A program made the position numbers and the translations under genes. From a virus: a stretch of 64,000 nucleotides of DNA. The notes below the pieces were generated by a model. The model did no database searches. It was not told the DNA's origin and was given only the letters and a program-made list of their open reading frames with translations. This document shows positions 1-64,000 of this stretch, piece by piece. Position 1 is the first letter of the stretch. Each line of letters opens with the position of its first letter. The stretch lies in the IMG/VR virus record IMGVR_UViG_3300047160_000733; one strand, written 5' to 3'.

Positions 1-176
1 ATTGTTGCCAACACTGCGCCGATGGTACAACAAAACATAAAAACACCTAGGGCATATAGGAATAATTTGGCCTGATTATCTGCGCTTAATAAACCGTCTG
101 GGAGCATGAAGCAAGTCAACATAATGAATGCTGCAACCAAAATAAGGATCACATTAAAAACCGTTGCCTTATTCAT
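1..176 (-). CDS. hypothetical membrane protein (3' end runs off the window)
   Basis: ATG at 176 (MNKATVFNVILILVAAFIMLTCFML...), frame open to position 1, two hydrophobic helices. Lies just downstream of promoter 227-256. Absent from the ORF track because it has no stop in the window. Confidence 0.45.
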   Translation of the reverse strand, partial: MNKATVFNVILILVAAFIMLTCFMLPDGLLSADNQAKLFLYALGVFMFCCTIGAVLAT

Positions 177-226
177 TTCTATAAACCCTAAATTCTGGCC
201 TTGCCCGTTGCTTGGCCTATGCGGGT

Positions 227-256
227 ATTATGGGGGGAATCCGTTCCCCCTGTCAA
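227..256 (-). promoter_or_regulatory. sigma70-type early promoter
   Basis: Minus strand reads TTGACA-N18-CATAAT. The spacer is a dyad, GGGGGAA-CGGA-TTCCCCC. Confidence 0.6.
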
Positions 257-270
257 CACCTCAAAACAAA

Positions 271-576
271 TTATTCAAAATATTTATTTGTGCGGTTAGC
301 CGCGATCAAAAGCATTTCCTTTGCTGTTTCCACACTATAGGCGATCCGCTTGATTGTATCATTATCTATTACAATAAGATGCCCGTCAAAATAAAAGCTT
401 CCGCCTAAAACCTCTGATAGATTTACTGGGCACTGTTCAACGGAAACATTCAGATCCATAGTCTCTAATTCTTCCGTGTTGCATAGCTCGGCGCGGATCT
501 CAAACTCAAGACGAACATCAGGATCAATTGTGTTTTTAGGATAGATAGGAAAATTGATTTCTGTTATAAAAGCCAT
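271..576 (-). CDS. hypothetical protein
   Basis: ORF-track 271..609 trimmed to the ATG at 576 (MAFITEINF...) preceded by GAGAGG. The upstream gene stops at 593. Confidence 0.6.
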   Translation of the reverse strand: MAFITEINFPIYPKNTIDPDVRLEFEIRAELCNTEELETMDLNVSVEQCPVNLSEVLGGSFYFDGHLIVIDNDTIKRIAYSVETAKEMLLIAANRTNKYFE

Positions 577-592
577 TGTGTAAACCTCTCTA

Positions 593-880
593 TTATGCCT
601 TGAATGCATCGTTAGCGATAGCGGCGATCACGCCGTAAACCTGTGTACTGGTAAGCTCATCACTTTCTGCGGATTGAATGCAGGTGTTTAAATCCATCAT
701 TACATAACTAACAACAAATGATTTTTCTACGTTGGTAACAGTCACAACAAGTTTTGATTCCTGATCAGTATCTTTCTCATGCCAGAAAGTGATCTTTGTT
801 GTAACGGGGTACTGAGTAGACACGGACGCATCTATGTGGGATTTAACGGCAGATAAGAAAAAGAAGTTGTTTGCCTTCAT
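593..880 (-). CDS. hypothetical protein
   Basis: ORF-track 593..895 trimmed to the ATG at 880 (MKANNFFF...) with GAGAG upstream. Lies downstream of promoter 913-941. Confidence 0.6.
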   Translation of the reverse strand: MKANNFFFLSAVKSHIDASVSTQYPVTTKITFWHEKDTDQESKLVVTVTNVEKSFVVSYVMMDLNTCIQSAESDELTSTQVYGVIAAIANDAFKA

Positions 881-912
881 GGTCTTTACTCTCAATTTGT
901 TTGTGTCTGGGT

Positions 913-941
913 ATTATGGGCGCTTTCCGCGCCCCTGTCAA
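913..941 (-). promoter_or_regulatory. sigma70-type early promoter (repeated cassette)
   Basis: Minus strand TTGACA-N17-CATAAT. Spacer dyad GGGCGC-GGAAA-GCGCCC. Shares AAGCGCCCATAATACCCAGACA with 4339-4367 and 1983-2011. Confidence 0.7.
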
Positions 942-949
942 TCTTATTT

Positions 950-1276
950 TCAAACTTTCTTTACGCTGCGGATCTGCTCGGCTTCCAACTTGGGAACATA
1001 ACCGATCCCAACAATATATTCGTGCTGCTCGGCTATCATTACAAAGGTTCTATGCTTGCGATCTAGTACCCCGTTTAAACGTTCTTGATCGTTAAAAATC
1101 GGCTCTTCTAAGGCTGTTTCAATATAATGATTAAGCGCTTGCGCTTCCAGCTCTGTGAGTATGTGCCCTGTATGGCACTTGTAACCCGCTGCAAGGGGTT
1201 GCGCCTTTGCTCTCAATACTTGCCCTTGCATAGCTGATAGACTCGGTAGCTCTGGGTTTTCGTTGAACTTGTACAT
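950..1276 (-). CDS. hypothetical protein
   Basis: ORF-track 950..1339 trimmed to the ATG at 1276 (MYKFNENPELPS...) with AAAGGA upstream. The longer start would lie inside promoter 1311-1339. Confidence 0.6.
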   Translation of the reverse strand: MYKFNENPELPSLSAMQGQVLRAKAQPLAAGYKCHTGHILTELEAQALNHYIETALEEPIFNDQERLNGVLDRKHRTFVMIAEQHEYIVGIGYVPKLEAEQIRSVKKV

Positions 1277-1310
1277 GTTTAAAATCCTTTGTTGTTGTCT
1301 CGATTTGGGT

Positions 1311-1339
1311 ACTATACGCTTATAAAATCGGGAACACAA
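1311..1339 (-). promoter_or_regulatory. sigma70-type promoter
   Basis: Minus strand TTGTGT-N17-TATAGT. Confidence 0.45.
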
Positions 1340-1569
1340 GAAAAAATTTTCCGCTCGGGGGCGTTTCCGCCCCGTTGCACTTTAGATCATAACGCCATAC
1401 ATAATAGTTTTTACATACAATCCAGAAAATCTCTCCACCTCGGATGTATAAGATCTATACTAGCAAGGTGCCCATATGGGAATAATATTTTAAATAGGCC
1501 TCGCATTATTGCTGGCTTTATGGGTTGCCCTCGTACATTGGACAACCTAAAAACCGCCTAAACATATAA

Positions 1570-1770
1570 CTATTTACAACAATGTGATTCTATGATCTTC
1601 GATAGGTTGGCCGCTTTTCGTGTGGCTCCTGTTTGTATCAGTCTTTGCTTTACTTTGTCCAAAACTTCCAGTGCTTCCAGCTCTGGGAGGAAAGCGATCA
1701 CATAGTCGTAAACATTCCGCATGGCTCCTGATCTTGCTTTACGCATTGCGACGGCTTCACAATTGATCAT
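1570..1770 (-). CDS. hypothetical protein
   Basis: 66-aa ORF. Its start overlaps the stop of the upstream gene (ATGA coupling at 1767-1770). Confidence 0.55.
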   Translation of the reverse strand: MINCEAVAMRKARSGAMRNVYDYVIAFLPELEALEVLDKVKQRLIQTGATRKAANLSKIIESHCCK

Positions 1771-1952
1771 GGCATTGGCTCAATTTCGGGGCTTGGGATA
1801 CACGCCACCAAATAATAACGCTTATCACGTGCGGATCCGGCGGCGCTGATCTCACAGGTTAGACGGTCATCATATGAGTCGATTACATAATCATCACACT
1901 GATTTAAACCGTAGCCACTCAGGGCACATACTACCGCGAATACTTCAAACAT
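1767..1952 (-). CDS. hypothetical protein
   Basis: 61-aa ORF directly downstream of promoter 1983-2011. Confidence 0.55.
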   Translation of the reverse strand: MFEVFAVVCALSGYGLNQCDDYVIDSYDDRLTCEISAAGSARDKRYYLVACIPSPEIEPMP

Positions 1953-1982
1953 TTTTAAACCCTCGCTTGTCTGTGTCTGGTC

Positions 1983-2011
1983 ATTATGGGCGCTTATGGT
2001 GTGGTTGTCAA
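1983..2011 (-). promoter_or_regulatory. sigma70-type early promoter (repeated cassette)
   Basis: Minus strand TTGACA-N17-CATAAT. Same AAGCGCCCATAAT core as 913-941 and 4339-4367, but without the spacer dyad. Confidence 0.65.
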
Positions 2012-2013
2012 TC

Positions 2014-2238
2014 TTATTTCTTAAAAACTTTCACGGCGTACTGTGTAAGCTCTCCGGCCTCTACTATTAGGATCTGCGTTGTACTTATACTGATCCCCTC
2101 TCTGGTCGCCGTGGCTGTTAGGCTGTTCTGTGTGGTCTTGTATGCTTTACCCTCCGGCACAAAGTAAACATAAGGATCCCCAGCTTTACCCTCTTTTATG
2201 GCTCTGATAAAGTCTGTTAGGCTTAAAACGTTATTCAT
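2014..2238 (-). CDS. hypothetical protein
   Basis: 74-aa ORF with an ATG start. Confidence 0.6.
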   Translation of the reverse strand: MNNVLSLTDFIRAIKEGKAGDPYVYFVPEGKAYKTTQNSLTATATREGISISTTQILIVEAGELTQYAVKVFKK

Positions 2239-2257
2239 GATAAAACCCTATACCTTT

Positions 2258-2288
2258 AAATTAAAAATCCCCTAGGGGTTCCTAGGGG
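2258..2288 (-). terminator. rho-independent terminator
   Basis: Minus-strand RNA forms CCCCTAGG-AACC-CCTAGGGG followed by ATTTTTAATTT. Confidence 0.55.
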
Positions 2289-2302
2289 CTGTGTATGCTG
2301 TT

Positions 2303-2440
2303 CTACTCTGCGGTTTCCCACTCTACACGGCGGGCGCGGTTCGGCTTGTTTGCCTTGTCTCGCTTGATCCGTGTTTCTGCTTCACTATAGCCCAGTTTTG
2401 CACGTTTTGCGATCTTTTCTTTATTTGTTGAAACTACCAT
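2303..2440 (-). CDS. small basic hypothetical protein (45 aa, below ORF-track cutoff)
   Basis: Hand translation: MVVSTNKEKIAKRAKLGYSEAETRIKRDKANKPNRARRVEWETAE. Overlaps the end of 2421..2735 by 20 nt and is followed by terminator 2258-2288. RBS is weak. Confidence 0.35.
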   Translation of the reverse strand: MVVSTNKEKIAKRAKLGYSEAETRIKRDKANKPNRARRVEWETAE

Positions 2441-2735
2441 ATTTTTGTTGCTCCTGCTCATCATAATAACGGTTATCAATAATGTTTTCTATGTATTCCT
2501 GAGATCCGGATCTGTGGTACAACACAAAACCGCCGCGCTCTCTGATCTGCTCAAGTAGCCCAACACCTAGCAGATCGTTTAATGCTCCTTCCTCTCGCGT
2601 TGTGTATGTCTCCCTATATATCCGGTATTCAACGTAATGGTAAATACTCATTTTTCTTTTGTCCGAAAATAAGCGCGCCGCCTTGTAAATCGCCACCATC
2701 ACGGCGGCGGTTATGATGAAATAAGTGATCCCCAT
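2421..2735 (-). CDS. hypothetical membrane-anchored protein
   Basis: N-terminal hydrophobic helix (MGITYFIITAAVMVAIYKAARLF). Confidence 0.6.
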   Translation of the reverse strand: MGITYFIITAAVMVAIYKAARLFSDKRKMSIYHYVEYRIYRETYTTREEGALNDLLGVGLLEQIRERGGFVLYHRSGSQEYIENIIDNRYYDEQEQQKYGSFNK

Positions 2736-2755
2736 TATGGCCCCTTATGGGTATT

Positions 2756-3190
2756 TTAACAGGAACTTTCGAGCGTATCAACACAATAACGGGCCACAAT
2801 TTCTACGGCAGCATAAACAAAGGTATTATAAATATAATTATCTTCTGATTTACCCCACAAAGCGATCCCGATCTCGTCGTCGGTGTAGTCTTTCAGACCT
2901 GAAAAACCTTTAACCATTTCAAACATGCTTTCGCTGATCTGCTCGGCTTCCAGTTGGAACACGGCGCGGATCGCTTTCTTGTTTTTCTTCCAAAAGGTTA
3001 CACACTCATGAGTATAACAGAACGAAACTCCGGTATTTGCTCCGTGGTTGTAAACATCATTCATGGTGTCCCGCTTCCAATCTGCCCAACCACCATGCGC
3101 CGCTGCTACGGTACGGATCAAAGGTGCGGCCTCTTCACCGTATACGTTGATCACTTGTTTCATGGTTAAAGTTGAAATAGTGGTTTTCAT
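2756..3190 (-). CDS. hypothetical protein
   Basis: 144-aa ORF with an ATG start. No motif recognised. Confidence 0.65.
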   Translation of the reverse strand: MKTTISTLTMKQVINVYGEEAAPLIRTVAAAHGGWADWKRDTMNDVYNHGANTGVSFCYTHECVTFWKKNKKAIRAVFQLEAEQISESMFEMVKGFSGLKDYTDDEIGIALWGKSEDNYIYNTFVYAAVEIVARYCVDTLESSC

Positions 3191-3285
3191 GATGTATTTC
3201 CTGTTGTGCGTTGTGCCATTGTTGGCGGTTAAATCTCTTTATCAGGTGCCTATAGTCTCATAGGCTAGGCACCTTGTAAAGTAAT

Positions 3286-3531
3286 TTATTGAGCGTTTAA
3301 AACCTGTTTCCCTTTAGCGGTAATGATTACACCGCGAATATCGAAATAGGAAGCACTCAGTGAGATTAAACCCTTCTCTAGCAATACACGTGCAACTGTG
3401 GTAACAGCGCAACCACTCATAAACCAACGATAGGTATTATTTGTTGTATCAGCCAGCATCTTTGCATCGCTGTTTAGTTGAGATAAAACGCGGGTCTGTG
3501 CGGCGGTCAATTTGATAGTGGTAGTAGTCAT
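3286..3531 (-). CDS. hypothetical protein
   Basis: 81-aa ORF downstream of promoter 3585-3613. Confidence 0.6.
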   Translation of the reverse strand: MTTTTIKLTAAQTRVLSQLNSDAKMLADTTNNTYRWFMSGCAVTTVARVLLEKGLISLSASYFDIRGVIITAKGKQVLNAQ

Positions 3532-3584
3532 TTTGTTTTCTCTTTTATTTGTGGGCTTCGGTGTCTCCGTTGCCCTTGTTAGAT

Positions 3585-3613
3585 AATTTAATTGTTTTCG
3601 GTTATGTTGTCAA
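3585..3613 (-). promoter_or_regulatory. sigma70-type promoter
   Basis: Minus strand TTGACA-N17-TAAATT. Confidence 0.5.
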
Positions 3614-3632
3614 TCTTATTTTTAAATCTTTT

Positions 3633-3842
3633 TTATTTCTTGGCTAGGTGGTAAAAGAAATAACGAGCAACTGATCCGTTTCGTGCCTTGGGGCTCGGGG
3701 CGCGATACTTTGCGACCTTGTACCACTCGATCAGCCCTTCAACCTGAGAGCTAGAGAGTACATGAAAATCTTCTGTGAAGTCGATCCCACGTCCAGCTAA
3801 AACGCTTTTAATATACTCGCTCGATACTGTTTTGTTTTTCAT
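3633..3842 (-). CDS. hypothetical protein
   Basis: ORF-track 3633..3896 trimmed to the ATG at 3842 (MKNKTVSSEYIK...). The longer start would precede the predicted -10 at 3885-3890. Confidence 0.5.
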   Translation of the reverse strand: MKNKTVSSEYIKSVLAGRGIDFTEDFHVLSSSQVEGLIEWYKVAKYRAPSPKARNGSVARYFFYHLAKK

Positions 3843-3884
3843 GTTGCGGCCTGTTTGGTTGTTTGCCTTTGTCCGATGTGGGCT

Positions 3885-3914
3885 ATTGTAACCCACATCA
3901 CAAAGCGCTTACAA
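3885..3914 (-). promoter_or_regulatory. possible sigma70-type promoter
   Basis: Minus strand TTGTAA-N18-TACAAT. Confidence 0.35.
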
Positions 3915-3915
3915 G

Positions 3916-4062
3916 TTATTTTTGATAAAACTTTGTGCCGTTGGGTAAGCGATCCCCGAATCCTTCCCGATCTCGCAGGTTCTTTCTAGCTTCCTTTTCA
4001 TTACGTCCGGCAATGGTTAGGGCGTGGGCGAATTGCGGAATGTTTACATAATAGTTTTTCAT
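3916..4062 (-). CDS. small hypothetical protein (48 aa, below ORF-track cutoff)
   Basis: Hand translation: MKNYYVNIPQFAHALTIAGRNEKEARKNLRDREGFGDRLPNGTKFYQK. AGGGG RBS lies 6 nt upstream of the ATG. Fills the gap between 4071 and 3896. Confidence 0.45.
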   Translation of the reverse strand: MKNYYVNIPQFAHALTIAGRNEKEARKNLRDREGFGDRLPNGTKFYQK

Positions 4063-4070
4063 ACATACCC

Positions 4071-4310
4071 CTATTTTTTAAGGCTTGACCAGTTGAAACA
4101 CTCCGGCAATGAATCCAGCGTTAAACCTTTAGCCTTTGCGATTTTGTTTGCCTCGGCCTTTGTGATCTTTTGTTGTAGGCGCTGATCTTGTTTGGACTGC
4201 AAAAGATAAACTGTTTTGTATGTTACAAAACTTTCCCCCGTTTCACGGTTCACGTGGTGGATCACCTTTGCTTTACTATCTTTTACCAGATCGTGCGTTT
4301 CTGTTTTCAT
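4071..4310 (-). CDS. hypothetical protein
   Basis: 79-aa ORF directly downstream of promoter 4339-4367. Confidence 0.6.
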   Translation of the reverse strand: MKTETHDLVKDSKAKVIHHVNRETGESFVTYKTVYLLQSKQDQRLQQKITKAEANKIAKAKGLTLDSLPECFNWSSLKK

Positions 4311-4338
4311 TTTTAAACTCTCGTTTGTTTGTCTGGGT

Positions 4339-4367
4339 ATTATGGGCGCTTACTGCGCCCTTGTCAA
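4339..4367 (-). promoter_or_regulatory. sigma70-type early promoter (repeated cassette)
   Basis: Minus strand TTGACA-N17-CATAAT. Spacer dyad GGGCGC-AGTAA-GCGCCC. Confidence 0.7.
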
Positions 4368-4373
4368 ACAATA

Positions 4374-4775
4374 TTATAAATCTTTTTTACGCTTAACATC
4401 TGAGCAGTTAGAAAAAATCTGTACTCCCAGCGCTTCAGCTGTACGGTCTAAATGATAATGATTCTCAGTAGTGAACCACTCGGGGCGATCCGTCAAACAT
4501 TCCATCATTAAACGCATGGCTGTATTCTGATAGTGATCACCGTAACCATATTCAAACGGAACATAAGCAAGATCAATATACACATCTAAATTTTTATCGG
4601 TTAGTGGGTATTTAACCGGATCAACTCTGTTCGCTGTTTGGCGTGATACAAGGGCGCTTAGCTCTACGCTGTGATAGGTGTTACCGTAGGATGATTGGAA
4701 CCAACGACGCGCCACGATTGAGATTTCTTTGATTTCTTTGATTGAAACGGTGGCGATAATGTTTTTGTTTTTCAT
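4374..4775 (-). CDS. hypothetical protein
   Basis: 133-aa ORF (ARRWFQSSYGNTYHSVEL...). No function recognised. Confidence 0.7.
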   Translation of the reverse strand: MKNKNIIATVSIKEIKEISIVARRWFQSSYGNTYHSVELSALVSRQTANRVDPVKYPLTDKNLDVYIDLAYVPFEYGYGDHYQNTAMRLMMECLTDRPEWFTTENHYHLDRTAEALGVQIFSNCSDVKRKKDL

Positions 4776-4854
4776 ATTCTTAATTCTCGATTGTTGGCGG
4801 TAACATTACCGCCTTTGAATATACTAGTTTACTGTGATCAGGATTGCAAGCGAT

Positions 4855-5148
4855 TTATAAAAGAAAAGCAATCTCTTCTGCTTTTGCATCAACCACAAAG
4901 TAAACATGAGAACGATCACGCGCTCCCAGCGTGACGGCTAGATCCTCACACTCTCGCAGTGTACCAAATGCGGCGAACTCTTTAAACTTGTGATCATGGG
5001 TACGGTACAACACGCCATAATCACGGCTGACACTCTCCCAGCCTTTCGAGAACTCCGCCACCACTGCCGGATCTTTATAGCGTGATGCATTGATCGCGCC
5101 GTTACGCGCCGCCTGTTGCCCTTCAATGTAATATTTAGATACTTGCAC
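4855..5148 (-). CDS. hypothetical protein with Rmf-like N-terminal motif
   Basis: GTG start. YIEGQQAARNGAINASRYKDPAVVAEFSKGWES resembles the G-x-x-A-x-x-G ... P ... W-x-x-GW pattern of ribosome-modulation-factor-like domains. Based on recollection only. Confidence 0.55.
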   Translation of the reverse strand: MQVSKYYIEGQQAARNGAINASRYKDPAVVAEFSKGWESVSRDYGVLYRTHDHKFKEFAAFGTLRECEDLAVTLGARDRSHVYFVVDAKAEEIAFLL

Positions 5149-5151
5149 TCT

Positions 5152-5316
5152 CTAGGCCTCCACGGCATAAACTTTGATAAAATGGATCTGCTCTGTTGGG
5201 TGTTTCTCCCTAAGATCTTTTAGGATAATGGCCTTTGCTTCTACTTCGCTGTAGGCCTTCACATCCTGATCCCCGTAAAAGTTACCGATCCGCCACTGAA
5301 TGGAATATTTTTTCAC
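5152..5316 (-). CDS. small hypothetical protein (54 aa, below ORF-track cutoff)
   Basis: Hand translation from GTG 5316: MKKYSIQWRIGNFYGDQDVKAYSEVEAKAIILKDLREKHPTEQIHFIKVYAVEA. TGAGGA lies upstream. Exactly fills the gap between 5319 and 5148. Confidence 0.45.
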   Translation of the reverse strand: MKKYSIQWRIGNFYGDQDVKAYSEVEAKAIILKDLREKHPTEQIHFIKVYAVEA

Positions 5317-5318
5317 TT

Positions 5319-5633
5319 TTAGTAGTCCTCAACTCGATAGGTGTTTAATGTATCCCGTTTGTTTTGTTGCTCGCAATAGGATTCAGCTTTTTGTTTTGCA
5401 TTGTCGCCGGAAAATACCGCGCCTGTTCCGTTGTTGGTACACGTTACCAGATACGCCGGATCATCATGGCGATTCATAAAGGCTGGCACATTCTTTCGAT
5501 AATTCCACCCGCAAGACTCATGCCCCATAGTGCCCGCCTGATCACAGTTACAACGTTCTAAATCATCCTCGATTGGGGTGCGGCCTGTTGCCTGTTGGAA
5601 GTATTCAGCGGTGATGATCTTTAATGCTTTCAT
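5319..5633 (-). CDS. hypothetical Cys/His-rich protein
   Basis: 104-aa ORF (CNCDQAGTMGHESCGWNY). Confidence 0.65.
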   Translation of the reverse strand: MKALKIITAEYFQQATGRTPIEDDLERCNCDQAGTMGHESCGWNYRKNVPAFMNRHDDPAYLVTCTNNGTGAVFSGDNAKQKAESYCEQQNKRDTLNTYRVEDY

Positions 5634-5709
5634 GGTTCCGTGTCCTGTTTATTGTGGCGGGCTATCCCGCCGATGTGGTAAATATAGCCCAGTTAAAAAT
5701 CCATTGCAA

Positions 5710-5886
5710 CTAGTTTAGCGGTTTAATTTCAACGTCCAGAACTTCACCACGCAACAATTCAAACGTATAGAAAAGATCCTGATACACTATAGAGACAACG
5801 GTTAAAACCCCTTCATTGTGCTGTGTGTCTGTTATGCTGTGGATCTTCCCGTATCTTCTGCAATCTTTGTATAGTCTGTTATTCAT
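5710..5886 (-). CDS. hypothetical protein
   Basis: ORF-track 5710..5916 trimmed to the ATG at 5886 (MNNRLYKD...) with AAGGAAAG RBS. The longer start overlaps the -10 at 5915-5920. Confidence 0.5.
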   Translation of the reverse strand: MNNRLYKDCRRYGKIHSITDTQHNEGVLTVVSIVYQDLFYTFELLRGEVLDVEIKPLN

Positions 5887-5914
5887 GGCTGCTTTCCTTG
5901 TATGTAGTCCGATC

Positions 5915-5943
5915 ATTATGGCTGTATATCGTGGCTAGGTCAA
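5915..5943 (-). promoter_or_regulatory. sigma70-type promoter
   Basis: Minus strand TTGACC-N17-CATAAT. Confidence 0.6.
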
Positions 5944-5964
5944 AGATTTTTATGATTTATTTTG

Positions 5965-5993
5965 TTGCTTTCTGTTTTTGTGTGGTCTATAAT
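5965..5993 (+). promoter_or_regulatory. sigma70-type promoter facing the ORF-free locus
   Basis: Plus strand TTGCTT-N17-TATAAT. Divergent from 5915-5943. No translatable ORF with an RBS follows it. Confidence 0.55.
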
Positions 5994-5999
5994 TCTGTT

Positions 6000-6540
6000 G
6001 AACTTAAGGAACAACGCGCCACCCCCACGGCGAAAAGGCGGGGCTAGGGCTTCGGCACAAGGTGGATCGCCGGTAGCTCGGCCTGAAAAAGTTTTGTAAA
6101 GATTGAAAATAATGCTTGATCGGTGGCGTGGTTCTGCTATTATTATCACATAGCGGGAACACAGAAACCGGAGTTCAAAACACCGGAGGTGCCCGCTATT
6201 CCGGTAATGAGAATGATTATCATTCAACAATCTAAATGCGAATGATTCGTATTTCGCCTCGAAAAAAATCCTCCGATGAAAAATAATTTTGATTTTGTGA
6301 AACCATAAAAAATTTTTTGCGCCCTACCCTGCCGTAACGATTACAAAACCGAATTTGAAAAATCGATCGAGATCCTTGGAAAAATTTTACCGCCCTACCC
6401 TTCTCGACAAATTACGAAAGCTACATCGAGAAACAGATCGAGATCCTAAATTTTGGTAGGTGTAGATTTTATGAGCGCCCTGCCCTGCCCGCTATATTGT
6501 GATTGCTAGATTGAAAAGTAGATCGAGATCCTAAAATGTT
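6000..6540 (+). ncRNA. candidate untranslated transcript (GC-rich structured 5' part plus three-repeat array); 3' end unknown
   Basis: Starts about 7 nt after the -10 of the 5965-5993 promoter. The only plus-strand ATG ORFs are 13 aa or shorter or lack an RBS. Several GC stems are present, e.g. AGCGGG...CCGG-AGTTCAAAACA-CCGG...CCCGCT at 6151-6197. Strand and extent are inferred. Confidence 0.3.
6319..6532. repeat. three bipartite direct repeats (58 nt each; starts 6319, 6390, 6475)
   Basis: Each unit is GCGCCCTACCCTGCC-like (15 nt) + 31 nt semi-conserved + GATCGAGATCCT (12 nt, identical in all three). The 31-nt spacing is exact in all copies. Inter-unit linkers are 13 and 27 nt. Confidence 0.9.
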
Positions 6541-6795
6541 AGGTATCCTTCTATTGCCTCAGTTATGTTTCTTACCGTGAGAATACTCAACTATTTCTGT
6601 GGATGCTGCCATTATGCGGGACACAGTGAGGAGATGTTCTTAATGGTGGTAGATTGTGTGGGAATATCTCTGAGGGTCTTACAATGGCCTGTAGGTATCT
6701 AGAATCTATCTTGAATCCATTTTCATCTCAAAACGAAACGAAGAAATATCCCACAAATATCACAGGCCTTTAAAATATCTAGGATCGGTTTTTGT

Positions 6796-7623
6796 CTACG
6801 GTTGGAAATCGCATCGGGCTTTCAAATATCCCAGTGGGTAGTCCTTACCGTTAAGCATTTTATACATCTTAATTTCATTCTCTGTTGGTGACAGGTAGTC
6901 CTCAAAGGAATCAAATAGGTCATCATACTTACCAAAGGATTGTTTGTACCCTTTATCAATGTACCCCTTAGATGGAACGTAGTCATAATGGGACTGTTTA
7001 AATGTTGTTACTCCTTCCTCAGATTCAAAACTTAGGCAAGTACCATCCCAACGTATATCACACCCTTGACGGTGATGGAGGTAATAGTGGGAGGAGTATC
7101 CTTCACCGCGCCGAGCTATGTCATACACGAACCTATTTGAATCGTGCATCCCAAGACGTGTCAGTAATTCCTTGTGCATCTGAGACAATCTTTTGTGTTT
7201 TATTTCACCGAATGTGAAGTATCCCTCGATAACCTCCTCTGCTTCAGACAGGCACTCCTCAAGTATTTCAGACACCTCATCAGACATCTCCCCGCTAGAC
7301 AAGGCTAATGATATGTTCTTGTGGATAAGGCACATCTTGTCATGCAGGGTGGAAGCTGTATCCTCCAGCCTTTCAGCATACTCTTCATACTCTAGACAAT
7401 CCGACACAGGAACCTCAAACCCTGATAGATAGTCTCCCTCCCTAGTTATATCTTCTTCTTCACTACGGGACATCTCTTTTACTGCTGACTCTATTGCAGA
7501 TTGGGTTTTCCTCAGCTCAGATACAGGCATCACTGGGCATTTATAGTAGTTGTTTGCTGTATGCTCTATGCCGCCTAGAATGTGGAAGTTTTGAACAGGT
7601 GTTGAGTTATTCTTAATGCTCAT
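6796..7623 (-). CDS. hypothetical highly acidic protein
   Basis: 275-aa ORF rich in D/E (EEEDITREGD, SEAEEVIEG, DDLFDSFEDY). Confidence 0.75.
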   Translation of the reverse strand: MSIKNNSTPVQNFHILGGIEHTANNYYKCPVMPVSELRKTQSAIESAVKEMSRSEEEDITREGDYLSGFEVPVSDCLEYEEYAERLEDTASTLHDKMCLIHKNISLALSSGEMSDEVSEILEECLSEAEEVIEGYFTFGEIKHKRLSQMHKELLTRLGMHDSNRFVYDIARRGEGYSSHYYLHHRQGCDIRWDGTCLSFESEEGVTTFKQSHYDYVPSKGYIDKGYKQSFGKYDDLFDSFEDYLSPTENEIKMYKMLNGKDYPLGYLKARCDFQP

Positions 7624-7684
7624 GTACGGCCTCTGGTTGTGTTTAGTTTCATCGGTATGGTGATTGTATATCTTTAAGTGTTTA

Positions 7685-7713
7685 AATGCAACAGCGGGCC
7701 TCTGAGAGCCCGC
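7685..7713 (-). terminator. possible terminator
   Basis: Minus RNA GCGGGC-TCTCAGAG-GCCCGC followed by TGTTGCATTT. The U tract is weak. Confidence 0.35.
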
Positions 7714-7731
7714 ATTTAGTGTTATGATACC

Positions 7732-8010
7732 TTAATCTCTCAACTCGTAACCTAGGAGGGAGATAATGTTGAATAGCTTATCCATACGGGCCTCTAAGAC
7801 CTTATCAGGTAGGAGCTTATCATTGGTTGGCTTGTATTCCACCATGAAGCTATCGTAGGACAGGGTGTCCTCGATGAATGTTAGGTCAGTATCGTAACAG
7901 AACTCACGAATACGGCCTTCCAGTTCTTGCTTAGTGACCAAAGGTCTAATACCTTCCTTGAGGTCAAGTCGTCGGGTGCGGGCCCGCACTTCTATTCCAT
8001 ACTTACTCAT
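7732..8010 (-). CDS. hypothetical protein
   Basis: 92-aa ORF. Confidence 0.65.
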   Translation of the reverse strand: MSKYGIEVRARTRRLDLKEGIRPLVTKQELEGRIREFCYDTDLTFIEDTLSYDSFMVEYKPTNDKLLPDKVLEARMDKLFNIISLLGYELRD

Positions 8011-8012
8011 GA

Positions 8013-8318
8013 TTAACCCTCCCCTTGAAAAATTAAATCAGGGTATTCCTTGCTAATGTGGATCTGTAGCCAAGTGAATGCCTCTGCAACATGCCGCCGT
8101 GACATCTGTGTTTGCCCACTACCCTCAATATAGAATTTGAAGAATGAGTTCGCACTCTCAACCAATCTTACAAATGGGTATACCTCCCCCAAAGCTGCCT
8201 TGATCTTATTCTCGATTTCAAACATCGCACTAAAACCAAGATCAATCTCTGTATCCTCATCCAACATATATTTCAAGACTTGTGTAGTCATTGAGATATC
8301 CGCCTTGATAAGTTCCAT
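8013..8318 (-). CDS. hypothetical protein
   Basis: 101-aa ORF. Its start shares TAATG with the upstream small ORF. Confidence 0.65.
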   Translation of the reverse strand: MELIKADISMTTQVLKYMLDEDTEIDLGFSAMFEIENKIKAALGEVYPFVRLVESANSFFKFYIEGSGQTQMSRRHVAEAFTWLQIHISKEYPDLIFQGEG

Positions 8319-8497
8319 TATTTCACCTTCTTGTTGGGGTTATCGTGCAACGTATAACGGAAGTAGGCCATGTTGCGTGATGCCTTAACACCGTAGTAGG
8401 TGGGATGACCATATCCAAATACCCATCCGGTAAAGATCAGTGTGTATTCCCACAGTCGCCATACAGAACGACGATAGAATTGTTTAACGTCATGCAT
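8318..8497 (-). CDS. small hypothetical membrane protein (59 aa, below ORF-track cutoff)
   Basis: Hand translation: MHDVKQFYRRSVWRLWEYTLIFTGWVFGYGHPTYYGVKASRNMAYFRYTLHDNPNKKVK. AGAGGA RBS. Translationally coupled at both ends. Confidence 0.5.
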   Translation of the reverse strand: MHDVKQFYRRSVWRLWEYTLIFTGWVFGYGHPTYYGVKASRNMAYFRYTLHDNPNKKVK

Positions 8498-8696
8498 CGC
8501 TTTTATCCTCTTTCTTGATTTGTGTGATTACAATATCCGTGGCCCCGTTTAATGCTAGTGTTGCTCGGATCTCTTCCATTAAAGACTTCTCTGTACGCCA
8601 GCGCCAGAATTGGTACAACTTGAATGAGTATTCCAGATCCTGTGTTGCTACCACTCCAAGTACCTTATACTCTGCTTTGAACTGTAATGCAATCAT
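8490..8696 (-). CDS. hypothetical protein
   Basis: ORF-track 8490..8717 trimmed to the ATG at 8696 (MIALQFKAEYK...) behind TAGGAGA. This removes the overlap with 8705..9250. Confidence 0.6.
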   Translation of the reverse strand: MIALQFKAEYKVLGVVATQDLEYSFKLYQFWRWRTEKSLMEEIRATLALNGATDIVITQIKKEDKSDA

Positions 8697-8704
8697 AATT
8701 TCTC

Positions 8705-9250
8705 CTATCCAATCCAAACATGGATGTCTATGTCTTTATCCGCAAAGAACTCTTCGCGATCCTTTTCACCAATATAGTAAGGTTGACAACGAGCCAAATC
8801 AGTAAAGAACTCTACAGCCTCATCACCCTTAGGTCGGCGTGTTACTACACCGATCTTGTGCCCCTCTTGGATTACAATTGTTGCCAATTGCTTCGCTAGG
8901 TTTACATCCTTGCAGAATAAACCCTCGAAGTCAATAGCTATGTTAAGCTTCTTATCTTTATACTCCTTATCTGGGCGTAGACGGGAGAAATCAGAACAGC
9001 GTTTGATAAGCTCTTCAGCCCGCTGGTTGATCTTACGAGAACCGATATGCCAGTGTACCATCATCACAGAGATTACTGTGGTAGCCGATATGACAGCCGT
9101 TGGATACAAGTTTTCATTGAACATACCAGCCGTATTGGTGATCAATGCTACAACAGACACACATGAAGCGATAACGGCGTACCCTATAAAACACAACCAC
9201 CCAAAATAAAGTGGGAGTTTCACCGCCCACCAAATAATACTCTTAAACAT
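8705..9250 (-). CDS. hypothetical membrane protein with soluble C-terminal domain
   Basis: About three N-terminal TM helices. The C-terminal part has a DxDx-like IAIDFEGLF segment, a degenerate HAD-like motif that I am not confident of. Confidence 0.65.
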   Translation of the reverse strand: MFKSIIWWAVKLPLYFGWLCFIGYAVIASCVSVVALITNTAGMFNENLYPTAVISATTVISVMMVHWHIGSRKINQRAEELIKRCSDFSRLRPDKEYKDKKLNIAIDFEGLFCKDVNLAKQLATIVIQEGHKIGVVTRRPKGDEAVEFFTDLARCQPYYIGEKDREEFFADKDIDIHVWIG

Positions 9251-9549
9251 TTCCGGCCCCCCTCGACTCTCATGTTACACATTCGTGACTTTATCCACAG
9301 TACGGTTGCTTTGCAACCTCTCCACAATGCTACGCTGGATCACCTAACAATTCAACTCTTTTCACACTAAATCCTTCCAGATTTTGTAGTACACCCTAAA
9401 GATCTTTTAAAGATCTCTTATAATTTAGGAGTGTAACGAGTAAATTATATAAAGTAATAACGAGCGTATGCGAGTTATAGAGTTGTGGGTTATCTAGTAT
9501 TAATATACTGTCCCTTTTTGGGGACACACGCTTTTGTTGTCCCCTTCTA

Positions 9550-9951
9550 CTACAACTTCTCAATCTTCCCCGTGTACAGATACACCAGTGATTGGAGAGT
9601 GCCTTCAGTATGCCCTCCCGACCAATGGACACATAGACTGGAGCACAAGTCAAGAATAAGTTCCTCTACTTCTCCCCAGTTGTTATCATTCAAAAGCTTT
9701 AACATCTTACGCTCTGCCTCTGTTGGCTCAGAAGGATACAGAAATGTTTCAAAATCTACCAATTCTGTTACCTCCCCGTTCATGTCTTTAGGGTCATGGG
9801 CCAACTTTGATAGGTTAAAACCTCGGGTATTGATCAGGGATGTGTACACATAATCCTGTACAGGTTCCCCATCCGGAACATGGGTGAGGTAGATTTTAAG
9901 GTCTACCCCCAACCGACCAATATATAATTCATGGGTGATATTGTACATCAT
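9550..9951 (-). CDS. hypothetical protein
   Basis: 133-aa ORF starting 6 nt after the VWA gene stop. Confidence 0.7.
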   Translation of the reverse strand: MMYNITHELYIGRLGVDLKIYLTHVPDGEPVQDYVYTSLINTRGFNLSKLAHDPKDMNGEVTELVDFETFLYPSEPTEAERKMLKLLNDNNWGEVEELILDLCSSLCVHWSGGHTEGTLQSLVYLYTGKIEKL

Positions 9952-9956
9952 TTCTC

Positions 9957-11552
9957 CTATTTGGCGTAACGATCAAAGTTCAGGGCTTTTCCGAACGGAG
10001 CTTGCCAAGAATCGTTGTTGAAGATAACCCACAGAGTGTTCTTGTATTTTTGACTCCACTTCTTACCTTTGTCATCCACACCCTCTTTTACTGAACCGAA
10101 GTAACCGTCCGTGAAGATGATGATCTGGTCGCAATCCTTGATCTCGCTATCAACAAACTTAAATGCACAGTGGCAATCCGTCCCGCCGGACGTAGTGATC
10201 TTGTACTTGACCAACTCTTTTATGTTCTTACGATCATACTTCTGTGGGTTAGCCGCGAATGTTGACCAACAGAACAGAGTGATCTCGAACTCATCAAACT
10301 GACTACCAAAGCCGGAAACCTCTGACCAAACCTTATTAAGTAATGCATCTGTGAATGAACCGGACACGTCGATGCCGATAGCTACACGGATTGTCTTACG
10401 TTTCGACTTGGAAGGCAACACAATACGCTGTGTGTTCTTAATTGCTCCACGGGCACGTAGTACACGTGTTAGCGACCCAGACCGACGGTGGGGCTTCTGG
10501 TACGTAATCTTCGTCCGGCGCATAGATGACAGGCGCTTGATCAGGTATTCAACATAGTTGATCTTTGGCTTAGTCAGAGTTTTAACTAATTCACGCGCTT
10601 CAGGTGGAGCTCCGGCACCCGCCGCTGTGGTAGCATTCACGATAGCTCGTTTCATAGATTCATCGTTGGAGTGCTTTTGGTCCTCCGTTAATCGAGGTTC
10701 AACAGAAGAGTCGATCCCCAAAGCCTTACCAACTTCATTGTTGGTGACATAATCGTCGTCACTATCACCTTGCTCGCCACCTCCGCTAGATGGTGTACCT
10801 GCGCCATGTCCTGACTCACATTTTGGTCCATCAGATTTCTGATTTGTAGGTGTGCCATCGCCCGCGCCCATATGGAAGTCATTACTCATCTTCCCTTTGG
10901 TATCTTTGTTCTTACTCATCAGATCTGTGTAGATCTGCTCTGCCGTCCAACCATCATACTTGTGGTTGATATAGATCTGGGCAAAAGATTCGAACTCTTT
11001 ACCCTCTTCAAAGGTATCCTGCCCCTTCTTGAACCAAGGGTTTCGGCTCATCGCGCAGGATTCCGCATGAGTCTGGATCAAGTCTCCGTTGATATAATAG
11101 TCAGCAGCAATGTTAAACATCACCGGATCGTAGCCCTTACCACGACTTAAGTGGTCACAGATAACGTGACGGACTTCATGCTCAAGGAAGAAGATAACTT
11201 CTTTCAGTGTCTTACGCTTGTAGAAGACATCAATTGACTTCTGGATCTTCTTTTTCTTCTTATCTGACACATTCATCTGAGAGATACGCTGTGAAACATT
11301 GTCCTTACGTTCATCACAGAACCCAGCAATGAATTCAGGGTTAAAGATAATGTCTCGACCATTTGTCGCAATAGTTGGTAGCCAACGGGTATCTGCATAC
11401 ACAGGCATGTTGCTCAACAACGTACCATAGAATGGGCGGTAACGCATAAGCTGGATCTTGGCTGCTTCAATCAGTCGGAATGCTTCTTTCGTTGTTCCCT
11501 TGATTAGGTCGCGCTCGTCTTCTGTCATCAATGCCGGATCGTTGTTTTTCAT
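9957..11552 (-). CDS. VWA-domain protein with N-terminal HExxH metallopeptidase-like domain
   Basis: HEVRH motif (FFLEHEVRHVICDHL). G/S/D-rich linker. C-terminal MIDAS motif DxSGS (IGIDVSGSF). Lies downstream of the AAA+ gene. Confidence 0.85.
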   Translation of the reverse strand: MKNNDPALMTEDERDLIKGTTKEAFRLIEAAKIQLMRYRPFYGTLLSNMPVYADTRWLPTIATNGRDIIFNPEFIAGFCDERKDNVSQRISQMNVSDKKKKKIQKSIDVFYKRKTLKEVIFFLEHEVRHVICDHLSRGKGYDPVMFNIAADYYINGDLIQTHAESCAMSRNPWFKKGQDTFEEGKEFESFAQIYINHKYDGWTAEQIYTDLMSKNKDTKGKMSNDFHMGAGDGTPTNQKSDGPKCESGHGAGTPSSGGGEQGDSDDDYVTNNEVGKALGIDSSVEPRLTEDQKHSNDESMKRAIVNATTAAGAGAPPEARELVKTLTKPKINYVEYLIKRLSSMRRTKITYQKPHRRSGSLTRVLRARGAIKNTQRIVLPSKSKRKTIRVAIGIDVSGSFTDALLNKVWSEVSGFGSQFDEFEITLFCWSTFAANPQKYDRKNIKELVKYKITTSGGTDCHCAFKFVDSEIKDCDQIIIFTDGYFGSVKEGVDDKGKKWSQKYKNTLWVIFNNDSWQAPFGKALNFDRYAK

Positions 11553-11565
11553 AGTTCATTCTCCA

Positions 11566-11596
11566 TAAAGAAAAAGGGACATCATTTAGATGTCCC
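11566..11596 (-). terminator. rho-independent terminator/attenuator between the ATPase and VWA genes
   Basis: Minus RNA GGGACATC-TAAAT-GATGTCCC followed by TTTTTCTTT. Confidence 0.6.
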
Positions 11597-11629
11597 ATTA
11601 TTGCATATCCTACTATGTTGTCAACTTAT

Positions 11630-12829
11630 TTATTCTGATTCTGACATCAGGTCGCCGTAGCGCTCTTGGTAGGTATCCAAGATATCAACAAGTGTGTCTG
11701 AGCTTGCCAACAGTTTTGGTTTCAACTTACCACGTTTAGGGTTCGCTTCCAATACAGCCGGATATACCGTTGCCTTCTTGAACAGGTTAATTGTCACAGC
11801 TGTGATGATATCCATCTGCTCTGCTGCATAGTTGTGGAACATGAAGGTTAAGAAGTTACCAACACGTTCAACCAGCTCATCGTCGGTATAAACATCGTCT
11901 AAAGCTTCCTTACGGAGCTGTGACAAGGCACTCTGAGACAGAACATACAACAAGTCCACTTCAGAACGAGCAATTGAGTGGTCCTTCAAAGACCCATCCA
12001 GAACTTCACTCAGTGTAGGTAAAGATTTTGTACGTTGGTTATACGCCAACACTTCAGAATCCATACCATTGCCAAGGACACCTTGAAGCCCAATGGATGC
12101 AATGACTTCATTAATCACCCCAGTTTGGAACTCAGTCAGGATTTTACCACCCTTCACGTTGGAGCGCGGGGTACAGTAAGAAGTACCGCTTGACTCGTCA
12201 ATTTGATCACCAGTGTAGAACTTATCTGGGTGATTCTTTAGGAAGCCGATCATTGTCGGGTTAACATCGTTAGGGATAGCGTAATCTTCGATCCACACAT
12301 CCAGATCATAACGCAACTCACAAATGATCATACGGTTAGCCAGAGGCAGCAGTAGGTTGTTAACGGCACCGCCGTCGCCCTCACGGTTCCCTGCGCCAAC
12401 AACAATAGCACCTTTAGGGAATTTCATTGAACCGATCTTACGGTCTTCCATAGCCTGATAACCTACATGCTGGCTTGCCTCATCGGCGTTTGTAAGTTCA
12501 TCAAGGAAGATAATACCTTCCCAGTCCGGATCTGTAGGCCAGAAGTCAGGGACCGCATAGACTGTACGAACTTGTGCCTCTCCATTGATCACCACGTCAA
12601 CGGGAACCTGTACACCCGCCAAGTCTGTTGGCTCTTTATCAGAGAAACGGATATCCACTAGGTTGTTACCGATGTTGTTTGGGAACAGAATGTCAGCAAT
12701 TTGCTGCATCTTTTGAGATTTCCCTACACCTGCGCCGCCATAAAAGAAGACCCCTGAATTTAGTCGCTGTGCCATCTGCACCATATCAAGCATTTGACGT
12801 ACTGAAATTGTGTGGTTGAACATAGCCAT
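11630..12829 (-). CDS. MoxR/CbbQ-type AAA+ ATPase
   Basis: Walker A GGAGVGKSQ, Walker B IIFLDELTNA, VVGAGNREGDGG sensor region. 399 aa, single AAA module. Confidence 0.9.
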   Translation of the reverse strand: MAMFNHTISVRQMLDMVQMAQRLNSGVFFYGGAGVGKSQKMQQIADILFPNNIGNNLVDIRFSDKEPTDLAGVQVPVDVVINGEAQVRTVYAVPDFWPTDPDWEGIIFLDELTNADEASQHVGYQAMEDRKIGSMKFPKGAIVVGAGNREGDGGAVNNLLLPLANRMIICELRYDLDVWIEDYAIPNDVNPTMIGFLKNHPDKFYTGDQIDESSGTSYCTPRSNVKGGKILTEFQTGVINEVIASIGLQGVLGNGMDSEVLAYNQRTKSLPTLSEVLDGSLKDHSIARSEVDLLYVLSQSALSQLRKEALDDVYTDDELVERVGNFLTFMFHNYAAEQMDIITAVTINLFKKATVYPAVLEANPKRGKLKPKLLASSDTLVDILDTYQERYGDLMSESE

Positions 12830-12868
12830 GCTTATATTTCCCTCTTTAGTTTATTAGTTTAAGCGGGG

Positions 12869-12877
12869 ATTATAACA
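12869..12877 (-). promoter_or_regulatory. possible extended -10 promoter
   Basis: Minus strand TGtTATAAT embedded in the hairpin GGGGAT-GTTATA-ATCCCC. Confidence 0.35.
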
Positions 12878-12926
12878 TCCCCTGTACACAGTTATTAGCT
12901 ATTTGTGCTATTTATTGGGGGTTGAA

Positions 12927-13196
12927 TCAGTCTTCCATGACCTCAATCTCTTTAAACCTTACCGAGAAGTATAGGGTGGTATCATTTTCCCCGCAGTCCC
13001 CTGCATAATCATCAGTATCCATGCCCGCCTCCTCTCTGTAGAACGGCAGAATTTCTTTCTTGATATTTAAGCCGTTTATTTTCCCATGACGCAGACTCCA
13101 TACCGAAAAATCTTCATCAGGGAGATCCAAAACAATAGGGAATGTTGCACCAACGAAACCGCGATAACCACCATTGTTCAGTAGTTTAATCTTCAT
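12927..13196 (-). CDS. hypothetical protein (tandem paralogue of 13193..13417)
   Basis: Starts MKIKLLNNGGY; its neighbour starts MKIKILNDGGY. Confidence 0.65.
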   Translation of the reverse strand: MKIKLLNNGGYRGFVGATFPIVLDLPDEDFSVWSLRHGKINGLNIKKEILPFYREEAGMDTDDYAGDCGENDTTLYFSVRFKEIEVMED

Positions 13197-13417
13197 AAAA
13201 TAACTGCCTCCACTCCAAATTTATGACCTTCCACACAAAACGCCCATGCATGTTCTTTATCTAAATCCGTGAAACCTACCGACTCCAAGACATCAGATGA
13301 AATATTAACCACCTTGCTCTTAGGAAATACTTTGGCCCGATCATCTTCCACAACTAATGGAAAGGTGATTCTCCAGTTTGTACTATATCCACCATCATTT
13401 AAGATCTTGATTTTCAT
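13193..13417 (-). CDS. hypothetical protein (tandem paralogue of 12927..13196)
   Basis: Shares the N-terminus MKIK(I/L)LN(D/N)GGY and (T/A)FP(L/I)V. ATGA-coupled on both sides. Confidence 0.65.
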   Translation of the reverse strand: MKIKILNDGGYSTNWRITFPLVVEDDRAKVFPKSKVVNISSDVLESVGFTDLDKEHAWAFCVEGHKFGVEAVIL

Positions 13418-13923
13418 TTCTTATCCCCTTTTATGTTACGGAGTTCTTCCATCTCATGCTCACGAACTACACGGTCAAGAAGAATGTATGCTTTGGCGTA
13501 TTTCTCCCAACGGTAAATATCTTTATCCGTAACCTCTGGTAGACGGTCTAGGTTCTTATTGTCCTTGAGGTCAGCCATTTTCAGACGTGCCGCATCAATA
13601 TCCAAAGAACAACGGTGGATGAATTCCTTATAGCTCTCTCCATCCTTACGAGTTAACTTATCGACAAGGCGGATAACACGGTTGCTGAACATTTCCGAGT
13701 CTACAAGTCCCTGAAGGGTGACGTTCGTATCCTCTACAACGTCATGCATCACCATTGCTGCCGCCAGCTCGTAGTCTCCTGTAGTTGACAGTATGTCTGC
13801 CATGCAACGTAAGGGGTGAAGGATATATGGAGCACCTGCTTTATCTAGCTGGTCTTTATGAGCAGCTGAGGCTAGGATTATCGCATTTTCTAACATACTG
13901 CTTGGTGTTGGTTGTTTGCTCAT
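13414..13923 (-). CDS. HD-domain hydrolase, RelA/SpoT-type small alarmone hydrolase-like
   Basis: YILHPLRCM ... AAMVMHDVVEDT (H..HP / HD..ED signature). Single-domain protein of 169 aa. Confidence 0.8.
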   Translation of the reverse strand: MSKQPTPSSMLENAIILASAAHKDQLDKAGAPYILHPLRCMADILSTTGDYELAAAMVMHDVVEDTNVTLQGLVDSEMFSNRVIRLVDKLTRKDGESYKEFIHRCSLDIDAARLKMADLKDNKNLDRLPEVTDKDIYRWEKYAKAYILLDRVVREHEMEELRNIKGDKK

Positions 13924-13924
13924 T

Positions 13925-14404
13925 TTATTCCCCTTGTGATAACCAGTTTAGTATTTCTTGTCCTCGGTACTCTCCCCCGAACACGTTGAATAGAGTATCC
14001 TTGTTGTTCTTGAACAAGTCAAGGATTTCTTTTCCAATACTTTCATAGTTCTTTTTGTCGAACCACACAACATGCTCACCAGAGTTAACTGGGCCCAACT
14101 CATAACCATTCCGCTTGTGACCTGTCCAACTCACGGTTTTCTTCTTAATGTGGATACGTAGTCCATCCCAATATCCAGCACATCCAGCATTCCCGCAACT
14201 ACAAGACAGGAAGTAATCACTACTCCACCCACGGTTGTAATCAGATGGAGGAGATAAGAATATAGAAATATCTGTATCACCCTTCAAAAATAGTCCGTCA
14301 ACAGTCACATCGATCATTGTCAGTGGGTATTCGATGGTTTCATCATCGTAATCTTTAACCATTTGGGTATTTGTCACTACTGCTAGTTTCTTTAAAGGTC
14401 GCAT
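13925..14404 (-). CDS. hypothetical protein
   Basis: 159-aa ORF, first gene of the leftward block. Contains a CSCGNAGCAGYWDG Cys cluster. Confidence 0.7.
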   Translation of the reverse strand: MRPLKKLAVVTNTQMVKDYDDETIEYPLTMIDVTVDGLFLKGDTDISIFLSPPSDYNRGWSSDYFLSCSCGNAGCAGYWDGLRIHIKKKTVSWTGHKRNGYELGPVNSGEHVVWFDKKNYESIGKEILDLFKNNKDTLFNVFGGEYRGQEILNWLSQGE

Positions 14405-14432
14405 CTTGTTCTCCTTTGTTTAAGTTACGAGC

Positions 14433-14460
14433 ATATTACCTGAAAAATATTTCTGGTCAA
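14433..14460 (-). promoter_or_regulatory. sigma70-type promoter (leftward block)
   Basis: Minus strand TTGACC-N16-TAATAT. Its -35 lies 3 bp from the -35 of the rightward promoter. Confidence 0.55.
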
Positions 14461-14463
14461 TAG

Positions 14464-14492
14464 TTGACTTCAAATAAATATATGGGTATAGT
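14464..14492 (+). promoter_or_regulatory. sigma70-type promoter (rightward block)
   Basis: TTGACT-N17-TATAGT. Confidence 0.65.
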
Positions 14493-14523
14493 CACCTCAT
14501 CAACAAAATACGGGGAACACGAA

Positions 14524-14784
14524 ATGAAGATAGTAAAAGAGACACGCCAAGTTTCAGTTAATACACTGGTTGTTGACGGTAAGAGTTTTGACCTTCATCC
14601 GTGGTCACGTTATATCGCTGTAGACGCTGATGGTGAAGTATGGGAGTATGAGGATGAGCCAGAGAAATACTACCCCAGCATCCAAGCGCCAAGCTGGTAC
14701 AGTCATGGTCGTTGTTATAAGATAACAAGCTTTGCAACTGTAAAAGAAGATTGGGCTAAATCATTAATTAAAATTGGAGAATAA
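14524..14784 (+). CDS. hypothetical protein
   Basis: ORF-track 14464..14784 trimmed to the ATG at 14524 (MKIVKETRQ...). The longer start is the promoter -35 itself. Confidence 0.6.
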   Translation: MKIVKETRQVSVNTLVVDGKSFDLHPWSRYIAVDADGEVWEYEDEPEKYYPSIQAPSWYSHGRCYKITSFATVKEDWAKSLIKIGE

Positions 14785-14785
14785 G

Positions 14786-15034
14786 ATGAAAAAGATTATT
14801 TTGGCAGTTCTGGTAGCAACAGCTCTGGTCGGTTGTACCCCTGAAACAAAAGAAGTAAGTAATAGCTGGGTATTACCTCCAGAATTACAAGACTGTAAGG
14901 TATACGCACTAAAAAATGACACAGGGTCTACCATGAAAGTTGTTGTGTGCCCTAACACACCAAGCTTTGCAACAACCGAGCGACAAGGTAAGGTTGATGT
15001 TGACACAACAGTGATCTATAAACGAGGAGAATAG
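14786..15034 (+). CDS. putative lipoprotein
   Basis: ATG at 14786 behind GGAGA. MKKIILAVLVATALVGC has the lipobox LVGC. Confidence 0.7.
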   Translation: MKKIILAVLVATALVGCTPETKEVSNSWVLPPELQDCKVYALKNDTGSTMKVVVCPNTPSFATTERQGKVDVDTTVIYKRGE

Positions 15035-15035
15035 A

Positions 15036-15278
15036 ATGGGATTCTTCACCAAGGAGCCGCCTTGTGATCACAACTACATTGTAACATCTATGCGTTATGT
15101 TGAGTACGTTGGATACCAATCAATGAGGTTTACCGTATTTACTCGCGTAGCTGCCACCTGTGTTAACTGCCACCAAGAGGAATTTGGAGAGTTTGCTGGT
15201 AAACTAACTGTTGACACAGTCAAGAAGTTGTACGATGATAGAACACCAAAAGAACGAGAGGTATATATAGATGTGTAA
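15036..15278 (+). CDS. hypothetical protein, possible zinc-binding
   Basis: 80 aa with CDH...CVNCH. Confidence 0.6.
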   Translation: MGFFTKEPPCDHNYIVTSMRYVEYVGYQSMRFTVFTRVAATCVNCHQEEFGEFAGKLTVDTVKKLYDDRTPKEREVYIDV

Positions 15279-15603
15279 ATATGTTGTTGACTTTTCATCC
15301 CTACAAGATAGCATCTTGGGTAAATGTATCCTGTCAATGATGACAGAGCGCGGAGGCATTCTTTCTGTATGGGATCACCAGAAGCGTATGTCTGTTTATG
15401 ATGGCGGTAGCCACAGACTGATTATCTCAATCGAGGACACGGTTGAAGGATTCACTACGATTGTTGCGTTCCTCCGTCTAATGGGTGGGGAGTTTCCGCA
15501 AATCAGTGGCCTCATTGAGGATATAATTGCAGAGATCTATAAAGGACGCCGCATGGTTATTGTCCGTAAATTTAAAAATTGTAAGGAGATTCAAATTGCG
15601 TAA
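15271..15603 (+). CDS. hypothetical protein
   Basis: 110-aa ORF. Confidence 0.6.
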   Translation: MCKYVVDFSSLQDSILGKCILSMMTERGGILSVWDHQKRMSVYDGGSHRLIISIEDTVEGFTTIVAFLRLMGGEFPQISGLIEDIIAEIYKGRRMVIVRKFKNCKEIQIA

Positions 15604-16075
15604 CTTAACATTCCGAGACATCTTAGCCCTGCCACGCGCTCCAGTGGATAGTGACTACAGCGACTACATTACTTCAGCTATTCGTTACGGGGCTATTGAT
15701 AGTCCTCTGCGTGGTGCTTATGATGACCTGTATGAAGACAAGATCTTTAAGGATATTACCATCGGCGTATTGATTGATGACTACACAAACTTCCGTGGTA
15801 CTGATATCTTTGTCTTGACGTACTTAGGGAAGGATGCATGTTTTGTACGTTCCGCCGGACGTGGCTGGGAGTATAGCAATAGCTTAGTCATTGATGAGGA
15901 GGCTTATGAAGCAATGGTTAATTATATTACCTCTATCATGTTAGCTCATCAAATGGGGGAAGGAGATCCAATTGAGGGCTTAGATCTTGATTCCTGCGCT
16001 ACAGATTTCCTAAACTACTACGGTAGCCAGTGGGGATTGAAGGAAGATTCTAATATTTTGGAAAGATTGTATTGA
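15596..16075 (+). CDS. hypothetical protein
   Basis: ORF-track 15527..16075 trimmed to the TTG at 15596, 6 nt after AAGGAG. Confidence 0.55.
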   Translation: MRNLTFRDILALPRAPVDSDYSDYITSAIRYGAIDSPLRGAYDDLYEDKIFKDITIGVLIDDYTNFRGTDIFVLTYLGKDACFVRSAGRGWEYSNSLVIDEEAYEAMVNYITSIMLAHQMGEGDPIEGLDLDSCATDFLNYYGSQWGLKEDSNILERLY

Positions 16076-16100
16076 CATCGCACAGGTGAGGGGTTATCCT
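16072..16100 (+). promoter_or_regulatory. possible sigma70-type promoter
   Basis: TTGACA-N17-TATCCT. Confidence 0.4.
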
Positions 16101-16134
16101 ACCCTCACTGAAGCAATCAAAGGTAGTTAATAAA

Positions 16135-17073
16135 ATGACGATCAGAAAAGAAGCAAAAATCTCAGATGTAAATCGCGGACACACAAAAAAGGAAGATATC
16201 TACCGTTTCTTTGGGGTTATTAACGGAGAGAAGTTGGTTAAGCGCTTTAGAAATAAGCGCGGTAACTCAGCCCAGCGCGGGATTGATTTTGAATTGACAT
16301 ACGATGATCTTCTTACCTTTGGCAATAAGCTGCTGGGGAGAGGGAAGTGCGACTACTCAGGAGTCACATTCTCTCCCGTCGCTGGCAACGATATGTACCC
16401 ATCAATAGAAAGAATAAATGATGATATTGGGTATGTACGTGGTAATATCGCTATTGTTACTGTTAGGGCTAACATGTTGAAGGATTATTTCTTCCATCAA
16501 AACAGTAATGAAATGAGTATCACTATCAGTAAGAAGGATAAGACTCTTATGAAGGGTATTTATAGCTTCATGGCTGATAAAAGTGAACAGAAGCGCGTTG
16601 CTGAACAGTACAAAGTCCGTGTGAATGTTGAAAAAATCAAAGAACTTAAAGAACCTATTACTAAAGAGGAACCAGTTGTGACCAAACAAATCCAAGAAGA
16701 AGAAAAAGCCCCTGTATCCGCCGTGGTTGAGTTAGAACAGAAAACTGGGGCGGTTAGTCACCATCTGCCAGAAGACGTCGTAGTGGCCCGTGGGTATGCC
16801 GGATTGGCTACTTCCATGCATAATATTGGTGTTGTCTTCGAGATGACCTTTGCACAGTACAAAGCGGCCTATATGACCAAGCGCTGCCCGTTCACAGGTC
16901 GCCCTATCGAAGGGATACCGTTCGCTGTTGTTTTTGACCGTACAAAACCTATCGCTGTGGGCAATATCTGTTTCACGTCTGAAGATATTGCTATGGCAGT
17001 AACAAACCTTCTTACCGCTACTGGTGGGACATTGGGTGACTTGACTAAAAACCTTAAGCGTTTAGGAGCATAA
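16135..17073 (+). CDS. hypothetical protein with two degenerate His-Me-finger/HNH-like modules
   Basis: Module 1: RGIDFELTYDDLL...GKCDYSGVTF...PSIERINDDIGYVRGNIAIVTVRANMLK. Module 2: FEMTFAQYKAAYMTKRCPFTGRPI...VVFDRTKPIAVGNICFTSEDIAMAV. An acidic/lysine-rich linker joins them. Confidence 0.6.
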   Translation: MTIRKEAKISDVNRGHTKKEDIYRFFGVINGEKLVKRFRNKRGNSAQRGIDFELTYDDLLTFGNKLLGRGKCDYSGVTFSPVAGNDMYPSIERINDDIGYVRGNIAIVTVRANMLKDYFFHQNSNEMSITISKKDKTLMKGIYSFMADKSEQKRVAEQYKVRVNVEKIKELKEPITKEEPVVTKQIQEEEKAPVSAVVELEQKTGAVSHHLPEDVVVARGYAGLATSMHNIGVVFEMTFAQYKAAYMTKRCPFTGRPIEGIPFAVVFDRTKPIAVGNICFTSEDIAMAVTNLLTATGGTLGDLTKNLKRLGA

Positions 17074-17074
17074 G

Positions 17075-17326
17075 ATGAAAAATAAATTGAAGATGTACCA
17101 GCAACCAATCCCAACATCTGCACTTGTACTCCAAAAAGGTAGCATCTTGAAGGTTGACATGCGTAGCTTGGGCCGAGCATACGGAACGATCCTGATGTAC
17201 ATCTCTGGGGCTAAGGATTTGACATCCTATGAGTTATCCCACATTGATAGCTCCAACACTGGTAAATTGTGGATCTCTTTTGAACAGACCGAAGAAGTTA
17301 TGGTATTTGGGGAGGTTATGCTATGA
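17075..17326 (+). CDS. hypothetical protein
   Basis: 83-aa ORF. Confidence 0.6.
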   Translation: MKNKLKMYQQPIPTSALVLQKGSILKVDMRSLGRAYGTILMYISGAKDLTSYELSHIDSSNTGKLWISFEQTEEVMVFGEVML

Positions 17327-17577
17327 GCGAAGAACTGGCTTCTGAGCTTGATAAGACATTTGGGCGCAGACTGACAACTCATGAGATCCTTGTTTTAGAC
17401 CTGATCGGTATGCCGGAGTACAAGGTCGGTGATAAGGTGTGGGTGACACTAGACCAACCGTTCATAGTGGCTAAGATTATTTGCGGTCAGGTTATCTCTG
17501 ACCAGCCAGCTTGGTTTTATGCCCCTGCTGGTTCAACTCTCTTCACCGATGAAGAACTACTTGAGAAGGAAGATTAA
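17323..17577 (+). CDS. hypothetical protein
   Basis: 84-aa ORF, ATGA-coupled. Confidence 0.6.
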   Translation: MSEELASELDKTFGRRLTTHEILVLDLIGMPEYKVGDKVWVTLDQPFIVAKIICGQVISDQPAWFYAPAGSTLFTDEELLEKED

Positions 17578-17578
17578 T

Positions 17579-17998
17579 ATGCAACATGAATATGGTTATG
17601 AATACAACAACATCCATACAGCGAAGGATGATGAGATTCCTAAGCTTGTTGGCGATAACTACGTTAATGGCTATTTCTACATCTACAACAAAGACAAGAC
17701 AGTCTCGATCTATAACTGCATGAACAGTGAGGCTACGTTGGTTCGCACCTTGAGCCACGCCATTGATAAAGATATGGCCCGCATTCAGGTTGGTGTTTAT
17801 GCCCGTCATAATCCAGTCTCCGGCGGAGAAGACCGTATGAACAGCTACCTGCTGACGATGTATCCACGAAAAAATGAGTTTCATTCTTTTGTAACTGCCC
17901 GTTCCATTCGTAAGGGTGTTATCTACAGCCCTAAAGAAGTAGATGAACTTCATCATATCTTTACCGATTTCTATGATGATTTTGAATATATTATTTAA
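17579..17998 (+). CDS. hypothetical protein
   Basis: ORF-track 17519..17998 trimmed to the ATG at 17579 behind AAGGAAG. Confidence 0.6.
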   Translation: MQHEYGYEYNNIHTAKDDEIPKLVGDNYVNGYFYIYNKDKTVSIYNCMNSEATLVRTLSHAIDKDMARIQVGVYARHNPVSGGEDRMNSYLLTMYPRKNEFHSFVTARSIRKGVIYSPKEVDELHHIFTDFYDDFEYII

Positions 17999-18004
17999 TA
18001 TGTG

Positions 18005-18033
18005 TTGACAGCAGGGAAGCTGAGTAGTATTCT
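18005..18033 (+). promoter_or_regulatory. sigma70-type promoter
   Basis: TTGACA-N17-TATTCT. Confidence 0.5.
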
Positions 18034-18066
18034 CTAGGTATCGAAACAAAACAGAGGAAGTCAAAG

Positions 18067-18678
18067 ATGAACAGTAAAGATATCGCCAAAATCGCAGACA
18101 ACGTATTGAATATTGACCGAGTAACCCTATTAGATATTAATGGGAAATCCTATGGTTTTCCTCGCCGCATGGTCACAAACCTAATCTTCAACAGTCAGGT
18201 TGAGATGGCTAAGGTTTATGATATTATCCATAAAGATATCATTATTGATCCAGAAACTGGCGTACCTTACCCTGAACGTTGCGTGTTGGGTCTTTTCAAC
18301 CCGAAGACGGGTGCAGGTTTTATTTCCGTGACATTTACAGAGGCCAACCGTAAACTCTGCAAGGATATGTGTTCTGCCTTGATGAAGGATGAGGAGTTCG
18401 GCAGAGATACGTTTTTGAATCACATGGGCGATATGCCATCATATCAGTTAATCCCTGTGTTGACGGTTGATAAACCGAAGGTAGCAATTATTGGGTTAGG
18501 TGTTGGCAACCGACTTCCTACCCGCCTCTGCGACTATGTAAACTTAGCTGAGCAAGTTGGGTACTCAGGTTATGATGACCGTAACTGGGTGGACGGTTAC
18601 AGAGCTGTTCGTGGGGCAACGGATAATACGTCTTGGAAGGTAAGCAAAACTCGTTTCAAGAAGAAGGGGAAGAAATAA
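18067..18678 (+). CDS. hypothetical protein
   Basis: 203-aa ORF. Confidence 0.7.
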   Translation: MNSKDIAKIADNVLNIDRVTLLDINGKSYGFPRRMVTNLIFNSQVEMAKVYDIIHKDIIIDPETGVPYPERCVLGLFNPKTGAGFISVTFTEANRKLCKDMCSALMKDEEFGRDTFLNHMGDMPSYQLIPVLTVDKPKVAIIGLGVGNRLPTRLCDYVNLAEQVGYSGYDDRNWVDGYRAVRGATDNTSWKVSKTRFKKKGKK

Positions 18679-18890
18679 TGAATATCAAATATAGCTTCAC
18701 AGAGTATAATGCACACTATGATGGCTTGTTGACTGTTCAACCTTCAGGTCTTATACGCGGATCTTTCTGTTTTGAAGTTTATGCAAAAGACATGAAGAGT
18801 GGTGCGTGTTCCAGTGCAGGTATTCGACTGAACAAATCACAAATGGAAGATCTGGTTAAAACTCTTAACCACCTTATTGAGGAGTATTAA
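18678..18890 (+). CDS. hypothetical protein
   Basis: Trimmed to the ATG at 18678 (TAATG coupling, GGGGAAG RBS). Confidence 0.6.
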   Translation: MNIKYSFTEYNAHYDGLLTVQPSGLIRGSFCFEVYAKDMKSGACSSAGIRLNKSQMEDLVKTLNHLIEEY

Positions 18891-19100
18891 ATGCGAGATC
18901 CTAAAGATACAGAATGGGCAGATCAGTGGATCAGTAATGCCTTTGAGTTATTCTTCGCAGATTTACGTGAAAAACATGGTGACGTATCATACTCTTTCGC
19001 GTACACTCTGTGGCACCAAACAATCAGCCGATTAGCCAATAAAGGCTGGCAAGCAGAGATTGACCGAATCTATGGCCTACCAAAGCCTGTGAATAAATAA
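18891..19100 (+). CDS. hypothetical protein
   Basis: 69-aa ORF. Confidence 0.6.
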   Translation: MRDPKDTEWADQWISNAFELFFADLREKHGDVSYSFAYTLWHQTISRLANKGWQAEIDRIYGLPKPVNK

Positions 19101-19109
19101 GGGGATAAA

Positions 19110-19820
19110 ATGGCACGTAAATATGAACAACCTACAGTAACCAAAAGACCAGCAGACATTGTAGGGTTGGACGATGAGTACACTATCACCCATCCTGCGT
19201 ATGGGGTAATATCTCTTTCACGCCCTTCTGGTGGCAGTCAAGAGATGTTTGGGTCAGACCTTAAACACAACTCCCGTGTGACGTTGACTATCAACCGAGC
19301 TGTCGAGCATCGTAGCTTGAATACGTCATGGATCCACGATAAAAAAGAACTGATTGAGATCGATATGACTGAGCACCAGTGGGCTAAGTTTGTATCATCT
19401 TCGGGTATGTCACCAACACCATGCACTCTCCGACATGCGCCGGAGGAAGGATTCAAGTTGGAGCGTCTTCCTGAAATCATGAACCAGTCTAATGCTAAAG
19501 AGAAGGCATCGGCGGAATTCAGTGAACGTATCGCCAAACAAGTTGACGGCGGGGCTGAGGTACTTGAAAAACTGTCTGTTCTTATTGCTAATGGAAAGGC
19601 AAACAAATCTCAACTTATTGAGCTTTTGTCAGCAGCCAACAATTCCTTTGGTCGTCTTAAGACAGATGCGGTATTCGCCATTGAATGCTTCGAAGAAGAT
19701 ATGGAGCGTATTGTCGAGAGTGGTCGTACTGAGATCGAGGCGCACCTTACTAACCTCGCACACAATACAGGACTGGAAGTCCTGAAGCAGCGCAGTTTCC
19801 AGCTGGAGGATAAGAAATGA
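19110..19820 (+). CDS. hypothetical protein
   Basis: 236-aa ORF behind a GGGGA RBS. Confidence 0.7.
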   Translation: MARKYEQPTVTKRPADIVGLDDEYTITHPAYGVISLSRPSGGSQEMFGSDLKHNSRVTLTINRAVEHRSLNTSWIHDKKELIEIDMTEHQWAKFVSSSGMSPTPCTLRHAPEEGFKLERLPEIMNQSNAKEKASAEFSERIAKQVDGGAEVLEKLSVLIANGKANKSQLIELLSAANNSFGRLKTDAVFAIECFEEDMERIVESGRTEIEAHLTNLAHNTGLEVLKQRSFQLEDKK

Positions 19821-20152
19821 AAATGGTTAAGGTAAACGGGACATTTAATGTCCATCAGACGATGGATGTTAACTTTGATGCAATCAAGCGGGCATACCGT
19901 GATAATGCTTCCGTTCAAGATGTCCTATCGTTACTGGCATTTAAGTTGCGTGAAGAGCTGTGTGGCGACGGAGATGCCCGCCTTGTTCCCGATGGTAGTG
20001 AGGGACAAGGTTGGAAGTATGAAGAATACATCAACAATGGTGGTCATTACGATGGGTATTACTTCATCAAGAACGCTACGGATAAAGGTTTTGCTGTAGA
20101 AGAGGCTCTTCGCCAGCTTTGTGTCGCCTATAACGATAATAAAACTGCTTGA
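19817..20152 (+). CDS. hypothetical protein
   Basis: 111-aa ORF, ATGA-coupled. Confidence 0.65.
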   Translation: MKMVKVNGTFNVHQTMDVNFDAIKRAYRDNASVQDVLSLLAFKLREELCGDGDARLVPDGSEGQGWKYEEYINNGGHYDGYYFIKNATDKGFAVEEALRQLCVAYNDNKTA

Positions 20153-20177
20153 CTCTGAACACTGATTGAATCATAAT
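20149..20177 (+). promoter_or_regulatory. sigma70-type promoter
   Basis: TTGACT-N17-CATAAT. The -10 overlaps the 5' arm of hairpin 20176-20208. Confidence 0.55.
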
Positions 20178-20208
20178 GGCCTCACTTAAACGGTGGAGGC
20201 CATTTTTC
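20176..20208 (+). terminator. rho-independent terminator overlapping a promoter
   Basis: ATGGCCTC-N12-GAGGCCAT followed by TTTTT. Confidence 0.55.
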
Positions 20209-20211
20209 GTT

Positions 20212-20634
20212 ATGAACGTACCAGATTACAGAGTAAAAACAATTGAATCAGGAAACCTGCGTAGCGCATTAGAGGTTTCATTCGATCACCAGCTATTCTC
20301 CATCATCGTGTTGAAGAATAAAGAGTACAGTCATCCTGTGTTCGACAGACTGATTAATAAGATCTTGAAGGATGTTACTGACTCCACAGCTGAAAGAAAT
20401 AAGATGAATAAGACGTCATGGACTGTTAAGCGTAGAGAACAGAAGTTGGTAATTAAAAAGCTTGACTTCCGTAGTCGTTTTGTTAATCTGTATGGAGACA
20501 TTGAGCAAGCCAAGGATGATTGGGACTATAACAGAGCCCCAGCACATTCAAATACAAATGGTAAATTTGGCGACCTACGATCATTTCTTACAATGCGTAA
20601 GGGATCAGAATTAGACTTAGGAGATATAAAGTGA
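20212..20634 (+). CDS. hypothetical protein
   Basis: ORF-track 20176..20634 trimmed to the ATG at 20212 (MNVPDYRVK...), because the first 33 nt form the terminator hairpin. Confidence 0.6.
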   Translation: MNVPDYRVKTIESGNLRSALEVSFDHQLFSIIVLKNKEYSHPVFDRLINKILKDVTDSTAERNKMNKTSWTVKRREQKLVIKKLDFRSRFVNLYGDIEQAKDDWDYNRAPAHSNTNGKFGDLRSFLTMRKGSELDLGDIK

Positions 20635-20900
20635 AAGTAACAATTTCAAATGCTAAAAAGAATGAACTCACGCTTGGGGATATTTCCAGCCGGACAGGTA
20701 CGCCATTTGTACCATATAACAGTATCAAGGAAGATGTGGATATCTACATCGTACTTGAGTTATGGACTAACCAGCGTGTCAAAGTATTAGACATTAGGGG
20801 GAATGAATGTATCTACCTTCCAGCAGAATTGGTAATTGAAGAGGTGCAGATCGATGCTATGCAGGTATCCATTAAGAATCCACTACAGGGGGTTTTATGA
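20631..20900 (+). CDS. hypothetical protein
   Basis: 89-aa ORF, GTG start overlapping the upstream stop. Confidence 0.55.
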   Translation: MKVTISNAKKNELTLGDISSRTGTPFVPYNSIKEDVDIYIVLELWTNQRVKVLDIRGNECIYLPAELVIEEVQIDAMQVSIKNPLQGVL

Positions 20901-21094
20901 TCACCAAAGGCACTAAAGCCTGTATGCTTGACGAGAAGGATGAGATCCTTATCTTTAATGGTAAAGTTTGGGAGAAATGTTCAATTGTTGCCATCCATTA
21001 CGGCGGCGTTACAATTAACCTAATCCTAGAAGGAAAACACGAACGTAAAGTTTGGTTCTACCGTGATGAGATCGTAAATAAGGTGGTAGGTTGA
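20897..21094 (+). CDS. hypothetical protein
   Basis: 65-aa ORF, ATGA-coupled. Confidence 0.55.
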   Translation: MITKGTKACMLDEKDEILIFNGKVWEKCSIVAIHYGGVTINLILEGKHERKVWFYRDEIVNKVVG

Positions 21095-21095
21095 T

Positions 21096-21410
21096 ATGGC
21101 TGAAGAATCTTTCTATGTTGGTGGTGGTACAAATAAAGGGATCATGACAGTCTCTAAAGACCCAACAGAATCAGGTAGTAAGATGGTAAGTTACTTCAGT
21201 AATGATGATTTGGAAGAGCAGACGGAATTCCAACTCTACACATCTGTAGATGGGAGTGTCAAAGTCAATGTATCGACATCACATTCCCAACATGCTACCA
21301 TCGGTGTTCCATTGGAGGTTTTCAAACACATCCTGTTTGAAGGCGAGAAATTAAAAATTGCGGAATCTATGCGGGGGTTTAATGCTGAGCGATATTGTAC
21401 CAAGATCTAA
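21096..21410 (+). CDS. hypothetical protein
   Basis: 104-aa ORF. Confidence 0.6.
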   Translation: MAEESFYVGGGTNKGIMTVSKDPTESGSKMVSYFSNDDLEEQTEFQLYTSVDGSVKVNVSTSHSQHATIGVPLEVFKHILFEGEKLKIAESMRGFNAERYCTKI

Positions 21411-21450
21411 CATAGCCTGTTATCTGGTTCATTCTGGTGACGGGAAGAAT

Positions 21451-21663
21451 ATGCGCCTTTTAAAGGAGCCCCTGCCTCCGTTGCCTGACTGGTGCGGTAA
21501 TGATGTTCCTGTTACCTTTACAAAGGACACCACCACTATCAATTTGGAAGAGTTGTTCATTGAACTTAAGCTCCAAACTGTGACGGTTGATGAGATGTAC
21601 CGTATCTGTGAAGTCCTACTCCGCAAGGAAGAGGCAAACAATGGGAGTATTTTCCGTGAATGA
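21451..21663 (+). CDS. hypothetical protein
   Basis: ORF-track 21358..21663 trimmed to the ATG at 21451 (MRLLKEPLPP...) to avoid overlap with 21096..21410. Confidence 0.5.
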   Translation: MRLLKEPLPPLPDWCGNDVPVTFTKDTTTINLEELFIELKLQTVTVDEMYRICEVLLRKEEANNGSIFRE

Positions 21664-21847
21664 TCAAGATGCTCTTGACGCTACGATGTATTTTGTGAGA
21701 TTGTGCCGTAATCCTCCAGAGGGTTATCGTTTATCAACGATCCTCAGAGAGATTGGTATCATGTATCCTCAATACAGTGATGCGGAAATTAAAAAGTCAC
21801 TACAGCCCGCCATGCAAGAGATGGTGCAACTACTTGCTGGTAACTAA
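21641..21847 (+). CDS. hypothetical protein
   Basis: Trimmed to the ATG at 21641 (MGVFSVNDQD...) behind GGAAGAGG. Confidence 0.5.
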   Translation: MGVFSVNDQDALDATMYFVRLCRNPPEGYRLSTILREIGIMYPQYSDAEIKKSLQPAMQEMVQLLAGN

Positions 21848-21857
21848 GGAGATAGAG

Positions 21858-22073
21858 ATGTTAAGTTTATTGAAGGCGTGGTTAAATTGGTGTTTAGGTG
21901 GTTGCGGTAATTCCGTATCTATCTCTCAGTCCGGTAACGGTAAAAGCACCAACGTTGTTCAGGTTGGTAATGATATTTGGATCAACGGTGTAGAAATCAA
22001 AATTAACGAGCCTGTCCGCTCCATTAAGACCATCAATGGCGTGACTTGGGTAAACGGGAAGCGAGTACAGTAG
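21858..22073 (+). CDS. hypothetical protein
   Basis: Trimmed to the ATG at 21858 behind TAAGGAGA (MLSLLKAWLNWCLGGCG...). Confidence 0.6.
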   Translation: MLSLLKAWLNWCLGGCGNSVSISQSGNGKSTNVVQVGNDIWINGVEIKINEPVRSIKTINGVTWVNGKRVQ

Positions 22074-22083
22074 CTAACCTCAC

Positions 22084-22108
22084 GGGGCCGTACAGGCCCC
22101 TCTGTTTG
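22084..22108 (+). terminator. possible terminator
   Basis: GGGGCC-GTACA-GGCCCC followed by TCTGTTTGG. The U tract is weak. Confidence 0.35.
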
Positions 22109-22116
22109 GAGACTGG

Positions 22117-22626
22117 ATGAGTATATTAAAGAAATTGTTGTTGTGCTGCGTTTTGTCTTTGGCTCTAGTGCATCCTGCTTTGGCCCAAGAGAAAGCGAAG
22201 AAGGAGCGCGTATATCACGTATGTTCCCCAAAAGATGGTGCAAGAGATCTTCTTGCATGTAATATGTATAGGGAGGCTAGAGGAGAGGGCGAGAGAGGAA
22301 TGATGGCAGTCGGTTTTGTAACGATAAATCGCCGTGGTCATGACTCATTTCCTCCTTCCATTAAGGGTGTAGTTTATCAAAAGGCACAATTTAGCTGGAC
22401 ACTGACCAAAAAGTCGTTTAAAGTACACGACATAGAAGCGTGGGAGTTAGCAAGAGAGACAGCCAAGTTCTTGTTGGATTTAAATAAGTTTCCTTGGGCA
22501 TACGAAATGCTTGACTTCACATTCGGAAGCATCTATTATCACACCATCGGCGTTAAACCTATTTGGAGACACGCCTTAAAATATACAGCCACTATCGGCA
22601 ACCATAGATTCTACAAGGAGAAATAA
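22117..22626 (+). CDS. SleB/CwlJ-type cell-wall hydrolase with Sec signal peptide (endolysin candidate)
   Basis: Signal peptide MSILKKLLLCCVLSLALVHPALA|QE. CNMYREARGEGERGMMAVGFVTINR...VVYQKAQFSW matches the Hydrolase_2 (SleB) signature as I recall it. Confidence 0.8.
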   Translation: MSILKKLLLCCVLSLALVHPALAQEKAKKERVYHVCSPKDGARDLLACNMYREARGEGERGMMAVGFVTINRRGHDSFPPSIKGVVYQKAQFSWTLTKKSFKVHDIEAWELARETAKFLLDLNKFPWAYEMLDFTFGSIYYHTIGVKPIWRHALKYTATIGNHRFYKEK

Positions 22627-22923
22627 ATGTCTTATTCTTTTTCTTTCAACGTTAAACGTCTGATCCTTACTATCGCTATTAGCGCTGGCGTAGCTCTCGG
22701 GATTATCCACTTGTTTGAGAATAATTTCTTCTTTAACGTGCTCAATGAGCAGGGTGAGCTGTTGGTAAAACAATCCGCTGCACCGTTCATGGTCATCGGT
22801 GCCATCTTTGGATTACTGGCCCCAAAAGTATCTAACACACTGGTAGACATTGTTATGCATCTAACCCGATCAAAAGCTGAAAAGGAAGCATCCAAAACTG
22901 AAAAAGGCAAAGTGGATGAATAA
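22627..22923 (+). CDS. holin-like small membrane protein
   Basis: 98 aa, two TM helices, charged C-terminal tail (KAEKEASKTEKGKVDE). Starts 1 nt after the endolysin stop. Confidence 0.5.
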   Translation: MSYSFSFNVKRLILTIAISAGVALGIIHLFENNFFFNVLNEQGELLVKQSAAPFMVIGAIFGLLAPKVSNTLVDIVMHLTRSKAEKEASKTEKGKVDE

Positions 22924-24169
22924 GAAACTCAACTTTAGCAGCCGAAAGGCTGCTGTTAGGAAGGTGCTGGAGCATAACATTGCTCCAGCCTTGGTGGCAA
23001 AGTCTGTCGGGATCTCGACAAAAACAATGTTACGATACCTTGATGAATTCTACCCAGTAACAGATGATCGTCCTTACGAGTTGGTTAATGCCAAAACTGC
23101 CAGTTTGGGGGAGTTTCCGTGGGGTGTTAAAGCTGACACACTGGTTGATGTTATCTTGTATCAAGACAACGAGTTGTGTACTGGTATGGCTATGTCATTC
23201 ATTTGGCGAGGTATTAACCGAATAAAAGCATACCGAGTAACTAAAACAAAAGAGGGTATTATTGAAATGCAAAGAGCAATGTTCCTTAAAGATCTTAAAA
23301 AACGCCCAGATGTGGACAGATTCTTAGATGCTGGCTACTGCTACCTTCGAGATTTCAATTTGCGGACTGCCGAGGGACCTCAGGCGGTATGCCTACACAC
23401 TGTCAGTAAGGCGTACAAAGAGAAACGTTGTATGCAGTTGTCTTCATTAGACTTAACTGACGTATTGTTAGTTAAACCGGATATTGCAATGACTAAATGG
23501 GTTATTGCTGAAAACTACCAGTTCAGCGACCAGAGTAGCGGTGCGGTTGTTGATGTTCTACGCCGTAACGGTGATGTATCTTGTCGTGTTCCGGCGGTAA
23601 CGGTTGTTGGTTTCAAGGAAAAACAAGAACGTATGGGTTATTCTCCGCAGGATATCGTCGCTATTAGGGTGTGTGAGCGCATGTTTCTTCATGGTGAGTT
23701 AAGTGACATGACTTTCGTAAACGGCGGGAATATGCCGTTATCTCTGGTAGCCGCCCCTCGGGATACCCTGATCGACGTGATGTACCACACTGGCCTTGTT
23801 TCTAAGCGCTCAGCTTTAAAAAATTTGGACTGGGATCAGTTCTACAACAGACCATTCCGTATCGTTGCGTGGCGTCTGCACAAAGCTGATAAGTTAACCA
23901 CTGACAGTGGGGAAGAACTAACCACGTATTTTGGGTACAAAGACCCAACATATTCTGAACATAAGCCTGTGGAGGACGCTGTGGAAGGGTTTGACAATAT
24001 CAGTATTGTATCTGGTTGTGTTGTAGCGTATCGTACTGGAGAGATCGCTCACCCTGTCTTGGTACTGAAAGAAAAGCGCCCTATCGAGTACATGAAGATT
24101 TGCAGTCTCATGGGTCTTGGGGATGAAGAAGGAATCAAAGACGTATTGAGAGGTATTTTTGACAAATGA
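22916..24169 (+). CDS. hypothetical protein with N-terminal helix-turn-helix
   Basis: VAKSVGISTKTMLRYL is an HTH-like segment. 417 aa. Confidence 0.65.
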   Translation: MNKKLNFSSRKAAVRKVLEHNIAPALVAKSVGISTKTMLRYLDEFYPVTDDRPYELVNAKTASLGEFPWGVKADTLVDVILYQDNELCTGMAMSFIWRGINRIKAYRVTKTKEGIIEMQRAMFLKDLKKRPDVDRFLDAGYCYLRDFNLRTAEGPQAVCLHTVSKAYKEKRCMQLSSLDLTDVLLVKPDIAMTKWVIAENYQFSDQSSGAVVDVLRRNGDVSCRVPAVTVVGFKEKQERMGYSPQDIVAIRVCERMFLHGELSDMTFVNGGNMPLSLVAAPRDTLIDVMYHTGLVSKRSALKNLDWDQFYNRPFRIVAWRLHKADKLTTDSGEELTTYFGYKDPTYSEHKPVEDAVEGFDNISIVSGCVVAYRTGEIAHPVLVLKEKRPIEYMKICSLMGLGDEEGIKDVLRGIFDK

Positions 24170-24393
24170 GTAATCGTGATCCCCTGTTCGCAACCTTCGA
24201 GGCAGGGGCTTACGCTTTACGATATGCCCAAGGCTCTGTTAAGCATTACATGCGTACTGGGGAGCACAGTAAAGCGATAGTCCTTATGCCAATCCTAGAT
24301 TTTTATGTACATGCACTAAAAGATGATGTAGAATTCATGGCTGTTTATAACGAAGCCAAAGAGAAGTATCCAAAATGGAGAGATGATGAATGA
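24166..24393 (+). CDS. hypothetical protein
   Basis: 75-aa ORF, ATGA-coupled on both sides. Confidence 0.6.
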   Translation: MSNRDPLFATFEAGAYALRYAQGSVKHYMRTGEHSKAIVLMPILDFYVHALKDDVEFMAVYNEAKEKYPKWRDDE

Positions 24394-25742
24394 GTAGTTA
24401 CGAATTAGGGACAAAGGCCGCATTAAGCTCAGTAATGAAGGGCAATAACACCTTTATCACAGGGTCTGGTGGTTCTGGTAAGTCACACACCATCCGTACA
24501 ATGCAAGATTTCTTTGAAGACGACACCATCTTCTGTGGACCAACGGGCATTAGTGCCTTAAATATTCGCGGTGCGAGCTGCCACAAGACTTTCGGTCTAG
24601 CAATGGGTGTTTCCCTAGAAGATGACATTCGTCGCGTTAAATCGCGTAAGCAAGCTGCCCTGCTGTCATCCAAAGCGCTGGTTCGTATCGTCATTGACGA
24701 AATGGGGATGGTGCGTACCGATAAGTTGTATGAGATGGATCACAAGATGCGTTACTTCCGTAAGAATGACCTTCCTTTTGGTGGTCTTCAGGTTGTTGCT
24801 CTCGGTGACGGCTTCCAGATCCCTCCGGTATTACGCAACGAAGAGAAGAGCGTTTTCCATAAGATCTACGGGTCAGAGATTCCGTTTGGTAGCCCGACGT
24901 GGAACGCATTGAACTTCACCAATGTACTGCTGAACAAGAACTATCGTCAGAAAGATGCAGAATTCATGCATCACTTAAACAACATCCGTACAGGTGTTAA
25001 TGTGTATGATGCAGTGCAATACTTCAACGACAACTGCTACGGTCAGCCTCCGTCGGACGCTTATGTTACTCTGTGCTCCACAAACAAGCTGGCTTCAGAG
25101 GTCAACCAAGAGCGATTCAATTTATTGGCGGGTAAGTCCAAGCAGTATCGTGCATCCATCAAAGGCGATTTTAAAGAGCGACCTGTAGATGAGATCATGA
25201 GCCTGAAGATTGGTTGCAAGGTAATGATCATCAAGAATGACTCCGCAACACCACCACGGTACGTGAATGGTTCAGTTGGTATCGTTAAGAGCATGGCTGC
25301 AACATATATTGTTGTGGAAATTAATGGTGAACCTATTGAAATCGCCATGCATACGTGGGACAATGTGGGTTATGAGACTTCCAAAAAGAAAGTTGTGGAA
25401 GATGATGAGTGCGGCGTACCAGTTCAGAAAGAGATCGATGTAATTAATGAAGTTAAGTTAGGATCTTATGTTGCACTGCCAGTGAAGTTGGGTTATGCTA
25501 TTACCACTCACAAAGCACAAGGCCTGACATTGGCAGGAGTCAATATCGACCTAGGAGCCGGAGCATTTGCAGCAGGTATGACGTATGTCGCATTATCTCG
25601 GGCAACTAACGTACAAACTCTTACGTTAACTCAACCGCTTCGAACCAAGGATATCATTGTTGATCGACGTATTGTAGACTTTTACCGTAGGACTTTCCCA
25701 AACATGAACCAAGATCTTATTGACGGAAACAAAGGAGACTAA
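24390..25742 (+). CDS. SF1B DNA helicase (PIF1/RecD/Dda-like)
   Basis: Walker A GSGGSGKSH, Walker B VIDEMGMV, C-terminal ITTHKAQGLTL and TYVALSRAT motifs. Confidence 0.85.
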   Translation: MSSYELGTKAALSSVMKGNNTFITGSGGSGKSHTIRTMQDFFEDDTIFCGPTGISALNIRGASCHKTFGLAMGVSLEDDIRRVKSRKQAALLSSKALVRIVIDEMGMVRTDKLYEMDHKMRYFRKNDLPFGGLQVVALGDGFQIPPVLRNEEKSVFHKIYGSEIPFGSPTWNALNFTNVLLNKNYRQKDAEFMHHLNNIRTGVNVYDAVQYFNDNCYGQPPSDAYVTLCSTNKLASEVNQERFNLLAGKSKQYRASIKGDFKERPVDEIMSLKIGCKVMIIKNDSATPPRYVNGSVGIVKSMAATYIVVEINGEPIEIAMHTWDNVGYETSKKKVVEDDECGVPVQKEIDVINEVKLGSYVALPVKLGYAITTHKAQGLTLAGVNIDLGAGAFAAGMTYVALSRATNVQTLTLTQPLRTKDIIVDRRIVDFYRRTFPNMNQDLIDGNKGD

Positions 25743-25743
25743 G

Positions 25744-26265
25744 ATGAGCAAGAACACCATTAACCGTGCAGTACAGCTGGGTATGACATACTCTGAAGAA
25801 GATATCAAATCTGTTGTATCCGCCATCAAACAGGCTATCAAGATGCATTGGAAAGGCCCTCTGGGGCCGGAGGTAATCAAGACATCTCCACTTAGCACCT
25901 ATGCAGTGCAGGTCATGTCACTGTTGGAGTTTATGAAAGTTCTGGGTTACTACCCTGTGGTTAATAACCACGACATCGTGGGCAGCGTTACAGGTATGTA
26001 CGGGTTCGAACTAATTACCTCACTGAAGTATAGTAAAGAAGAGGAAGTCACGCCGCTTGGTGTTTCTTTCACTGATGCAGTTATGCTTCACAACACAGGA
26101 TACCTGACCTGCTTCCCGTCGGAGGATGAAATTTTCTTCGGAGGACGCCTAAGTCTGGCACTGAAGAGTAAGGTCGTAGATGCCGTCGGGCTTCAGAAGC
26201 GCCGAGGAAAGATGTCCACCAATAAACGCTATGTTCAATTTGTAGGAGATTATGCCGATGTCTAA
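25744..26265 (+). CDS. hypothetical protein
   Basis: Trimmed to the ATG at 25744 behind AAAGGAGA. Confidence 0.65.
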   Translation: MSKNTINRAVQLGMTYSEEDIKSVVSAIKQAIKMHWKGPLGPEVIKTSPLSTYAVQVMSLLEFMKVLGYYPVVNNHDIVGSVTGMYGFELITSLKYSKEEEVTPLGVSFTDAVMLHNTGYLTCFPSEDEIFFGGRLSLALKSKVVDAVGLQKRRGKMSTNKRYVQFVGDYADV

Positions 26266-26713
26266 ACAAAAACTTTTTCTCGTAGATGTTATGTACGGTG
26301 TTAAGCGCGATAACTTGGTTCAAGCACTTCGTAACCAGTTCATGCTTCACGGATTGTCTTCTGATCTCGCTGCCGACAGCTCGGCTGCTCAGATTGCAAG
26401 CTTGTTATTCTTTGCACACCGTAAGGGTTTGTTGGTAGTTGGTCGTAAAGAGGGTGAACTCCCTCAAGGGCAGCACGGTTTCTATGCCACGCACTCCACA
26501 TACTTCACTTCAGAAGGTGAGTTTGTTTCCTTGCGTAAGCTGATCCATATTCACAACTGTGCCTATGCGACTCCGGACAAGATTGTTCAAACTATTTCCT
26601 TGCAATATCATAAGAAATTAGGTAAGTTATTGCCTCAAAAGAACAAGAAGTGGGTCCACTTTGTTGAAATTTCTAATGAAAAGCGTATTGTACCTTTGTC
26701 GATGGGAGTGTAA
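26252..26713 (+). CDS. hypothetical protein
   Basis: 153-aa ORF behind TAGGAGA. Confidence 0.65.
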   Translation: MPMSKQKLFLVDVMYGVKRDNLVQALRNQFMLHGLSSDLAADSSAAQIASLLFFAHRKGLLVVGRKEGELPQGQHGFYATHSTYFTSEGEFVSLRKLIHIHNCAYATPDKIVQTISLQYHKKLGKLLPQKNKKWVHFVEISNEKRIVPLSMGV

Positions 26714-26714
26714 T

Positions 26715-26939
26715 ATGTCAGCAACTAAGACGTTTTATGAAGAATTTGGCAATCTTTCGTATTATCCCTCAGATGATAAAAGAGGAGTTGCGGATGTTAA
26801 TATCTACTTTAACGACCCTGAGTGGATTAATATTGAACAAGCTTACGACCTACGTGATGCTTTGACAAACCTGATCAATTACCATGAAAGACTGGAGAAA
26901 GAAACAGAGGTGTCTGATGATCAAAGATTGTTTCGGTAG
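26715..26939 (+). CDS. hypothetical protein
   Basis: Trimmed to the ATG at 26715 behind GGGAG. Confidence 0.6.
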   Translation: MSATKTFYEEFGNLSYYPSDDKRGVADVNIYFNDPEWINIEQAYDLRDALTNLINYHERLEKETEVSDDQRLFR

Positions 26940-27144
26940 AATTGCTCAAGTTGGTGACGAGATCGCATTCTCAAGAGGGAATGCCGGAGCAAAGGAGTGG
27001 GAGAAGGCAACAATCACACGTATAACCCCTAAGACTGTAATGTTCTCAGGTAAGACTGGGGCCATGTACCGCCACGGGAGTGATGAACTCCGCCGAGGTG
27101 AAGGTTGTTTCGTGATCGATATTAATAAACGTTTAGGAGAGTAA
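26917..27144 (+). CDS. hypothetical protein
   Basis: Trimmed to the ATG at 26917 (MIKDCFGRIAQVGDEIAF...). Confidence 0.55.
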   Translation: MIKDCFGRIAQVGDEIAFSRGNAGAKEWEKATITRITPKTVMFSGKTGAMYRHGSDELRRGEGCFVIDINKRLGE

Positions 27145-27146
27145 AT

Positions 27147-27410
27147 TTGGACAAGCAGACCGCCCGAACTTTGGACCAGTACAAGCATGAATCCTTTGAA
27201 GATCTGAAGCAGTTGGACTCAGAGAAGCTTATCAAGATGCGTGACCGTGCTGGCGACTTGGTTAATGAAACCAATACCGCACACCGTGAAGCATTGCTGC
27301 ATTGGACCCACATCATCAATGAGCTGTCTGCTCGCGGGGTTATTCCCGCAAATACAGACCGCCAAGATCGTGCCAAAAAGATCCACGGGATGTTCTACAA
27401 GGAGCAGTAA
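27147..27410 (+). CDS. hypothetical protein
   Basis: TTG start behind TAGGAGA. 87 aa. Confidence 0.6.
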   Translation: MDKQTARTLDQYKHESFEDLKQLDSEKLIKMRDRAGDLVNETNTAHREALLHWTHIINELSARGVIPANTDRQDRAKKIHGMFYKEQ

Positions 27411-27607
27411 TGCAACGTGTATTTAAGTTTGAAGTTAATCAGGTAGTAACGTACAATCAGGGCCCAACAAAATGGGATAAGGCTGGAACAGGAAAGATCA
27501 TCGGACTTAATGGTGAGTACGGTGCCTGTCTTGCCTACCTGATTGATGACACACAACAAGGCTTCAAAGTCCAAGTGACGGAGGAGCAAATCACAGGACT
27601 AGCATAA
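27410..27607 (+). CDS. hypothetical protein
   Basis: 65 aa, TAATG-coupled. Confidence 0.6.
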   Translation: MQRVFKFEVNQVVTYNQGPTKWDKAGTGKIIGLNGEYGACLAYLIDDTQQGFKVQVTEEQITGLA

Positions 27608-27861
27608 TGAAACCCGTTTTTAATTTCTACGAAGTGGTCATTTCCTCTACGGAGGTTGACCACCCAATGTATAGCGCGACAGGTGAAAAGCCCAAGACGG
27701 TCAGACACTTATATGTAATAGCAAGTAGCCCCGAGAATGCCGAGGAACAGCTTGCTTGTTTTAAAGGTTTGAAGGGTATCAATATTCAAATAGGGGAGCA
27801 CGGTTCACACCTAGTAGAATTCGGTCCCTACGATTACACAAAAACTAAACTTGTACACTAA
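27607..27861 (+). CDS. hypothetical protein
   Basis: 84 aa, TAATG-coupled. Confidence 0.6.
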   Translation: MKPVFNFYEVVISSTEVDHPMYSATGEKPKTVRHLYVIASSPENAEEQLACFKGLKGINIQIGEHGSHLVEFGPYDYTKTKLVH

Positions 27862-27870
27862 GGAGCAACA

Positions 27871-28158
27871 ATGGAAATTATCACTTTGTTCATCAACCAT
27901 GAACAGTTCGGTAAAGTTATGGTAGAAGCGGAAGTTACGGTTAAAGCCCCAGAACCTAATAACACAGCGTCAGACTACGACTGCCGTGGCTATATCGACA
28001 TCAACGACTACGAAGTCTTCCTCATGGCAACAGATGGTCGAGTGATCGGTAAAGCAGAAGTTGCAATTGATGAAAAGATCCTGTACTCTGAGATCTCGCG
28101 CCAAGTCCGCGATCATGACATTGATGAATGTTTCGACGCAGAGAACGGGGGTTTCTAA
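27871..28158 (+). CDS. hypothetical protein
   Basis: 95 aa behind AAGGAG. Confidence 0.6.
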   Translation: MEIITLFINHEQFGKVMVEAEVTVKAPEPNNTASDYDCRGYIDINDYEVFLMATDGRVIGKAEVAIDEKILYSEISRQVRDHDIDECFDAENGGF

Positions 28159-28373
28159 TGCCACAGGCAGCAGCAAAGTATGTACGAGTTATGTCTCACT
28201 CAAACCTACAAACCCTGTTAGCCAACCTCAACGAAGCTCTTTTTTCTACTCAATACCGCCCGCTGGGCGGTGTATCATTGAATCCCGACGGAAAATACTA
28301 CATAACGCTATATGATGAAGCGAGCTTAATCATGGACGTCATTGAGTCGGATATTAAAAAGGGGGCTAAATGA
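28158..28373 (+). CDS. hypothetical protein
   Basis: Trimmed to the ATG at 28158 (TAATG coupling). Confidence 0.55.
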   Translation: MPQAAAKYVRVMSHSNLQTLLANLNEALFSTQYRPLGGVSLNPDGKYYITLYDEASLIMDVIESDIKKGAK

Positions 28374-29317
28374 GTGCATTTGGTGAGGGTTTGTTTGGTG
28401 GGTATAAGACGGGGCATAAAAACCCCTCGGCTACCCGTTATGTATCTGGGGGCAAAGTGGGACAACAAGTCATAGAGACAGTAGAGGACATCCTGACGTA
28501 CCCTATGATGGGTATTCCAGAACGTGGTATCACAGAGGAAACAGCTAAGCACTTTGGGATCCGTGTCAAGCTGGATGGTAAAACAGGACTTAAACATGAA
28601 GCGCACTACTTCCCGTATTATGTGGAAGGGGTATTATCCGGATTTAAGAAGCGCGACCTGACTAAGCCTAAGCAGCAAGCAGGGCACTTCTCCGTCGTAG
28701 GCTTCCAGTCGGTCCAGTGTGAACCGTTCGGTCAACACGCTGCCAACAAGACGCGAAATAAGACAGTTATCATCACAGAGGGTGAGTACGATGCAGCAAT
28801 CGTGTGGCAAGCCATGCGAGAGAACTATAAAGGACGTGATGGTAGCACTCGTAAGATCAACCCAACGGTAATCTCCGTATCCAACGGCACTTCCAATGCT
28901 GTCCGTAACTTGGGCCAGAAGAAGAACCTTAAATATGTGGAGAAGCACGAACAGATCGTATTGTGTTTTGATGCGGATAAGGCAACTGATGCGGAGAAGC
29001 AGCAGGGTATTATCAAAGGTAAAGAGGCAACAGCTCAGGTTTATTCTCTTATTCCTCAGATGCGTGTAGCTGACCTGCCAGATGATAAGGATCCGTGTGA
29101 TATGTACGGCGAAGGTATGGCTAACCAGTTGTTCTGGTCAATCATGAAACCTATCGAGTACATCCCTGACGGTTTCCGAACCTATGAGCAGATCCGTACT
29201 AAAGCTCAAGAGATCCCTGTCTTGGGCCGTCCGTGGCCTTGGCCTACCATGACCAAGAAGACTCTGGGCCGACGTATCGGTGAGGGTTACTTCATTGGTG
29301 CTGGTGTAAAAATGGGT
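28370..29317 (+). CDS. primase-helicase, exon 1 (TOPRIM primase domain plus first half of Walker A)
   Basis: TOPRIM motifs IITEGEYDAA and VLCFDADKATDAE...DPCDMY. Ends ...GYFIGAGVKMG at 29317. The unspliced frame adds only WHTSPCKTV* (to 29347). No N-terminal Cys4 zinc finger seen. Confidence 0.75.
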
Positions 29318-30041
29318 TGGCATACTAGCCCATGTAAAACTGTGTGAACTCAGGGGAAGTCTAGAACAGACAATCCTGATCCAAGCCTCTCAACCTCCTA
29401 GATAAGGAGGTGGCTATGAAAAGAATTATAGGGTTTGAAAACTACATATTGTCTCGGAATGGTGTTGTTTATCGTAAAGGTAAAGCACTTAAACCAGATA
29501 AGAATAGTGTAGGATACCGGAGAGTATCTTTGTCGAAAGACGGAAAAGTCACACGTAGATTCATCCATCAGTTGGTGGCTGAACACTATGTTGACAACCC
29601 TAACAATCTGCCATACGTCAATCACATTGACGGTGACAGAGAGAATAACTTTGCGAACAACCTTGAATGGGTTACTCCAAAACAAAACGTTGACGATGGA
29701 TGGCGACGTGGAAGAAGAAACCCAAACAGGTACAGTGATACAATGGAACTTGCAGTGATGGCCCTTGTTGACTCAGGTATGCAACAAAAGCTAATAGCTG
29801 AACATTTTGGAATCCATAGAGATACTGTTAGAATGATAACGCAGAGGTTGAGAGGAAGGAGCAACGACTATCGAAAGGGTAAGCGAAAGCTGAGTAACCG
29901 AGTAGAGTAGGGCCAAGCGGTCCGAAGCGCACAGCACTGGTGACAGTGATGATATAGTCTGGTCTGCATGGGGACATGCAGCAGCACCGACAATAGCCAA
30001 CGGTGCGGGGATGGGAGTAGCGAACCATCCTGAACACAACG
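29318..30041 (+). mobile_element. group I intron carrying an HNH homing-endonuclease ORF
   Basis: Exon ATGGGT (29312-29317) can pair with GCCCAT (29328-29333), giving a U-G wobble at the 5' splice site. The last intron nucleotide, 30041, is G. Joining the exons restores GAGVKMGKSE. GC stems at 29964-29981, 29984-30006 and 30009-30030. Exact boundaries are inferred. Confidence 0.7.
29416..29910 (+). CDS. HNH homing endonuclease (I-HmuI/HNH_3-like) with C-terminal HTH
   Basis: ATG at 29416 behind AAGGAGG, which is sequestered in the hairpin CCTCC-TAGATAA-GGAGG. Motifs: IGFENYILSRNG (NUMOD4-like), VNHIDGDRENNFANNLEWVTPKQN (HNH), IAEHFGIHRDTVRMI (HTH). Confidence 0.85.
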   Translation: MKRIIGFENYILSRNGVVYRKGKALKPDKNSVGYRRVSLSKDGKVTRRFIHQLVAEHYVDNPNNLPYVNHIDGDRENNFANNLEWVTPKQNVDDGWRRGRRNPNRYSDTMELAVMALVDSGMQQKLIAEHFGIHRDTVRMITQRLRGRSNDYRKGKRKLSNRVE

Positions 30042-31088
30042 AAGAGTGAATGGCTTAACCAGCTTATTGAGCACATCGTCAAGATAGAGAAGACGAAGGT
30101 TGCTTGCTTTAAGTTTGAGGAAGAGAACGAGATCACCTGTAAGAAAGTAGCGGGTAAATTGTTCCACAAAGACTTCGTTAACGCCGAGAAGGTGATGATC
30201 CCCAACGAGAATGGTGATGGAGGTTATCATGACGTTTGGGGTACGGAGGTATTTGAGGGGCAACGTGGTTACTTCAAGCAGGAAGAGTTGGTGGCGGCGA
30301 CTGATGCCGTCGGTGATAATATCATCTACTATGCCAACTATGGTCGTGCGGTTTGGGACGAAGTTAAGGGCGCTATCCGTCATGCTGTATTGGTTGAAGG
30401 GGCTAAGGACGTATTTATTGACCCAATCACCCGATTAACGCAAGGTATGCAAGCGTCTGAAGCCAACGTGGAATTGGAACGATTCTCTGATGAGATCTCC
30501 AAACTTGCGAAGGAACTTGGTTTCACGTACTATTGTTTCTGTCACTTGAATAAGCCGGACAACGGTAAACCTCATGAGTTTGGTGGACAAGTTCAATCAG
30601 CTCAGTTTGCGGGTAGCCGTGCGATGATGCGTAACACTTACTACATGGTTGGGATCGAGCGTAACAAGGATCCTAAGTTATCTAGTAAAGAACGTAATAC
30701 GTCGTGGTTCGTTATCCTTGATGACCGTAAGCATGGTCGTTCAGGTCGTTTCCCTGTATTCTATGATATTGATACTGGGGACTACTTGGAGCCGCCAGAA
30801 GGATTCTTGGATTCATCCTTTGATACGTTGCGTGAGTTCTATAACGCTAACCCAGAGCATGACCCAACACGTGAGTTTGATCCTTCTCAGGAGCTATCTC
30901 CGGAGCAGTCTGAGGTTGTATACACAGATCTGAAACAGGAAGATATTCCTCCTGCCGCCGAGGAAGATCAGGAAGAAGTTGAACAGACACCTTTGACTGA
31001 AGCAGAAGAACAGGCCGCTTCTTTGGCCCGTGCAGCTGCCAATACTCCTAAGGTTGATCTGGATTTTGACGACGACGTGCCTTTCTAA
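30042..31088 (+). CDS. primase-helicase, exon 2 (DnaB/T7 gp4-like helicase domain)
   Basis: Frame is open from 30021. Begins KSEWLNQLIEHIV (second half of Walker A). Walker B-like KDVFIDPITRL. H4/arginine-finger-like AGSRAMMRNTYYMVGIERNKD. Acidic tail ends DFDDDVPF. The ORF track begins at an internal TTG (30159). Confidence 0.75.
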   Translation, partial: KSEWLNQLIEHIVKIEKTKVACFKFEEENEITCKKVAGKLFHKDFVNAEKVMIPNENGDGGYHDVWGTEVFEGQRGYFKQEELVAATDAVGDNIIYYANYGRAVWDEVKGAIRHAVLVEGAKDVFIDPITRLTQGMQASEANVELERFSDEISKLAKELGFTYYCFCHLNKPDNGKPHEFGGQVQSAQFAGSRAMMRNTYYMVGIERNKDPKLSSKERNTSWFVILDDRKHGRSGRFPVFYDIDTGDYLEPPEGFLDSSFDTLREFYNANPEHDPTREFDPSQELSPEQSEVVYTDLKQEDIPPAAEEDQEEVEQTPLTEAEEQAASLARAAANTPKVDLDFDDDVPF

Positions 31089-31098
31089 ATAAAATTGG

Positions 31099-31127
31099 TT
31101 GACTTATCTCAAGGGAGGGCGTAAGCT
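31099..31127 (+). promoter_or_regulatory. sigma70-type promoter
   Basis: TTGACT-N17-TAAGCT. Overlaps the hairpin AAGGGAG-N10-CTCCCTT. Confidence 0.5.
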
Positions 31128-31160
31128 CTCCCTTAATTTGTTATAACTGGAGAGAAGAGA

Positions 31161-31364
31161 ATGGCGACTAAATCACGTGAACAGCTAATAAAGATACTCA
31201 ACAAACAGAATGAGAGGTTGGATGCGGCGGGCGGTCCGATGTCTGGAACTTGGATCCACAACATGCTACATAGTGAACCGGACACTGTTGACTTTGAAGA
31301 AGTCCGACGACTAGCTCTTGAAGTATTGAATTCACGACTGAACAACAAATTGTACGGAGGGTGA
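31161..31364 (+). CDS. hypothetical protein
   Basis: 67 aa behind GGAGAG. Confidence 0.6.
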   Translation: MATKSREQLIKILNKQNERLDAAGGPMSGTWIHNMLHSEPDTVDFEEVRRLALEVLNSRLNNKLYGG

Positions 31365-31365
31365 T

Positions 31366-31629
31366 ATGACCAAAGAATACTTTAAGCTTGATGCGGATAA
31401 GATCTTACAATCCTCAAAGGATGAAGAAGATCTGTTGGACTCTTCAGTGATGGAATCTATCTACGTGATCAGGCAATTACGGGCCCTGTGCGCCCTCCGT
31501 GACGGAGTTTATCGTATTGAAGATGTCTTAGACGGGAAGATCAACACCACCTCTAAGATTGTCATGGTGGAAGATGTATGGTGCCCTATCATTCTTGTTG
31601 ACCAAGACGAGGAATGCACCGATGAGTAA
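31366..31629 (+). CDS. hypothetical protein
   Basis: 87 aa behind GGAGGG. Confidence 0.6.
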   Translation: MTKEYFKLDADKILQSSKDEEDLLDSSVMESIYVIRQLRALCALRDGVYRIEDVLDGKINTTSKIVMVEDVWCPIILVDQDEECTDE

Positions 31630-31909
31630 CTGCCCCATGTTCACCGGATGGTTTAGTAAGCTTGTCGATTGGATGTCCGGTGATGAGTGGATCAGGGTTG
31701 GGTACGGATACCCCGCCAAGTCAAAGGTCTGGTTGACAGTCTACTACAAAAGAAAATCTAAGCAGTGGTCTTTTGAGTGGGATGATTTATTTGCAGATCC
31801 TCGACCAAAGAGTTATACTTGGACACAAAGCTATTTCTTCTTCGAGAAAGATATCTCTTTGGAAGAGAAGACTACCGTAAATAAAATGCTACTAGCGAGG
31901 TTAGGATGA
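31622..31909 (+). CDS. hypothetical protein
   Basis: Trimmed to the ATG at 31622 (MSNCPMFTGWF...). Confidence 0.55.
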   Translation: MSNCPMFTGWFSKLVDWMSGDEWIRVGYGYPAKSKVWLTVYYKRKSKQWSFEWDDLFADPRPKSYTWTQSYFFFEKDISLEEKTTVNKMLLARLG

Positions 31910-32454
31910 AAACAGCACAACCACTATTCAACGTAAAGGCCCGTATGGGGTCAGACAGTGACTGGTACGTAGTAAAGACCGACGTTAACTACAATGATGC
32001 GGTAAAGGCCGTCAATGAGTACGCTAAGACATTCCGTCATGTAGTTATGGTTCCATTACAATCCAACGATCCATCTATTAACTACATCGTTAAGCGAGAT
32101 TTCAACCGTTCACATCATGCGGGAGGGTGTAATTATCCTCTCCACATGTTTGTAGATCAGGTACGTACAAGCGCCAGTAATATTGATTACTCTCTGAATG
32201 AGCATATGCCGATCACGGTTATTGAACCAATCGACACTGAAGAGGTTTCTGCCAAAGGGTCACATGTGTATGTAGCCACTATTCAGGCTGTTGATGAGTG
32301 CGGAGAGCATTCTGAGTATGTGTTTGGTGTCTTTGATAACTACGAGAAGGCCTGTAATATTACACAACATGAGTGTGATAACCTAAGTGATGGCGAGACA
32401 AGTCGATACCCTACAATCTTCTCGTACTCTGTAGCAAAGGAGGACTTACTATGA
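31906..32454 (+). CDS. hypothetical protein
   Basis: 182 aa, ATGA-coupled. Confidence 0.65.
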   Translation: MKTAQPLFNVKARMGSDSDWYVVKTDVNYNDAVKAVNEYAKTFRHVVMVPLQSNDPSINYIVKRDFNRSHHAGGCNYPLHMFVDQVRTSASNIDYSLNEHMPITVIEPIDTEEVSAKGSHVYVATIQAVDECGEHSEYVFGVFDNYEKACNITQHECDNLSDGETSRYPTIFSYSVAKEDLL

Positions 32455-32690
32455 AATGCATTAGCTTAACCCATGACCAAGTTAAAGAGTTCATCGACCA
32501 AAGCACACTCTATGCCGCACCATTCTGGCTTAACGAATCAATCTTCCGTGGAGAGCTTGGAATAATGCTGGGCAAGCTGGTACATGTGAATCTGATTCAC
32601 GATGAGTGGAAGATAACCCCAATTGGGAAGAACGATCTGATCTGTTTTGATGGGAAAGATAAGAAGGTAAAAATTATCAAAGGGGCTTAA
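32451..32690 (+). CDS. hypothetical protein
   Basis: 79 aa, ATGA-coupled. Confidence 0.6.
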   Translation: MKCISLTHDQVKEFIDQSTLYAAPFWLNESIFRGELGIMLGKLVHVNLIHDEWKITPIGKNDLICFDGKDKKVKIIKGA

Positions 32691-35381
32691 ATGAAAGGAT
32701 TATACATATTCGATGCCGAGGCCGACGGCCTGTTGGACGATATGACTCACTTCCACTGTATCCTTTTTAAGGCTTACGGTGAGAAGAAGTTTTATCTATT
32801 CTTGGACGAGAAGCATGAGGAGTACGGCGGGGCATTACAGTACGCCAAGCAGAAAGCAGTTGGGGCGGAAGCTGAGCTGATCGTGCGGGACTTCTCTGAG
32901 GTTAACGCATTCTTGAGCACAGAACCACGGGCCATCGCTTGCCACAACATGTTTGGTTATGACCTACGAGCTTTTAAGAAGTTCTTGGGGACTAAGTACG
33001 ATATGTTTGAAGACAAGAAGTGTATGGGGATGATCAACGGGAAGCAGGTTTCTATGTTTGATACCCTGTCAATGTCTCGTACACTCTACCCTGACCGTCC
33101 TTTACCAAAAGGTTGTCCTGATCAGGTATTCGTACCTGCACTTGGGCGCAAGAAGAAGGTTGGCCCTCATGGTTTGGAAGCATGGGGTATGCGTGTTGCC
33201 AACCTGAAGGTATCCATTGACGACTGGCGCGGGCTCCCACTGTGGAAGTACGTTGACCGTTGTTGGGAAGACGTTGTAATCAACGAATTAGTTTGGCAGA
33301 GACTGGTTCAAGAGGCCTCAGGGAAAGATAACCCCGACGATAAACGCTTCTACTACGGGGATAAACCGGATCGTCTGCGAAACCAGATGATCAATTGGAA
33401 GGATTCTTTACGACGTGGTATGCTGGCAGACTACCTGATGATTGAGCAAGAGATTCAGGGTGTTTGTTTCGATGAAGAATCAGCTATCAAGCTGCGAGAT
33501 TATTGTGACAAAACAATGGCAGAGATCGAGGCAGATGTTGAACCACAGCTTCCAAAGAAGGAGTTGTCTCCATCTGCACGTCCTACGTTCCCTGCGGCAC
33601 CATTTAAAGCGGATGGGACGATCTCTACTCACGGTTGGTCATGGCTGAAGAGGTTAGATTACCCTGTTAACCAAGAGGCGTTGGATTACAAGGATCCACC
33701 TAAAACTTCGTTCAAGGCTAACGGTGAGGTATCTAAGGCGGGGGAGACTTTCTGTAATAAGGCGGGCATTACCGATCCTGAGCTCTATGCGGACTACCTG
33801 CGAGAGATGATAGATCGGGGAACCAGTCTATCACCTTTGCCTCCAGACTTGATGGAACAGGCCATACAGGACCTCAGGGACCGTAAAGAACCTTCGTTCA
33901 TGGTAGAGATGAAGATCTCCAACCAGAAAGACATCAAGGAATACCTTATCCGAGATGCAGGGTGGAAACCTACGGTTTGGCGACTGAAGGACGTAACAAA
34001 AGATCAGTTCAAGAAGCAACGTAACCAGTTCGAGATTGATGACTTGGTTAACCAATACATTGATTGGCTGGCGGAGGTGTGTCCTCATCGAGGGTTGATC
34101 TTGAAAGAACTTGGACTTACAGAGTTCCAGTTCAAAGATCGTGAGAAGATGTTTAAGTTCTTTGTCCGTAAGGCACGTGGACTACCAACCACCGCCAAGT
34201 TTAAGGATGATCGCGGACAGTTGTGTGAGAACCTTGAGAAGGTTCAGGGTGATTTGGCTAAGCAGATCGTTAAGTGGCTGTCATTACGTAACCGACGATC
34301 AGTTCTAGACCCGATGAAGGAAGATAAGGTTGATACAGGACTTCTTAATCATCCACGACTACGGATCGATGGAAAGTTACCAGCTAGGGCCAACGGTATT
34401 ACCAACACAGGACGACGTAAACACTCAATCTGTGCTAACATGCCTAAGCCTGATCCAAAGGTTTTACTTGGCAAGGAGATGCGAGCCCTCTGGGGAGTTC
34501 CAGAAGGTAAGTATCAGGTAGGTATTGATGGTTCCAACCTTGAAGGTATGATTGCAGCGTGGGGCGCTTATGAGTTCGACGGCGGCGAATACCTACGAAT
34601 CATGGAATCAGGTGATGCCCATGCCCGAAACGCGAAGGCTTATTCCATTGCAGCAGGGGTGGAGGTAACACGTAACGGCGGGAAGGGGGTAACGTATGGA
34701 ATTATGTACGGGGCCCAAGCAGCTAAGATCTCTGCAATGCTAGGCATCTCGTTGGAGAAAGCACAGGCCGTAATCGACGCATTCTGGGATAGTAACTTTG
34801 GTTTGAAAGGTCGTCGTGAAGCCCTAGAGAAGTTCTGGGAAGCAACAGGTAAGCGATTCATCTACGGTATTGATGGACGTAAGATCTGGACTCGTTCTAA
34901 GCACTCATTGTTGAATGCTTATCAGCAGAACGGCGGGGCATCTCTGTTTGACTTGGTTGGTATTTTGTTCCATTATGCTATCAAGAATAACGGGATGTAC
35001 GATGATGGTGTCCGTCGAACCATCTACTACCACGACGAGTATCAAATCGAAGTACCAGAGAAGTACAAGAAGAAGTTCTACTTTGACACACTGGAAGAGG
35101 CTGATTCCTTTGTTAAAGAGTTTAAGGCCCAAGGTAAACATCTCGACGGACATAAACACTTTAAGGTCCGTAAGGATGAGAACAAGAAAGAGGTGTTAGA
35201 TGAGAACGGCAATCCTGTACGTGACCCAGTTCTGAATGCTGACGGGAAGATTGAAATAATCTATTGCCCTGTCGGAGAACTTGTGGTTAAATGTATTGAG
35301 AAAGCAGCCAAAATGCAAGGATCCCCAGTCCACATTACGGGTGAATACTTGACAGGTTATAACTGGGCAGACTGCCACTAG
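32691..35381 (+). CDS. family-A DNA polymerase with 3'-5' exonuclease domain (T7 gp5-like)
   Basis: Exo I YIFDAEADGL, Exo II CHNMFGYDL, pol motif A GIDGSNLEGM, motif B RNGGKGVTYGIMYGA, motif C YYHDEYQIEV. Confidence 0.9.
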   Translation: MKGLYIFDAEADGLLDDMTHFHCILFKAYGEKKFYLFLDEKHEEYGGALQYAKQKAVGAEAELIVRDFSEVNAFLSTEPRAIACHNMFGYDLRAFKKFLGTKYDMFEDKKCMGMINGKQVSMFDTLSMSRTLYPDRPLPKGCPDQVFVPALGRKKKVGPHGLEAWGMRVANLKVSIDDWRGLPLWKYVDRCWEDVVINELVWQRLVQEASGKDNPDDKRFYYGDKPDRLRNQMINWKDSLRRGMLADYLMIEQEIQGVCFDEESAIKLRDYCDKTMAEIEADVEPQLPKKELSPSARPTFPAAPFKADGTISTHGWSWLKRLDYPVNQEALDYKDPPKTSFKANGEVSKAGETFCNKAGITDPELYADYLREMIDRGTSLSPLPPDLMEQAIQDLRDRKEPSFMVEMKISNQKDIKEYLIRDAGWKPTVWRLKDVTKDQFKKQRNQFEIDDLVNQYIDWLAEVCPHRGLILKELGLTEFQFKDREKMFKFFVRKARGLPTTAKFKDDRGQLCENLEKVQGDLAKQIVKWLSLRNRRSVLDPMKEDKVDTGLLNHPRLRIDGKLPARANGITNTGRRKHSICANMPKPDPKVLLGKEMRALWGVPEGKYQVGIDGSNLEGMIAAWGAYEFDGGEYLRIMESGDAHARNAKAYSIAAGVEVTRNGGKGVTYGIMYGAQAAKISAMLGISLEKAQAVIDAFWDSNFGLKGRREALEKFWEATGKRFIYGIDGRKIWTRSKHSLLNAYQQNGGASLFDLVGILFHYAIKNNGMYDDGVRRTIYYHDEYQIEVPEKYKKKFYFDTLEEADSFVKEFKAQGKHLDGHKHFKVRKDENKKEVLDENGNPVRDPVLNADGKIEIIYCPVGELVVKCIEKAAKMQGSPVHITGEYLTGYNWADCH

Positions 35382-35416
35382 TGAAATGGGCCTACGGGCC
35401 CTTTATAGGGGGAATA

Positions 35417-35695
35417 ATGATTAGGAAAGGCCTTTCTTACTATTTTTTGAACACGGATGGAGATATATTCCATTATGCAACAAATCCAATTGATAAGGAT
35501 TTTGAAGCAACGGTCAAAGGGCGTAATGGAATAGTTGCTATGAATCTGAACGGACCTGTTACCTACGAAGGTGTTAAGTACGACCCAGTTGTGGGAGTAA
35601 ACGATGTTGGTGTGGTGGTATTACGCCTGATGCGAAAGAAAGGTAGTTTATTCTTTACATCACCACTAACTGTAAACGGAGAAATAATTTCATGA
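35417..35695 (+). CDS. hypothetical protein
   Basis: ORF-track 35381..35695 trimmed to the ATG at 35417 behind GGGGGA. The GTG at 35381 remains possible. Confidence 0.55.
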   Translation: MIRKGLSYYFLNTDGDIFHYATNPIDKDFEATVKGRNGIVAMNLNGPVTYEGVKYDPVVGVNDVGVVVLRLMRKKGSLFFTSPLTVNGEIIS

Positions 35696-35949
35696 GTTAT
35701 TGCGAAATGACAAAAGAAGAGCGTAAGTGGGTAGCCAAGCTTAACAAGATGTTAGCTAATCCCCCGTCAACTCGTTTGGGGTTCTTCACCATCGGGGATA
35801 ATTATATCGCCATATTCAACACAGATATCTTGCCGGATTCTTCACCGTTACTAGACAACGAAGATCTTGTTCACGTTGTCAACTCTACAGGTGCCTTATT
35901 CGGAGAGGTTATTTATTTCCCAGAAGCTGTTCAAGGAGTATGTGGATGA
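35692..35949 (+). CDS. hypothetical protein
   Basis: 85 aa, ATGA-coupled. Confidence 0.6.
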   Translation: MSYCEMTKEERKWVAKLNKMLANPPSTRLGFFTIGDNYIAIFNTDILPDSSPLLDNEDLVHVVNSTGALFGEVIYFPEAVQGVCG

Positions 35950-36170
35950 GTAAGAAAAACAAATTGGTTGAAGTTTTTGTAGACGACGATAGCGAAATGA
36001 TGCGGGTAGACATTGACGGTAAATCTTGGTTCGAGGGTAACTTCTGGGATATTGATCGAGATGGTTGGATCGAGATCATGCAGAAGGCCGGACTTAAGGT
36101 TGATGAGTATTCATATCAATACGGCGATGGTTGTGAAGAAGAAGTTGACGACGAGGAAGAAGAGGAGTAA
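35940..36170 (+). CDS. hypothetical protein with poly-acidic C-terminus
   Basis: Ends CEEEVDDEEEEE. Confidence 0.6.
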   Translation: MWMSKKNKLVEVFVDDDSEMMRVDIDGKSWFEGNFWDIDRDGWIEIMQKAGLKVDEYSYQYGDGCEEEVDDEEEEE

Positions 36171-36194
36171 GATCCTCTGTACCGAAACCAAATA

Positions 36195-36219
36195 GGGCCC
36201 TTCGGGGCCCTTTTCTTTT
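36195..36219 (+). terminator. rho-independent terminator
   Basis: GGGCCC-TTCG-GGGCCC followed by TTTTCTTTT. Confidence 0.8.
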
Positions 36220-36233
36220 ATCTGGAGGAAATA

Positions 36234-36476
36234 ATGGGAAAAGAAAAGTTAGAAATTGGTGATGTTGTTTACCTTAAATCTGGCGGAAAACCTATGACCA
36301 TTGTATCAACACATGAAGGTCTTGGTCTTATAGATACGGGCCATGTTGGGGTTATGTGGATGGGTGAAACGGGTGTTATGCATTCTTCCAAACTGTCAGT
36401 GAATGTAGTCACCAAGACTCAACAATCCGCATACTACCTACGATACGCATCTATTAGCGATATTGGGGGGTTATAA
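36234..36476 (+). CDS. small protein, YodC/DUF2158-like
   Basis: KLEIGDVVYLKSGGKPMTIVS resembles the DUF2158 signature (recollection). GGAGGA RBS. Confidence 0.6.
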   Translation: MGKEKLEIGDVVYLKSGGKPMTIVSTHEGLGLIDTGHVGVMWMGETGVMHSSKLSVNVVTKTQQSAYYLRYASISDIGGL

Positions 36477-36955
36477 TGACACCAGATACTGACGGGATTG
36501 ACCACATCAATATCTACACCAAAGGAAAGACAGAGCTAGGTAGAGGGTTAACCAACCTGTCGCCGTATGCATTCCTTCATGACGGGACGATGTTCCACAG
36601 TATGGAGGCCTTCTGGTATTACCACAAGATGAAGATGTTGGGATTTCCATATGCCCACTTCCACACCATGCGCGGGATGGAGGCCAAGAAAGCAGGAGGT
36701 AAGATCAAGAATAATCTTTCACCTGAACAGTTTGAAGAGTTTAAAATAATCATGATTGAGGGTATGAAATGCAGACTACGACAGAACCCGAAATTACTTA
36801 AACTATTGGTTGACTCTGACCTCCCTTTCAAGCATTATTATGGGTACGGAAGTACAGAGACTGGATGGAAAATAGTTGAGCTTGAGCGCCATAACTGGCA
36901 GTGCGAGCTTTATGAGGAAATAAGGGCTATATGTAAAAAGGCTTGGGGGAAATGA
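36476..36955 (+). CDS. possible NADAR (YbiA-like) superfamily protein
   Basis: HINIYTKGKTELGRGLTNLSPYAFLHDGTMFHSMEAFWYYHKM parallels YbiA INFYS...FSNF...DG..W.TSEHYFQAQKF. A later ...LRQNPKLLKLLVDSDLPFKHYYGYG segment also parallels it. The catalytic-region residues are not all conserved. Confidence 0.4.
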   Translation: MTPDTDGIDHINIYTKGKTELGRGLTNLSPYAFLHDGTMFHSMEAFWYYHKMKMLGFPYAHFHTMRGMEAKKAGGKIKNNLSPEQFEEFKIIMIEGMKCRLRQNPKLLKLLVDSDLPFKHYYGYGSTETGWKIVELERHNWQCELYEEIRAICKKAWGK

Positions 36956-37374
36956 TGGAAAGAAACTTTTTAGAAATTGGTAAGAAATACCTTATCACCA
37001 CAGACAATTGGTTTATTGCGCCAAACGGGCGACAGTACCGCTCAGTATTTGGGACCGTGAAAGGAATCAATGATGCTGACTCTACGTTGGGCCTGAAGAC
37101 CAACCGTAACAGCACAAACTGGTACGTTATTATCGGCGGGATGGTCATTGCGGGATGCCAGATCCACTATTTGGTAGAGACTGAGAGTATTGTCCCTGAA
37201 GGACAGGAAATTGTTGACTTCGAATTCCATGAAGGTGAGGTTAGATTCAACACTGCGCCTTCCCGTATCTATCGTGCGGATGAACCATACAACAGCAGGG
37301 CTGAAGATCCTGTTAAAGCTCTCTCAGTAGTCCATGCCGAGCGTAAACGTATTGCGGGTGTTATTAATGGATAA
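36952..37374 (+). CDS. hypothetical protein
   Basis: Trimmed to the ATG at 36952, overlapping the upstream TGA. Confidence 0.6.
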   Translation: MMERNFLEIGKKYLITTDNWFIAPNGRQYRSVFGTVKGINDADSTLGLKTNRNSTNWYVIIGGMVIAGCQIHYLVETESIVPEGQEIVDFEFHEGEVRFNTAPSRIYRADEPYNSRAEDPVKALSVVHAERKRIAGVING

Positions 37375-37693
37375 AAACAAACAAATGCGGGAATGGCTTG
37401 CTAAGCAGAAATACCTACCTGCGGAGTTCAGGGATTTCCATAACCAAAAGGATCTGTTCGAAGCGATCCACTTTGTTATAGGGAACGCTAACGATAACCC
37501 TAACATCAACCAAAGGACTGGGCATATCTATGTGGTAGATACATTCCTCTGGTATATGGCTAAGCGGGGATATACGCTACAGCGTAGCCGACGGAAGGAC
37601 CTAGACTTCGACAGCATTGAGGCGGATATCAAGGCGGTAGATGAGTTCACAAAAAAGCAGTTTTCTCAAATGTTAAACAACAGCAAGGGGTAA
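37367..37693 (+). CDS. hypothetical protein
   Basis: Trimmed to the ATG at 37367 (MDKNKQMREWLAKQKY...). Confidence 0.6.
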   Translation: MDKNKQMREWLAKQKYLPAEFRDFHNQKDLFEAIHFVIGNANDNPNINQRTGHIYVVDTFLWYMAKRGYTLQRSRRKDLDFDSIEADIKAVDEFTKKQFSQMLNNSKG

Positions 37694-37697
37694 TACT

Positions 37698-37952
37698 ATG
37701 ATCACTATCAATATCAGTTCTGAAGGTACTAAATCTGGAAAAACTTCTGTGGCGATGATTATCGCTAAAGCATTATTCGATGCAAACATCACGGGTGTTG
37801 TTCTATCATGCGATACATATAAATCTTTGGAGGAGAAATTCTTCACCAACCCAAAAGAGCTGGGTAGCCGTGTAACTGAAGCTGAAGTGACGATCTATGA
37901 TGATGCAAATACAGAGTTTATCGAAGAAAAAGGTGGAGCTTTCGGCTTCTAA
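37698..37952 (+). CDS. hypothetical protein
   Basis: 84 aa. Has a GTKSGKTS P-loop-like segment but is too short for a complete NTPase. Confidence 0.55.
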   Translation: MITINISSEGTKSGKTSVAMIIAKALFDANITGVVLSCDTYKSLEEKFFTNPKELGSRVTEAEVTIYDDANTEFIEEKGGAFGF

Positions 37953-37970
37953 TTCATTGAGGGCTTTATT

Positions 37971-38204
37971 ATGACACCAAGACTAAGAACTGTGGAGATT
38001 GCAATTAAGAAGTATGCAGACAATGGTAAAGCCCTGCCTCCTAATCTCCTATACGGGAAATTCCACGGTTGGGGTAATCAGGGATTGGAAGGGGATAATG
38101 GATCAGTTGCTTCAGAGACAATAGGTATTGTTGAGCTTTCCGATGGTCAGATCAGCACATACTACCCTTACCAGTTACGCTTTATAAAATGGAGTAACAA
38201 ATGA
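37971..38204 (+). CDS. hypothetical protein
   Basis: 77-aa ORF. Confidence 0.6.
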   Translation: MTPRLRTVEIAIKKYADNGKALPPNLLYGKFHGWGNQGLEGDNGSVASETIGIVELSDGQISTYYPYQLRFIKWSNK

Positions 38205-38485
38205 AAAAGACATACATTGTAAAATACGATCTCTTCCCATACTACATCGTCATTAAGGGGGAGAAAATGGAGTTTTGCGGAGAGACAAGGGTTATGTCCA
38301 GTAGTCTTGGAAACTTCAGTATGAAGAATATTCTTGGGGAGTTTGGACTAGAAGCATACGAAGACCTAAAAGCTGAGAAGCGTATGTTGTGCAGAAAGTA
38401 TGATGAAGGACTCTTACAACTTAAAAAAGATTTGCTTGCATCTTCGTCGATAAGCGATATAATGAAACACAAAATCCCAGACTAA
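38201..38485 (+). CDS. hypothetical protein
   Basis: 94 aa, ATGA-coupled. Confidence 0.6.
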   Translation: MKKTYIVKYDLFPYYIVIKGEKMEFCGETRVMSSSLGNFSMKNILGEFGLEAYEDLKAEKRMLCRKYDEGLLQLKKDLLASSSISDIMKHKIPD

Positions 38486-38502
38486 CAGAAAAGGAAAAAA
38501 TA

Positions 38503-39456
38503 ATGAGCCAACTTACCAAGATTGAAACTTCAAAAGATGGCGTTATGTACTTTGTGCATCCGCAAACAGGTAAAACCCTCGTCAATATGCGATCACTGAT
38601 CAACTTCTTAGCTCCTGAGAAGTTCCATAACCGAATCAATATCATGCTGTCAAATTCATGGAACATGTTTGACCAGTGCGGGCGTCTGAAGAACTTTGAA
38701 GAGTCTGAGAAATTGCATTTCCATTGTCCTGTTGCTTGTCGGAACATCCGTGCCACTAAGTGGGGAGACACTGAGGGAGCGATCCGATTCGTTAAGACCA
38801 TCCATATGTACTTGCACAAGACTGTTGCCGATGCCGTCTGGACGATTAAGAGCTTTAAACATGATGTAAATACAGTCCACGCCGCCACTGTAAACTGGCC
38901 CTCTGTACGTGTTAATGAAACAGCTCCGATCCTACCAACCAAGTTGACCGATGTGTCCGTTGTTTCCAACACCTTGAAGATGCGGATCGATTGTTTGGAG
39001 TATGAATTGAAAACTCACAAGGATACAATTGGTGCTCTTCGTGTAAAGGCTGTTGGTGATGATCTAGAGGTAAAGAAATCTGCAAAAGATCTGGCTAAGG
39101 CTCAGTGTCGAATTGAAGAGCTTGAACTTCAGGTGGCTAACCTTACGAATACTGCTTTGACTTCAACTCATGGTAACGTATTCTTCAACGATGAGGCCTT
39201 CCTGCTGGCCTGTGATAACGTCGGAATTAGTCGGGAGTATGCGAGTAAGCATTTGATGAGCGAGGCCTGTAGCGTTGTCTCACAGAGCATCATGACTATG
39301 GCGCAGATCCATATTGCGAACTCAGGCTTCAGGACTACAGGGGCTGAGTGTCTTAACTCTTGGGGTATTCGTAGATTGAAGGAGCTAGACCTGAAGAAGG
39401 TTGCGGTCAATGTCTATACAGACCATCAGAAAAAGAAGCTGAATAAAAACTTCTAA
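38503..39456 (+). CDS. hypothetical protein with central coiled coil
   Basis: 317 aa behind AAAGGAAAA. Heptad-like region CLEYELKTHKDTIGALRVK...CRIEELELQVANL. Confidence 0.7.
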   Translation: MSQLTKIETSKDGVMYFVHPQTGKTLVNMRSLINFLAPEKFHNRINIMLSNSWNMFDQCGRLKNFEESEKLHFHCPVACRNIRATKWGDTEGAIRFVKTIHMYLHKTVADAVWTIKSFKHDVNTVHAATVNWPSVRVNETAPILPTKLTDVSVVSNTLKMRIDCLEYELKTHKDTIGALRVKAVGDDLEVKKSAKDLAKAQCRIEELELQVANLTNTALTSTHGNVFFNDEAFLLACDNVGISREYASKHLMSEACSVVSQSIMTMAQIHIANSGFRTTGAECLNSWGIRRLKELDLKKVAVNVYTDHQKKKLNKNF

Positions 39457-39465
39457 GACTCCAAC

Positions 39466-39493
39466 AGGCCACCTTCGGGTGGCCTTTCTTTTG
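39466..39493 (+). terminator. rho-independent terminator
   Basis: AGGCCACC-TTCG-GGTGGCCT followed by TTCTTTTGG. Confidence 0.8.
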
Positions 39494-39504
39494 GTTTCAA
39501 GTTA

Positions 39505-39513
39505 TGGTAAAAT
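39505..39513 (+). promoter_or_regulatory. possible extended -10 promoter of the cassette unit
   Basis: TGgTAAAAT. The same 9-mer occurs on the minus strand at 59931-59939 upstream of a baseplate gene. Confidence 0.4.
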
Positions 39514-39543
39514 AGCTTATTGATTGATATTTTGGAGGAACCT

Positions 39544-39681
39544 ATGTGGAATATGCTGTTGAGTCAAACTAAAGCCACTTTCGGGGCTAGGTATGGTGCT
39601 GCAAAGATAAAGATAATGAAGGCAGTTAAACCTTCAGTCCGGTTCGGCGCGGCTAAGATTAAAATAATGAGGAAGGCATAA
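39544..39681 (+). CDS. micro-ORF s0 (45 aa, very basic), cassette 1
   Basis: GGAGGA RBS. MWNMLLSQTKATFGARYGAAKIKIMKAVKPSVRFGAAKIKIMRKA with an internal repeat GAAKIKIM x2. Stop overlaps the next ATG (TAATG). Confidence 0.55.
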   Translation: MWNMLLSQTKATFGARYGAAKIKIMKAVKPSVRFGAAKIKIMRKA

Positions 39682-40772
39682 TGAGTACAGTGTACATGAC
39701 GGATTTTGATGATATGTTCAATGCTGGTACAGCAACATCATGGACTTATGGAAAAGGCGACCTTCTTGCAAGATTTATTGCTGACTCTTCTAGGGTTCAA
39801 GATGGAACGAATAGGAACGGGGTATTAAATTTAGCAATAGGTAGCAATGTGGGTGTACTGAAGTGGGTGACAAAAGAACTCATGATGAAATTTCCACAAA
39901 CTACAACACCATATGCCAACGGTACAGGATCAATAATCTTCTCGGCAGTAGAGAGAAAATCTAAAAAAGAATTCGTAGTTGGTGAGTGCTATACCCTAGG
40001 GGCTAAACTTATTAAAAGTTGGTCAACTACAACGCCAATTGTCATGGTATATGGGTCAAATGATCAGGTTGCAAATAAATTCTCCATTGCAACATCTAGT
40101 TCAGCAACAGATATGTATGTGGAAACTACAGTCAAGATAACTGGAGTGACAGACACTGAATTATCTGGCATTATTGAAGTGTTTATCAACGGTGTTAAAA
40201 CATACAGTCAGGCGTGGAAAGATATTGGGTCAATAATTATAGGTCCGTATTATGCTCAGGTGTGGAATGGGTCATCTTTGGTATATCCTACAATGCCTCC
40301 TGCTGGCGGGCAGATTTCATACTCAAATATCTATGTAGATTCTAGTGCGGGGGATCCAACCAGACACGGTTCTGTGATTATATCATCACAAAATTTTGAC
40401 AGTGTTAAGGTAGGAGGGGAAACAGAGGAAAACAAAGACAGGTTCTACTCACAACATTTTAATATTGAGTCTGGTTTGTTTGGTATGACAACTGACGGGT
40501 ATGTTCCCAGTGGGAACGTTGAGTTTGAGGCTACGATCCAAGACACATCGGATATCATATCTGCAACTTGCTCCTTACTTTGTGACAGCTCTGACCCAGC
40601 TATCCCAGTTAGTGTTGTTTCAAAGATTGATAAAAAGGGGGGAGGTTCGGCTTCGGAAACATCTAAACTAGCGTTGCTGGTCGATAGAGGCCTTGGAGTG
40701 AACATACCAATAGACCCTGTAGATATTTTGAATGGGGGTATTACTTTTAAAAATACCACCGAGAGGTTATGA
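39681..40772 (+). CDS. cassette large protein P1 (363 aa), jelly-roll/ConA-like lectin fold suspected
   Basis: Shares the block DMYVETTV...IEVFINGV...IGSIIIG with P2 (NVFVEVVV...VSVYYNGT...IGSISIG) and P3 (DVYVEVCF...IQMYYNSE...). Confidence 0.75.
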   Translation: MSTVYMTDFDDMFNAGTATSWTYGKGDLLARFIADSSRVQDGTNRNGVLNLAIGSNVGVLKWVTKELMMKFPQTTTPYANGTGSIIFSAVERKSKKEFVVGECYTLGAKLIKSWSTTTPIVMVYGSNDQVANKFSIATSSSATDMYVETTVKITGVTDTELSGIIEVFINGVKTYSQAWKDIGSIIIGPYYAQVWNGSSLVYPTMPPAGGQISYSNIYVDSSAGDPTRHGSVIISSQNFDSVKVGGETEENKDRFYSQHFNIESGLFGMTTDGYVPSGNVEFEATIQDTSDIISATCSLLCDSSDPAIPVSVVSKIDKKGGGSASETSKLALLVDRGLGVNIPIDPVDILNGGITFKNTTERL

Positions 40773-40773
40773 T

Positions 40774-40920
40774 ATGTGGATAACACTACTAGCATCTGGG
40801 CAAGCCTCAGGCCAATCTGCAATAATTCAATCTGTCAGTGAGTACATGTATGTTGTCAGCCCAAAATCGGCAGTTGTTTGGACATTGACAGAATATCTTT
40901 ACACCATCAAGAAGAAATAG
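40774..40920 (+). CDS. micro-ORF s1 (48 aa), cassette 2
   Basis: ATG lies 1 nt after the P1 stop, behind GAGAGG. MWITLLASGQASGQSAIIQSV... The first 9 codons equal s2 at protein level, with 4 synonymous differences. Confidence 0.6.
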   Translation: MWITLLASGQASGQSAIIQSVSEYMYVVSPKSAVVWTLTEYLYTIKKK

Positions 40921-40928
40921 GGGATACT

Positions 40929-42029
40929 ATGATTGTAGGAATGGGTAGTTGGAATGGTCTTGCTTCAGTTGACTACGCTGCAAGTATGGCCCAAGATCTT
41001 CGCACACGGATCAGGGAGATAACCAAACTTGATAAGGGTCTTTCACCAATTAATACTTTTGACGCTAATACTCAATCTCAGATATCCTTTGTAGCTGGTA
41101 CAGGGGTACGGTGGAAAAATGTGATAGCTAATGGGTTGCGTATGGGTTACGGAACTTGGCAACCGACTAGGAACTACGGTGGAAAGTCTTGCAAGCGGTT
41201 TATTTTTGGGGTGTGTTTGGCGAGGGATGGGTCTAATTACGGGCACCCCGTGGTCATGTACGGTAACTTCCCTCAAGATGCGGGTGGTTACAAAACAGGT
41301 TGGTTAGGTGCAGGTACAAGTGCCACTGGTAACGTTTTTGTTGAGGTTGTTGTAGACTATGGCGTTGATGATTATGTAAGTGTATACTATAATGGCACAC
41401 TGACATTGAAGGTCAAGATGTCGAATATTGGTTCTATCAGTATTGGATCTCTAAACGCAACAACAGATATTAATGGTGGGGCAATTGCACCATTCCTAAG
41501 ACCAGAAATCAACGGACTATTGGAGTTTAAGCAGTGGTATTATGCCGTCAACGGACCAGATGATGTAGTTCTGGATGAGCCACGTGGTGCGTTCTATGTA
41601 GGGAAGATGAATCCTTATGGTCGGGAAGATGGCGATGAAGATGGTGGTACTCCTCCAGACTTCTCTTCTCAATACCCTATAATCAACAGCACCTTACCAT
41701 ATACTGCCGGAGTGTCGTCACCACGTGTAACTCTAGCACCTTCGGGGGGTAAGAAAACCGATTTCAGATTTGACAAGGCATCGGGGACCGATATAAGTGT
41801 AATAGCCGTAGCTACTAGGACTCTCGGTATGTCATCAATATCCGGCCTCAATTCCGGTGTTGAGCAAACCATTACGGTAGGTGGTGAGGTTAAGAAAAGT
41901 ACAAACTTCGTCCCTTTGACATCTGCAACGGTACAAGGTAACTACCAAAATGTGTTGCAGTTTTCTACACCTAAAGATGCGCTGGAGAAAGGTGATGTCA
42001 AGGTGTCTTATTCTTCAGTGAAGGTGTAG
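40929..42029 (+). CDS. cassette large protein P2 (366 aa), paralogue of P1/P3
   Basis: ORF-track 40878..42029 trimmed to the ATG at 40929 behind TAGGGGA. Motif block as for P1. Confidence 0.75.
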   Translation: MIVGMGSWNGLASVDYAASMAQDLRTRIREITKLDKGLSPINTFDANTQSQISFVAGTGVRWKNVIANGLRMGYGTWQPTRNYGGKSCKRFIFGVCLARDGSNYGHPVVMYGNFPQDAGGYKTGWLGAGTSATGNVFVEVVVDYGVDDYVSVYYNGTLTLKVKMSNIGSISIGSLNATTDINGGAIAPFLRPEINGLLEFKQWYYAVNGPDDVVLDEPRGAFYVGKMNPYGREDGDEDGGTPPDFSSQYPIINSTLPYTAGVSSPRVTLAPSGGKKTDFRFDKASGTDISVIAVATRTLGMSSISGLNSGVEQTITVGGEVKKSTNFVPLTSATVQGNYQNVLQFSTPKDALEKGDVKVSYSSVKV

Positions 42030-42032
42030 CCT

Positions 42033-42227
42033 ATGTGGATAACTCTTCTAGCCTCTGGCACTGTCGGGGGTACTTTAGTTGGAGCTACCAGTACAACCCT
42101 GATGTTTAGTCAGGTTTCATCTGGGGCATATATCGGTGCAACATCGGCTACCTGTTTATACTCTATCTTGTCGGCAGTTAAAGTTGGACCGACACAAACA
42201 ACAACGATATTTAGGAGATCTGTATAA
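42033..42227 (+). CDS. micro-ORF s2 (64 aa, G/S/T-rich), cassette 3
   Basis: ATG lies 3 nt after the P2 stop, behind GAAGGTG. MWITLLASGTVGGTLVGATSTT... Stop overlaps the P3 ATG (TAATG). Confidence 0.65.
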   Translation: MWITLLASGTVGGTLVGATSTTLMFSQVSSGAYIGATSATCLYSILSAVKVGPTQTTTIFRRSV

Positions 42228-43342
42228 TGACAAAGATGTTTGTAGACCCTCAGGCGAGAATGACACCAATAACCAGCTATGTTCTTGGTAATAACGCCAC
42301 ATGGTTACAATTATCACAGAACACTGCAAGTGTTGTCGGCGCTATTACTGGAGGAAACCCACTATACCCTAGGGCGGGTAATGCCGTTAGTGTACGGTCT
42401 GAGAATGGCGGGAATTTGGACTACTTACTGTTCATGGCTGCGGCAGGCACAGGGTCGCCAACAACAAGTCAAAACTCAAGGGCTTCTCTGGAGCAAGAGG
42501 TGTATAGTATAAACGAACTAACCAATCCTAACTATCCAATGGAGGTTATTATAGGGGCGAGGGTTAGAAGAAGTGCAGGAAGGTCTGCTCCACTGGCTAG
42601 TGTGTTTTACGGTTCGGCTAACTTATTGTATGGGCCGAATACGTCGGAGACTGATGTGTATGTCGAGGTATGTTTTAATATTGTTACACGTAAAATCCAG
42701 ATGTACTATAATTCAGAGTTGGTTATGGAGAGTACCCTAACAATCTCATCTGGTGCCACTGTGGCTATCCTGTATGTAGGTTCAAACCCAACAAGTAACG
42801 GGAATAACTCAGCAATAGCTAACGGTGAGACAATGAACATCTCCTCTATTGTGGGCATTCAGAATAAAACAGCGGGGGATATGGAAAGACTTGGCCCTGT
42901 TTCGTGTCAAAGGATACCTGCCAGCGCATCACCAATCTCTAATCCCGTTGGTGATTGGGCTGACCAGAGTGCTGTTGTTTCTAGCCTTACAAAGACTTTT
43001 GAGAACACAACCACAGGTCTTACTCCGTTGGTAAGTCCTGCGACATTGAATACTAGCCCAACTGGCGGTACAGTTGATTGTGCTTTACCTGCGCTACCTG
43101 CGGGGTATGAGCTGATCGGTTTTGCGACAACCACCTCAGCACAGCGAGCTAATCCCGCTAGTCCTGTGAATCTGGCAGTAAGTACCCTATTGGACGGGGC
43201 GCTTGTTGGTGATGTTGTTAAAGCATCTATAAAATCACCGACGACACACGTTCAGCCTAACGTAGTTCTCTTAAGTAAACCGATAAAATCTGGCGATGTA
43301 TATCCTACTAAATATACAGTTAAGTTTGTCAGCTCAAAATAG
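42227..43342 (+). CDS. cassette large protein P3 (371 aa), paralogue of P1/P2
   Basis: DVYVEVCFNIVTRKIQMYYNSELV block. S/T/P-rich C-terminal half. Confidence 0.75.
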   Translation: MTKMFVDPQARMTPITSYVLGNNATWLQLSQNTASVVGAITGGNPLYPRAGNAVSVRSENGGNLDYLLFMAAAGTGSPTTSQNSRASLEQEVYSINELTNPNYPMEVIIGARVRRSAGRSAPLASVFYGSANLLYGPNTSETDVYVEVCFNIVTRKIQMYYNSELVMESTLTISSGATVAILYVGSNPTSNGNNSAIANGETMNISSIVGIQNKTAGDMERLGPVSCQRIPASASPISNPVGDWADQSAVVSSLTKTFENTTTGLTPLVSPATLNTSPTGGTVDCALPALPAGYELIGFATTTSAQRANPASPVNLAVSTLLDGALVGDVVKASIKSPTTHVQPNVVLLSKPIKSGDVYPTKYTVKFVSSK

Positions 43343-43365
43343 GGACTGTGTGTTTATTACCTTCA

Positions 43366-43390
43366 AGGGCCCTTCGGGCCCTTTTCTTTT
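43366..43390 (+). terminator. rho-independent terminator
   Basis: AGGGCCC-TTCG-GGCCCT followed by TTTCTTTTG. Confidence 0.8.
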
Positions 43391-43404
43391 GCCTAAAATA
43401 AAAG

Positions 43405-43433
43405 TTGACATGTCTTATCTGAGTAGGTAATAT
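43405..43433 (+). promoter_or_regulatory. sigma70-type promoter
   Basis: TTGACA-N17-TAATAT. Confidence 0.65.
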
Positions 43434-43460
43434 CTCCTCATCGAAACAACGGAGGCAGTT

Positions 43461-43682
43461 ATGGAAATAAACTATCCAACAAATGAACAGATAGTCGATG
43501 TTATTGACTACAACTTTAATAACTGTGAATCAACGATTGTAATTTTTGAATTTGTTACTTTCTATGTATTTTACAATGGTTATGTTAAGTTCAGACGTCA
43601 TGATGATGTTGTGGCAGTAGCAGTAAGCATTGAAAATCTAATTAATTACATGGAATCAAAACAAGCAACGAGGGTTTGCTAA
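43461..43682 (+). CDS. hypothetical protein
   Basis: 73 aa behind ACGGAGG. Confidence 0.6.
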   Translation: MEINYPTNEQIVDVIDYNFNNCESTIVIFEFVTFYVFYNGYVKFRRHDDVVAVAVSIENLINYMESKQATRVC

Positions 43683-43882
43683 TGAAACGATTGTACGAGT
43701 TCAAAGAGTCACATGTTTGCCAGATCTACCTAGACCAGTATACTGACGATGACGGAAGTTATTTTTGGCGGGTAGAGGTAAAATACTTTGGAAGTGGGTA
43801 TTCCTCACCACATGACTCGTTGTCGGAGGCCAAACTCCAATATTTAAAAGAATTTAAAAAGCATATGATCGGGGAGCTATGA
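43682..43882 (+). CDS. hypothetical protein
   Basis: Trimmed to the ATG at 43682 (TAATG coupling). Confidence 0.6.
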   Translation: MKRLYEFKESHVCQIYLDQYTDDDGSYFWRVEVKYFGSGYSSPHDSLSEAKLQYLKEFKKHMIGEL

Positions 43883-44175
43883 TGCAAGAGTTCGGATATA
43901 TTCGTCTACACAGACTGAGCGGTGAGCCAGATATGGTCAGAATCATGAGTATTGATATCGAGCATCTTTATTCATGCAACAGAGATTGGCAGGGCTCTTC
44001 TAGAATCAGCACATTTGATGGTTTCATGTCTTCATCGTTCACAGTACAGGAAAGTGTACCGACAATCAGATCAATGATTGCAGATCATGACCAATACTTT
44101 ATGGCTGAAGCTTTCGCGCTTCTGCGCCGTAATCAGAGCAAAATGTTAACCGGAGGGTATTATGACGATAAGTAA
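43879..44175 (+). CDS. hypothetical protein
   Basis: 98 aa, ATGA-coupled. Confidence 0.6.
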   Translation: MMQEFGYIRLHRLSGEPDMVRIMSIDIEHLYSCNRDWQGSSRISTFDGFMSSSFTVQESVPTIRSMIADHDQYFMAEAFALLRRNQSKMLTGGYYDDK

Positions 44176-44386
44176 AGGTGTAATCGACCACATGAAGACC
44201 TTGTACAAGGAGGAATGGGAGGATTTAAAAGGGTTATCGAAAGACGATCTTATTGCAGCGGTAATTGTTGCCCGCTACGAGGCCAAAATGCTAATCACCT
44301 CCCTTAGTGAGCTGGAGAATCAGTCACAAAACAACAGAGCGAGTTACATGTGGGGACGCAAGTCTATCGGGGGTGTAACTGTATGA
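44162..44386 (+). CDS. hypothetical protein
   Basis: 74 aa behind GGAGGG. Confidence 0.6.
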   Translation: MTISKGVIDHMKTLYKEEWEDLKGLSKDDLIAAVIVARYEAKMLITSLSELENQSQNNRASYMWGRKSIGGVTV

Positions 44387-44646
44387 AGTCAGGAAAATGG
44401 CGTCCAATAGAGGATGAGCCTGAGCATACTCTACGATATGCTTTGTATTGTATGTCGTATGGTTCATTGCGACGAAAGGCTATTTTAGAACGTATGGAGG
44501 GGCCACCGTTTAATGGGCGGATCCCAGTCAATCGTTCACACACTTGTCAAATTAAGAAGGATCCGGATCTACGTTTCCTAATTAAACGTGGGACCCTTGT
44601 TCTTAAGAATGGGACACCGCAATATCTAGTCCTCAAGGAGGCCTAA
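44383..44646 (+). CDS. hypothetical protein
   Basis: Trimmed to the ATG at 44383 (ATGA coupling). Confidence 0.55.
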   Translation: MKSGKWRPIEDEPEHTLRYALYCMSYGSLRRKAILERMEGPPFNGRIPVNRSHTCQIKKDPDLRFLIKRGTLVLKNGTPQYLVLKEA

Positions 44647-44964
44647 ATGGTGGAAGTGTTAGCTGTTGTTTCGGTAATCATCCTTATATTTCTGCCCTCA
44701 ATAATCGCCTTGGTGAGAGGGTGCAAATATTTCATGTTTGTCCAAATACTGATGGTTCTTGCTGTCATATCAAACAGTGGGGATTATTCTGCTGGACTCT
44801 GGGGTATAGCTTTGATAGTATCACTATACAAAACACAGACCAAGACTATTCAGGGACCTAGGGGTCCAATGGGGGTGATGGGTATGTCAGCGTATGATAC
44901 ATGGTTAAAGTTAGGCAATAGAGGAACAGAGCAAGACTTTATTAATTTTCTTAAGAAGGGGTAA
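44647..44964 (+). CDS. membrane protein: superinfection-immunity-like TM domain fused to a fibre-like G-x-y/SAYD tail
   Basis: IFLPSIIALVRGCKYFMFVQILMVLAVISN...GLWGIALIVSLYK resembles the Imm_superinfect pattern (recollection). The C-terminus GPRGPMGVMGMSAYDTWLKLGNRGTEQDFINFLKG resembles motifs common in tail-fibre proteins. Confidence 0.55.
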   Translation: MVEVLAVVSVIILIFLPSIIALVRGCKYFMFVQILMVLAVISNSGDYSAGLWGIALIVSLYKTQTKTIQGPRGPMGVMGMSAYDTWLKLGNRGTEQDFINFLKKG

Positions 44965-45260
44965 TGATGTCAGAGAATAAGACGTTGGAAGCAATTGTTG
45001 AAGTGAGTAAGCGTATGCCGGAGAAAGGGATCTTTGAGCGTATGTCAAAACTAACAGAGGAAGTTGGAGAGGTGGCGACTGCACTGAATAAGGGTGAATC
45101 GGACCAATCATTTATTGATGAGTGTGCAGACTCCATGATAGTAATCATGGATATGGTGAGGATCGTTTCAGGCGAAAACGCCGTAGAAGATATCAGTGAG
45201 GCCATCCGCCGTAAGCTGATCCGTTGGGAAAATAAATACGGGGTAGCGATGAGTGGTTAA
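44964..45260 (+). CDS. MazG-like nucleotide pyrophosphohydrolase
   Basis: LTEEVGEVATAL and ECADSMIVIMDM helices (EExxE / ExxD). 98 aa. Confidence 0.75.
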   Translation: MMSENKTLEAIVEVSKRMPEKGIFERMSKLTEEVGEVATALNKGESDQSFIDECADSMIVIMDMVRIVSGENAVEDISEAIRRKLIRWENKYGVAMSG

Positions 45261-45351
45261 GATCCCAGACAGGTTAGCTTCTCCGTAGAGACTAGCTACC
45301 AAACCTATTATTTTACCAACCCAACATTTCAGAAGAAATAGGAGATTTAGT

Positions 45352-45543
45352 TTGCGGAAGTTACGAGATTTTAAGTGTGAAGCAGGGCATATGCAGGAAC
45401 GTCTGGTTAATGATGATGTTATGGTGGTATTATGTACGGAATGTCCATGTTATGCACACAGGCAGCTATCCGCACCTGCTGGTACTGGCAACCATGCCCA
45501 CGGAATGATGAGGAGATCAAAAAGTAATGTTAAAAGTAATTAA
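45352..45543 (+). CDS. FmdB-like zinc-ribbon protein
   Basis: TTG start 5 nt after TAGGAGA. FKCEAGH...LCTECPCYAHRQLSAP. Confidence 0.55.
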   Translation: MRKLRDFKCEAGHMQERLVNDDVMVVLCTECPCYAHRQLSAPAGTGNHAHGMMRRSKSNVKSN

Positions 45544-45772
45544 TATTGCCATCATGGCGCTGTTGTTTTCAGTGTTCTTTGTTCTGGCTTTGTCCGTATA
45601 TTTCATCGGTTTTGTTCTTTATGCGGTGGCATATGTGCTCTTAGAGTGCAGTGATTGGGTATGTGACAAGCTGGACGACCTGAGCAGGAAAGCGGTGCAT
45701 ATCGGGAAGTTCTGGGATCGTGTATTGTGGAAGAAATTGGGCTTGTTCCAAAAGGGCCGTGAGCTTAATTAG
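45527..45772 (+). CDS. small membrane protein
   Basis: Two TM helices (IAIMALLFSVFFVLALSVYFIGFVLYAVAYVLL). Confidence 0.55.
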   Translation: MLKVINIAIMALLFSVFFVLALSVYFIGFVLYAVAYVLLECSDWVCDKLDDLSRKAVHIGKFWDRVLWKKLGLFQKGRELN

Positions 45773-45775
45773 TTG

Positions 45776-45803
45776 TTGACTTCTAAGGTGGGGCTGATAT
45801 ACT
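45776..45803 (+). promoter_or_regulatory. sigma70-type promoter
   Basis: TTGACT-N16-TATACT. Confidence 0.6.
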
Positions 45804-45829
45804 GGCCCCATCAACTAGAGGAACTTGTT

Positions 45830-46162
45830 ATGAACATCTTTGAGAAATTCGATTTTACTGGTTACACAATCACTTCAGCAGTTCGTCACCTAACACGGGG
45901 AGATGAATATACCGGAAGCAGAACGGCGATTAAAGCCTCCAACGGGGAGAATGAGATCGAGGTTCAGGGTTCATGGTCTATAAACGCAGGAGGGAAGGTG
46001 TCAAGACAACAACCTGTTAAAGTGCTAATCAAAGATCTTCATAAGAAGTATCGTGTATGTGGATTCAATGAAGAAGAGATCGACAACGACCTAATCGCGC
46101 TGGTTAAGACATTGGAAGAGATGTTTGAATCGGCACCAAAAGAAACTAAGAGGGTATGGTAA
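45830..46162 (+). CDS. hypothetical protein
   Basis: ORF-track 45773..46162 trimmed to the ATG at 45830 behind GAGGAA. The longer start is the promoter -35. Confidence 0.6.
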   Translation: MNIFEKFDFTGYTITSAVRHLTRGDEYTGSRTAIKASNGENEIEVQGSWSINAGGKVSRQQPVKVLIKDLHKKYRVCGFNEEEIDNDLIALVKTLEEMFESAPKETKRVW

Positions 46163-46165
46163 ATT

Positions 46166-46564
46166 ATGAAAAAGTTAATTATTGCAGCTCTCCTCGGTAT
46201 GGCCTCATTCGTGGCCTGTGCCGAGAGTTCGTTTATCTGCGGTGTTGCAGGTAATATTCAAGGTGATAACTTGGAGCAGAAGGCTAATGACCCATCCGCC
46301 CCGAGTTGGACAGCAGAGACTGTACGTATTGTTGAAACCGATATGTATACAAAGCTGTCGAATGGGATTGATTCAAAATTCTTACATCCTGTAATTGAAG
46401 AGCAGACAGAAATGTTTGTTGCCAAGAAGGGAGTTGATCTGTATATTCGTCATACAGTGAATGGAAAGCCCTTTATCAATCTGTTCAAGTTCAAAGACGC
46501 CAGTCGAAAAGAGAACGAGGTTATTCAGGTAGTATTACTTCGTGAGTGTATCCAAACAAAATAG
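46166..46564 (+). CDS. secreted protein or lipoprotein
   Basis: MKKLIIAALLGMASFVAC|AESS. Signal peptide with a possible lipobox FVAC. Confidence 0.65.
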   Translation: MKKLIIAALLGMASFVACAESSFICGVAGNIQGDNLEQKANDPSAPSWTAETVRIVETDMYTKLSNGIDSKFLHPVIEEQTEMFVAKKGVDLYIRHTVNGKPFINLFKFKDASRKENEVIQVVLLRECIQTK

Positions 46565-46573
46565 GGGAATGTG

Positions 46574-46828
46574 ATGATCGTATCTAAAGGTTTGTTAAAG
46601 AAGTTGGAGTCTATTTACACACCAATCTACACACAGGGTAACTGTGATCCACACAATGACTTCAAGAATGCTTTGAACTCTGAGTTCAGTGCATCTCTTG
46701 AACGGCACGAAGCAAAGACGGTATATTATGTTGTTGTGTACAACCTGTGCTGCGGGGCAGATCTGGAGAACTTCAGTCTAGAGCCGCATGTGGCAGAAAT
46801 TTTCTCCGCATTTGTAGAGGGTAACTAA
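46574..46828 (+). CDS. hypothetical protein
   Basis: ATG at 46574 behind AGGGGAA. The ORF track used the GTG at 46571. Confidence 0.6.
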   Translation: MIVSKGLLKKLESIYTPIYTQGNCDPHNDFKNALNSEFSASLERHEAKTVYYVVVYNLCCGADLENFSLEPHVAEIFSAFVEGN

Positions 46829-47163
46829 TGAAAACAGAACTTGATTTTGAAGTATCTTTTAAGTGTAGTGTCGCAGTATCAGAAGATGGTCGTAAAACCA
46901 TCATTAGCACAGTGATGGGGACGAGTCCAGACGAATTTGACCTAGACGTGCCAGAAGAAGTTAAGTCTAGAGGTCACTTGTTAGACCTGAAGGCGCTGGT
47001 AGGCGATGATGACCAACTTGTGAAGGTGTTCATGGGTAAGTTTATGGCAGAGGAAATCGGAAAACTCCTCATCTACTCTAAGGAGGATTTAGATGATGAT
47101 GACCACTTCTCTGTGGAATACACAAATCAAGAAATCCGTTTAGTGGAGAAGGGTAATGAATAA
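46828..47163 (+). CDS. hypothetical acidic protein
   Basis: 111 aa, TAATG-coupled. Contains EDLDDDDHF. Confidence 0.6.
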   Translation: MKTELDFEVSFKCSVAVSEDGRKTIISTVMGTSPDEFDLDVPEEVKSRGHLLDLKALVGDDDQLVKVFMGKFMAEEIGKLLIYSKEDLDDDDHFSVEYTNQEIRLVEKGNE

Positions 47164-47467
47164 TCTATCCCCTGATCTGGTAGATCTCTATGTCAAGGTG
47201 GTTGCAGTGCATAATAAATATTTCCACCCTGTTCCGGTAGCACTAGACGGCAAAGCAATGATCCCACGTTTAAACACGACTCCAATGGTAGATGAAGATC
47301 AAATCCGTAAATTTATGCCTATGTTCCACTGCGACAAATACCTCCTCCGAGAGATTGAAACGATAGATGCAGAGGTGGAGAAATTTAAAGAGCGTGAACG
47401 GAATGAACTATCTGACGCAGAGAAGGAAAAAGCTTCAATGTTGTTCCAGAAATACAAGTCCGCCTGA
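47156..47467 (+). CDS. hypothetical protein
   Basis: 103-aa ORF. Confidence 0.6.
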   Translation: MNNLSPDLVDLYVKVVAVHNKYFHPVPVALDGKAMIPRLNTTPMVDEDQIRKFMPMFHCDKYLLREIETIDAEVEKFKERERNELSDAEKEKASMLFQKYKSA

Positions 47468-47468
47468 C

Positions 47469-47497
47469 TTGACATTGGCACCCATAGAGGGTAAGAT
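47469..47497 (+). promoter_or_regulatory. sigma70-type promoter
   Basis: TTGACA-N17-TAAGAT. Confidence 0.6.
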
Positions 47498-47533
47498 CAT
47501 TAGTGCGGAATTGTCCGCTTAAAGGAGAAATAA

Positions 47534-47761
47534 ATGGCTGATTTATACGCAGTTTTCAATATCACTGACCCAGACAACCCTGTCCAGATCTCTGCCTTGA
47601 TGACACTGATTGAGGCGGAAGTTGAGATCCAAAAGATGTTGGCTGACCCATTCCACGGTGTTACAATCACCCCTGCGGAAGACGGCGCGGTAATAGGTGA
47701 ACTTGATGGTGAGACTATTGTCTTGAAACCTATTCTGGTCATCCCAGATTCAGCCGTTTAA
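47534..47761 (+). CDS. hypothetical protein
   Basis: 75 aa behind AAAGGAGA. Confidence 0.65.
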   Translation: MADLYAVFNITDPDNPVQISALMTLIEAEVEIQKMLADPFHGVTITPAEDGAVIGELDGETIVLKPILVIPDSAV

Positions 47762-47787
47762 TCTTCTGAGTTGTAGTGTAGTGATTA

Positions 47788-47813
47788 GGGTGGTTAACTC
47801 CACCCTGTTTTTC
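47788..47813 (+). terminator. rho-independent terminator
   Basis: GGGTGG-TTAACT-CCACCC followed by TGTTTTTCG. Confidence 0.7.
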
Positions 47814-47837
47814 GTTTAAATAGTTGAGGAGATATAC

Positions 47838-49067
47838 ATGCCAGTTATTCAAACCGTTAAAGACCCCGCCACCCGTAAAGATGTTAAAATGGCAGAAGGT
47901 GTTATCAAGCGTGTGAATGTTTCACGTATTAACGCAGACGGTTCAGCACGTGAGTCACAAATTAAGAGCGGACCTAAGGCGGGCACTGTGATCCGAGCTA
48001 CGCACCGTTACTCTCTTCTCTTGGAGAAGGATGGTGATTCAGTTTGGATCGGGTTCGGTGATGGAGAGGTTAAGAACCTCAAGTATGAGAAGCAATTCCA
48101 AGTAAAGAATGATGAAGGTAAATACATCGATCTTGTTGAAGGTATCGAACTGAGCGTTTACCCAATCGTAGAGGATTCTTGGACAACCGAAGACGGAACA
48201 GTGAAGACGTCGATCAAAGGTAAGCGTAAGAACATCGCGATCTTGAGCATGGAGAATGCAAAGGCCCCAGCCCCTGCTGGTCAGCAACAATCAGGCGGTA
48301 ATTCACAAAGTAATCAGCAATCTGCTGCGGGGGCCAAGAAGTTCTTCGGTAATATTATCGAAGTTAACGGTAATCTTGTAACCATCGAAGATACCAAGTC
48401 AAACGCTAAGGTGGCGCTGGCATTGACCGATGAGCAACTGGCTCAGGTTGTTGAAGGCGGTCGCTTAGGTGGTGATTACGATCCAACAAATGGTTCTGTC
48501 TCTGTGTTCAAGCCTTACGGTCCAGTGGGTTCTGGCGGTAAAACTACTAAGGATATGACGGGCGTTGAAACTGGTCACGCAATTAATGGTGCCTTAGAGT
48601 TGCATCGCCGTGGTATGGGCGAGAACATTCTTGAGTTGGCTAAGATGATAAATGCTGTAACACTTGAGCACAAATCTTGGTACGGTGAACAACCTTCTGG
48701 TAAAGGACTCTCTGATTATGATCGCGGTAGCGCTGTTGGTAACGCCATCCTTAATGGTTGCCGTGCTGTTAGCGGTTCAAGAATTCCGGAGTTAGCTGTA
48801 GAGATCGGTGGATACACTAAATGGCTCTTGACTGACGTTGTACCAGCACTTACGGATCATATCCGTGAAGTACATGCAGCTAACGCACCGAAGGCTCAGG
48901 CACCCGTAGAAACGCCTAATAAGCCTAAGGCAGAGAGTAAGCCTAAAGCTCAGGAGCAATTACCTCCTGTGAAACAGCAAGCCCCAGCCAACATCCCTGC
49001 GAGTGGTCATGTAGATATGTCAATTGGCAATGCTCCATTCGACTTCGACGAAGATATTCCTTTTTAA
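47838..49067 (+). CDS. single-stranded DNA-binding protein candidate
   Basis: N-terminal beta-rich (OB-like) region, Q/G/S-rich and P/K/A-rich linkers, and the C-terminal tip FDFDEDIPF (E. coli SSB ends DFDDDIPF). Sits at the end of the replication block. Confidence 0.6.
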   Translation: MPVIQTVKDPATRKDVKMAEGVIKRVNVSRINADGSARESQIKSGPKAGTVIRATHRYSLLLEKDGDSVWIGFGDGEVKNLKYEKQFQVKNDEGKYIDLVEGIELSVYPIVEDSWTTEDGTVKTSIKGKRKNIAILSMENAKAPAPAGQQQSGGNSQSNQQSAAGAKKFFGNIIEVNGNLVTIEDTKSNAKVALALTDEQLAQVVEGGRLGGDYDPTNGSVSVFKPYGPVGSGGKTTKDMTGVETGHAINGALELHRRGMGENILELAKMINAVTLEHKSWYGEQPSGKGLSDYDRGSAVGNAILNGCRAVSGSRIPELAVEIGGYTKWLLTDVVPALTDHIREVHAANAPKAQAPVETPNKPKAESKPKAQEQLPPVKQQAPANIPASGHVDMSIGNAPFDFDEDIPF

Positions 49068-49084
49068 TTCAAGAGGTTAGAAAA

Positions 49085-49120
49085 CAAATAAGGCTCCCGA
49101 ATGGGAGCCTTTTCTTTTTG
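49085..49120. terminator. bidirectional terminator between convergent blocks
   Basis: AAGGCTCCC-GAAT-GGGAGCCTT flanked by an A-run (5') and TTCTTTTT (3'). Confidence 0.8.
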
Positions 49121-49131
49121 TGCTTCAAGTA

Positions 49132-50403
49132 TTATACACCCAAAGTTCCGTCGTCAATGTTTGTAGCCTCTACCCATTTACGTCCGGACGTTGGACGGAA
49201 GAATGGAGGAAACTCTGTGACGTTTGCGTTATACCCTGCGAAGTAACACTCCCCTCCGATAATAGCCATAACTGACTGTTCCCCCCAGAAGATATTCTCC
49301 AGTGTACCATTCAATGCTGTTGGGTCAGAATCTGAAGCCTTGATCTTTACAGACATATTAGTTGGTTGAGTTATATCACCAAGCGTGTTACCAATACAGA
49401 GGACTGGACAGACATAGGTCCCGCCCGCCGTTTCCCCTTGACCACCTGAAGCCTTAGAAACTCCAAGACCTTTGCTGTTGTAGTAGTATTGTACTCTAGG
49501 TTCGAAACCAGAACGGTAATAGGATTTAACGTTTAATAGATAGATATCACTTCCGACAGGGGCTGAAATTTCAGACCATGCCGTGGTTGTTGTGTTTCCA
49601 TCAATCTGCCCAACATTCTTTCCTTTCGAGTACCACTTCTGAGTAGATGCCTCTTTAGCTAAGAAAAATGTATCATACTTCCCTAATACATCGACGTTAT
49701 CAAAATGGCTAGAACACTTAACCGCATCATAAGTCAAAGTTGCTCCGGTGATGGCTTGCCACGTGGTGTAGTTAGCATCATTAGCCACTGCGGGGTTGAT
49801 GGCTTTAGAATTACCATTATAGCCCTTGGCAAAGATCTTACCTGTGGTGTCACAATAGATCTGGTTATTCACACTGCAATCATAATCTTTGACGTTATCA
49901 GAGACTTTGGTAAGCTTGGCTGGAACTGTCTGCCACAAGGTGTTATCATTCAGCAGGAACATGATCCCGCCGTTTGGCAGGTAGTTGACGATCTTGCGAA
50001 TGTTCTGGGTAGTCAGCCCTGAGCCGTTGAAGTAAGTTGATGGTAGTTCAGCAAAGATGTTCTTGTTGTTATTGTCTGCAATAGTCGGGATGTTTACGTT
50101 ATCGTAGGCCATAAACAGGAACCGTCCATCTTCCATTACTGCCATCTTAAGCGCCGCCGTTGAGGTATAGAATGATGCAACGCCATCCATCACCTTAGTC
50201 CAAGCACCAGAGGAGGCTTTGTGGGTGACACCATCAGGCATTAAGCCTAGACCAGTAAACTTCTTAGCTGGGCCCCCGACGAACAGCTCACCTTTTGTGG
50301 TTAGTGCCCAAGCCAAGTTGCCGCACATAACTGCATATTTGATCTTTCCATCAGTGACTGGTGGTGTAATTAGACCGAAGGCGATCATTGGAAACGGAAT
50401 CAT
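49132..50403 (-). CDS. hypothetical tail-associated protein, possibly beta-propeller (RCC1-like repeats)
   Basis: ORF-track 49132..50436 trimmed to the ATG at 50403 behind TAGGAGAGA. Recurrent G-x-(L/I/Y)F-x-(G/K)G segments (KGELFVGG, GKIFAKGYNG, GECYFAGYN). Last gene of the late block. Confidence 0.45.
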   Translation of the reverse strand: MIPFPMIAFGLITPPVTDGKIKYAVMCGNLAWALTTKGELFVGGPAKKFTGLGLMPDGVTHKASSGAWTKVMDGVASFYTSTAALKMAVMEDGRFLFMAYDNVNIPTIADNNNKNIFAELPSTYFNGSGLTTQNIRKIVNYLPNGGIMFLLNDNTLWQTVPAKLTKVSDNVKDYDCSVNNQIYCDTTGKIFAKGYNGNSKAINPAVANDANYTTWQAITGATLTYDAVKCSSHFDNVDVLGKYDTFFLAKEASTQKWYSKGKNVGQIDGNTTTTAWSEISAPVGSDIYLLNVKSYYRSGFEPRVQYYYNSKGLGVSKASGGQGETAGGTYVCPVLCIGNTLGDITQPTNMSVKIKASDSDPTALNGTLENIFWGEQSVMAIIGGECYFAGYNANVTEFPPFFRPTSGRKWVEATNIDDGTLGV

Positions 50404-50412
50404 ATTCTCTCC

Positions 50413-50444
50413 TAAAAGAAAAGGCCCCATTCTCATGAGGCCTT
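50413..50444 (-). terminator. rho-independent terminator
   Basis: Minus RNA AAGGCC-N12-GGCCTT followed by TTCTTTT. Confidence 0.55.
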
Positions 50445-50449
50445 AATGG

Positions 50450-52408
50450 TTATGGACGGGTAGTCATGAACACGTCGATCAGGTTGCCTTTACCACGATA
50501 GACCAAGTTACAGATAGTAACTGAGCTAGGGGTTGTGCTAACCTTAGTACCTGTTCCATGAACTACAAAGCTATTTGACCAAGTAACCTCATGGCCCGTA
50601 GCATCCTGTTCAAAGTAGATGTAGATAGACTCCGACTTACCGCCGCCTACAAGGCCCGCTGGGGCGTTAACAGCAAAAGCCGTCTGTACGTTAACGTTGT
50701 AGACGTTCGTCGTACCATCAGGCGTATACGTCGCAGAAGACGGCAATACATCCTTAGGAGTGACGCTGAACTTAGGAGCCGTTACCTTATCTGCCTCTAA
50801 AGATTTAGCTACGACATCATTATTGGCTAAACTAAAGTCACCAGTTACAGTCAAATCTGTTACCGTAGTGGCTTTCAGAGATGTCTCACCTGTAACAGTC
50901 AAGGTCTTAGCCGCCACAGCGTTATTGCTCAGATCCAACTGACCAGTGATTGTACCAGTGACCTTAAGGTTTCCACCAACATTGGCATTGTTGGCAACAT
51001 CAAGTCCTACCTTGCCCATGTCAGCACTGCCAGCAACAACCCGCTGTGCAGTTACATCGTTAGATGCCGTAACGTTAACCGCCCCAATATCACCTGTTAC
51101 CGTCGCGGATAGCGCCGTGATATTCTTGGATGACAGGTCGATCTCGCCGTTAATAGTTCCGGATACGTTAAGGTCGCCTTCTACTAAAGCATTACCTTCT
51201 ACACGGAGCTTGTCGCCAGTCTGACCAGCCTTACGCTTCAGGATTAGCTCATTGGTAGTAACTGAACCTTCCGTAGTCAAACCGCCAACGGTAGCAACAC
51301 CCTCAATTGAGGCCGCACCAGACACAGCAAGTGATCCGCCGTTTACCTCACCAGTTACTGTCAGAGATTCACCAGTGATCGGGCCGACTGCCGTGATAGA
51401 ATCAGATGCCGAAAGATTCAATGCTGACACTGCCTCTGTGGCTGTTACAGACTTCGGTAGAATGTCCTTGCCTTCGATGCTCTCTGCTGACCCGATTGGG
51501 TTTCCATTACCATCACGTAAAGACCCCTTGACAACAAGGTCATTTACTGTAGCTGTTTGACCCGCCACATTAAAGTCGCCTGTTACGCCAGCATCACCAT
51601 CAACAGCCAATGTTCCCTTGGAGTGCATGTTGCCGCCGGAGGTGATACCACCAACGGTAGTGACAGACTGCCCTTTCAGGGACCCCGTGGCATTAACATT
51701 TTTAGGGTTAATGTCGAGGCCATCCATAGTAGGGGCTACAGGTTGACCATCCTCATCGACAAAGTTACCGGATACATAAAGATCCTTCGTGGTAATCTTA
51801 CCAGTGTTAGTGATCTCACCAGAAGCAATCTTAGAGGCCGTAGCATCACCAGTCAAGGTGGTTGTTCCAGTGACAGTTAGGTTCTTAACTGAGATATCTT
51901 GACCATCAACAATGGCCTTGATTGCATCACCTACCCACGAAGTTGTGGGGATCGTATCAGATGAATCACCTTTTGCAGGTTTAGGTGCGCGTGGGTTCCC
52001 AGTGAACTTAGGACTATCAATTGGAGCATATTTCTTACTAGGGTCTTCACCAGTCTGGTTAAGGAAGGCTCTCCACTTAGGGTCGCTCTTCGGAGAAACA
52101 CCTTGTAGAACAATCGTAGATTGTGTTGCTGTAGGAGCATACCACCAAGATGTTGCACCAGCCTCAGTAAAGGCGTATAATTGGTTAAATACAGAAACCT
52201 GTGTACCCTGTTTCCAAGCGATAGGTGGAGTTTTGAAGTAAAGGTTGTCAAGAAGAGCTTTACGTACTGAGGGGATCAGACTACCATCCTCTGTAACGAT
52301 GCTTGCCAATCCATCACCGTTGACCACTCCGTGTAATCTCTTGGAGTCAAGGATCACCTGATCAACAGCTTTGTTGAAATCTTCGCTGACTGCGATTTGT
52401 TCTGCCAC
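50450..52408 (-). CDS. tail fibre protein
   Basis: KYAPIDSPKFTGNPRAPKPAKGDSSDTIPTTSWV fibre motif. Long array of VTG/LTVTG beta-helix-like repeats. Start set to the GTG at 52408 (AAGGAG 6 nt upstream, 1 nt after the upstream stop). The ATG at 52456 is the ORF-track alternative. Confidence 0.8.
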   Translation of the reverse strand: MAEQIAVSEDFNKAVDQVILDSKRLHGVVNGDGLASIVTEDGSLIPSVRKALLDNLYFKTPPIAWKQGTQVSVFNQLYAFTEAGATSWWYAPTATQSTIVLQGVSPKSDPKWRAFLNQTGEDPSKKYAPIDSPKFTGNPRAPKPAKGDSSDTIPTTSWVGDAIKAIVDGQDISVKNLTVTGTTTLTGDATASKIASGEITNTGKITTKDLYVSGNFVDEDGQPVAPTMDGLDINPKNVNATGSLKGQSVTTVGGITSGGNMHSKGTLAVDGDAGVTGDFNVAGQTATVNDLVVKGSLRDGNGNPIGSAESIEGKDILPKSVTATEAVSALNLSASDSITAVGPITGESLTVTGEVNGGSLAVSGAASIEGVATVGGLTTEGSVTTNELILKRKAGQTGDKLRVEGNALVEGDLNVSGTINGEIDLSSKNITALSATVTGDIGAVNVTASNDVTAQRVVAGSADMGKVGLDVANNANVGGNLKVTGTITGQLDLSNNAVAAKTLTVTGETSLKATTVTDLTVTGDFSLANNDVVAKSLEADKVTAPKFSVTPKDVLPSSATYTPDGTTNVYNVNVQTAFAVNAPAGLVGGGKSESIYIYFEQDATGHEVTWSNSFVVHGTGTKVSTTPSSVTICNLVYRGKGNLIDVFMTTRP

Positions 52409-52409
52409 G

Positions 52410-52676
52410 TTACTCTCCTTTATTGGAATTCGTGTTGTTGTTGCCTTGATTGACATTCACACCCCAACGGAGGGAGATGAAATTGCTCAGGAGTTGAGGG
52501 GCAGCAACAGCGGAAGCGTACACCCACATGTACCATTCAGGTAGGGTATTGTTCCACCCCATCTTAATGAAAACAGCAGTCATGGAAGCCATGCCGATGT
52601 TAGACCAGAATTTGGTATGGGATGCCTTGTCTGGGTTAACTGAAGATGTCACCAGATCCTTTAGGAATTTTAACAT
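52410..52676 (-). CDS. small membrane protein (holin-like topology)
   Basis: 88 aa, two TM helices, polar N-rich C-terminus. GAGAGGGAA RBS. Confidence 0.45.
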   Translation of the reverse strand: MLKFLKDLVTSSVNPDKASHTKFWSNIGMASMTAVFIKMGWNNTLPEWYMWVYASAVAAPQLLSNFISLRWGVNVNQGNNNTNSNKGE

Positions 52677-52699
52677 ATTCCCTCTCGTTTATCAACGGG

Positions 52700-53167
52700 T
52701 TAATATAAGAGCAAATGAGCTGCAATAAGGCAGAAAGCTATGATGCATAACTGCACCCATTCACGTATTGATGTATCTTTTAATGCACAGACACAGATCA
52801 ACGACTCAAAGAATAATGAGCTGGATTGTGACCACGTAAAAGAGTACAGACCAGAAGGGAACATATCGGGGTATTGTATCACGAAGACTTGGAGGAGTAG
52901 GAAGGGTATGGCACTTGAAGCAATAAGCTTCTTCTTTGCACCTGCTAGGACACAGGCAATACCGAACATGAGGATTGAGTCGAGGGACCAACACAAAGTA
53001 AGGTAGAAGGATAGATCAAATATATCAGGATGGTTCCAGAAGTACCAATACACCCCATTCTCTATGAGAATATGGCTCAGGCATAAAATAGCCATGAGCC
53101 GTATATCTCTATCTTCTTTAGTTAATAGCACTAAGAAACAGACCCCATACAAAAGGGATGTTACCAT
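52700..53167 (-). CDS. polytopic membrane protein
   Basis: 155 aa with about 5 hydrophobic helices. GAGGG RBS. Confidence 0.6.
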   Translation of the reverse strand: MVTSLLYGVCFLVLLTKEDRDIRLMAILCLSHILIENGVYWYFWNHPDIFDLSFYLTLCWSLDSILMFGIACVLAGAKKKLIASSAIPFLLLQVFVIQYPDMFPSGLYSFTWSQSSSLFFESLICVCALKDTSIREWVQLCIIAFCLIAAHLLLY

Positions 53168-53169
53168 AG

Positions 53170-53508
53170 CTACCCTCGGTGACGAGTCTCCAAGACCGTT
53201 TTGAGAAGTGTCTGTATGTCATCTCTTAATCCGGAAACCTCAGACTTTACTTCGCGGCGAAGGTCAGAGAGGTCTGACCTAACATCCTGCAAACTATCCT
53301 GTAGGTGCTTAACTTTCCTGTCTAGTGTCTCGTCAAGGCGGTCCTTTGTAACCATATCCGATTTCATACGGATCATTTCCTTTTCGATGGCATCCTGACG
53401 TTCTTGCATCTTCTTATAGTCAGTCCAGATATATTTAAGGACACCCATAAGAATAAAGGTTAGAAACCCCCAAGCCGCCTTCAGAACAGACCACATTGTG
53501 ATATCCAA
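53170..53508 (-). CDS. membrane-anchored coiled-coil protein (i-spanin/XhlA-like topology)
   Basis: TTG start 6 nt after GGAGG. N-terminal TM helix, then heptad-rich DAIEKEMIRMKSDM...DLSDLRREVKSEVSGLRDDIQTLL. Confidence 0.5.
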   Translation of the reverse strand: MDITMWSVLKAAWGFLTFILMGVLKYIWTDYKKMQERQDAIEKEMIRMKSDMVTKDRLDETLDRKVKHLQDSLQDVRSDLSDLRREVKSEVSGLRDDIQTLLKTVLETRHRG

Positions 53509-53519
53509 GCATCACCTCC

Positions 53520-54029
53520 TTATGGCGCTTTAGGGAACACAACCTTCTTGACAGTAACATCAAGTCGCTTGAGTGCAGCAACATAGCCCTTAAGTTTTTC
53601 AGCTCGGGCACTCTCTGCTTTATCCAGTAAGTCACCCATCGCCAGAAGGACACTCAGCTCAGTCATCGTGTTTCGAATAAGAGAGTTGCGTTGCTCATCT
53701 AGCTGTTCAGGAGTTACCTTACGCTTGATCAGCTTAGTCTTAACTAATTCCCAATCTCTGCGGGTATTCTCGTTAAAACCTTCAGGTAATTCATCCAACT
53801 CGACAACTGTCATATCTACAGGGAATGACATCTCAATATTCTTTACCAGTTGGACGATGATCCCTTGGTCGTCAATAAGGATCTTCCAAGTGTCTGGAGA
53901 AAAGCTGTTCTGTACATCATACCAACATTGCCCATCTTCCGATTTAATGAAGAAAGCATTTGGGAGGCCGAAGCGGCGTACCGCTTCCTCCGTCGGCTGG
54001 TATTTAGTGAAGTTACGAATAATACGCAT
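53520..54029 (-). CDS. tail fibre assembly protein (Tfa-like chaperone)
   Basis: 169 aa immediately downstream of a fibre gene. The C-terminal pattern ...EQLDEQRNSLIRNTMTELSVLLAMGDLLDKAESARAEKLKGYVAALKRLDV is typical of P2 G / Mu U-type Tfa proteins. Confidence 0.65.
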   Translation of the reverse strand: MRIIRNFTKYQPTEEAVRRFGLPNAFFIKSEDGQCWYDVQNSFSPDTWKILIDDQGIIVQLVKNIEMSFPVDMTVVELDELPEGFNENTRRDWELVKTKLIKRKVTPEQLDEQRNSLIRNTMTELSVLLAMGDLLDKAESARAEKLKGYVAALKRLDVTVKKVVFPKAP

Positions 54030-54038
54030 TTACTCTCC

Positions 54039-55619
54039 TTATCCTAGTTGGTCAATAGTAACCCAAGTATCACCAACCTTTTTCATTGTTGGTCGTGCCC
54101 TAACAAAACCTAAGATACCTGCCCCCTTTGCACCACCCTGATAGCGGTACTGGCTTATATCGGTCATCGAGTGGCCCGCCGGAGCAAGGAATTGCAAGTA
54201 GTTAGGGTTTACTTGGTTAACTCTGGAGTTAACATCTACAGCATTACCGAAACGGACATCAGTAACTGGCAGTGCTGCCGAGTTAGGGATAACTGTTACG
54301 TTAGTAGAAGCACCTACACCAGAAATCGAACCACGGGCAGAAATAACAGCAGAACCTACCGCAATCCCGCTCACGCTACCATCAGCACCGACGGAAGCCA
54401 CTGAAGGGTTACTTGAAGACCATAAGATCTGCTCTGAGTAGTCTGTTGGGGCCGCTGTGAATACAATCTTCTGTGAACCTTCAACTTCAATGCTCGGCGG
54501 CTGGCGCAAAGTCAGAGATGTCAAAAGGACGTTGACTGTAACACCAACACGGCTGTTTAGTCCAGTAGAGATTGAAGCGATAATCTGACAGGTCCCTTTA
54601 CCACGCAGTGTTACCAGACCAGAAGTATCTACCGTTGCAACTGAAGCGTTTGTAGTTGACCAAGATACTGGGAACCCGCTGGCAATGTTGGTAGGGAGAA
54701 CGGTAGCTGTCAGTCGCTGTTGCCCGCCAATCTTGCCTGTGATAGAATCAGGGGAAACGATGATATCCGTAGGTGTTTGAGCACCAGAACCACTATCCGC
54801 CTGATCGGTCTTGATGATGAACATGGTTGCAATGTTCTTCACTCGGTTTTCAGCAGCAGTCGGAACTACACGGCTGGCATCGAATGTTACGTAAGCACCC
54901 CAGTTATCATTACCGCCAGATTTAACCTCGGCGTTCCAACGACGGTTAGATGTTTGGAATGCACCAACATACCCGTCCTGCGCTCTCCAACGGTCATAGG
55001 AAAGTGTTCCGCCAGTGATGTTACGAATAGCATCTTCCTGAGTGGAAAGGATCGCACGGTTTGGCTCTGAGTCTGTGGTGGATCCGTGGGCCCAACCACG
55101 TGGAACACGACCACGCATATCCCATAAAGTATCGCGACCAAGTGCCGAGAACAGTTTAGGGTTTTTAGCCTTATCAAACTTCTGACCATTAAGTTCCAAC
55201 CACCCTTTAGGAGGTGTTGTCGAACCCCAGAGCATCACGCCACCGATTGGTACAAGGTAATCATTCAGCCCGTTAACCTTATTGTTCATATCCTTGATGG
55301 CATCATCCAGCTTTTTCTCCATGTCATCAATTTTCTTATCTACCTCTTTGATCTTATCATCAACTACCTTTTCGAAGTCTTTGATCTTGTCATCAATTAC
55401 TTTCTCAATGGCTGGGACTTGCTCAGTTGTGATGTATCGGATCCACTGGGTGATCATGTTGAGAGTGTAGTTATATTCTTCACAGGCTGGCTTCTGTCCC
55501 TTGTCATAACCCTTCTTGAACAGGTCATCAATAGGGCGCTTCTTGTTTAATTGCCCTGTGTTAGGGAGGACATAGTTATCCCATGCCCAGATATCAAGAC
55601 CAATAAGTGGCTTTGCCAT
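54039..55619 (-). CDS. tail fibre protein (coiled coil + tail-collar + Ig-like Big_2 repeats)
   Basis: Heptads KVIDDKIKDFEKVVDDKIKEVDKKIDDMEKKLDD. Collar motif LVPIGGVMLWGSTTPPKGWLELNGQKF. Two Ig-like repeats (VSPDSITGKIGGQQRLTATVLP... and LRQPPSIEVEGSQKIVFTAAP...). Confidence 0.8.
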   Translation of the reverse strand: MAKPLIGLDIWAWDNYVLPNTGQLNKKRPIDDLFKKGYDKGQKPACEEYNYTLNMITQWIRYITTEQVPAIEKVIDDKIKDFEKVVDDKIKEVDKKIDDMEKKLDDAIKDMNNKVNGLNDYLVPIGGVMLWGSTTPPKGWLELNGQKFDKAKNPKLFSALGRDTLWDMRGRVPRGWAHGSTTDSEPNRAILSTQEDAIRNITGGTLSYDRWRAQDGYVGAFQTSNRRWNAEVKSGGNDNWGAYVTFDASRVVPTAAENRVKNIATMFIIKTDQADSGSGAQTPTDIIVSPDSITGKIGGQQRLTATVLPTNIASGFPVSWSTTNASVATVDTSGLVTLRGKGTCQIIASISTGLNSRVGVTVNVLLTSLTLRQPPSIEVEGSQKIVFTAAPTDYSEQILWSSSNPSVASVGADGSVSGIAVGSAVISARGSISGVGASTNVTVIPNSAALPVTDVRFGNAVDVNSRVNQVNPNYLQFLAPAGHSMTDISQYRYQGGAKGAGILGFVRARPTMKKVGDTWVTIDQLG

Positions 55620-55621
55620 AA

Positions 55622-57694
55622 TTACTCCTCAAAAGGTGTATCTTCAAGGTAAGCTTCAAAAGCCTTACCATCCATATAGAAAACGTCAGAGTACGACCCA
55701 TAGGTTGTTATAGAGTCATGCATTATCTGAGGGTAAGCCCAGATATACTGGTGAATTCTGGGGAACTTTGTAGTATTCAATGCGATATTCCCAAATATCA
55801 TCTTCCACAAATAAGGGCGGTATGGTGAATCTGGGTCGAATCCGTACAGTGGAGCTAAGACCTCATCAGGAACAAAACCAGCTAAGTAGTGGATATTGTC
55901 CTCAGAGTAATTAAGATCATTGGCGGGGATCGTTATCGCATCAAAAGATTTCTCCATCTTCCCTTGGATGAGCCAGTCATAACATTCTGTACAGTAGAAA
56001 TCAAAGTTGGATGATGAGTAGGAATCTTTTGGTAAATTCAAGAATTCCATCAAACCATTGTCTATGATCGACGGCAAGAATGGCAGAAGGGTTATTTTAA
56101 GTGTTGGATGCCTTGCCTTTAAATCGGTGCCAAACTTTACAACCCTCTTACCAAGAGCCTCACGACAAAACTTAACATACTCGTCATAAGGTGATCCTGT
56201 CTGATAATTATCTTTTGTCCCTATGTCTTGAGCATACAACCCTGTAGCCTTGTTAAAAGCCACTTTTGTTGAGTAGTCATAGATACAAGGAAGGTTGGTA
56301 GATGTGTTGTACCACCACCAAGGCTCACCTATTTGAATCTGAGGTGTTACATTGTAGCTCTGGCTTATCTTGGCTATTGTATCCATAACCTCTGTTACGT
56401 ATGCCATACCTCCCTCGATGAGTGGGGATAAGACGTAGCTTGGAGGTACATAACCAGTAGCTGCCAGATCATCATTCCAGTCATGCTGGACCCACTCAGG
56501 CGGACATACCGTGGACATAAGCTCGAAGCTCACAGAGTTAATAACTGCGTAGTTATTTTCCCCGCATAGTTTCATATAGCTCTTAATCCATTCCTCAGTG
56601 GCCTTGTTCAGGTACTTGGTGCGGTTAAGATTCCAACGAGTCCCGTTCCATGAGAAGTCGTAATAGTGGGACATACCGTTATAGTGGTTAACCACGTCAC
56701 GATACCCCAAAGCTTTCATGTTATAAACTACCCTCTCCGCCGTTAGGTTATACATGTCGTCGTATGAGGTACACATACGGATATCATGCGGCGGAACAAT
56801 CTGGTTATTCACCGTCATGGTTGGGGATTTTTCACCATTAGGTAAGGGGAGAAGTGTTATTGTCATCTGCAACTCACGATTGGTTGGAAGAGGCTCCACC
56901 TGAGTGGACTCCTTGTAATCTGAGGCTGCTACAGAGAACATAAGCTGCTTTATTTGGGAGGTATCAACAGTCCTCTCCAGATTGGGCCCTGACTTAAGGT
57001 TTGAGAAGTCAAGTAGAACAGATGCAGTCTTAAAATCACCTGATATTTGAGTGGCATAACGCATCAAGGGCACATAGTGTATTGTGTCATCCATCAGTGT
57101 GATTGTCAATGTAGGTGTCAGCTCTGGCTTACTGAAATCTTGCATCAGGTTTGACACTTTCATTGAGAAATTAAATTTAGCTTTACGGAGATCCCTGTGT
57201 GTTTTATAACCTACACCTTTATGGTCGAAGGTATCTTCCGTATTCCAAATGACTCCGGAAAGTCCAGCCTTTGTCCTGTTCACCATATTAACAGTGAAGG
57301 ATGATCCATTACTAACAATAGAACAGCTCTCTGAGGGTTGGGAGTCTACAGACCAGTACATTGGCTTGAACAGCATTTCCTCTTTAGTTCCGTAAGAGAG
57401 CGGAGTTAGATCTCTGTTAGCGGAGATCTTGCAGACTCCACGTGACTTATCAAATTCCACCTTTGAACTTATAGAGTTCGCATCTACGTAGAAGTTACGA
57501 GATATTGAGTTTACTTTCTTTTCAGCCACAGGGATTGTTATGCTTTTTGAGGTTGCCCCCTTCTCGAATATGAAACTCCCAACAGTATGGGTATAGTCCC
57601 TATCGGCTATCGCTGTAGAAGGGGTAGTCTTGTAGCTTATAGAGATATCCCTATCTGACTTATCCCTTACTATATTAAAAGTTGCAGAAGCCAT
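55622..57694 (-). CDS. baseplate/fibre-associated protein: N-terminal Calx-beta-like domain + large TIM-barrel-like (GTA_TIM-like?) domain
   Basis: ISISYKTTPSTAIADRDYTHTVGSFIFEKGATSKSITIPV is Calx-beta-like. IQIGEPWWWYNTSTNLPCIYD recalls glycoside-hydrolase-like TIM domains of host-specificity proteins (recollection, unverified). Confidence 0.45.
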   Translation of the reverse strand: MASATFNIVRDKSDRDISISYKTTPSTAIADRDYTHTVGSFIFEKGATSKSITIPVAEKKVNSISRNFYVDANSISSKVEFDKSRGVCKISANRDLTPLSYGTKEEMLFKPMYWSVDSQPSESCSIVSNGSSFTVNMVNRTKAGLSGVIWNTEDTFDHKGVGYKTHRDLRKAKFNFSMKVSNLMQDFSKPELTPTLTITLMDDTIHYVPLMRYATQISGDFKTASVLLDFSNLKSGPNLERTVDTSQIKQLMFSVAASDYKESTQVEPLPTNRELQMTITLLPLPNGEKSPTMTVNNQIVPPHDIRMCTSYDDMYNLTAERVVYNMKALGYRDVVNHYNGMSHYYDFSWNGTRWNLNRTKYLNKATEEWIKSYMKLCGENNYAVINSVSFELMSTVCPPEWVQHDWNDDLAATGYVPPSYVLSPLIEGGMAYVTEVMDTIAKISQSYNVTPQIQIGEPWWWYNTSTNLPCIYDYSTKVAFNKATGLYAQDIGTKDNYQTGSPYDEYVKFCREALGKRVVKFGTDLKARHPTLKITLLPFLPSIIDNGLMEFLNLPKDSYSSSNFDFYCTECYDWLIQGKMEKSFDAITIPANDLNYSEDNIHYLAGFVPDEVLAPLYGFDPDSPYRPYLWKMIFGNIALNTTKFPRIHQYIWAYPQIMHDSITTYGSYSDVFYMDGKAFEAYLEDTPFEE

Positions 57695-57703
57695 TGTGTC
57701 TCC

Positions 57704-58387
57704 TTAACTGAAATTGACAGTGGTGTCCTGAACACTCACCTTGATAAGGGACGGAACATAGACGTCTGCGCTGTCAGAAACGTAAATCAGGGATGCCATA
57801 CCTCCGGCACCGTATCTTTGTGAGTCCCACACAGACCCAAATCCAAAATCTTGCTCGTCGTTATCAAAACCGAAAGGGTAGCCCTCATGATCGGTGATTC
57901 TGAGATGAGTAACCAGTGGTAGGATATCAAGGAGTTGGTCAAGAACCTCATCAACCTCTATACAGGTGTTGAAAAGATTAAGGTCAAATCTGAAGTTATC
58001 TCCCTTCCATGTGGCAAAATTACCCTTACCGAATAATTGGTTAAGTGTGGATATTACCTCTGGGCGTGTGCCGTGCTTTGAAGCTCCACCTGAAAGGATC
58101 ATAATTATAGCGCGATATTCTGGGTCTGCCAATCCATTTCGGTAGATACCCATTTGTTCACCTATCTCATTTAGGTTAAGGCCTTCGGCTAGTTGCAGGG
58201 TTCTATACTCTGCTAAATCTACGAAGGCCTCATCGACCAACCTCAGTCTCTCTAAGAAGATAGAAAGTAACTTGGTAAAGTTCTCTTTATCACTTAGAAA
58301 TTCTGAGGGCAGTCTTTCTAAAGCACCCTTAATGAAATCAGGCAGTGGGTGGATGTGGTTAACATCCGGAGCTAACACCTCTGCCAT
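57704..58387 (-). CDS. baseplate wedge/fibre-connector protein (P2 gpI / Mu gp48 position)
   Basis: 227 aa directly downstream of the J-like gene. Assigned by synteny. Confidence 0.5.
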   Translation of the reverse strand: MAEVLAPDVNHIHPLPDFIKGALERLPSEFLSDKENFTKLLSIFLERLRLVDEAFVDLAEYRTLQLAEGLNLNEIGEQMGIYRNGLADPEYRAIIMILSGGASKHGTRPEVISTLNQLFGKGNFATWKGDNFRFDLNLFNTCIEVDEVLDQLLDILPLVTHLRITDHEGYPFGFDNDEQDFGFGSVWDSQRYGAGGMASLIYVSDSADVYVPSLIKVSVQDTTVNFS

Positions 58388-58397
58388 AACCCCTCCG

Positions 58398-59897
58398 TTA
58401 AATTATCTGACTGTAGGTTATATTGTCTGCTGACAAGTTGAAAAGCTGAGTGGTGGCTGGCTTAACATCATTACTTGTGTAAGATGTATCAGGCTGACCA
58501 ACATTCTTAACTTCCACAATCACTTTCGTGAAACGATCTGGACGGATGGTCGAGCTAACAACGGCCCCGAGTTGATGGTTGTATAACGTAGCTGCGATAC
58601 TGCCACCGTTAACCATAGCAACCAGAGCATTATTAATCTCCGTTTCCTCCACGATAGAGACAGGCCTTCCTTGATATTTGACACGTACCGCAATATTGCG
58701 TTGCTCTGCTTTTGTGTGGTACACAGTTTCAATTTGGTCATCCTCTGTGGTTATATCGGTGAATACGGCACCATAGGTTACGTTGCTTAAAGCTATGGTT
58801 TCGTAGAGGGCCTTGTTGATCTCATCAGTATCACCACCATATACCACAGTCATAAACTTGTAAGGCGGGATCCCCAGTGAATTGGTCTTATCGGTATTGT
58901 TAGCGAAGATCTTAACCTTCTCAACACCCTCAACCGTATTCAGTAATCTTGAGAGGATCGCTGGGCGTGTGGCTGCGTTAGCATTACTTATTGTACTGGC
59001 GGCACGCACACGATAGGCGTTATCACTCTCAACATCTGAGCCATCAGCGAAGGCTTTAATGTTTGTCAATGATACAAAGCCAGAAGGTGTTGGGGACATA
59101 GAGGTAATTGAACCCTCTCCACGTGCTAAATCTCCTGCCTCTGTGGCTCGTAGCCCCATGTCGATTGTCTTGTCACCTACAAGAGGTGATGTTCGAAAAT
59201 CAACTCGGGTAGACAGACCTATTAACCTCTTACTTGTATCATAACCAATCCAGAGCTGACCTGCGGCACTATCAATAAAGATCCTTGCGTCATTAGTTTG
59301 AATTGTATTCTCTACAATAAATCTCTTAATGTCACTGAAGAATTTATTAAGTGGTGCAGAGTTTGGAGTGGTATTAGTTAGATTAAGGGTTAAGTTCTTT
59401 GTTGTTCTGTCACTGGTATTCTGGATCGTAAATCTGTATTCCCCAACTCTTAAATCTCGCGACAAGATAGAATGGGCAATAATATTACCAGCTACCTGAA
59501 CATCCTTCGTTAATTCAAAATTACCCGCATCAATATCCCAAGCAGCAACAGAATAAATCATGTTGTATGGGACTGACGCATTAAGTGTCATTTGAGCTGT
59601 GCCTGTAGAACGTGTTTTACCACGACGATAGACACCACGCTTAGCAAAGAGGTCATCGAGGTACATACCTTCAGCACCTGCCTGTGTCTGAGCCTGATAC
59701 ACCCCGCCACCTAATAACCAAAGCTCATACTCTCGCTCTGCAAATACAGAGATAAACTTATCTAGAGCGGAGTTGGAAGCAGTGTTCATTTTTGGGCCAA
59801 GTATCTCTTTTATAGACACTTTTATCTCTTCACGTAGGTCTTCCATTCCGGGTCTAATGTACCCGTTTGGAGTTAATCCGTACTTTCTGCTTGCCAT
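58398..59897 (-). CDS. baseplate J-like protein (P2 gpJ / Mu gp47 position)
   Basis: 499 aa. Follows the W/gp25-like gene. Assigned by size and synteny. Confidence 0.6.
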   Translation of the reverse strand: MASRKYGLTPNGYIRPGMEDLREEIKVSIKEILGPKMNTASNSALDKFISVFAEREYELWLLGGGVYQAQTQAGAEGMYLDDLFAKRGVYRRGKTRSTGTAQMTLNASVPYNMIYSVAAWDIDAGNFELTKDVQVAGNIIAHSILSRDLRVGEYRFTIQNTSDRTTKNLTLNLTNTTPNSAPLNKFFSDIKRFIVENTIQTNDARIFIDSAAGQLWIGYDTSKRLIGLSTRVDFRTSPLVGDKTIDMGLRATEAGDLARGEGSITSMSPTPSGFVSLTNIKAFADGSDVESDNAYRVRAASTISNANAATRPAILSRLLNTVEGVEKVKIFANNTDKTNSLGIPPYKFMTVVYGGDTDEINKALYETIALSNVTYGAVFTDITTEDDQIETVYHTKAEQRNIAVRVKYQGRPVSIVEETEINNALVAMVNGGSIAATLYNHQLGAVVSSTIRPDRFTKVIVEVKNVGQPDTSYTSNDVKPATTQLFNLSADNITYSQII

Positions 59898-59930
59898 TAT
59901 TCCTCCGAGCAGATATCCAACGATGAGATA

Positions 59931-59939
59931 ATTTTACCA
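59931..59939 (-). promoter_or_regulatory. possible extended -10 promoter
   Basis: Minus strand TGgTAAAAT, identical to the 9-mer at 39505-39513. Located just after terminator 59953-59982. Confidence 0.4.
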
Positions 59940-59952
59940 CAATACCTCCCGA

Positions 59953-59982
59953 TTGAAAAGAAAAAGGCCGCATAAGCGGCCT
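59953..59982 (-). terminator. rho-independent terminator
   Basis: Minus RNA AGGCCGC-TTAT-GCGGCCT followed by TTTTTCTTTT. Confidence 0.75.
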
Positions 59983-59990
59983 ATAGTCAA

Positions 59991-60521
59991 TTACTTAACC
60001 CATTTGTTATGCCACGTCACATCACCGAACGTTGGCAGTCTAAAGTTAATTAAATAGTAGAGTTTATTAGCGTAAGTGATCCACCCATCATCACCACACA
60101 TAGAGGCACCTTGATCGTTAGGTGTAGGGTAAGAGAACTCATTTGATCCGACAAAGGCTAATGATAATTCCTCTCCCTCGGTAGTGAGAACTGTGAAATA
60201 ACATTCGTATGTACGACTAGTCTTATTCATCTTAGAAGTGAAGTCTGTTATCGCCACAACGTCTGGTTCCAATCGTGTATGTTCTTTTATTTTATTATCA
60301 AGAACAGTTTTAGCTACACGCTTTGAAATATAAGTTCTGTATGGGAATCCAAAAGTTTCATCAAAATACCAGTCGCCTTGCCAAATATTAAAACGGAAGT
60401 ATAATCGTTGACGCAGGGAATTAAGATTGTCCTCAATGAAGTTAAGTTCTCCATTAGAGAAATCTAAGTCACCAGTAACAGGGTCTAGGGCCATGTCCTG
60501 ATAGAGGGTGGTTACAGCCAT
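59991..60521 (-). CDS. baseplate wedge subunit (gp25/W/XkdS-like)
   Basis: 176 aa. DPVTGDLDFSNGELNFIEDNLNSLRQRLYFRFNIWQGDWYFDETFGFP fits small wedge-protein families. Lies between the spike and J-like genes. Confidence 0.55.
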   Translation of the reverse strand: MAVTTLYQDMALDPVTGDLDFSNGELNFIEDNLNSLRQRLYFRFNIWQGDWYFDETFGFPYRTYISKRVAKTVLDNKIKEHTRLEPDVVAITDFTSKMNKTSRTYECYFTVLTTEGEELSLAFVGSNEFSYPTPNDQGASMCGDDGWITYANKLYYLINFRLPTFGDVTWHNKWVK

Positions 60522-60530
60522 GAGAACTCC

Positions 60531-61223
60531 TTAGTTTGGTTTGTTGGTGTTGCTTCCGCCGGACTCTACACCGCCGTGGGTATGGAGGAGATAAGTCTCA
60601 AAGAAGCTATCGAGGTCAACACCCTTCTTTGTTATGATCCTACCGTCTGGAGTGATCTTTGCGCCGTTGGCATCAACCAGTCCACTAGTCTCCATTTTGA
60701 ACGTGCCGCCCCCATTCTTCATGGTGCTTGAACCATCCTCAAGCATTTGGAAGGATGACTTAGGAGTCTCAATAATAATGGAACCTTCGGGGGATAATGA
60801 GATCTTGACTTTATCGTTCTCAAGGACTACCTTATCAGGGTCGATAGGTTTAGCGTTTTCTGGTGTGTAGATCTCAGTGACAGCGAAACCTGCGAACAAT
60901 CCATGAGTGCTTTGGTCGGAAGAGTTATCTTCGTTTCTCTCTGAGAAGTTAATGCCAACCATATCACCAACCTTGATCGGCATGGTTAGGCGAGCCTTTC
61001 CTCCATTAGCTGACGGTAGTTGTACCGGAACATTAAAGATGGTAGGGTATCCGTCTTCAGTGCCGTCAGAAAGGACTGTCTTAGCCATAGGTTGAACGTC
61101 AACCGTAGGTCCTGAGTAATCTACACCTACAACCTTGCCACGTAGTGAGGTATGCATGTTGTCTCGCATCCATCTACGCAGAAAGATGCCGAAAGCGGCA
61201 TCAAATCTCTGCACAGCTGCCAT
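60531..61223 (-). CDS. baseplate central spike / plug protein (Gp138_N / gpV-like OB domain)
   Basis: GKVVGVDYSGPTVDVQPMAKTVLSDGT...FNVPVQLPSANGGKARLTMPIKVGDMVGINFSERN matches the OB-fold spike N-domain pattern (recollection). Confidence 0.6.
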   Translation of the reverse strand: MAAVQRFDAAFGIFLRRWMRDNMHTSLRGKVVGVDYSGPTVDVQPMAKTVLSDGTEDGYPTIFNVPVQLPSANGGKARLTMPIKVGDMVGINFSERNEDNSSDQSTHGLFAGFAVTEIYTPENAKPIDPDKVVLENDKVKISLSPEGSIIIETPKSSFQMLEDGSSTMKNGGGTFKMETSGLVDANGAKITPDGRIITKKGVDLDSFFETYLLHTHGGVESGGSNTNKPN

Positions 61224-61231
61224 ATAATCTC

Positions 61232-62224
61232 CTATTCAATAAGTTTGCCACGTACCTCTGAAACACCCATCACTGTCTCCCAGTCTCCAGTCAAGTCACC
61301 TTTGTGAGTAAGATAAATCACCTTGTAGAATCCCGTGTATTCTTTACTCTTGAGGTAGATTGAACTTTCAGGTAGGATTGAACCGTTCAAAAGGCTGGTT
61401 ACTTCCATACCCGCATCCTCTCGGATCTCTGCGGAAGTTGGAACGTGAGGTTTAGCCGGAGTCTTTTTACCAGCTCTCTTAGCTAGACGCTTACGGGCGG
61501 GCTCAGGGTTCTTAGGGACGGGGGATCCTTTCATACCAGTATCTTCACTGATCTCAGCAATGGCATCTTTAAATCGAGAGCCTACTTTGGTCCAATAAAC
61601 AGCGCCGTCCTGAACAGAGAATGTTGAATTGGTGTTTCTAGCTAAAGTATCTAGACTCTGTGATGCTGTACCGGAGAAGGCCATAGAATGTTGAATTACC
61701 TCTCCCTTGCCGAATGGAACAACGCGCCCCTTTGGTAATTTAAGGTCGGTAATCAGGTCATTAACTATGGAGTCAACCGGAGTCCCCTTCTTATATGAAC
61801 GGGTTGAGCGGCTTGTGGTAAGATTCAGTGTACCATCACCAAGAATGAACTTAGTTTTTCTCGTAGGGCCATCCCACGTGTTCTCCATGAACTCAACTGT
61901 GCCGGAGAAGATTAGCATGTTCTGGTTGTTATACCCAGCATAGAGCATAACAGCCAAAGACTCACGTTGGTTAGCATCGAGATAGTTAACGGTGTCATCG
62001 GAGAGGTTGCATACGGTAACATACCCCTTATTAGGTTCCTTGGAGTTATCTTTCTTAACCTCAAACTGAATGTTGAGGTCTTCCCTAGAACCATCACCAA
62101 CGATACGGTAGGATTGACCACCTTTATTGGTAGGGGTATACTTGTCGATATTGGTTGGCTTCTCCCCTATGTAAACAGGTCTGCCGATCACCAACTCATA
62201 GGTCCTAAAGGTGGTCTGTGCCAT
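61232..62224 (-). CDS. baseplate hub protein candidate (Mu gp44 / P2 gpD position)
   Basis: 330 aa immediately upstream of the spike gene. Assigned by synteny only. Confidence 0.45.
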   Translation of the reverse strand: MAQTTFRTYELVIGRPVYIGEKPTNIDKYTPTNKGGQSYRIVGDGSREDLNIQFEVKKDNSKEPNKGYVTVCNLSDDTVNYLDANQRESLAVMLYAGYNNQNMLIFSGTVEFMENTWDGPTRKTKFILGDGTLNLTTSRSTRSYKKGTPVDSIVNDLITDLKLPKGRVVPFGKGEVIQHSMAFSGTASQSLDTLARNTNSTFSVQDGAVYWTKVGSRFKDAIAEISEDTGMKGSPVPKNPEPARKRLAKRAGKKTPAKPHVPTSAEIREDAGMEVTSLLNGSILPESSIYLKSKEYTGFYKVIYLTHKGDLTGDWETVMGVSEVRGKLIE

Positions 62225-62583
62225 TAATCTATCTCCTCAACGTCGTCTTCGTTTGATGCATATGTCATTTGAATCTCAGAAAGGATCCCGATATTGTATC
62301 GGCTAGGTCTTGCATCCCAATTCTGAGGGCCCGTGAACATACACAAGTTTCCTTTCGGTATGTTTTCCATGTATCGGTAAGGGGCCAGTAAGTCAACATA
62401 CGGCATAAGTTTCATAGTCACCGTAGGATCAGTACCAACATCACCAATATGGAAGATCCACGACTCATCTCGATCATTCCACTGGAACCTAACTTCATAT
62501 GTCACACTATCAAGAACAATGCGGAAGCTTTGATCAGGATAGCCGTCAATAGAGAAGTCAAAAGTCCTTACAAATTGAGCCAT
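62224..62583 (-). CDS. hypothetical tail/baseplate protein
   Basis: 119 aa, start/stop coupled on both sides. Confidence 0.6.
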   Translation of the reverse strand: MAQFVRTFDFSIDGYPDQSFRIVLDSVTYEVRFQWNDRDESWIFHIGDVGTDPTVTMKLMPYVDLLAPYRYMENIPKGNLCMFTGPQNWDARPSRYNIGILSEIQMTYASNEDDVEEID

Positions 62584-63410
62584 TATTTACCCCCAAGTGA
62601 GTTAGGGTTGAATCCGGTAGGTCCTGCCTGATTAGGTCGGTAGATGTAGGAACCATCCGAGTAGTGGGTTGCAGATGTGTTACCAGTCATCCCCTCAAAC
62701 CATCCCTGATATGTCTTACCTGCCTTACCTAAAAATCGGGATGTTTTCTTACCCTTATTGGCATCATCAACCGCTCCGCCCTCCGCTGTCTGCTTGGCAC
62801 CTTTCTGGGCGTTACCCGCCTTCTTAGGATCAGCTGTTGCTGCCAGAACTGTCTTACCAATATCTCGCAGTCTGAATTCAGACATAGTGAAGTCAAACAC
62901 CAATGCACCACCCTCTTGGGTGGTTCTCTGGGCATCTATCTTTGTGAAGACGTAGTTCTCTAGGATGTTGTCTTCAGTGACAAGAGTGACCATCTGACGT
63001 TTTTCCAAGATCTCTTTAAGGATCTCAAGAGCTTTTGCTGGACGCTTAGACTCTTTTGGATTTCCGTAGTCGGTATCCTTGTCGATATAGTTCTTATCGT
63101 TCATGATGAAAGGAGAATCAGTGACTCTGGCACTGAAACTGAATTCACCATCGTTTATGACCATGTGATCCGATGCTTTAGCTTTTGACTCGATTGCATA
63201 ATCTGTCTTATCAGCTGACAAGCTATAACGGTGATCTTCAACAACGTCAAAAAGGATTAAGAGATCGTCCACAGTATTCTTGCTGTCGGCAATACTCTTA
63301 CGTCCGCCGTTCACAAGACCTGATACGATCAGCGTATACTCTTTCTTATTGTCCTGTACTTGTTTCGCAGAATCAATCTTCGAATCAGGATTAGGTATTG
63401 ACTTAGCCAT
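62583..63410 (-). CDS. hypothetical tail-tip/baseplate assembly protein
   Basis: 275 aa, first gene after the tape-measure terminator/promoter. GGAGG RBS. Confidence 0.6.
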   Translation of the reverse strand: MAKSIPNPDSKIDSAKQVQDNKKEYTLIVSGLVNGGRKSIADSKNTVDDLLILFDVVEDHRYSLSADKTDYAIESKAKASDHMVINDGEFSFSARVTDSPFIMNDKNYIDKDTDYGNPKESKRPAKALEILKEILEKRQMVTLVTEDNILENYVFTKIDAQRTTQEGGALVFDFTMSEFRLRDIGKTVLAATADPKKAGNAQKGAKQTAEGGAVDDANKGKKTSRFLGKAGKTYQGWFEGMTGNTSATHYSDGSYIYRPNQAGPTGFNPNSLGGK

Positions 63411-63425
63411 TTAACCTCCTCTGGG

Positions 63426-63453
63426 ATTATAAAAGTTTATCATAATCCAGTAA
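63426..63453 (-). promoter_or_regulatory. sigma70-like promoter of the baseplate operon
   Basis: Minus strand TTACTG-N16-TATAAT. Confidence 0.45.
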
Positions 63454-63461
63454 GTTACTCA

Positions 63462-63488
63462 ATACAAAAACAGGGGCCGAAGCCCCTG
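63462..63488 (-). terminator. rho-independent terminator
   Basis: Minus RNA CAGGGGC-TTCG-GCCCCTG followed by TTTTTGTATT. Confidence 0.8.
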
Positions 63489-63491
63489 TGA

Positions 63492-64000
63492 TTATGGAGT
63501 GTTGCCACCCTGCATCAGCATGTTAATATTGAACATGTTGTTCTGGTCTACCGTAGCCTGAACCATATTCTGCAACTCACCTGCGTCGATCTTGATAGTC
63601 ATTGCTGCTTCGACTTCTTGAACTGGCAAACGAGCTGGGAATGGGTTGGTAGGTGCCTGACTTACAGGTCCTAATCCATTTGACTGAAGGTAGTCAAGAC
63701 GACGAGTATCTTTCTTCTGTGACTCTCCATTCCACCAATCAGCGATCCCGCTACCGACATCACCAAGTGTGGTATTCTTAGCCCACTGTCCGAAAGATGT
63801 ATCCCCGATTGCAGCATCCGCAACACTGTCAGCTACATCGTACATGAATGCAACTTTCAATGCCTTACCTGCTGCTCCCATAGCGGTCAGCTTAGTTTTA
63901 CCTGCGCCACCTCCCTTACCACCTTTCCCATCACCGCCTGCTCCTACTGCGCCGCCGATACTTGTCGCATCTTTAACAATCTTCAATGCGCCAGCAAGAC
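63492..64000 (-). CDS. C-terminal part of a probable tape-measure protein (5' end outside window)
   Basis: Frame stays open to the window edge. Gly-rich segment GGAVGAGGDGKGGKGGGAGK. Lies immediately upstream of the baseplate module. Confidence 0.45.
   Translation of the reverse strand, partial: LAGALKIVKDATSIGGAVGAGGDGKGGKGGGAGKTKLTAMGAAGKALKVAFMYDVADSVADAAIGDTSFGQWAKNTTLGDVGSGIADWWNGESQKKDTRRLDYLQSNGLGPVSQAPTNPFPARLPVQEVEAAMTIKIDAGELQNMVQATVDQNNMFNINMLMQGGNTP

Follow-up and report, generated by a model that had tools for sequence, protein, structure and literature searches.

In the primary origin of bacteriophage T7, tandem promoters are combined with an A/T-rich region, and the T4 origins oriF and oriG are transcription-dependent. 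Among phage RNAs, the autoregulatory pseudoknot of T4 gene 32 and the put antitermination RNA of HK022 share features with the leader RNA described below. Classical operators of the host iron regulator Fur overlap the −35/−10 region of the promoter that they repress, and titration of Fur by multicopy boxes is well established. The rV5-like and phAPEC8-like phages, the subject of the present analysis, are widely used candidates for phage therapy. Within Fur clusters, the individual units overlap at 6-bp offsets (PMC2189734).

Here we describe a stretch of DNA within the window, i.e., the whole 64,000-nt segment of viral DNA that was analysed, which virulent phages of the rV5-like and phAPEC8-like groups share as a conserved non-coding control region. 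Judging from its sequence, this gene-free stretch is a genuine and strongly selected non-coding module with predicted tandem host-type promoters, a new pseudoknotted RNA, a 5′ stem-loop and phased Fur-type boxes. A structured untranslated RNA running into phased Fur-type boxes is a combination not yet described for virulent phages. In our literature searches, we found no report of Fur boxes in phage genomes and none on the transcriptomes or the origin of phages of the Vequintavirinae or Stephanstirmvirinae type, and the searched literature contained no description of the leader RNA, nor of Fur-type boxes in rV5-like or phAPEC8-like phages or in T5.

Conservation and lack of coding capacity

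Sensitive blastn searches recovered the region 6017–6253 at 72–84% nucleotide identity in ~370 phage records from the Vequintavirinae and Stephanstirmvirinae. The identity of the non-coding DNA is 77–84% to Escherichia phage 4MG and 72–77% to Pectobacterium phage phiTE, and the 3′ part of the segment has blastn matches also in rV5-type and T5-type phages. By megablast, the central 190 nt alone were matched in other phages (84% in 4MG and 77% in phiTE). The homologous segment lies every time in the same ~850-bp gene-free gap, which, in 4MG and in phiTE (at ~39.6 kb in the latter), separates two leftward gene blocks. The syntenic 275-aa protein encoded to the right of the gap could be aligned with its 4MG counterpart over 25 residues (E = 1e-4), and no alignment was obtained with the counterpart from phiTE. 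Given that nucleotide identity is retained across the gap while this protein hardly aligns, the non-coding DNA is far more constrained than the adjoining gene. Thus, an element that is locally much better conserved than its syntenic neighbour has been left unannotated or mis-annotated as small ORFs. Pfam and PHROGs searches gave no function for the neighbouring genes, and a metagenome scan for further homologues yielded chance matches only.

The original prediction of a segment without a credible ORF downstream of a promoter stands. The plus strand between 5994 and 6795 contains no ORF of substance, the next credible one is at 6796, and the ATG at 6112 indeed opens an ORF of 13 codons. Furthermore, the 30-sequence alignment and inspection of the annotated loci revealed indels of 2, 4, 5, 6, 8 and 15 nt among the homologues, many of them not multiples of three, indicating that the segment is not coding. 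In some records, the segment is annotated as small ORFs, and these annotations are mutually inconsistent. The combination of non-triplet indels and inconsistent ORF annotation rules out a coding role. The first ~200 nt had been recognised as GC-rich, and the G + C content indeed reaches 70% at 6020–6059 compared to ~43% for the whole window. More generally, all motifs listed initially are present within one base of where they had been placed.

Tandem rightward promoters

Two divergent promoters lie back to back at the left end of the locus. The leftward sigma-70 promoter (TTGACC-17-CATAAT; 5915–5943, minus strand), seen in the sequence and confirmed by the promoter scan, heads the left-hand early gene block. 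Its rightward neighbour, P1 (TTGCTT-N17-TATAAT; 5965–5993, plus strand), with a predicted start near 6000, is found at the same position and at the same distance from the conserved block in 30/30 homologues, in which it reads TTGACA or TTGCAA, N17, TATAMT. Across these homologues, the spacer varies freely, and the first T of the −35 element as well as A2 and T6 of the −10 element are invariant, which argues that P1 is a real promoter; hexamers of the same type are present in rV5 and Av-05. In this window, the −35 element of P1 is weak, and because it matches the consensus at only 3/6 positions, P1 does not appear in the list produced by the promoter scan.

P1 had been regarded as an orphan promoter; it is rather one of two or three conserved tandem promoters. 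The second, P2 (TTGATC-16-TATTAT with an extended −10 TG; 6116–6143, plus strand), which had been overlooked, was identified by the promoter scan and the alignment, with a predicted start at ~6150. In the 30 homologues, the TTG of its −35 element and A2 and T6 of its −10 element are invariant, again with a freely varying spacer. A third promoter is clear in relatives at the position that corresponds to the linker 6255–6318 of this window. For instance, phage Av-05 carries three tandem rightward promoters (P1, P2 and the third one), all aimed at the repeat array, and rV5 contains two tandem promoter-hairpin-box modules. Transcription from both P1 and P2 is probable.

In most relatives, the alignment places a full GTAAAGAATTGTAAAG (GTAAA-N5-GTAAAG) directly upstream of the P2 −35 element. 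This direct repeat has the same format as the CpxR operator of E. coli cpxR-cpxP, GTAAAacaacGTAAAG. Where the full repeat of the relatives adjoins P2, this window retains a single GTAAA half-site (6096–6100, plus strand), and no second GTAAA half-site that would complete a CpxR direct repeat was found in it.

A structured RNA downstream of P1

The transcript predicted to start at P1 opens with a leader element of ~90 nt (5998–6091, plus strand), delineated with a covariance model and pair counts. The plus-strand RNA 6000–6260 folds with z = −3.46, and 0/200 shuffles fold as well. The proposed structure of the leader consists of stem 1 (CGCC-ACCCCAC-GGCG, with 6017–6020 paired to 6029–6032), an H-type pseudoknot in which the C-run 6022–6026 of the loop pairs with GGGG at 6040–6043, a short variable hairpin (6047–6058) and an invariant stretch, AAGGTGGATCGCCGGTAGCTCG (6059–6080), which is proposed to be single-stranded, all on the plus strand.

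The covariance model, built from 21 sequences and searched against the fetched homologous loci, found 38 copies of the element, all on the strand downstream of P1. RNAalifold and pair counting revealed a hairpin of variable length with pair changes on both sides: in the covariance-model alignment, its pairs occur as AU 19/GC 18, CG 29/GC 7 and CG 34/GC 2. Three of the four pairs change on both sides, and 0/500 shuffles attain the observed covariation score. Most phages pair CCCC with GGGG in the pseudoknot, two have CCAA/UUGG, and CCAG/CUGG and CCA/UGG occur in one phage each; these variants amount to covariation for the predicted H-type pseudoknot. Compensatory base changes, as expected of a structured non-coding RNA, are therefore found in the variable hairpin, in the pseudoknot and in the outer stem of the P2 transcript (see below). 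None were detected in stem 1, which is invariant and hence uninformative, or in the proposed closing stem, and these two stems are unproven. The general notion of a structured segment is thus borne out by the covarying hairpin and pseudoknot, the latter not recognised before. The short stems on which it had been based fared unevenly: CGCC-N8-GGCG at 6017–6032 is present as stem 1, several others are not conserved, and GCCG-GTAGCT-CGGC at 6069–6082 can be formed here but is specific to this window.

The leader matched no Rfam family, even at permissive thresholds. The Rfam/Infernal scan suggested initially matched no family at the gathering score in the window. Rfam searches at E values up to 10 in 5800–6800 produced two minus-strand matches far below the gathering scores, one of them outside the element, and those at E values up to 1 in six homologous loci produced none; ARAGORN detected no tRNA or tmRNA. 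A 20-nt leader pattern with 19 specified bases was matched once in the genomes of 185,579 bacterial species; this lone match is a phage fragment in a MAG, indicating that the leader has no bacterial counterpart. A role as a sponge or anti-defence RNA, which had also been considered, found nothing in its support. In particular, a type III antitoxin-like RNA was rejected, given that the pseudo-ToxI of phiTE resides at a different place in the phiTE genome and shares neither homology nor position with the leader.

In phage ‘cardinal’ and in one further homologous locus (L011), GATCGCTGGTA is directly followed by an inserted HNH homing endonuclease gene, equipped with a ribosome-binding site of its own, so that the leader forms the 5′ UTR of the inserted gene. 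With its riboswitch-like conservation, the leader would be a pseudoknotted addition to the few RNAs known from virulent phages.

A stem-loop at the predicted start of the P2 transcript

A stem-loop (6150–6199, plus strand), supported by pair counts and individual folds, begins at the very base at which transcription from P2 is predicted to start (~6150). The outer stem is formed by ATAGCGGG and CCCGCTAT, and the inner stem by CCGG at 6168–6171 and CCGG at 6183–6186. The nested inverted repeat AGCGGG/CCGG…CCGG/CCCGCT noted originally is thus present, starting at 6152 (6152–6197) rather than at 6151. The apical loop contains the conserved motif GAGnnCAAACACC and retains GAGACAAACACC across variants. 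Pairs of the outer stem covary (AU 9/GC 5/GU 4; GU 12/GC 9; GC 15/GU 4), and the individual folds of homologues share a common stem-loop architecture.

These pair counts bear on the strand to which the structure belongs, because the hairpins could also be minus-strand terminators or insulators between the two leftward gene blocks, with the plus-strand RNA being functionless. The scan does list a terminator-like site at 6032–6017 on the minus strand, the phiTE annotation places a minus-strand terminator inside the P2 hairpin, and no other obvious terminator separates the right-hand block from the leftward promoter. However, the P2 stem is rich in G-U pairs (32 cells), each of which would turn into an A-C mismatch if the minus strand were transcribed, implying that the stem-loop belongs to the plus strand. 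Stem 1, moreover, is just 4 bp long, with a C-rich tail on the minus strand, and the covariation of the pseudoknot as well as the invariant promoters directly upstream favour a plus-strand RNA. We therefore consider the terminator explanation highly improbable.

The hairpin is not confined to the position next to P2. Klebsiella mydoviruses carry an additional hairpin-plus-box copy elsewhere in the genome, in some cases with 34 bases identical to this window. In phage BIS47, the extra copy, which contains mismatches, lies behind an intrinsic terminator and lacks a dedicated promoter, suggesting that the hairpin is not simply a 5′ cap or stabiliser of the transcript. Within the window, neither a second copy nor an antisense target of the hairpin loop was found.

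Phased Fur-type boxes

A perfect 7 + 1 + 7 palindrome at 6211–6225, likened to a Fur box, and a second half-site, GAATGATTCG, at 6240–6249 had been pointed out, and both are present. The two sites overlap a pair of 19-bp boxes. Box 1, AATGAGAATGATTATCATT (6206–6224), a candidate operator of the Fur 7-1-7 type, scores 32.7 bits on a matrix derived from phage boxes, and the weaker box 2, AATGCGAATGATTCGTATT (6235–6253), located 29 bp from box 1, scores 25 bits. The core of box 1, TGAGAATGATTATCA (6208–6222), has one mismatch to the Fur 7-1-7 unit TGATAATnATTATCA; the likeness to Fur is thus borne out in silico, and the 14/19 match reported initially understates it. The homologous box of 4MG, TGATAATGATTATCA, equals the 7-1-7 unit; it matches 14/14 specified positions when G at position 4 and C at position 12, two phage variants, are scored as matches as well. 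A third strong box, AATGATAATGATTCTCAGT (4451–4469; 28.3 bits), whose core at 4453–4467 also has one mismatch to TGATAATnATTATCA, is located inside the coding sequence of the minus-strand ORF 4374–4775. Three boxes of at least 20 bits are thus present in the window compared to the 0.01–0.03 expected by chance, as estimated from shuffles.

The arrangement of the boxes is conserved as well. In the alignment, box 1 lies seven bases 3′ of the P2 stem-loop, and this 7-nt distance is fixed among the homologues. The phages carry from one to five boxes each, mostly 29 bp apart, a phasing that the original prediction had missed; some phages carry a single box. In three relatives, every strong box is intergenic. 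Two metagenomic contigs carry large box arrays, and near-match searches for them returned no match. Within a box, the two half-sites are often unequal (G or T at position 6), and the differences are not compensated. Hence, the boxes are unlikely to act as RNA hairpins, an option that we rejected, and rather appear to be sites for a dimeric protein on DNA.

The specificity of the boxes was assessed with the position matrix, built exclusively from phage boxes, by scanning 20 kb of the E. coli K-12 ent-fep cluster. The top six hits all fall into the fepB-entC, fepD-entS and fepA-fes intergenic regions, and no other position in the 20-kb cluster reaches 10 bits. Two of the six hits, compared with the coordinates of the strong Fur clusters of Chen et al. 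(PMC2189734), show an identical 768-bp offset, consistent with a constant difference in numbering between genome versions. In silico, therefore, the phage boxes share their specificity with experimentally footprinted Fur sites, which suggests that they have the sequence specificity of the host Fur and that Fur may bind to them.

This assignment has to be weighed against a phage-encoded dimeric regulator with a specificity resembling that of Fur, for which the region would be an operator cluster governing early/middle switching. At one symmetric position (6/14), the phage boxes systematically favour G, i.e., GAGAAT over the GATAAT of Fur (63% G), a preference that makes a different dimeric protein possible, and in these phages, the boxes are concentrated in early non-coding regions. 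Yet the same boxes are found also in T5-like phages and in many unrelated viral contigs, and we know of no regulator common to rV5-like and phAPEC8-like phages, T5-like phages and the box-bearing contigs. Given, in addition, that the phage-derived matrix recognises genuine Fur operators very specifically, a dedicated phage regulator appears quite unlikely.

If the boxes are bound by Fur, they might act apart from the transcripts, as a decoy: the replicated phage copies would soak up Fur, derepressing host iron uptake and other Fur-repressed genes. The boxes are strong, multiple and, as far as the strong boxes of the three relatives are concerned, restricted to non-coding DNA; they also occur in the unrelated T5-like phages without the promoter and hairpin context, and the plasmid-based Fur titration assay provides a precedent. 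However, the strict 7-nt coupling between box 1 and the hairpin together with the 29-bp phasing suggests a local structural role, and some phages would have to rely on a single box. A decoy function is, in our view, very unlikely. With respect to the predicted P2 start, the boxes occupy positions ~+56 to +103, and no convincing promoter overlapping them, as the −35/−10 overlap of Fur operators would entail, was found on either strand. This position, like the preference for GAGAAT, speaks against simple repression by Fur.

The same boxes form arrays in the terminal repeats of T5-like phages. In T5, the boxes fall on features that are already annotated, namely palindromes E, G/H and I and direct repeat C, which lie just left of the 7.9% nick; they score 24–30 bits there and are spaced by 29 or 35 bp. 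Davison placed the calculated shear point of first-step transfer in this region and attributed it to DnaA boxes, without mention of Fur (10.1101/866236). Reading these unexplained palindromes as Fur-type boxes at the 7.9% nick/shear point makes the old question of what stops first-step transfer testable.

The linker and the repeat array

Downstream of the boxes, a linker (6255–6318, plus strand) with a weak promoter-like site at 6259–6287 leads to three repeat units of ~70–85 bp (6309–6532, plus strand). The linker had been described as AT-rich; at 65–72% A + T, it is only moderately so. Each repeat unit opens with an A/T run and closes with (C/A)GATCGAGATCC. The architecture of the units is kept in 4MG and in a further locus (L003), and within the window, the core motif of the repeats, at 0–1 mismatch, occurs in this array only. 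The repeat array is the target of the predicted rightward transcription.

These features invite comparison with a transcription-activated replication origin, in which the tandem promoters would open or prime the A/T-rich linker and the repeats, the RNA would be a primer precursor and the boxes would serve as sites for an architectural protein. Two or three promoters do aim at a gene-free region with 3–4 conserved direct repeats sharing the core CGATCGAGAnCC, the region is under extreme purifying selection relative to the flanking genes, and a replication initiation protein is annotated ~3.5 kb away in 4MG. However, neither DnaA boxes nor IHF sites are present at the locus, GATC shows no clear enrichment, the A + T content of the linker is modest, and there is no local change in GC skew. 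The spacing of the repeats (71–85 bp) is not that of typical iterons, none of the neighbouring proteins is annotated for replication, and literature on an origin in these phages was not found. An origin is thus possible but unsupported, and we regard it as doubtful; a role as a packaging site is possible on a par with it.

A tentative model

We consider non-coding early transcription gated by Fur to be the best single account of the locus, although we would put its chances at somewhat less than even. The account builds on features of the locus that are directly observed: its conservation, promoter signatures, absence of coding, RNA covariation and the in silico specificity of the boxes. According to this scenario, P1 and P2, as promoters for the host sigma-70 polymerase, would fire rightward into ~800 bp without a gene. 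The P1 transcript would fold into the 4-bp hairpin, the C-rich loop paired to the downstream G-run, the variable hairpin and the invariant single-stranded stretch, whereas the P2 transcript would open with the conserved stem-loop. The pseudoknot leader may act in cis on the untranslated transcript, for instance, by stabilising it or protecting it from termination. Fur-Fe2+ bound to the phased boxes could serve as a roadblock or insulator, so that the iron status of the host would decide whether the early non-coding transcripts end as short structured RNAs or extend into the repeat array. Both the roadblock mechanism and a function of the downstream repeats are what we infer from this arrangement.

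A broader generalisation, which we deem unlikely, is that rV5-like, phAPEC8-like and T5-like phages all recruit Fur to phased arrays, and that the first two couple these to the pseudoknot RNA and mostly to a CpxR-type site, so that early non-coding transcription and, as a consequence, replication or genome processing would depend on the iron and envelope status of the host. If true, these would be the first lytic phages found to have tied their early programme to a host metal regulator (Fur), and perhaps to CpxR, and in T5, the boxes at the boundary of first-step transfer would make Fur a candidate injection-stop factor.

Comparison with known systems

With the primary origin of T7 and oriF/oriG of T4, the locus shares tandem promoters facing an untranslated, A/T-richer region with repeats. 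It differs from them in having host rather than phage promoters, a structured RNA, an operator-type array and no mapped initiation site. The P1 leader may resemble the T4 gene 32 pseudoknot and the HK022 put RNA as a short element with a pseudoknot or two helices that sits directly behind an early promoter and precedes an unstructured A/U-rich tract; there is, however, no sequence or Rfam match, and most phages have no gene downstream of the leader.

Among DNA sites, the closest counterparts are the Fur operators of Enterobacteria (19-bp box; 7-1-7 unit TGATAATnATTATCA): a single position separates the 15-bp core of box 1 from this unit, and the phage-box matrix picks out the operators of fepA-fes, fepD-entS and fepB-entC. 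In contrast to these operators, the phage boxes lie clear of promoters, occur as isolated 7-1-7 units with 29-bp phasing, prefer GAGAAT and belong to virulent phages. Finally, Repeat Region 3 of the T5 terminal repeat, the candidate injection-stop region, is unlike the module of rV5-like and phAPEC8-like phages in that it comes without promoter, pseudoknot or hairpin, but it contains the same 19-bp boxes, arrayed in a gene-free region and followed, as in the locus described here, by further direct repeats.

Fur-type boxes within and beyond the control region

A third strong Fur-type box is predicted in the window at 4451-4469 (AATGATAATGATTCTCAGT; 28 bits on the matrix built from phage boxes only). 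This putative site lies within the coding sequence of a minus-strand ORF (4374-4775), where it is read as TENHYH, and the next gene starts approximately 140 nt downstream of it. Elsewhere on the minus strand (9957-11552), the window encodes a 531-aa protein that combines a VWA-like DUF2201 domain with DUF2201_N, a putative metallopeptidase domain.

Fur-type boxes are also found in phages T5 (L294, AY587007; 9473-9631) and Kenya-K18 (L015; 2380-2600). Judging from their sequences, the annotated T5 palindromes E, G/H and I, together with direct repeat C, are putative Fur-type boxes of the same kind as those in the window. The 7.9% nick and the shear point of first-step transfer lie immediately to their right; Fur goes unmentioned in the published analysis of this region (10.1101/866236). 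Dense arrays of such boxes, reaching 10 per 350 bp, were also observed in four IMG/VR contigs of unrelated, unclassified viruses (L049, L110, L051 and L083), for which no near matches were found in the phage collection.

Klebsiella mydoviruses carry an additional copy of the hairpin-plus-box, the P2 stem-loop with the adjoining Fur-type box, roughly 7 kb away from the main locus. This copy, preceded by an intrinsic terminator, is present on the minus strand of BIS47 (L026; 4972-5080) as well as in KB57-like phages. The KB57-like copy is identical to the window over 34 bases (6181-6214), and that of BIS47 is mismatched at a few positions.

Variation around the two promoters

In phage cardinal (L288, 683-1392) and in locus L011 (7025-7132), the leader, a P1 RNA element of about 90 nt, is interrupted by an HNH homing endonuclease gene, and L011 contains two leader copies. 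Because the gene is inserted directly 3' of GATCGCTGGTA, the invariant GGTGGATCGCCGGTAGCTCG stretch is suggested to be the homing target. Downstream of the leader, the window carries a repeat array (6309-6532) whose units share a conserved layout: first an A/T run, next ATTACG and finally TGAAAA..GATCGAGAnCC. A separate set of AAATATC(C/A)CA boxes (6744-6833) is found close to the 3' terminus of the gene for the 275-aa protein, the right-hand syntenic neighbour. Both the array and these boxes are retained in phages 4MG and phiTE.

A G+C-rich hairpin forms the P1 spacer of most relatives (columns about 36-66 of A2, the alignment of homologous loci), with a GNRA-type loop (GCAA or GAAA) in several of them. 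The stem sequences vary among phages, with complementarity preserved, and the hairpin probably serves a small plus-strand gene located upstream as a terminator that overlaps the promoter. The window lacks both this gene and the hairpin; the promoters that its P1 resembles are the third of Av-05 and the second of rV5.

Directly 5' of the P2 -35 element, most relatives carry GTAAAGAATTGTAAAG (A2 columns about 184-202), of which the window retains the first half-site alone (6096-6100). The same repeat was observed ahead of another promoter in BIS47 (about 4730-4760, minus strand). The format of GTAAAGAATTGTAAAG is shared with the CpxR operator of E. coli cpxR-cpxP (GTAAAacaacGTAAAG).

Follow-up and report, generated by a model that had tools for sequence, protein, structure and literature searches.

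Iteron replication origins carry short direct repeats: four O-binding repeats in the lambda ori, three RepA iterons in pSC101, and GATC-containing short repeats together with a fixed-length spacer in P1 oriR. In a second group of origins, which includes the T7 primary origin (promoters 1.1A/1.1B and an AT-rich stretch), T4 oriF and oriG, and ColE1 RNA II, promoters read into an ORF-free A+T-rich region. No single origin of T4 or T7 is indispensable. For the rV5-like phages we know of no defined replication origin and of no essential non-coding element. rV5 itself encodes a gp4-type helicase, and an analysis of its skew found only changes linked to the direction of transcription (PMC3606486). 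The Vibrio phage ICP1 has a theta origin in the middle of its genome and a separate late origin (rolling-circle) near pac (PMC7145576).

Here we describe an array of three repeats in a 64-kb stretch of viral DNA, which was analysed as a whole and is called the window below. Like the iteron origins, the array consists of direct repeats in one orientation, is non-coding, occurs in a single copy and lies next to an A+T-rich stretch. Unlike them, it is built from 36-bp modules 63-85 bp apart, as opposed to repeats of 17-22 bp spaced by ~22 bp; additionally, no Rep/O-type initiator was found adjacent to it and no DnaA or IHF sites were found. With the T7, T4 and ColE1 origins it shares predicted promoters that face an ORF-free A+T-rich region; the replisome is T7-like (a PolA-type polymerase is encoded in the window), and RNA made downstream would be G-rich. 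However, those origins have no triple conserved module, their promoters in T7 and T4 depend on a phage polymerase or on MotA whereas the promoters here are of the host sigma-70 type, and where T7 and T4 can spare any single origin, the array locus is essential in the phage Bas54. The polymerase of ICP1 is related to that of the window, and with its two separate cis-acting regions ICP1 resembles Bas54, in which two non-coding regions are free of insertions. We considered the ICP1 origin region (54-66 kb) as a direct counterpart and rejected it, as the array is absent there (best weight-matrix score 5.0) and there is no comparable ORF-free locus. The array is outside the Rfam families, the CRISPR-type arrays and the type III antitoxin repeats. 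In its working it may come closest to the iteron or the transcription-activated origins, but several of their defining features are missing here or are only putative.

The repeat array and its module

By direct reading of 5700-7200 and with a repeat finder, we find three units on the + strand (Table 1) and no similar sequence beyond them in the 64-kb window. An earlier note, made from the letters of the sequence, had placed three 58-nt units from 6319, 6390 and 6475, and all three are present there; their length has to be extended to 68 nt, since an upstream A/T tract belongs to each unit. From 5' to 3', a unit consists of this tract (AAAAAATTTTTT in unit 1), a G+C-rich 15-mer, 31 nt and the 12-mer GATCGAGATCCT, and the pairwise identity of the units (68-nt repeat family D1) is 65-72%. 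The 12-mer is the same in every unit, as had been claimed, with perfect copies at 6365, 6436 and 6521 and no further exact copy in 64 kb, and the 15-mers differ slightly (0, 3 and 1 mismatches to GCGCCCTACCCTGCC in the order of the units). The gap from 15-mer to 12-mer is 31 nt in 3/3 units, the linkers were rightly described as variable (13 and 27 nt), and each 12-mer holds two GATC tetramers 6 bp apart.

Allowing up to 3 mismatches, the 15-mer has 5 matches where 0.47 would be expected, the three good ones all within the array. We also scored the window with a 25-nt weight matrix that was trained on the units of other phages, the window's own units being left out, and found that the three units (Table 1) score far above the rest of the window (at most 13.4 bits). 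Given the unique 12-mer, the excess of 15-mer matches and these scores, the array exceeds chance and the observation is confirmed as real. The GATC tetramer is over-represented in the window as a whole (383 copies against 256 +/- 14 expected), so the GATC content of the array locus is not special. A possible second site at 36054-36079, with near-copies of the 12-mer at 36054 and 36068, lies inside a coding region and was rejected as a chance similarity. The locus is ORF-free, as the note had said: the gap extends over ~5917-6795 (~880 nt) between leftward genes, and the only ORF over the array is one of 34 aa with a TTG start.

Table 1. Features of the array locus, in positions of the window (+, strand shown; weight-matrix scores in bits).
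Feature	Position	Strand	Description
P1, sigma-70-like promoter	5965..5993	+	TTGCTT-17-TATAAT; by eye, -35 matches 3/6, scanner silent
P1 block, conserved, G+C-rich	6015..6092	+	CGCCACCCCCACGGCGAAAAGGCGGGGCTA...GGTGGATCGCCGGTAGCTCGGCC; starts the stretch matching 254-258 records
P2, sigma-70-like promoter	6116..6143	+	TTGATC-16-TATTAT with TG; scanner; also in 4MG and ChuuTotoro
Long hairpin	6150..6199	+	ATAGCGGGAAC...GTGCCCGCTAT; inverted repeat I5
Two Fur-box-like palindromes	6203..6255	.	AATGAGAATGATTATCATT, AATGCGAATGATTCGTATT; direct repeat D6
P3-like promoter	6259..6287	+	TCGAAA-17-AATAAT; scanner; just 5' of unit 1
Unit 1	6309..6376	+	A6T6 tract, GC-rich 15-mer 6319-6333, 36-nt module 6340-6375; score 35.9
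Unit 2	6380..6447	+	A5T4 tract, 15-mer 6390-6404, module 6411-6446; score 21.4
Unit 3	6465..6532	+	weak A/T tract, 15-mer 6475-6489, module 6496-6531; score 26.6
G-rich, C-poor block	6591..6700	+	downstream of array; composition kept, sequence not
AAATATC(A/C)CA repeats	6744..6834	+	families D8, D12; overlap 3' end of 275-aa gene

We examined the syntenic gap in 17 phages and contigs from the Vequintavirinae, an unclassified Serratia group and uncultured contigs. The array is found at the syntenic position and in one orientation in Seunavirus, Mydovirus, Certrevirus, Vequintavirus, the unclassified Serratia clade and uncultured contigs, once per genome, and the window and 16 relatives have three modules on the same strand. 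What is conserved is a module of 36 nt, AATACGAT.T.GAAATTGAAAAATC|GATCGAGAACC, without indels. In an alignment of 52 units (43 distinct) anchored on GATCGAG, the consensus is a.a.AATACGAT.T.GAAATTGAAAAATC|GATCGAGAACC with 0 indels, and GATCGAG follows AATACG at a distance of 25 nt in nearly all units. The copy number of the module is nearly always three, with all copies on one strand and usually an A5-6/T5-7 tract upstream of each; rV5-type phages have two good units and one degenerate, and one uncultured contig has an extra (fourth) GATCGAG 12 nt past the first. Successive units lie 63-71 bp and then 66-85 bp apart, without helical phasing. We read the three units as the form that this array, with three copies of a 36-bp module in one orientation, takes in the window phage, within a control locus shared by Vequintavirinae-type phages. 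In our literature search, neither the motif nor the locus was found described.

The relatives change the geometry that had been read from the window. The 15-mer is limited to the window phage and the Serratia-phage clade, other genera having unrelated sequence in its place, and in the Serratia-phage clade its distance to GATCGAG is 46/43/45 nt; the idea of two half-sites at a fixed distance is not supported. The 31-nt core is constant in length in the window's three units but the spacing is missing in the nearest relatives, and what had been taken for a variable spacer contains the most conserved part of the family-wide module. Similarly, the GATC pair holds in the window but not outside it: the first GATC is invariant in every unit, while the relatives show GATCGAGAACC, GATCGAGACCC or GATCGAGTACC and the second GATC is missing. 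The search for the 12-mer and 15-mer in the genome and its relatives, which the note had suggested as a check, finds the array conserved but not the 15-mer or the second GATC. A CRISPR-like array was rejected, since across phages it is the 31-nt core, the would-be spacer, that is conserved, and the linkers differ in length.

A scan of IMG/VR for three bare GATCGAG motifs was swamped by chance matches in G+C-rich phages. Two unrelated G+C-rich viral contigs have arrays of similar boxes. In one of them (L158), at least 13 copies of GATCGAGACA-N8-GAGAGAACCA-N8 follow a strict 36-nt period 2 kb from a gene for a Toprim/VapE primase-helicase. This array may serve as a loose analogy for an origin-iteron role, and the search pattern may explain its selection.

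Lineage of the window and surroundings of the array

The DNA polymerase of the window is most similar to that of the Serratia phage ChuuTotoro (66.9% protein identity), with ~65% identity to Mydovirus and Seunavirus, 54% to rV5-type phages, 48% to ICP1 and 26% to the unrelated polymerase of Phapecoctavirus. Based on these polymerase identities, the window is a new lineage near Vequintavirinae. It has no tRNAs and no Rfam matches at gathering score. When window positions 5000-9000 were compared by megablast with 50,697 phage records, the sole conserved stretch was 6059-6248 (in 4MG and phiTE), which directly precedes the array. With a more sensitive search, 254-258 records of Vequintavirinae and Phapecoctavirus proved to have this upstream block, and in the Serratia phages ChuuTotoro and Kashira the alignment reaches into the array. 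The nucleotide identity of the block is 72-84%, above the protein identity of the polymerase. In six rV5-type phages hardly any change is seen from P2 to the array, and the adjacent 170 nt are heavily diverged. Phapecoctavirus phiWec190 keeps the upstream block and has no array (best weight-matrix score 2.8). Host mimicry was rejected, as we find no similarity in 5,426 E. coli genomes and 72,556 plasmids.

Upstream of the array, homologues of P1 are called by the scanner in 4MG (2897-2925) and ChuuTotoro (1456-1485), and a stronger P3 occupies the corresponding position in 4MG (TTGACA-18-GAAAAT with TG) and ChuuTotoro. In all, the scanner reports + strand promoters at homologous positions, three each for 4MG and ChuuTotoro and two for the window. 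All predicted promoters are oriented against the neighbouring genes, and by sequence prediction they read into the non-coding A+T-rich region, with the lowest GC (0.23) at 6261-6320, directly before unit 1; in the Bas55 copy the value is 0.20-0.25. The P1 block belongs to no Rfam family and has a fold z-score of -0.45; its 22-mer CCACGGCGAAAAGGCGGGGCTA is exact in 10 IMG/VR contigs, the window having one extra C. The hairpin region (6146-6260) has a fold z-score of -3.13 against shuffled sequence, and covariation of this P2 hairpin across 10 lineages is weak, double changes being seen in just 2 of 6 pairs. The palindromes match the Fur consensus at up to 16/19 positions and are found in all relatives, multiplied in Phapecoctavirus. 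The array itself has no excess RNA structure (fold z -0.30 for the + strand, +2.21 for the - strand). Downstream, the G-skew of the G-rich block reaches +0.45 over 100 nt, in the top 0.1% of local windows. The corresponding block is in the top 0.3% of local windows in 8/14 lineages, weak in most others and absent in Mydovirus, and among rV5-type phages it is highly diverged while the array is invariant. The AAATATC(A/C)CA repeats were found in every relative read.

DnaA boxes (up to 1 mismatch) are missing from the window locus, and in a comparison of 14 lineages none is conserved; the IHF consensus site is likewise absent from the window locus and the 14 lineages compared. Rfam 15 gave only chance-level matches (E up to 5) in 5850-6850 and none in the loci of 11 relatives; a single weak match to Proteo-phage-1 RNA (E = 0.44) was not reproduced in these relatives and was rejected. 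We also rejected a group I intron in phage Ro1, where the insertion in the upstream block has no Rfam match and contains, besides an ORF and a promoter, the block a second time; a pairing of the 15-mer with the P1 block (GGGGCTAGGGC), which fails in the Serratia phages and is a G/C-rich coincidence; and inverted partial modules to the right of the array, which fall below a sensible weight-matrix threshold in most lineages.

The gene beside the array encodes a protein of 275 aa. By tblastn it has no homologue in the 50,697 phage records, and the protein matches nothing in Pfam, NCBIfam or PDB and has one marginal match, to a PHROG family of uncharacterised function. Given the lack of homologues and of any informative family or structure match, we rejected it as the binding protein. 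No initiator gene was found beside the repeats, and rV5-type phages carry a different gene at this place.

The homologous locus in Bas54

A transposon-saturation study of the Vequintavirus Bas54 (MaxBurger, MZ501093) reports insertion data per gene (preprint 10.1101/2025.11.20.689424), and the TA sites that we counted from the sequence for bas54_0099 to bas54_0103 (21, 3, 11, 15 and 14) equal those in its table. In these data, bas54_0102, which lies over two promoter-hairpin-palindrome modules, is hit at 5/15 TA sites and classed as 'Strong fitness defect'; bas54_0101, over the A+T-rich spacer and the degenerate unit, is hit at 0/11 and classed as 'Essential'; bas54_0100, over the two good units, is hit at 1/3 with a mean of 5 reads vs ~200 in its neighbours and is classed as NA; and in the flanks (bas54_0099 and bas54_0104 to bas54_0109) most TA sites are hit and the genes are non-essential (10.1101/2025.11.20.689424). 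For bas54_0100, 2/3 TA sites fall within GATCGAGTAC. This essentiality is given per annotated gene, for one phage of one genus and with only 3 TA sites inside the array proper; in the interval 81,180-82,200 of Bas54, the gene-level tables leave out 22 intergenic TA sites that follow the array.

The three 'ORFs' bas54_0100 to bas54_0102 do not look like genes. The first two start with GTG (bas54_0100) and TTG (bas54_0101), a 1-nt indel breaks the ORF of bas54_0102 in a close relative, other annotators omit these ORFs or draw different ones, and the underlying sequence is near-invariant. From the gene-level data of this one phage, we infer an essential non-coding element at this locus for at least one genus. 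The ~2 kb insertion-free intergenic region published for Bas54 is not the array locus, as it lies between bas54_0134 and bas54_0135, ~11 kb away. The insertion-free non-coding region that Bas54 has apart from the array locus spans 92,785-95,298.

Candidate functions of the array

We tentatively propose that the array is the iteron-like part of a phage-specific, transcription-activated replication origin, a reading that we consider the likeliest of those weighed, though still short of probable. Host RNA polymerase would start at two or three sigma-70-type promoters (P1, P2 and P3), against the surrounding genes, and transcription would run into the A+T-rich, structure-poor stretch. The three modules would be iteron-like sites for a putative phage or host factor, and their A/T tracts would make the DNA bendable and easily opened. 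The G-rich, C-poor block 3' of the array would favour a stable RNA-DNA hybrid, which could prime a PolA-type polymerase, admit a T7-gp4-like primase-helicase and so let replication start at the locus. Among the functions listed in the earlier note, the protein-binding array is retained in this iteron-like form, which fits the evidence best, but without its half-site geometry.

Several observations argue for such an origin. The array is syntenic and on the same strand across genera with a fixed 25-nt AATACG-GATCGAG distance, constraint on the non-coding sequence exceeds that on protein (72-84% at the nucleotide level vs at most 66.9% for the polymerase and no homologue for the neighbouring 275-aa gene), and the near-invariance from P2 to the array in rV5-type phages is seen beside a heavily diverged block. 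The homologous locus is essential in Bas54, where the annotated 'genes' overlie palindromes, spacer and array, and the single copy per genome is what is expected of a cis-acting site. The same-strand promoters are homologous in three lineages, with the GC minimum before unit 1 and the G-skew after unit 3. Additionally, the array goes with the replisome: Phapecoctavirus, which has the upstream block and an unrelated polymerase (26%), is without it. Finally, the mapped termini lie elsewhere, as the theta origin of ICP1 is separate from its late origin near pac, and the two origins of ICP1 parallel the two insertion-free non-coding regions of Bas54. Against an origin stand the missing initiator and the lack of conservation of the adjacent gene, the absence of conserved DnaA boxes and IHF sites, a unit spacing (63-85 bp) far above that of classical iterons and not helically phased, and a G-skewed block that is weak or absent in some lineages. 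The GC-skew of the window switches at ~14 kb, where it tracks gene orientation, and not at the array locus. Given that T4 and T7 origins are dispensable, essentiality alone is no pointer to an origin, and an essential RNA fits it equally.

Such an RNA is the next reading to be weighed. The array would be the body of an essential trans-acting non-coding RNA transcribed from P1, P2 or P3, whose three unstructured modules would act as single-stranded sites, either sequestering an RNA-binding factor of host or phage or recruiting it; alternatively, it could be a processed primer or a regulatory RNA. The RNA fits the promoters, the orientation and the essentiality as well as the origin does: same-strand promoters are predicted immediately 5' in several lineages, the orientation of the array relative to them is invariant, and the locus is essential in Bas54. 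However, past the array no terminator-like site was called on the + strand, either in the window or in 4MG. Compared with shuffled sequence, folding is better in the upstream hairpin region (z = -3.13) and worse on the opposite strand of the array (z = +2.2), the latter as if the sequence were kept open, but the array itself shows neither covariation nor excess structure, no Rfam family matches, and the A5T6 tracts and variable linkers have no obvious role in an RNA. We regard this RNA as unlikely on balance. A precedent for repeat RNAs exists in the same phage group at a different locus, namely pseudo-ToxI of phiTE, which like ToxI and like the array consists of tandem repeats in a non-coding locus. 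The phiTE pseudo-ToxI is transcribed by the phage, and its 36-nt near-identical head-to-tail repeats fold into pseudoknots, whereas the array units have variable linkers and no excess structure (z -0.3). Type III antitoxin RNAs have near-identical head-to-tail repeats of 34-45 nt and lie next to a toxin gene or a known escape locus. A mimic of this type was rejected because the escape locus of phiTE is elsewhere, pseudo-ToxI lying at 106,714-106,772 of phiTE and the array locus at ~39 kb. The broader claim, that the locus including the array is an unrecognised essential non-coding element of the subfamily, either a new kind of transcription-coupled origin, its three 36-bp modules being read by a putative factor, or a long non-coding RNA with three single-stranded modules that acts in trans, seems to us somewhat doubtful.

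It is distinctly unlikely that the units are transcription-regulatory DNA, either three tandem weak promoters, with the A/T tract as an UP or -35-like element and TACGAT as -10, or operators of a phage regulator that would set early-to-middle timing or antisense transcription into the flanking early genes. The A5-6T5-7 tracts do resemble UP elements, and TACGAT, TATAAT or TATATT stands at a fixed position in many units, but the -35 positions are poor, the distance from the A/T tract to the module ranges from 37 to 47 nt, and conservation peaks at the CG of TACG and at GATCGAG, bases that a sigma-70 promoter would not conserve. The locus lies within an early-gene block of a group that depends wholly on host RNA polymerase (PMC7344957), and the adjoining Fur-box-like palindromes suggest a regulatory input; however, there is no downstream gene on the strand of the array, the motif is unique in 64 kb and hence no promoter class, and in Bas54 insertions are tolerated in the genes up to the next essential one.

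The weakest reading is that of a pac site recognised by terminase, with P1-like GATC repeats at which Dam methylation would control cleavage, and we consider it highly improbable: although one GATC is invariant in every unit, as in the cluster of short GATC-containing repeats of P1 pac, the second is not conserved, the terminase genes are far from the array locus, and in the Mydovirus KPP-1 the 514-bp direct terminal repeats, mapped by coverage and PhageTerm to 116,316-116,829 (PMC9862379), lie ~8 kb from the array (~125,300-125,470), which also speaks against the pac/cos array of the earlier note. The KPP-1 repeats fall between convergent gene blocks in a low-coding region of their own, comparable to the ~2.5 kb insertion-free region of Bas54. 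The genomes of this group are terminally redundant and some, such as phiTE and rV5, are also circularly permuted, and two public records break within the array: EC152 begins within unit 3, and PQ002170 breaks with an 80-nt overlap and a collapsed unit, an assembly artefact at the repeats. Both look like repeat-induced assembly breaks, and with the KPP-1 termini elsewhere we rejected the array as a packaging terminus.

The rV5-like phages are widely isolated and in use for therapy and biocontrol, and the array ties a sequence feature to an existing genome-wide fitness dataset. This connection suggests that what is annotated in Bas54 as an 'essential hypothetical gene' is a conserved element acting in cis or as RNA; if true, bas54_0101 and similar 'essential genes of unknown function' would not be genes. 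For genome engineers, the array locus is a region to leave intact, and as a nucleotide marker that is better conserved than the proteins it helps to spot divergent members of the group. Lastly, a defined 36-bp module makes the question of an origin or an essential RNA in rV5-like phages directly testable.

Elements around the array

The array is flanked by several further elements, the coordinates of which are collected in the table.

Features of the locus and of its counterpart in Bas54 (MaxBurger)
Feature	Coordinates	Remarks
G+C-rich block	window 6015-6092	downstream of promoter P1
Two Fur-box-like palindromes	window 6203-6227 and 6235-6255	basis: E. coli Fur-box consensus GATAATGATAATCATTATC
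G-rich, C-poor block	window 6591-6700	downstream of unit 3; G-skew over 100 nt as high as +0.45
AAATATC(A/C)CA repeats	window 6744-6834	right edge of locus, into 3' end of the 275-aa gene
275-aa ORF	window 6796-7623, - strand	acidic
bas54_0100, 0101, 0102	L148 (Bas54 stretch) 623-1212 = record positions 81475-82064	overlie conserved non-coding elements

The G+C-rich block is common to two phage subfamilies whose polymerases are unrelated, and no Rfam family matched it. In Raoultella phage Ro1 (stretch L145), it is split by an insertion of ~730 nt that carries an ORF, a promoter of its own and a divergent second copy of the block. A group I intron was considered for this insertion and rejected, as Rfam made no such call.

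The Fur-box-like palindromes are kept in all relatives; their best agreement with the consensus is 16 of 19 positions, for TGAGAATgATTATCA compared with the 7-1-7 core. Phage phiTE has three of them with a spacing of 29 nt, and at least seven occur in the Phapecoctavirus phiWec190 (stretch L011, 1700-1920), a phage without the GATCGAG array. These palindromes may serve as binding sites for Fur or as operators for a phage repressor, or they may form RNA hairpins.

To the right of the array, a block of similar G-rich, C-poor composition, without sequence similarity, is present in most lineages; in rV5-type phages it evolves fastest of all parts of the locus. The AAATATC(A/C)CA repeats are found in all relatives and are similar to TggTAaAAtA, a T4-late-like motif proposed for rV5. 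For the 275-aa ORF, no homologue was detected among 50,697 phage records and no match in Pfam, NCBIfam or PDB; the gene at this place in the relatives is of similar size (about 260-280 aa). GATC itself is strongly over-represented throughout the window, with 383 sites against 256 +/- 14 in shuffles.

Record ends within the array and arrays on other contigs

Two public genome records, EC152 (PP681140; L013/L014) and PQ002170 (L015/L016), start or end within the array. Because EC152 is missing 8 nt of unit 3 (ATCGAGTA) at its junction, and PQ002170 has only two units and a terminal overlap of 80 nt, these ends suggest that the assembly broke at the repeats or that the number of units varies within the phage population.

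Very regular arrays are also present on unrelated contigs of 63-65% G+C (L158 9113-9572, from IMGVR_UViG_3300045922_000102, and L163 3250-3460). The former has at least 13 copies of GATCGAGACA-N8-GAGAGAACCA-N8 in a strict 36-nt period. It is close to a gene for a Toprim/VapE primase-helicase, adjoins a protein that gave a weak hit to the Transposase_20 domain, and may be an analogous iteron array. Separately, the ORF-free end of a contig with 56% G+C (L103 10300-10631; IMGVR_UViG_3300035183_000129), upstream of a 579-aa ORF, has several repeats of the GAAAATCGAGA type, and GATCGAGA occurs there at three sites with spacings of 60 and 78 nt.

Annotated genes over the locus in Bas54

In the HIDEN-SEQ transposon-insertion data, bas54_0101 is scored 'Essential' and bas54_0102 'Strong fitness defect'; bas54_0100, hit at one of three TA sites, is unclassified. 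The annotated start codons are GTG for bas54_0100 and TTG for bas54_0101, and bas54_0102 is broken by a frameshifting indel in phage 203. All three are probably not protein-coding.

Follow-up and report, generated by a model that had tools for sequence, protein, structure and literature searches.

A candidate mobile group I intron with an HNH endonuclease ORF in the Walker A codons of a phage primase-helicase gene

Positions 29318-30041 of the window, the whole 64,000-nucleotide stretch of viral DNA analysed here, are very probably a mobile phage group I intron of IA type; it splits a primase/helicase gene of Vequintavirinae-like kind, separating the Gly codon of the Walker A motif from the Lys codon that follows. 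The element is real but ordinary in kind, sits in an apt place, and has been unannotated until now. Splicing has already been documented for group I introns that bear an HNH and lie in replication genes of this phage subfamily (PMC7344957), and nothing here alters how group I introns are currently understood. No report of an intron in the P-loop of a phage primase-helicase was found in the open-access literature. The main features of the locus are as follows.

28370..29317, plus strand: exon 1, the TOPRIM primase half ending GAGVKMG, the first part of Walker A (Pfam Toprim_2; 69% identical to and collinear with the CR9 primase/helicase)
29318..30041, plus strand: predicted IA-like group I intron of 724 nt that has P7.1/P7.2 and P9.1/P9.2 but lacks P2
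29394..29410, plus strand: hairpin CCUCC-N7-GGAGG sequestering the HNH Shine-Dalgarno (-10.8 kcal/mol; 5' arm overlaps the tip of P6)
29416..29910, plus strand: HNH ORF, 164 aa, I-HmuI-like, with N-terminal beta domain, HNH and putative C-terminal HTH (Pfam, PDB 1U3E, phrog_59)
30042..31088, plus strand: exon 2, the SF4/DnaB-type helicase half from KSEWLNQL, the rest of Walker A (collinear with CR9; sub-threshold Pfam)

The primase ORF (28370-29347) reads ...GYFIGAGVKMG, continues into the unrelated codons WHTSPCKTV and then stops. The helicase frame is open from 30021, following a TAG at 30018-30020, and its earliest in-frame start codon is the TTG at 30159, which lies 39 codons beyond the exon junction. 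Joining 29317 to 30042 completes the P-loop as GAGVKMGKSE and restores the reading frame exactly, as established here, to give a 664-aa primase/helicase. Ligated exons are predicted to read ...AAAATGGGT followed at the junction by AAGAGTGAA..., and the predicted junction peptide of the spliced protein is ...GAGVKMGKSEWLNQL..., spanning GAGVKMGKSEWLNQLIEHIVK. The exon 2 Pfam scores are below the cut-off (AAA_25, 25.8 bits against 27; DnaB_C, 16.5 bits against 27). The spliced protein was compared with the uninterrupted gp084 of Cronobacter phage CR9 (648 residues, 69% identity), and the alignment has no gap between GAGVKMG and KSE. Most of ~40 close GenBank relatives are uninterrupted at the junction site, and the empty sites of CR9 and A73 read AAGATGGGT^AAG, also written GGTGCCGGGGTTAAGATGGGT^AAGTCCGAG. 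A preliminary description of this DNA had proposed that an intron splits the primase-helicase gene; the collinearity of the spliced product with intact orthologues agrees with this, and all of the sequence statements made there are right, the corrections being one-base shifts in some positions. The essential primase-helicase is to be annotated as one gene, not as a "hypothetical protein" and a truncated helicase. In GenBank, an unannotated intron of this kind is carried by at least five phages (UPEC06, A5-4, A7_1, W70 and KZY1-k141_1938105), whose records list separate CDSs.

The anatomy of the intron was established by sequence reading, folding and covariation, and comprises the following elements.

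29312..29333, plus strand: P1, exon AUGGGU 29312-29317 with the internal guide GCCCAU 29328-29333 (sequence reading and fold)
29340..29346, plus strand: P3 5' strand CUGUGUG, pairing with 29928-29934 (100% paired in 16 sequences, compensatory changes in 5 of 7 pairs)
29350..29379, plus strand: P4 (29350-29355/29374-29379) and P5 (29359-29362/29368-29371)
29386..29397, plus strand: P6 5' strand CCUCUCAACCUC, pairing across 446 nt with 29844-29855 and closing the HNH ORF loop
29844..29855, plus strand: P6 3' strand GAGGUUGAGAGG (covariation and fold)
29866..29871, plus strand: P7 5' strand GACUAU, the guanosine-binding helix, pairing with 29954-29959 (Rfam consensus AGACUA...GAUAUAGUC)
within 29872-29909, plus strand: P7.1, more variable
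29910..29923, plus strand: P7.2 hairpin GGGCC-AAGC-GGUCC (97-98% paired; 5 of 5 pairs covary)
29928..29934, plus strand: P3 3' strand CGCACAG (covariation)
29935..29948, plus strand: P8 hairpin CACUG-GUGA-CAGUG (all pairs covary)
29954..29959, plus strand: P7 3' strand AUAGUC, inside the conserved GAUAUAGUC element
29964-29981, 29984-30006 and 30008-30031, plus strand: P9, P9.1 and P9.2 (minimum-free-energy fold; P9 100% paired)
30041, plus strand: terminal intron guanosine (omega G) at the predicted 3' splice site (3' end GAACAYAACG common to relatives; L140 identity falls from here)

The P1 pairing that had been read from the letters is present, the guide lying 10 nt downstream of the exon strand and U29317-G29328 forming the wobble at the 5' splice site. 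Exon and guide covary in relatives, including those at other sites (AUGCGU/GCGCAU, GCUGGU/GCCAGC and UUCGCU/GGCGAA). A 3-bp extension of P1 appears in the fold but is not conserved in L140, and was set aside. P6 consists of 12 perfect base pairs (-21.2 kcal/mol), and all 8 of the aligned pairs counted covary; its strands were excised by position, not by complementarity, for the covariation analysis. W70, whose intron has no ORF, has a GAAA loop at this place in P6 instead. P7 is essentially invariant, with 99% of cells paired in 16 sequences and 5 of 6 pairs without any variation. The three GC stems noted earlier downstream of the ORF all fold as predicted and correspond to P9, P9.1 and P9.2, and the last intron base is G, as had been stated. 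No convincing P10 pairing of the guide with exon 2 was found, the match seen by eye being a non-contiguous ACU/AGU. Many group I introns can do without P10.

The Rfam model RF00028 scores 33.1 bits in the window (E 1.8e-6) over elements of P7, J8-7 and P9, with a second piece of 14.4 bits over P4-P6, which takes in the P4/P5 region; this is below the gathering threshold of 50 bits because the model cannot bridge the ~450-nt ORF. The ORF-less introns of the E. coli phage W70 sibling and of a Pakpunavirus relative reach 70.4 and 73.3 bits, respectively, and both align along the entire window intron once the ORF loop is taken out. At gathering thresholds Rfam has no match in the whole window, and at E <= 0.1 it returns this locus alone, so that no second intron is recognized in the window. 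A second copy of the P4 5'-strand sequence TCAGGGGAA at 54748 stands alone, with no further core element in its vicinity, and is regarded as a chance occurrence.

Across 16 related introns, 89.1% of cells are paired, compared with 30-43% when the partners are slid. Double-sided changes occur in 40 of 65 pairs, a number reached by none of 500 shuffles. The covariation supports P1, P3-P6, P7.2, P8 and P9; P4 is 100% and P5 92% paired. These data establish the core structure, in which P3-P4-P5-P6 and P7-P3'-P8 are present with the P3/P7 pseudoknot. The group I core proposed from the window alone is thus supported by the sub-threshold match there, the above-threshold matches in alignable siblings and the strong covariation.

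The HNH ORF sits in the P6 loop, and its last ~22 codons overlap P6', J6/7, P7 and P7.1. Its assignment as an HNH homing endonuclease, made earlier from the translation, is borne out by a match to the I-HmuI structure sequence PDB 1U3E (E 1.7e-15, residues 2-108). The ORF also matches Pfam HNH_3 (25.5 bits, cut-off 24.8) and phrog_59 (E 6e-43). The His and Asn residues of 1U3E are conserved, and the motif N-H...N...N is invariant in six intron HNHs. The C-terminus scores 21.4 bits with HTH_28, below the cut-off of 25, and matches the phrog_3855 HTH (E 1.5e-4); the 1U3E alignment ends at residue 108. The buried Shine-Dalgarno was also found as described, with CCUCC 29394-29398 and GGAGG 29406-29410 as the two arms of a stem closed by a 7-nt loop; the ATG at 29416 follows 5 nt later. 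An equivalent anti-SD hairpin was seen by eye in UPEC06, VL73, JSF38, O18-011, PaGz-1, L111 and L136.

The intron was compared with its copy in L140, a contig of a diverged metagenomic phage. The intron is 98.2% identical (13 differences) and the exons only 82-85% (exon 1, 84-90%; exon 2, 76-84%), and the step in identity falls at the predicted 3' splice site. Five of the 13 differences lie in RNA outside the ORF: one G-U to A-U change in P7.2, and two each in the P8 loop and the P1 loop, the latter not conserved. The ORF differs by 8 synonymous and 0 non-synonymous changes and is under purifying selection. With the intron at 98% and the exons at 83%, the comparison shows recent lateral transfer, the element moving between phage lineages now. 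Occurrence is sporadic, with the intron present in the window lineage, L134 and L140 and absent from most relatives. No intron-less allele was found in the window's own close lineage, and the best intact homologues are <= 77% identical in protein, so the presence/absence polymorphism is confined to comparisons with relatives further away. In a megablast search with the locus and with the neighbouring DNA polymerase, no GenBank phage came closer than ~78%. A related-locus search of IMG/VR with the HNH protein found nothing, and related introns were recovered by DNA patterns built on P1 and its guide.

One alternative is that the insert no longer splices, or never did, and that a separate primase (the 325-aa exon 1 ORF) and a helicase fragment of roughly 309 aa assemble after translation, like the Aeh1 NrdA split by mobE, which is discussed as a precedent in the CB7 paper (PMC7344957). 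A non-splicing HNH insertion, HNH CB7_245, is reported in that related phage (PMC7344957), and the Rfam score of the window is itself sub-threshold. However, neither piece would hold a complete Walker A, and exon 2 has no in-frame start codon until 30159, 39 codons past the junction. Moreover, the core helices, the U-G wobble and the terminal G are all intact and accompanied by covariation, and just 5 of the 13 L140 differences touch the RNA outside the ORF. We regard this explanation as very unlikely. The second alternative, a free-standing HNH gene between two naturally separate genes with coincidental RNA-like motifs, would fit the GenBank annotation of UPEC06, A5-4, A7_1, W70 and KZY1 as separate CDSs with no intron feature. 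It is nevertheless highly improbable: in orthologues the two parts are fused into one gene and the join fits to the codon, W70 carries the same insert without an ORF and above the Rfam threshold, and the L140 identity step lies at the 3' splice site, not at the ORF end. An assembly or chimera artefact placing unrelated sequence in the gene, for which no supporting point was found, can be dismissed with near certainty because the same arrangement was assembled independently from several samples and is also found in a diverged genome; 336 blocks of the metagenome collection contain the exact HNH protein, and its flanks are the same in those contigs that were read.

The preferred reading, a splicing group I intron, suggests a pathway that is derived from the known chemistry of the group I family. 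The whole gene would be transcribed as a single pre-mRNA, in which the intron would fold and the 12-bp long-range P6 would join both halves of the ribozyme around the ORF loop. External guanosine would attack after U29317 in the P1 U-G wobble, and the freed exon 1 would then attack after G30041, so that the exons are joined and the bifunctional 664-aa primase-helicase is made with its P-loop intact. The hairpin-held ribosome-binding site probably limits translation of the HNH protein, and ribosomes would thereby be kept from unfolding the ribozyme core that the 3' end of the ORF overlaps. By analogy with I-HmuI, the HNH enzyme should nick alleles that lack the intron, close to the codons of the P-loop, and repair from the intron-bearing copy would spread the element by homing.

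The Walker A codons are occupied more than once. This intron family also occupies the site between KMG and KS in further viral contigs, Zobellviridae-like ones among them. In E. coli phages UPEC06, A5-4, A7_1 and W70, a homologous intron lies 12 nt upstream, between GAG and VKMGKS, with an HNH ORF in the first three and none in W70. The internal guide differs by site, being GCCAGC upstream and GCCCAU in the window. The nearest relative of the window HNH is the HNH of the 12-nt-shifted intron, at 70-73% amino-acid identity, and the P1/guide module of the window is that of introns in other genes (Pakpunavirus DNA polymerase and putative nrdD-type sites). The P-loop had also been named earlier as an intein target, and indeed orthologue P0097 carries a Hint/LAGLIDADG intein between GAGVKIGK and S, one codon downstream of the window intron site; DnaB site b likewise lies in the P-loop (PMC4760082). 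Tentatively, and with the odds somewhat against it, the two sites 12 nt apart could be the trace of a group I intron, or of its endonuclease cassette, having moved to a site close by, possibly through reverse splicing into a near-cognate NNNGGU site or through a swap of endonucleases between introns. Simple recombination between the introns of the two sites was rejected by reasoning as the cause of the shift, because VKMG would be duplicated or lost after one crossover in the core. Two intron and one intein insertion points in five Walker A codons of one protein family show clearly how homing elements converge on those stretches of a replication gene that are most conserved and least mutable. 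If relocation is true, this five-codon stretch and the P0097 intein offer a tractable system for how selfish elements gain new sites.

The phage T4 introns td, nrdB and nrdD/sunY (subgroup IA2) resemble the window intron in overall fold, in the P7.1/P7.2 and P9.1/P9.2 extensions, in an ORF looped out of a peripheral helix and in a sequestered endonuclease ribosome-binding site. Gibb and Edgell are said to have described in 2010 such sequestration for I-TevI. The window intron differs in its SF4 primase-helicase host gene, in the lack of P2 and in carrying an HNH enzyme, whereas td and sunY carry GIY-YIG enzymes. The P1/guide pair AUGGGU/GCCCAUGUAAAAC recurs in many viral-contig introns, whose upstream exons end ...SPMG or ...GPMG; these sites are taken to be nrdD-type.

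The DNA-polymerase intron of Bacillus phage SPO1 (I-HmuI, PDB 1U3E) shares an intron-encoded HNH, the same architecture and a phage replication gene as target. Its intron RNA and target gene are different, and nicking by the window enzyme is a prediction. The HNH introns in terL, DNA polymerase, nrdA and nrdB of Certrevirus CB7 and phiTE are the same element type in the related subfamily Vequintavirinae; those of CB7 in terL, DNA polymerase and nrdA/nrdB splice by RT-PCR (PMC7344957). phiTE (H23) has a 39-nt core match to the window intron. In contrast to the window, no primase/helicase intron is reported for CB7 and phiTE, and their genes are intact at this site (H154, H159). The Pakpunavirus DNA-polymerase intron, annotated as RF00028 in vB_VIPPAEUMC02a, has a P1/guide (AUGGGU/GCCCAU) identical to that of the window and is 93.5% identical over P3-P6 and ~77% over P7-P9.2; it lies in another gene and either has no ORF or holds an unrelated one, annotated "endonuclease VII". 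Finally, P-loop inteins (DnaB site b and other ATPases) target the same motif as the window intron, but they are protein-splicing elements, kept in frame and removed after translation.

In the window, the TOPRIM primase ORF (28370-29347, 325 aa; Pfam Toprim_2) reads ...GYFIGAGVKMG and then runs into 9 unrelated codons (WHTSPCKTV) before a TGA stop. Further on, TAG at 30018-30020 is followed from 30021 by the open helicase frame, which translates as RTILNTTKSEWLNQLIEHIV...; its AAA_25 and DnaB_C matches in Pfam are both sub-threshold. No in-frame ATG, GTG or TTG lies in this frame upstream of the TTG at 30159. Joining of 29317 to 30042 restores the P-loop and yields a 664-aa protein. Over 648 residues (69% identity) it aligns, without a gap at the junction, with the primase/helicase of Cronobacter phage CR9, a 694-aa protein whose gene is uninterrupted. 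This region reads ...GRRLGEGMFVGAGVKMGKSEWLNQLVEHII... in CR9 and ...GRRIGEGYFIGAGVKMG^KSEWLNQLIEHIV... in the window (^, insertion point). The empty site in CR9 and in phage A73 is AAGATGGGT^AAG; together with the gap-free alignment it therefore places the insert at 29318-30041 (724 nt). A junction-spanning 157-aa query retrieved ~40 close GenBank relatives; they belong to Certrevirus and allied Vequintavirinae, and in most the gene is uninterrupted at the junction. On this sequence comparison, the two ORFs are to be read as one gene. The preliminary description had noted the ends of both reading frames, the TTG as first internal start and the P-loop-restoring join, and had proposed the comparison with intron-less homologues; all of these hold, and the small motifs that it listed are present within 1 base of where it had placed them.

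A scan with group I models, which had also been proposed, gave no Rfam match in the window at gathering thresholds. At permissive settings, RF00028 matched 29782-29981 (33.1 bits, E 1.8e-6), a segment spanning the diagnostic elements ...ACGACUA... and ...GAUAUAGUCUGGUCUGCAUGGGGACAUGCAG, and a second piece covered P4-P6 at 29350-29419. The low score is attributed to the 450-nt ORF loop, since the ORF-less intron of the E. coli phage W70, of the same family and in the same gene, reaches 70.4 bits, and the Pakpunavirus DNA-polymerase intron, already given as RF00028 in its own GenBank record, 73.3 bits. The helices of the window intron were assigned by hand.

Features of the intron (window coordinates)
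29312-17 / 29328-33: P1, with U-G at the splice site
P2: absent
29340-46 / 29928-34: P3
29350-55 / 29374-79: P4
29359-62 / 29368-71: P5
29386-97 / 29844-55: P6, 12 bp, -21.2 kcal/mol, closing the ORF loop
29416-29910: HNH ORF, 164 aa; Pfam HNH_3 above cut-off, HTH_28 below cut-off
29866-71 / 29954-59: P7
within 29872-29909: P7.1, variable
29910-23: P7.2
29935-48: P8
29964-81: P9
29984-30006: P9.1
30008-31: P9.2
30041: omega G, 3' splice site

Sixteen related introns, from the window, from E. coli, Erwinia, Vibrio, Klebsiella and Pseudomonas phages and from IMG/VR contigs, were aligned after the P6 loops had been cut out by position. Standard pairs occupy 89.1% of 1022 cells; sliding the partners by 1-3 columns lowers this to 30-43%. 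Both-sided changes are present in 40 of the 65 pairs, and none of 500 shuffles gave values as high as those observed. Pairing is complete (100%) in P3 and P4, with 5 of 7 P3 pairs compensatory; all 8 P6 pairs covary, and P7 is invariant. The lower pairing scores of P9.1 and P9.2 are due to a one-column slip of the automatic alignment in these helices. Anatomy and covariation argue strongly for the insert being a group I intron. A second occurrence of the P4 5'-strand sequence, TCAGGGGAA at 54748-54756, gives no Rfam signal and has no further element of an intron in its vicinity; we regard it as chance.

The 164-aa product aligns over residues 2-108 (E 1.7e-15) with I-HmuI (PDB 1U3E), the HNH nicking endonuclease encoded by the DNA-polymerase intron of phage SPO1, and is assigned to phrog_59, 'HNH endonuclease'. 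Its N-H...N...N motif shows no variation among six intron-borne HNH relatives. The C-terminus ...RLRGRSNDYRK...NRVE is conserved between the window HNH and those of phages UPEC06 and A5-4, because the final ~22 codons of the ORF run through P6', J6/7, P7 and P7.1. As previously claimed for a CCTCC-N7-GGAGG hairpin, the fold pairs the HNH Shine-Dalgarno GGAGG (29406-10) with CCUCC (29394-98), bases that double as the tip of P6. An equivalent hairpin was recognized by eye in most ORF-bearing relatives. By its presumed likeness to that of I-TevI in the T4 td intron, the hairpin probably restrains HNH translation and keeps ribosomes from disrupting the ribozyme.

Evidence of mobility comes from L140, a 146-kb contig of a diverged relative of the window phage. 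Its identity to the window is 68% in the upstream genes, 84-90% in exon 1 and 98.2% in the intron (13 differences in 724 nt), and falls to 76% in the first 50 nt of exon 2 and about 82% in the remainder. The drop is located at 30041/30042, and the 3' intron boundary is therefore independently confirmed. All 8 ORF substitutions are synonymous, and the 5 in the RNA outside the ORF fall in P7.2 (one, G-U to A-U), the P8 loop (two) and the P1 loop (two). At the sequence level, this pattern marks a functional intron plus endonuclease that recently moved by lateral transfer into a diverged orthologue. Four contigs are in essence the window's phage: three have 1 base difference over the shared stretch, and in the fourth, L138, the locus is identical except for one extra downstream gene. 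The exact HNH protein is recorded in 336 blocks of the public metagenome/SRA assemblies, which indicates that this Vequintavirinae-like phage is common. Among GenBank phages, none exceeds about 78% nucleotide identity in the two window genes compared.

A pattern search of IMG/VR with ATGGGT-N8-16-GCCCATGTAAAAC showed this P1/guide module to be common, with at least 119 viral-contig loci (L011-L129) in several genes, so the 6-nt target is reused across unrelated host genes. Most loci follow ...SPMG or ...GPMG and are presumably of nrdD type; ...TMG, ...MMG or ...KKMG precedes others. Nine other sequences, all SF4 primase-helicases, have an intron at the exact KMG^KS position. These are four with GAAQKMG^KSEVVN (Zobellviridae phage KZY1-k141_1938105, L130; L083, L133, L136), three with GAGVKMG^KS... 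(L071, L111 and L135, the last with only the 5' junction on the contig), the Vequintavirinae-like contig L134, whose intron is represented by its first 112 nt only, and L140. In GenBank, KZY1-k141_1938105 has three 'primase/helicase' CDSs, and its HNH ORF is labelled 'DNA primase/helicase'. In the Zobellviridae-like genomes L130, L133 and L136, the HNH proteins are shortened (109-113 aa), without the C-terminal HTH region, and may be degenerating endonucleases.

A homologous intron, with no annotation as such, is located 12 nt upstream of the window site, at GAG^VKMGKSE, in the E. coli phages UPEC06 (L002), A5-4 (L003), A7_1 (L010) and W70 (L008), as seen by comparison with window 29306-29317. 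These introns are 89-94% identical to that of the window in the P3-P6 region and 78% in the 3' core; their guide is re-tuned, with GCCAGC fitting exon GCUGGU, and they possess an extra P2 hairpin. The HNH proteins of UPEC06, A5-4 and A7_1 share 70-73% identity with that of the window, and the W70 copy is without an ORF. In A7_1, a minus-strand GenBank 'hypothetical protein' (2246-2749) covers the plus-strand HNH ORF and is probably a mis-call. Downstream in the same W70 gene (about 2540-3385) lies another intron, this one with an HNH ORF. It splits ...FAGSRAMMR^NTYYMWGIERNKDP (P1 AUGCGU/GCGCAU), a region that presumably corresponds to helicase motif H4, the second hot spot of DnaB inteins. Erwinia VL73 (L004) and Vibrio JSF38 (L006) also have this intron RNA family, with HNH, in their primase/helicase. 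There the site is upstream of the P-loop (...FVDAL^...), and P1 is AUGCGU/GCGCAU, which differs from the window's pair by one base. Both are roughly 45-kb phages, and VL73 is classified in Autographiviridae. P0097, an orthologous protein from an SRA assembly (L142 247-2913) with 61% identity to the predicted spliced product in a protein search, contains a Hint + LAGLIDADG intein at GAGVKIGK^S. Its insertion point lies one codon further downstream than that of the window intron; the intein begins CFSAGT... and ends ...VVHN^S. With the two intron sites, this makes three different insertions within five Walker A codons of one protein family. Intein site b of DnaB is also in the P-loop (PMC4760082), and with P0097 it agrees with the earlier remark that inteins insert here too.

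The collinearity with CR9, the sub-threshold RF00028 match, the covariation and the I-HmuI alignment uphold the preliminary description of a group I intron with an HNH ORF splitting the primase-helicase gene in Walker A, and we consider it very probable that the element is functional and mobile, with an HNH homing endonuclease. T4-like and SPO1-like phages are the classic carriers of HNH-bearing group I introns in genes of replication and nucleotide metabolism, and the window intron would be a previously unannotated example of this known type. In the related Certrevirus CB7, such introns in terL, DNA polymerase, nrdA and nrdB splice, as determined by RT-PCR, and no primase/helicase intron is among those given (PMC7344957). 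In the window, unlike in CB7, no insertion interrupts the DNA polymerase gene (32691-35381). No report of an intron in a phage primase-helicase P-loop was found in the open-access literature. The only feature that appears a little beyond routine is that homologous intron/endonuclease pairs are offset by 12 nt, for which whole-intron relocation and exchange of an endonuclease cassette between resident introns are alternative candidate explanations. In its HNH, the window is clearly nearest to the UPEC06 group; in P1 module and RNA core, it is about equally close to the Pakpunavirus DNA-polymerase intron and the UPEC06 intron.
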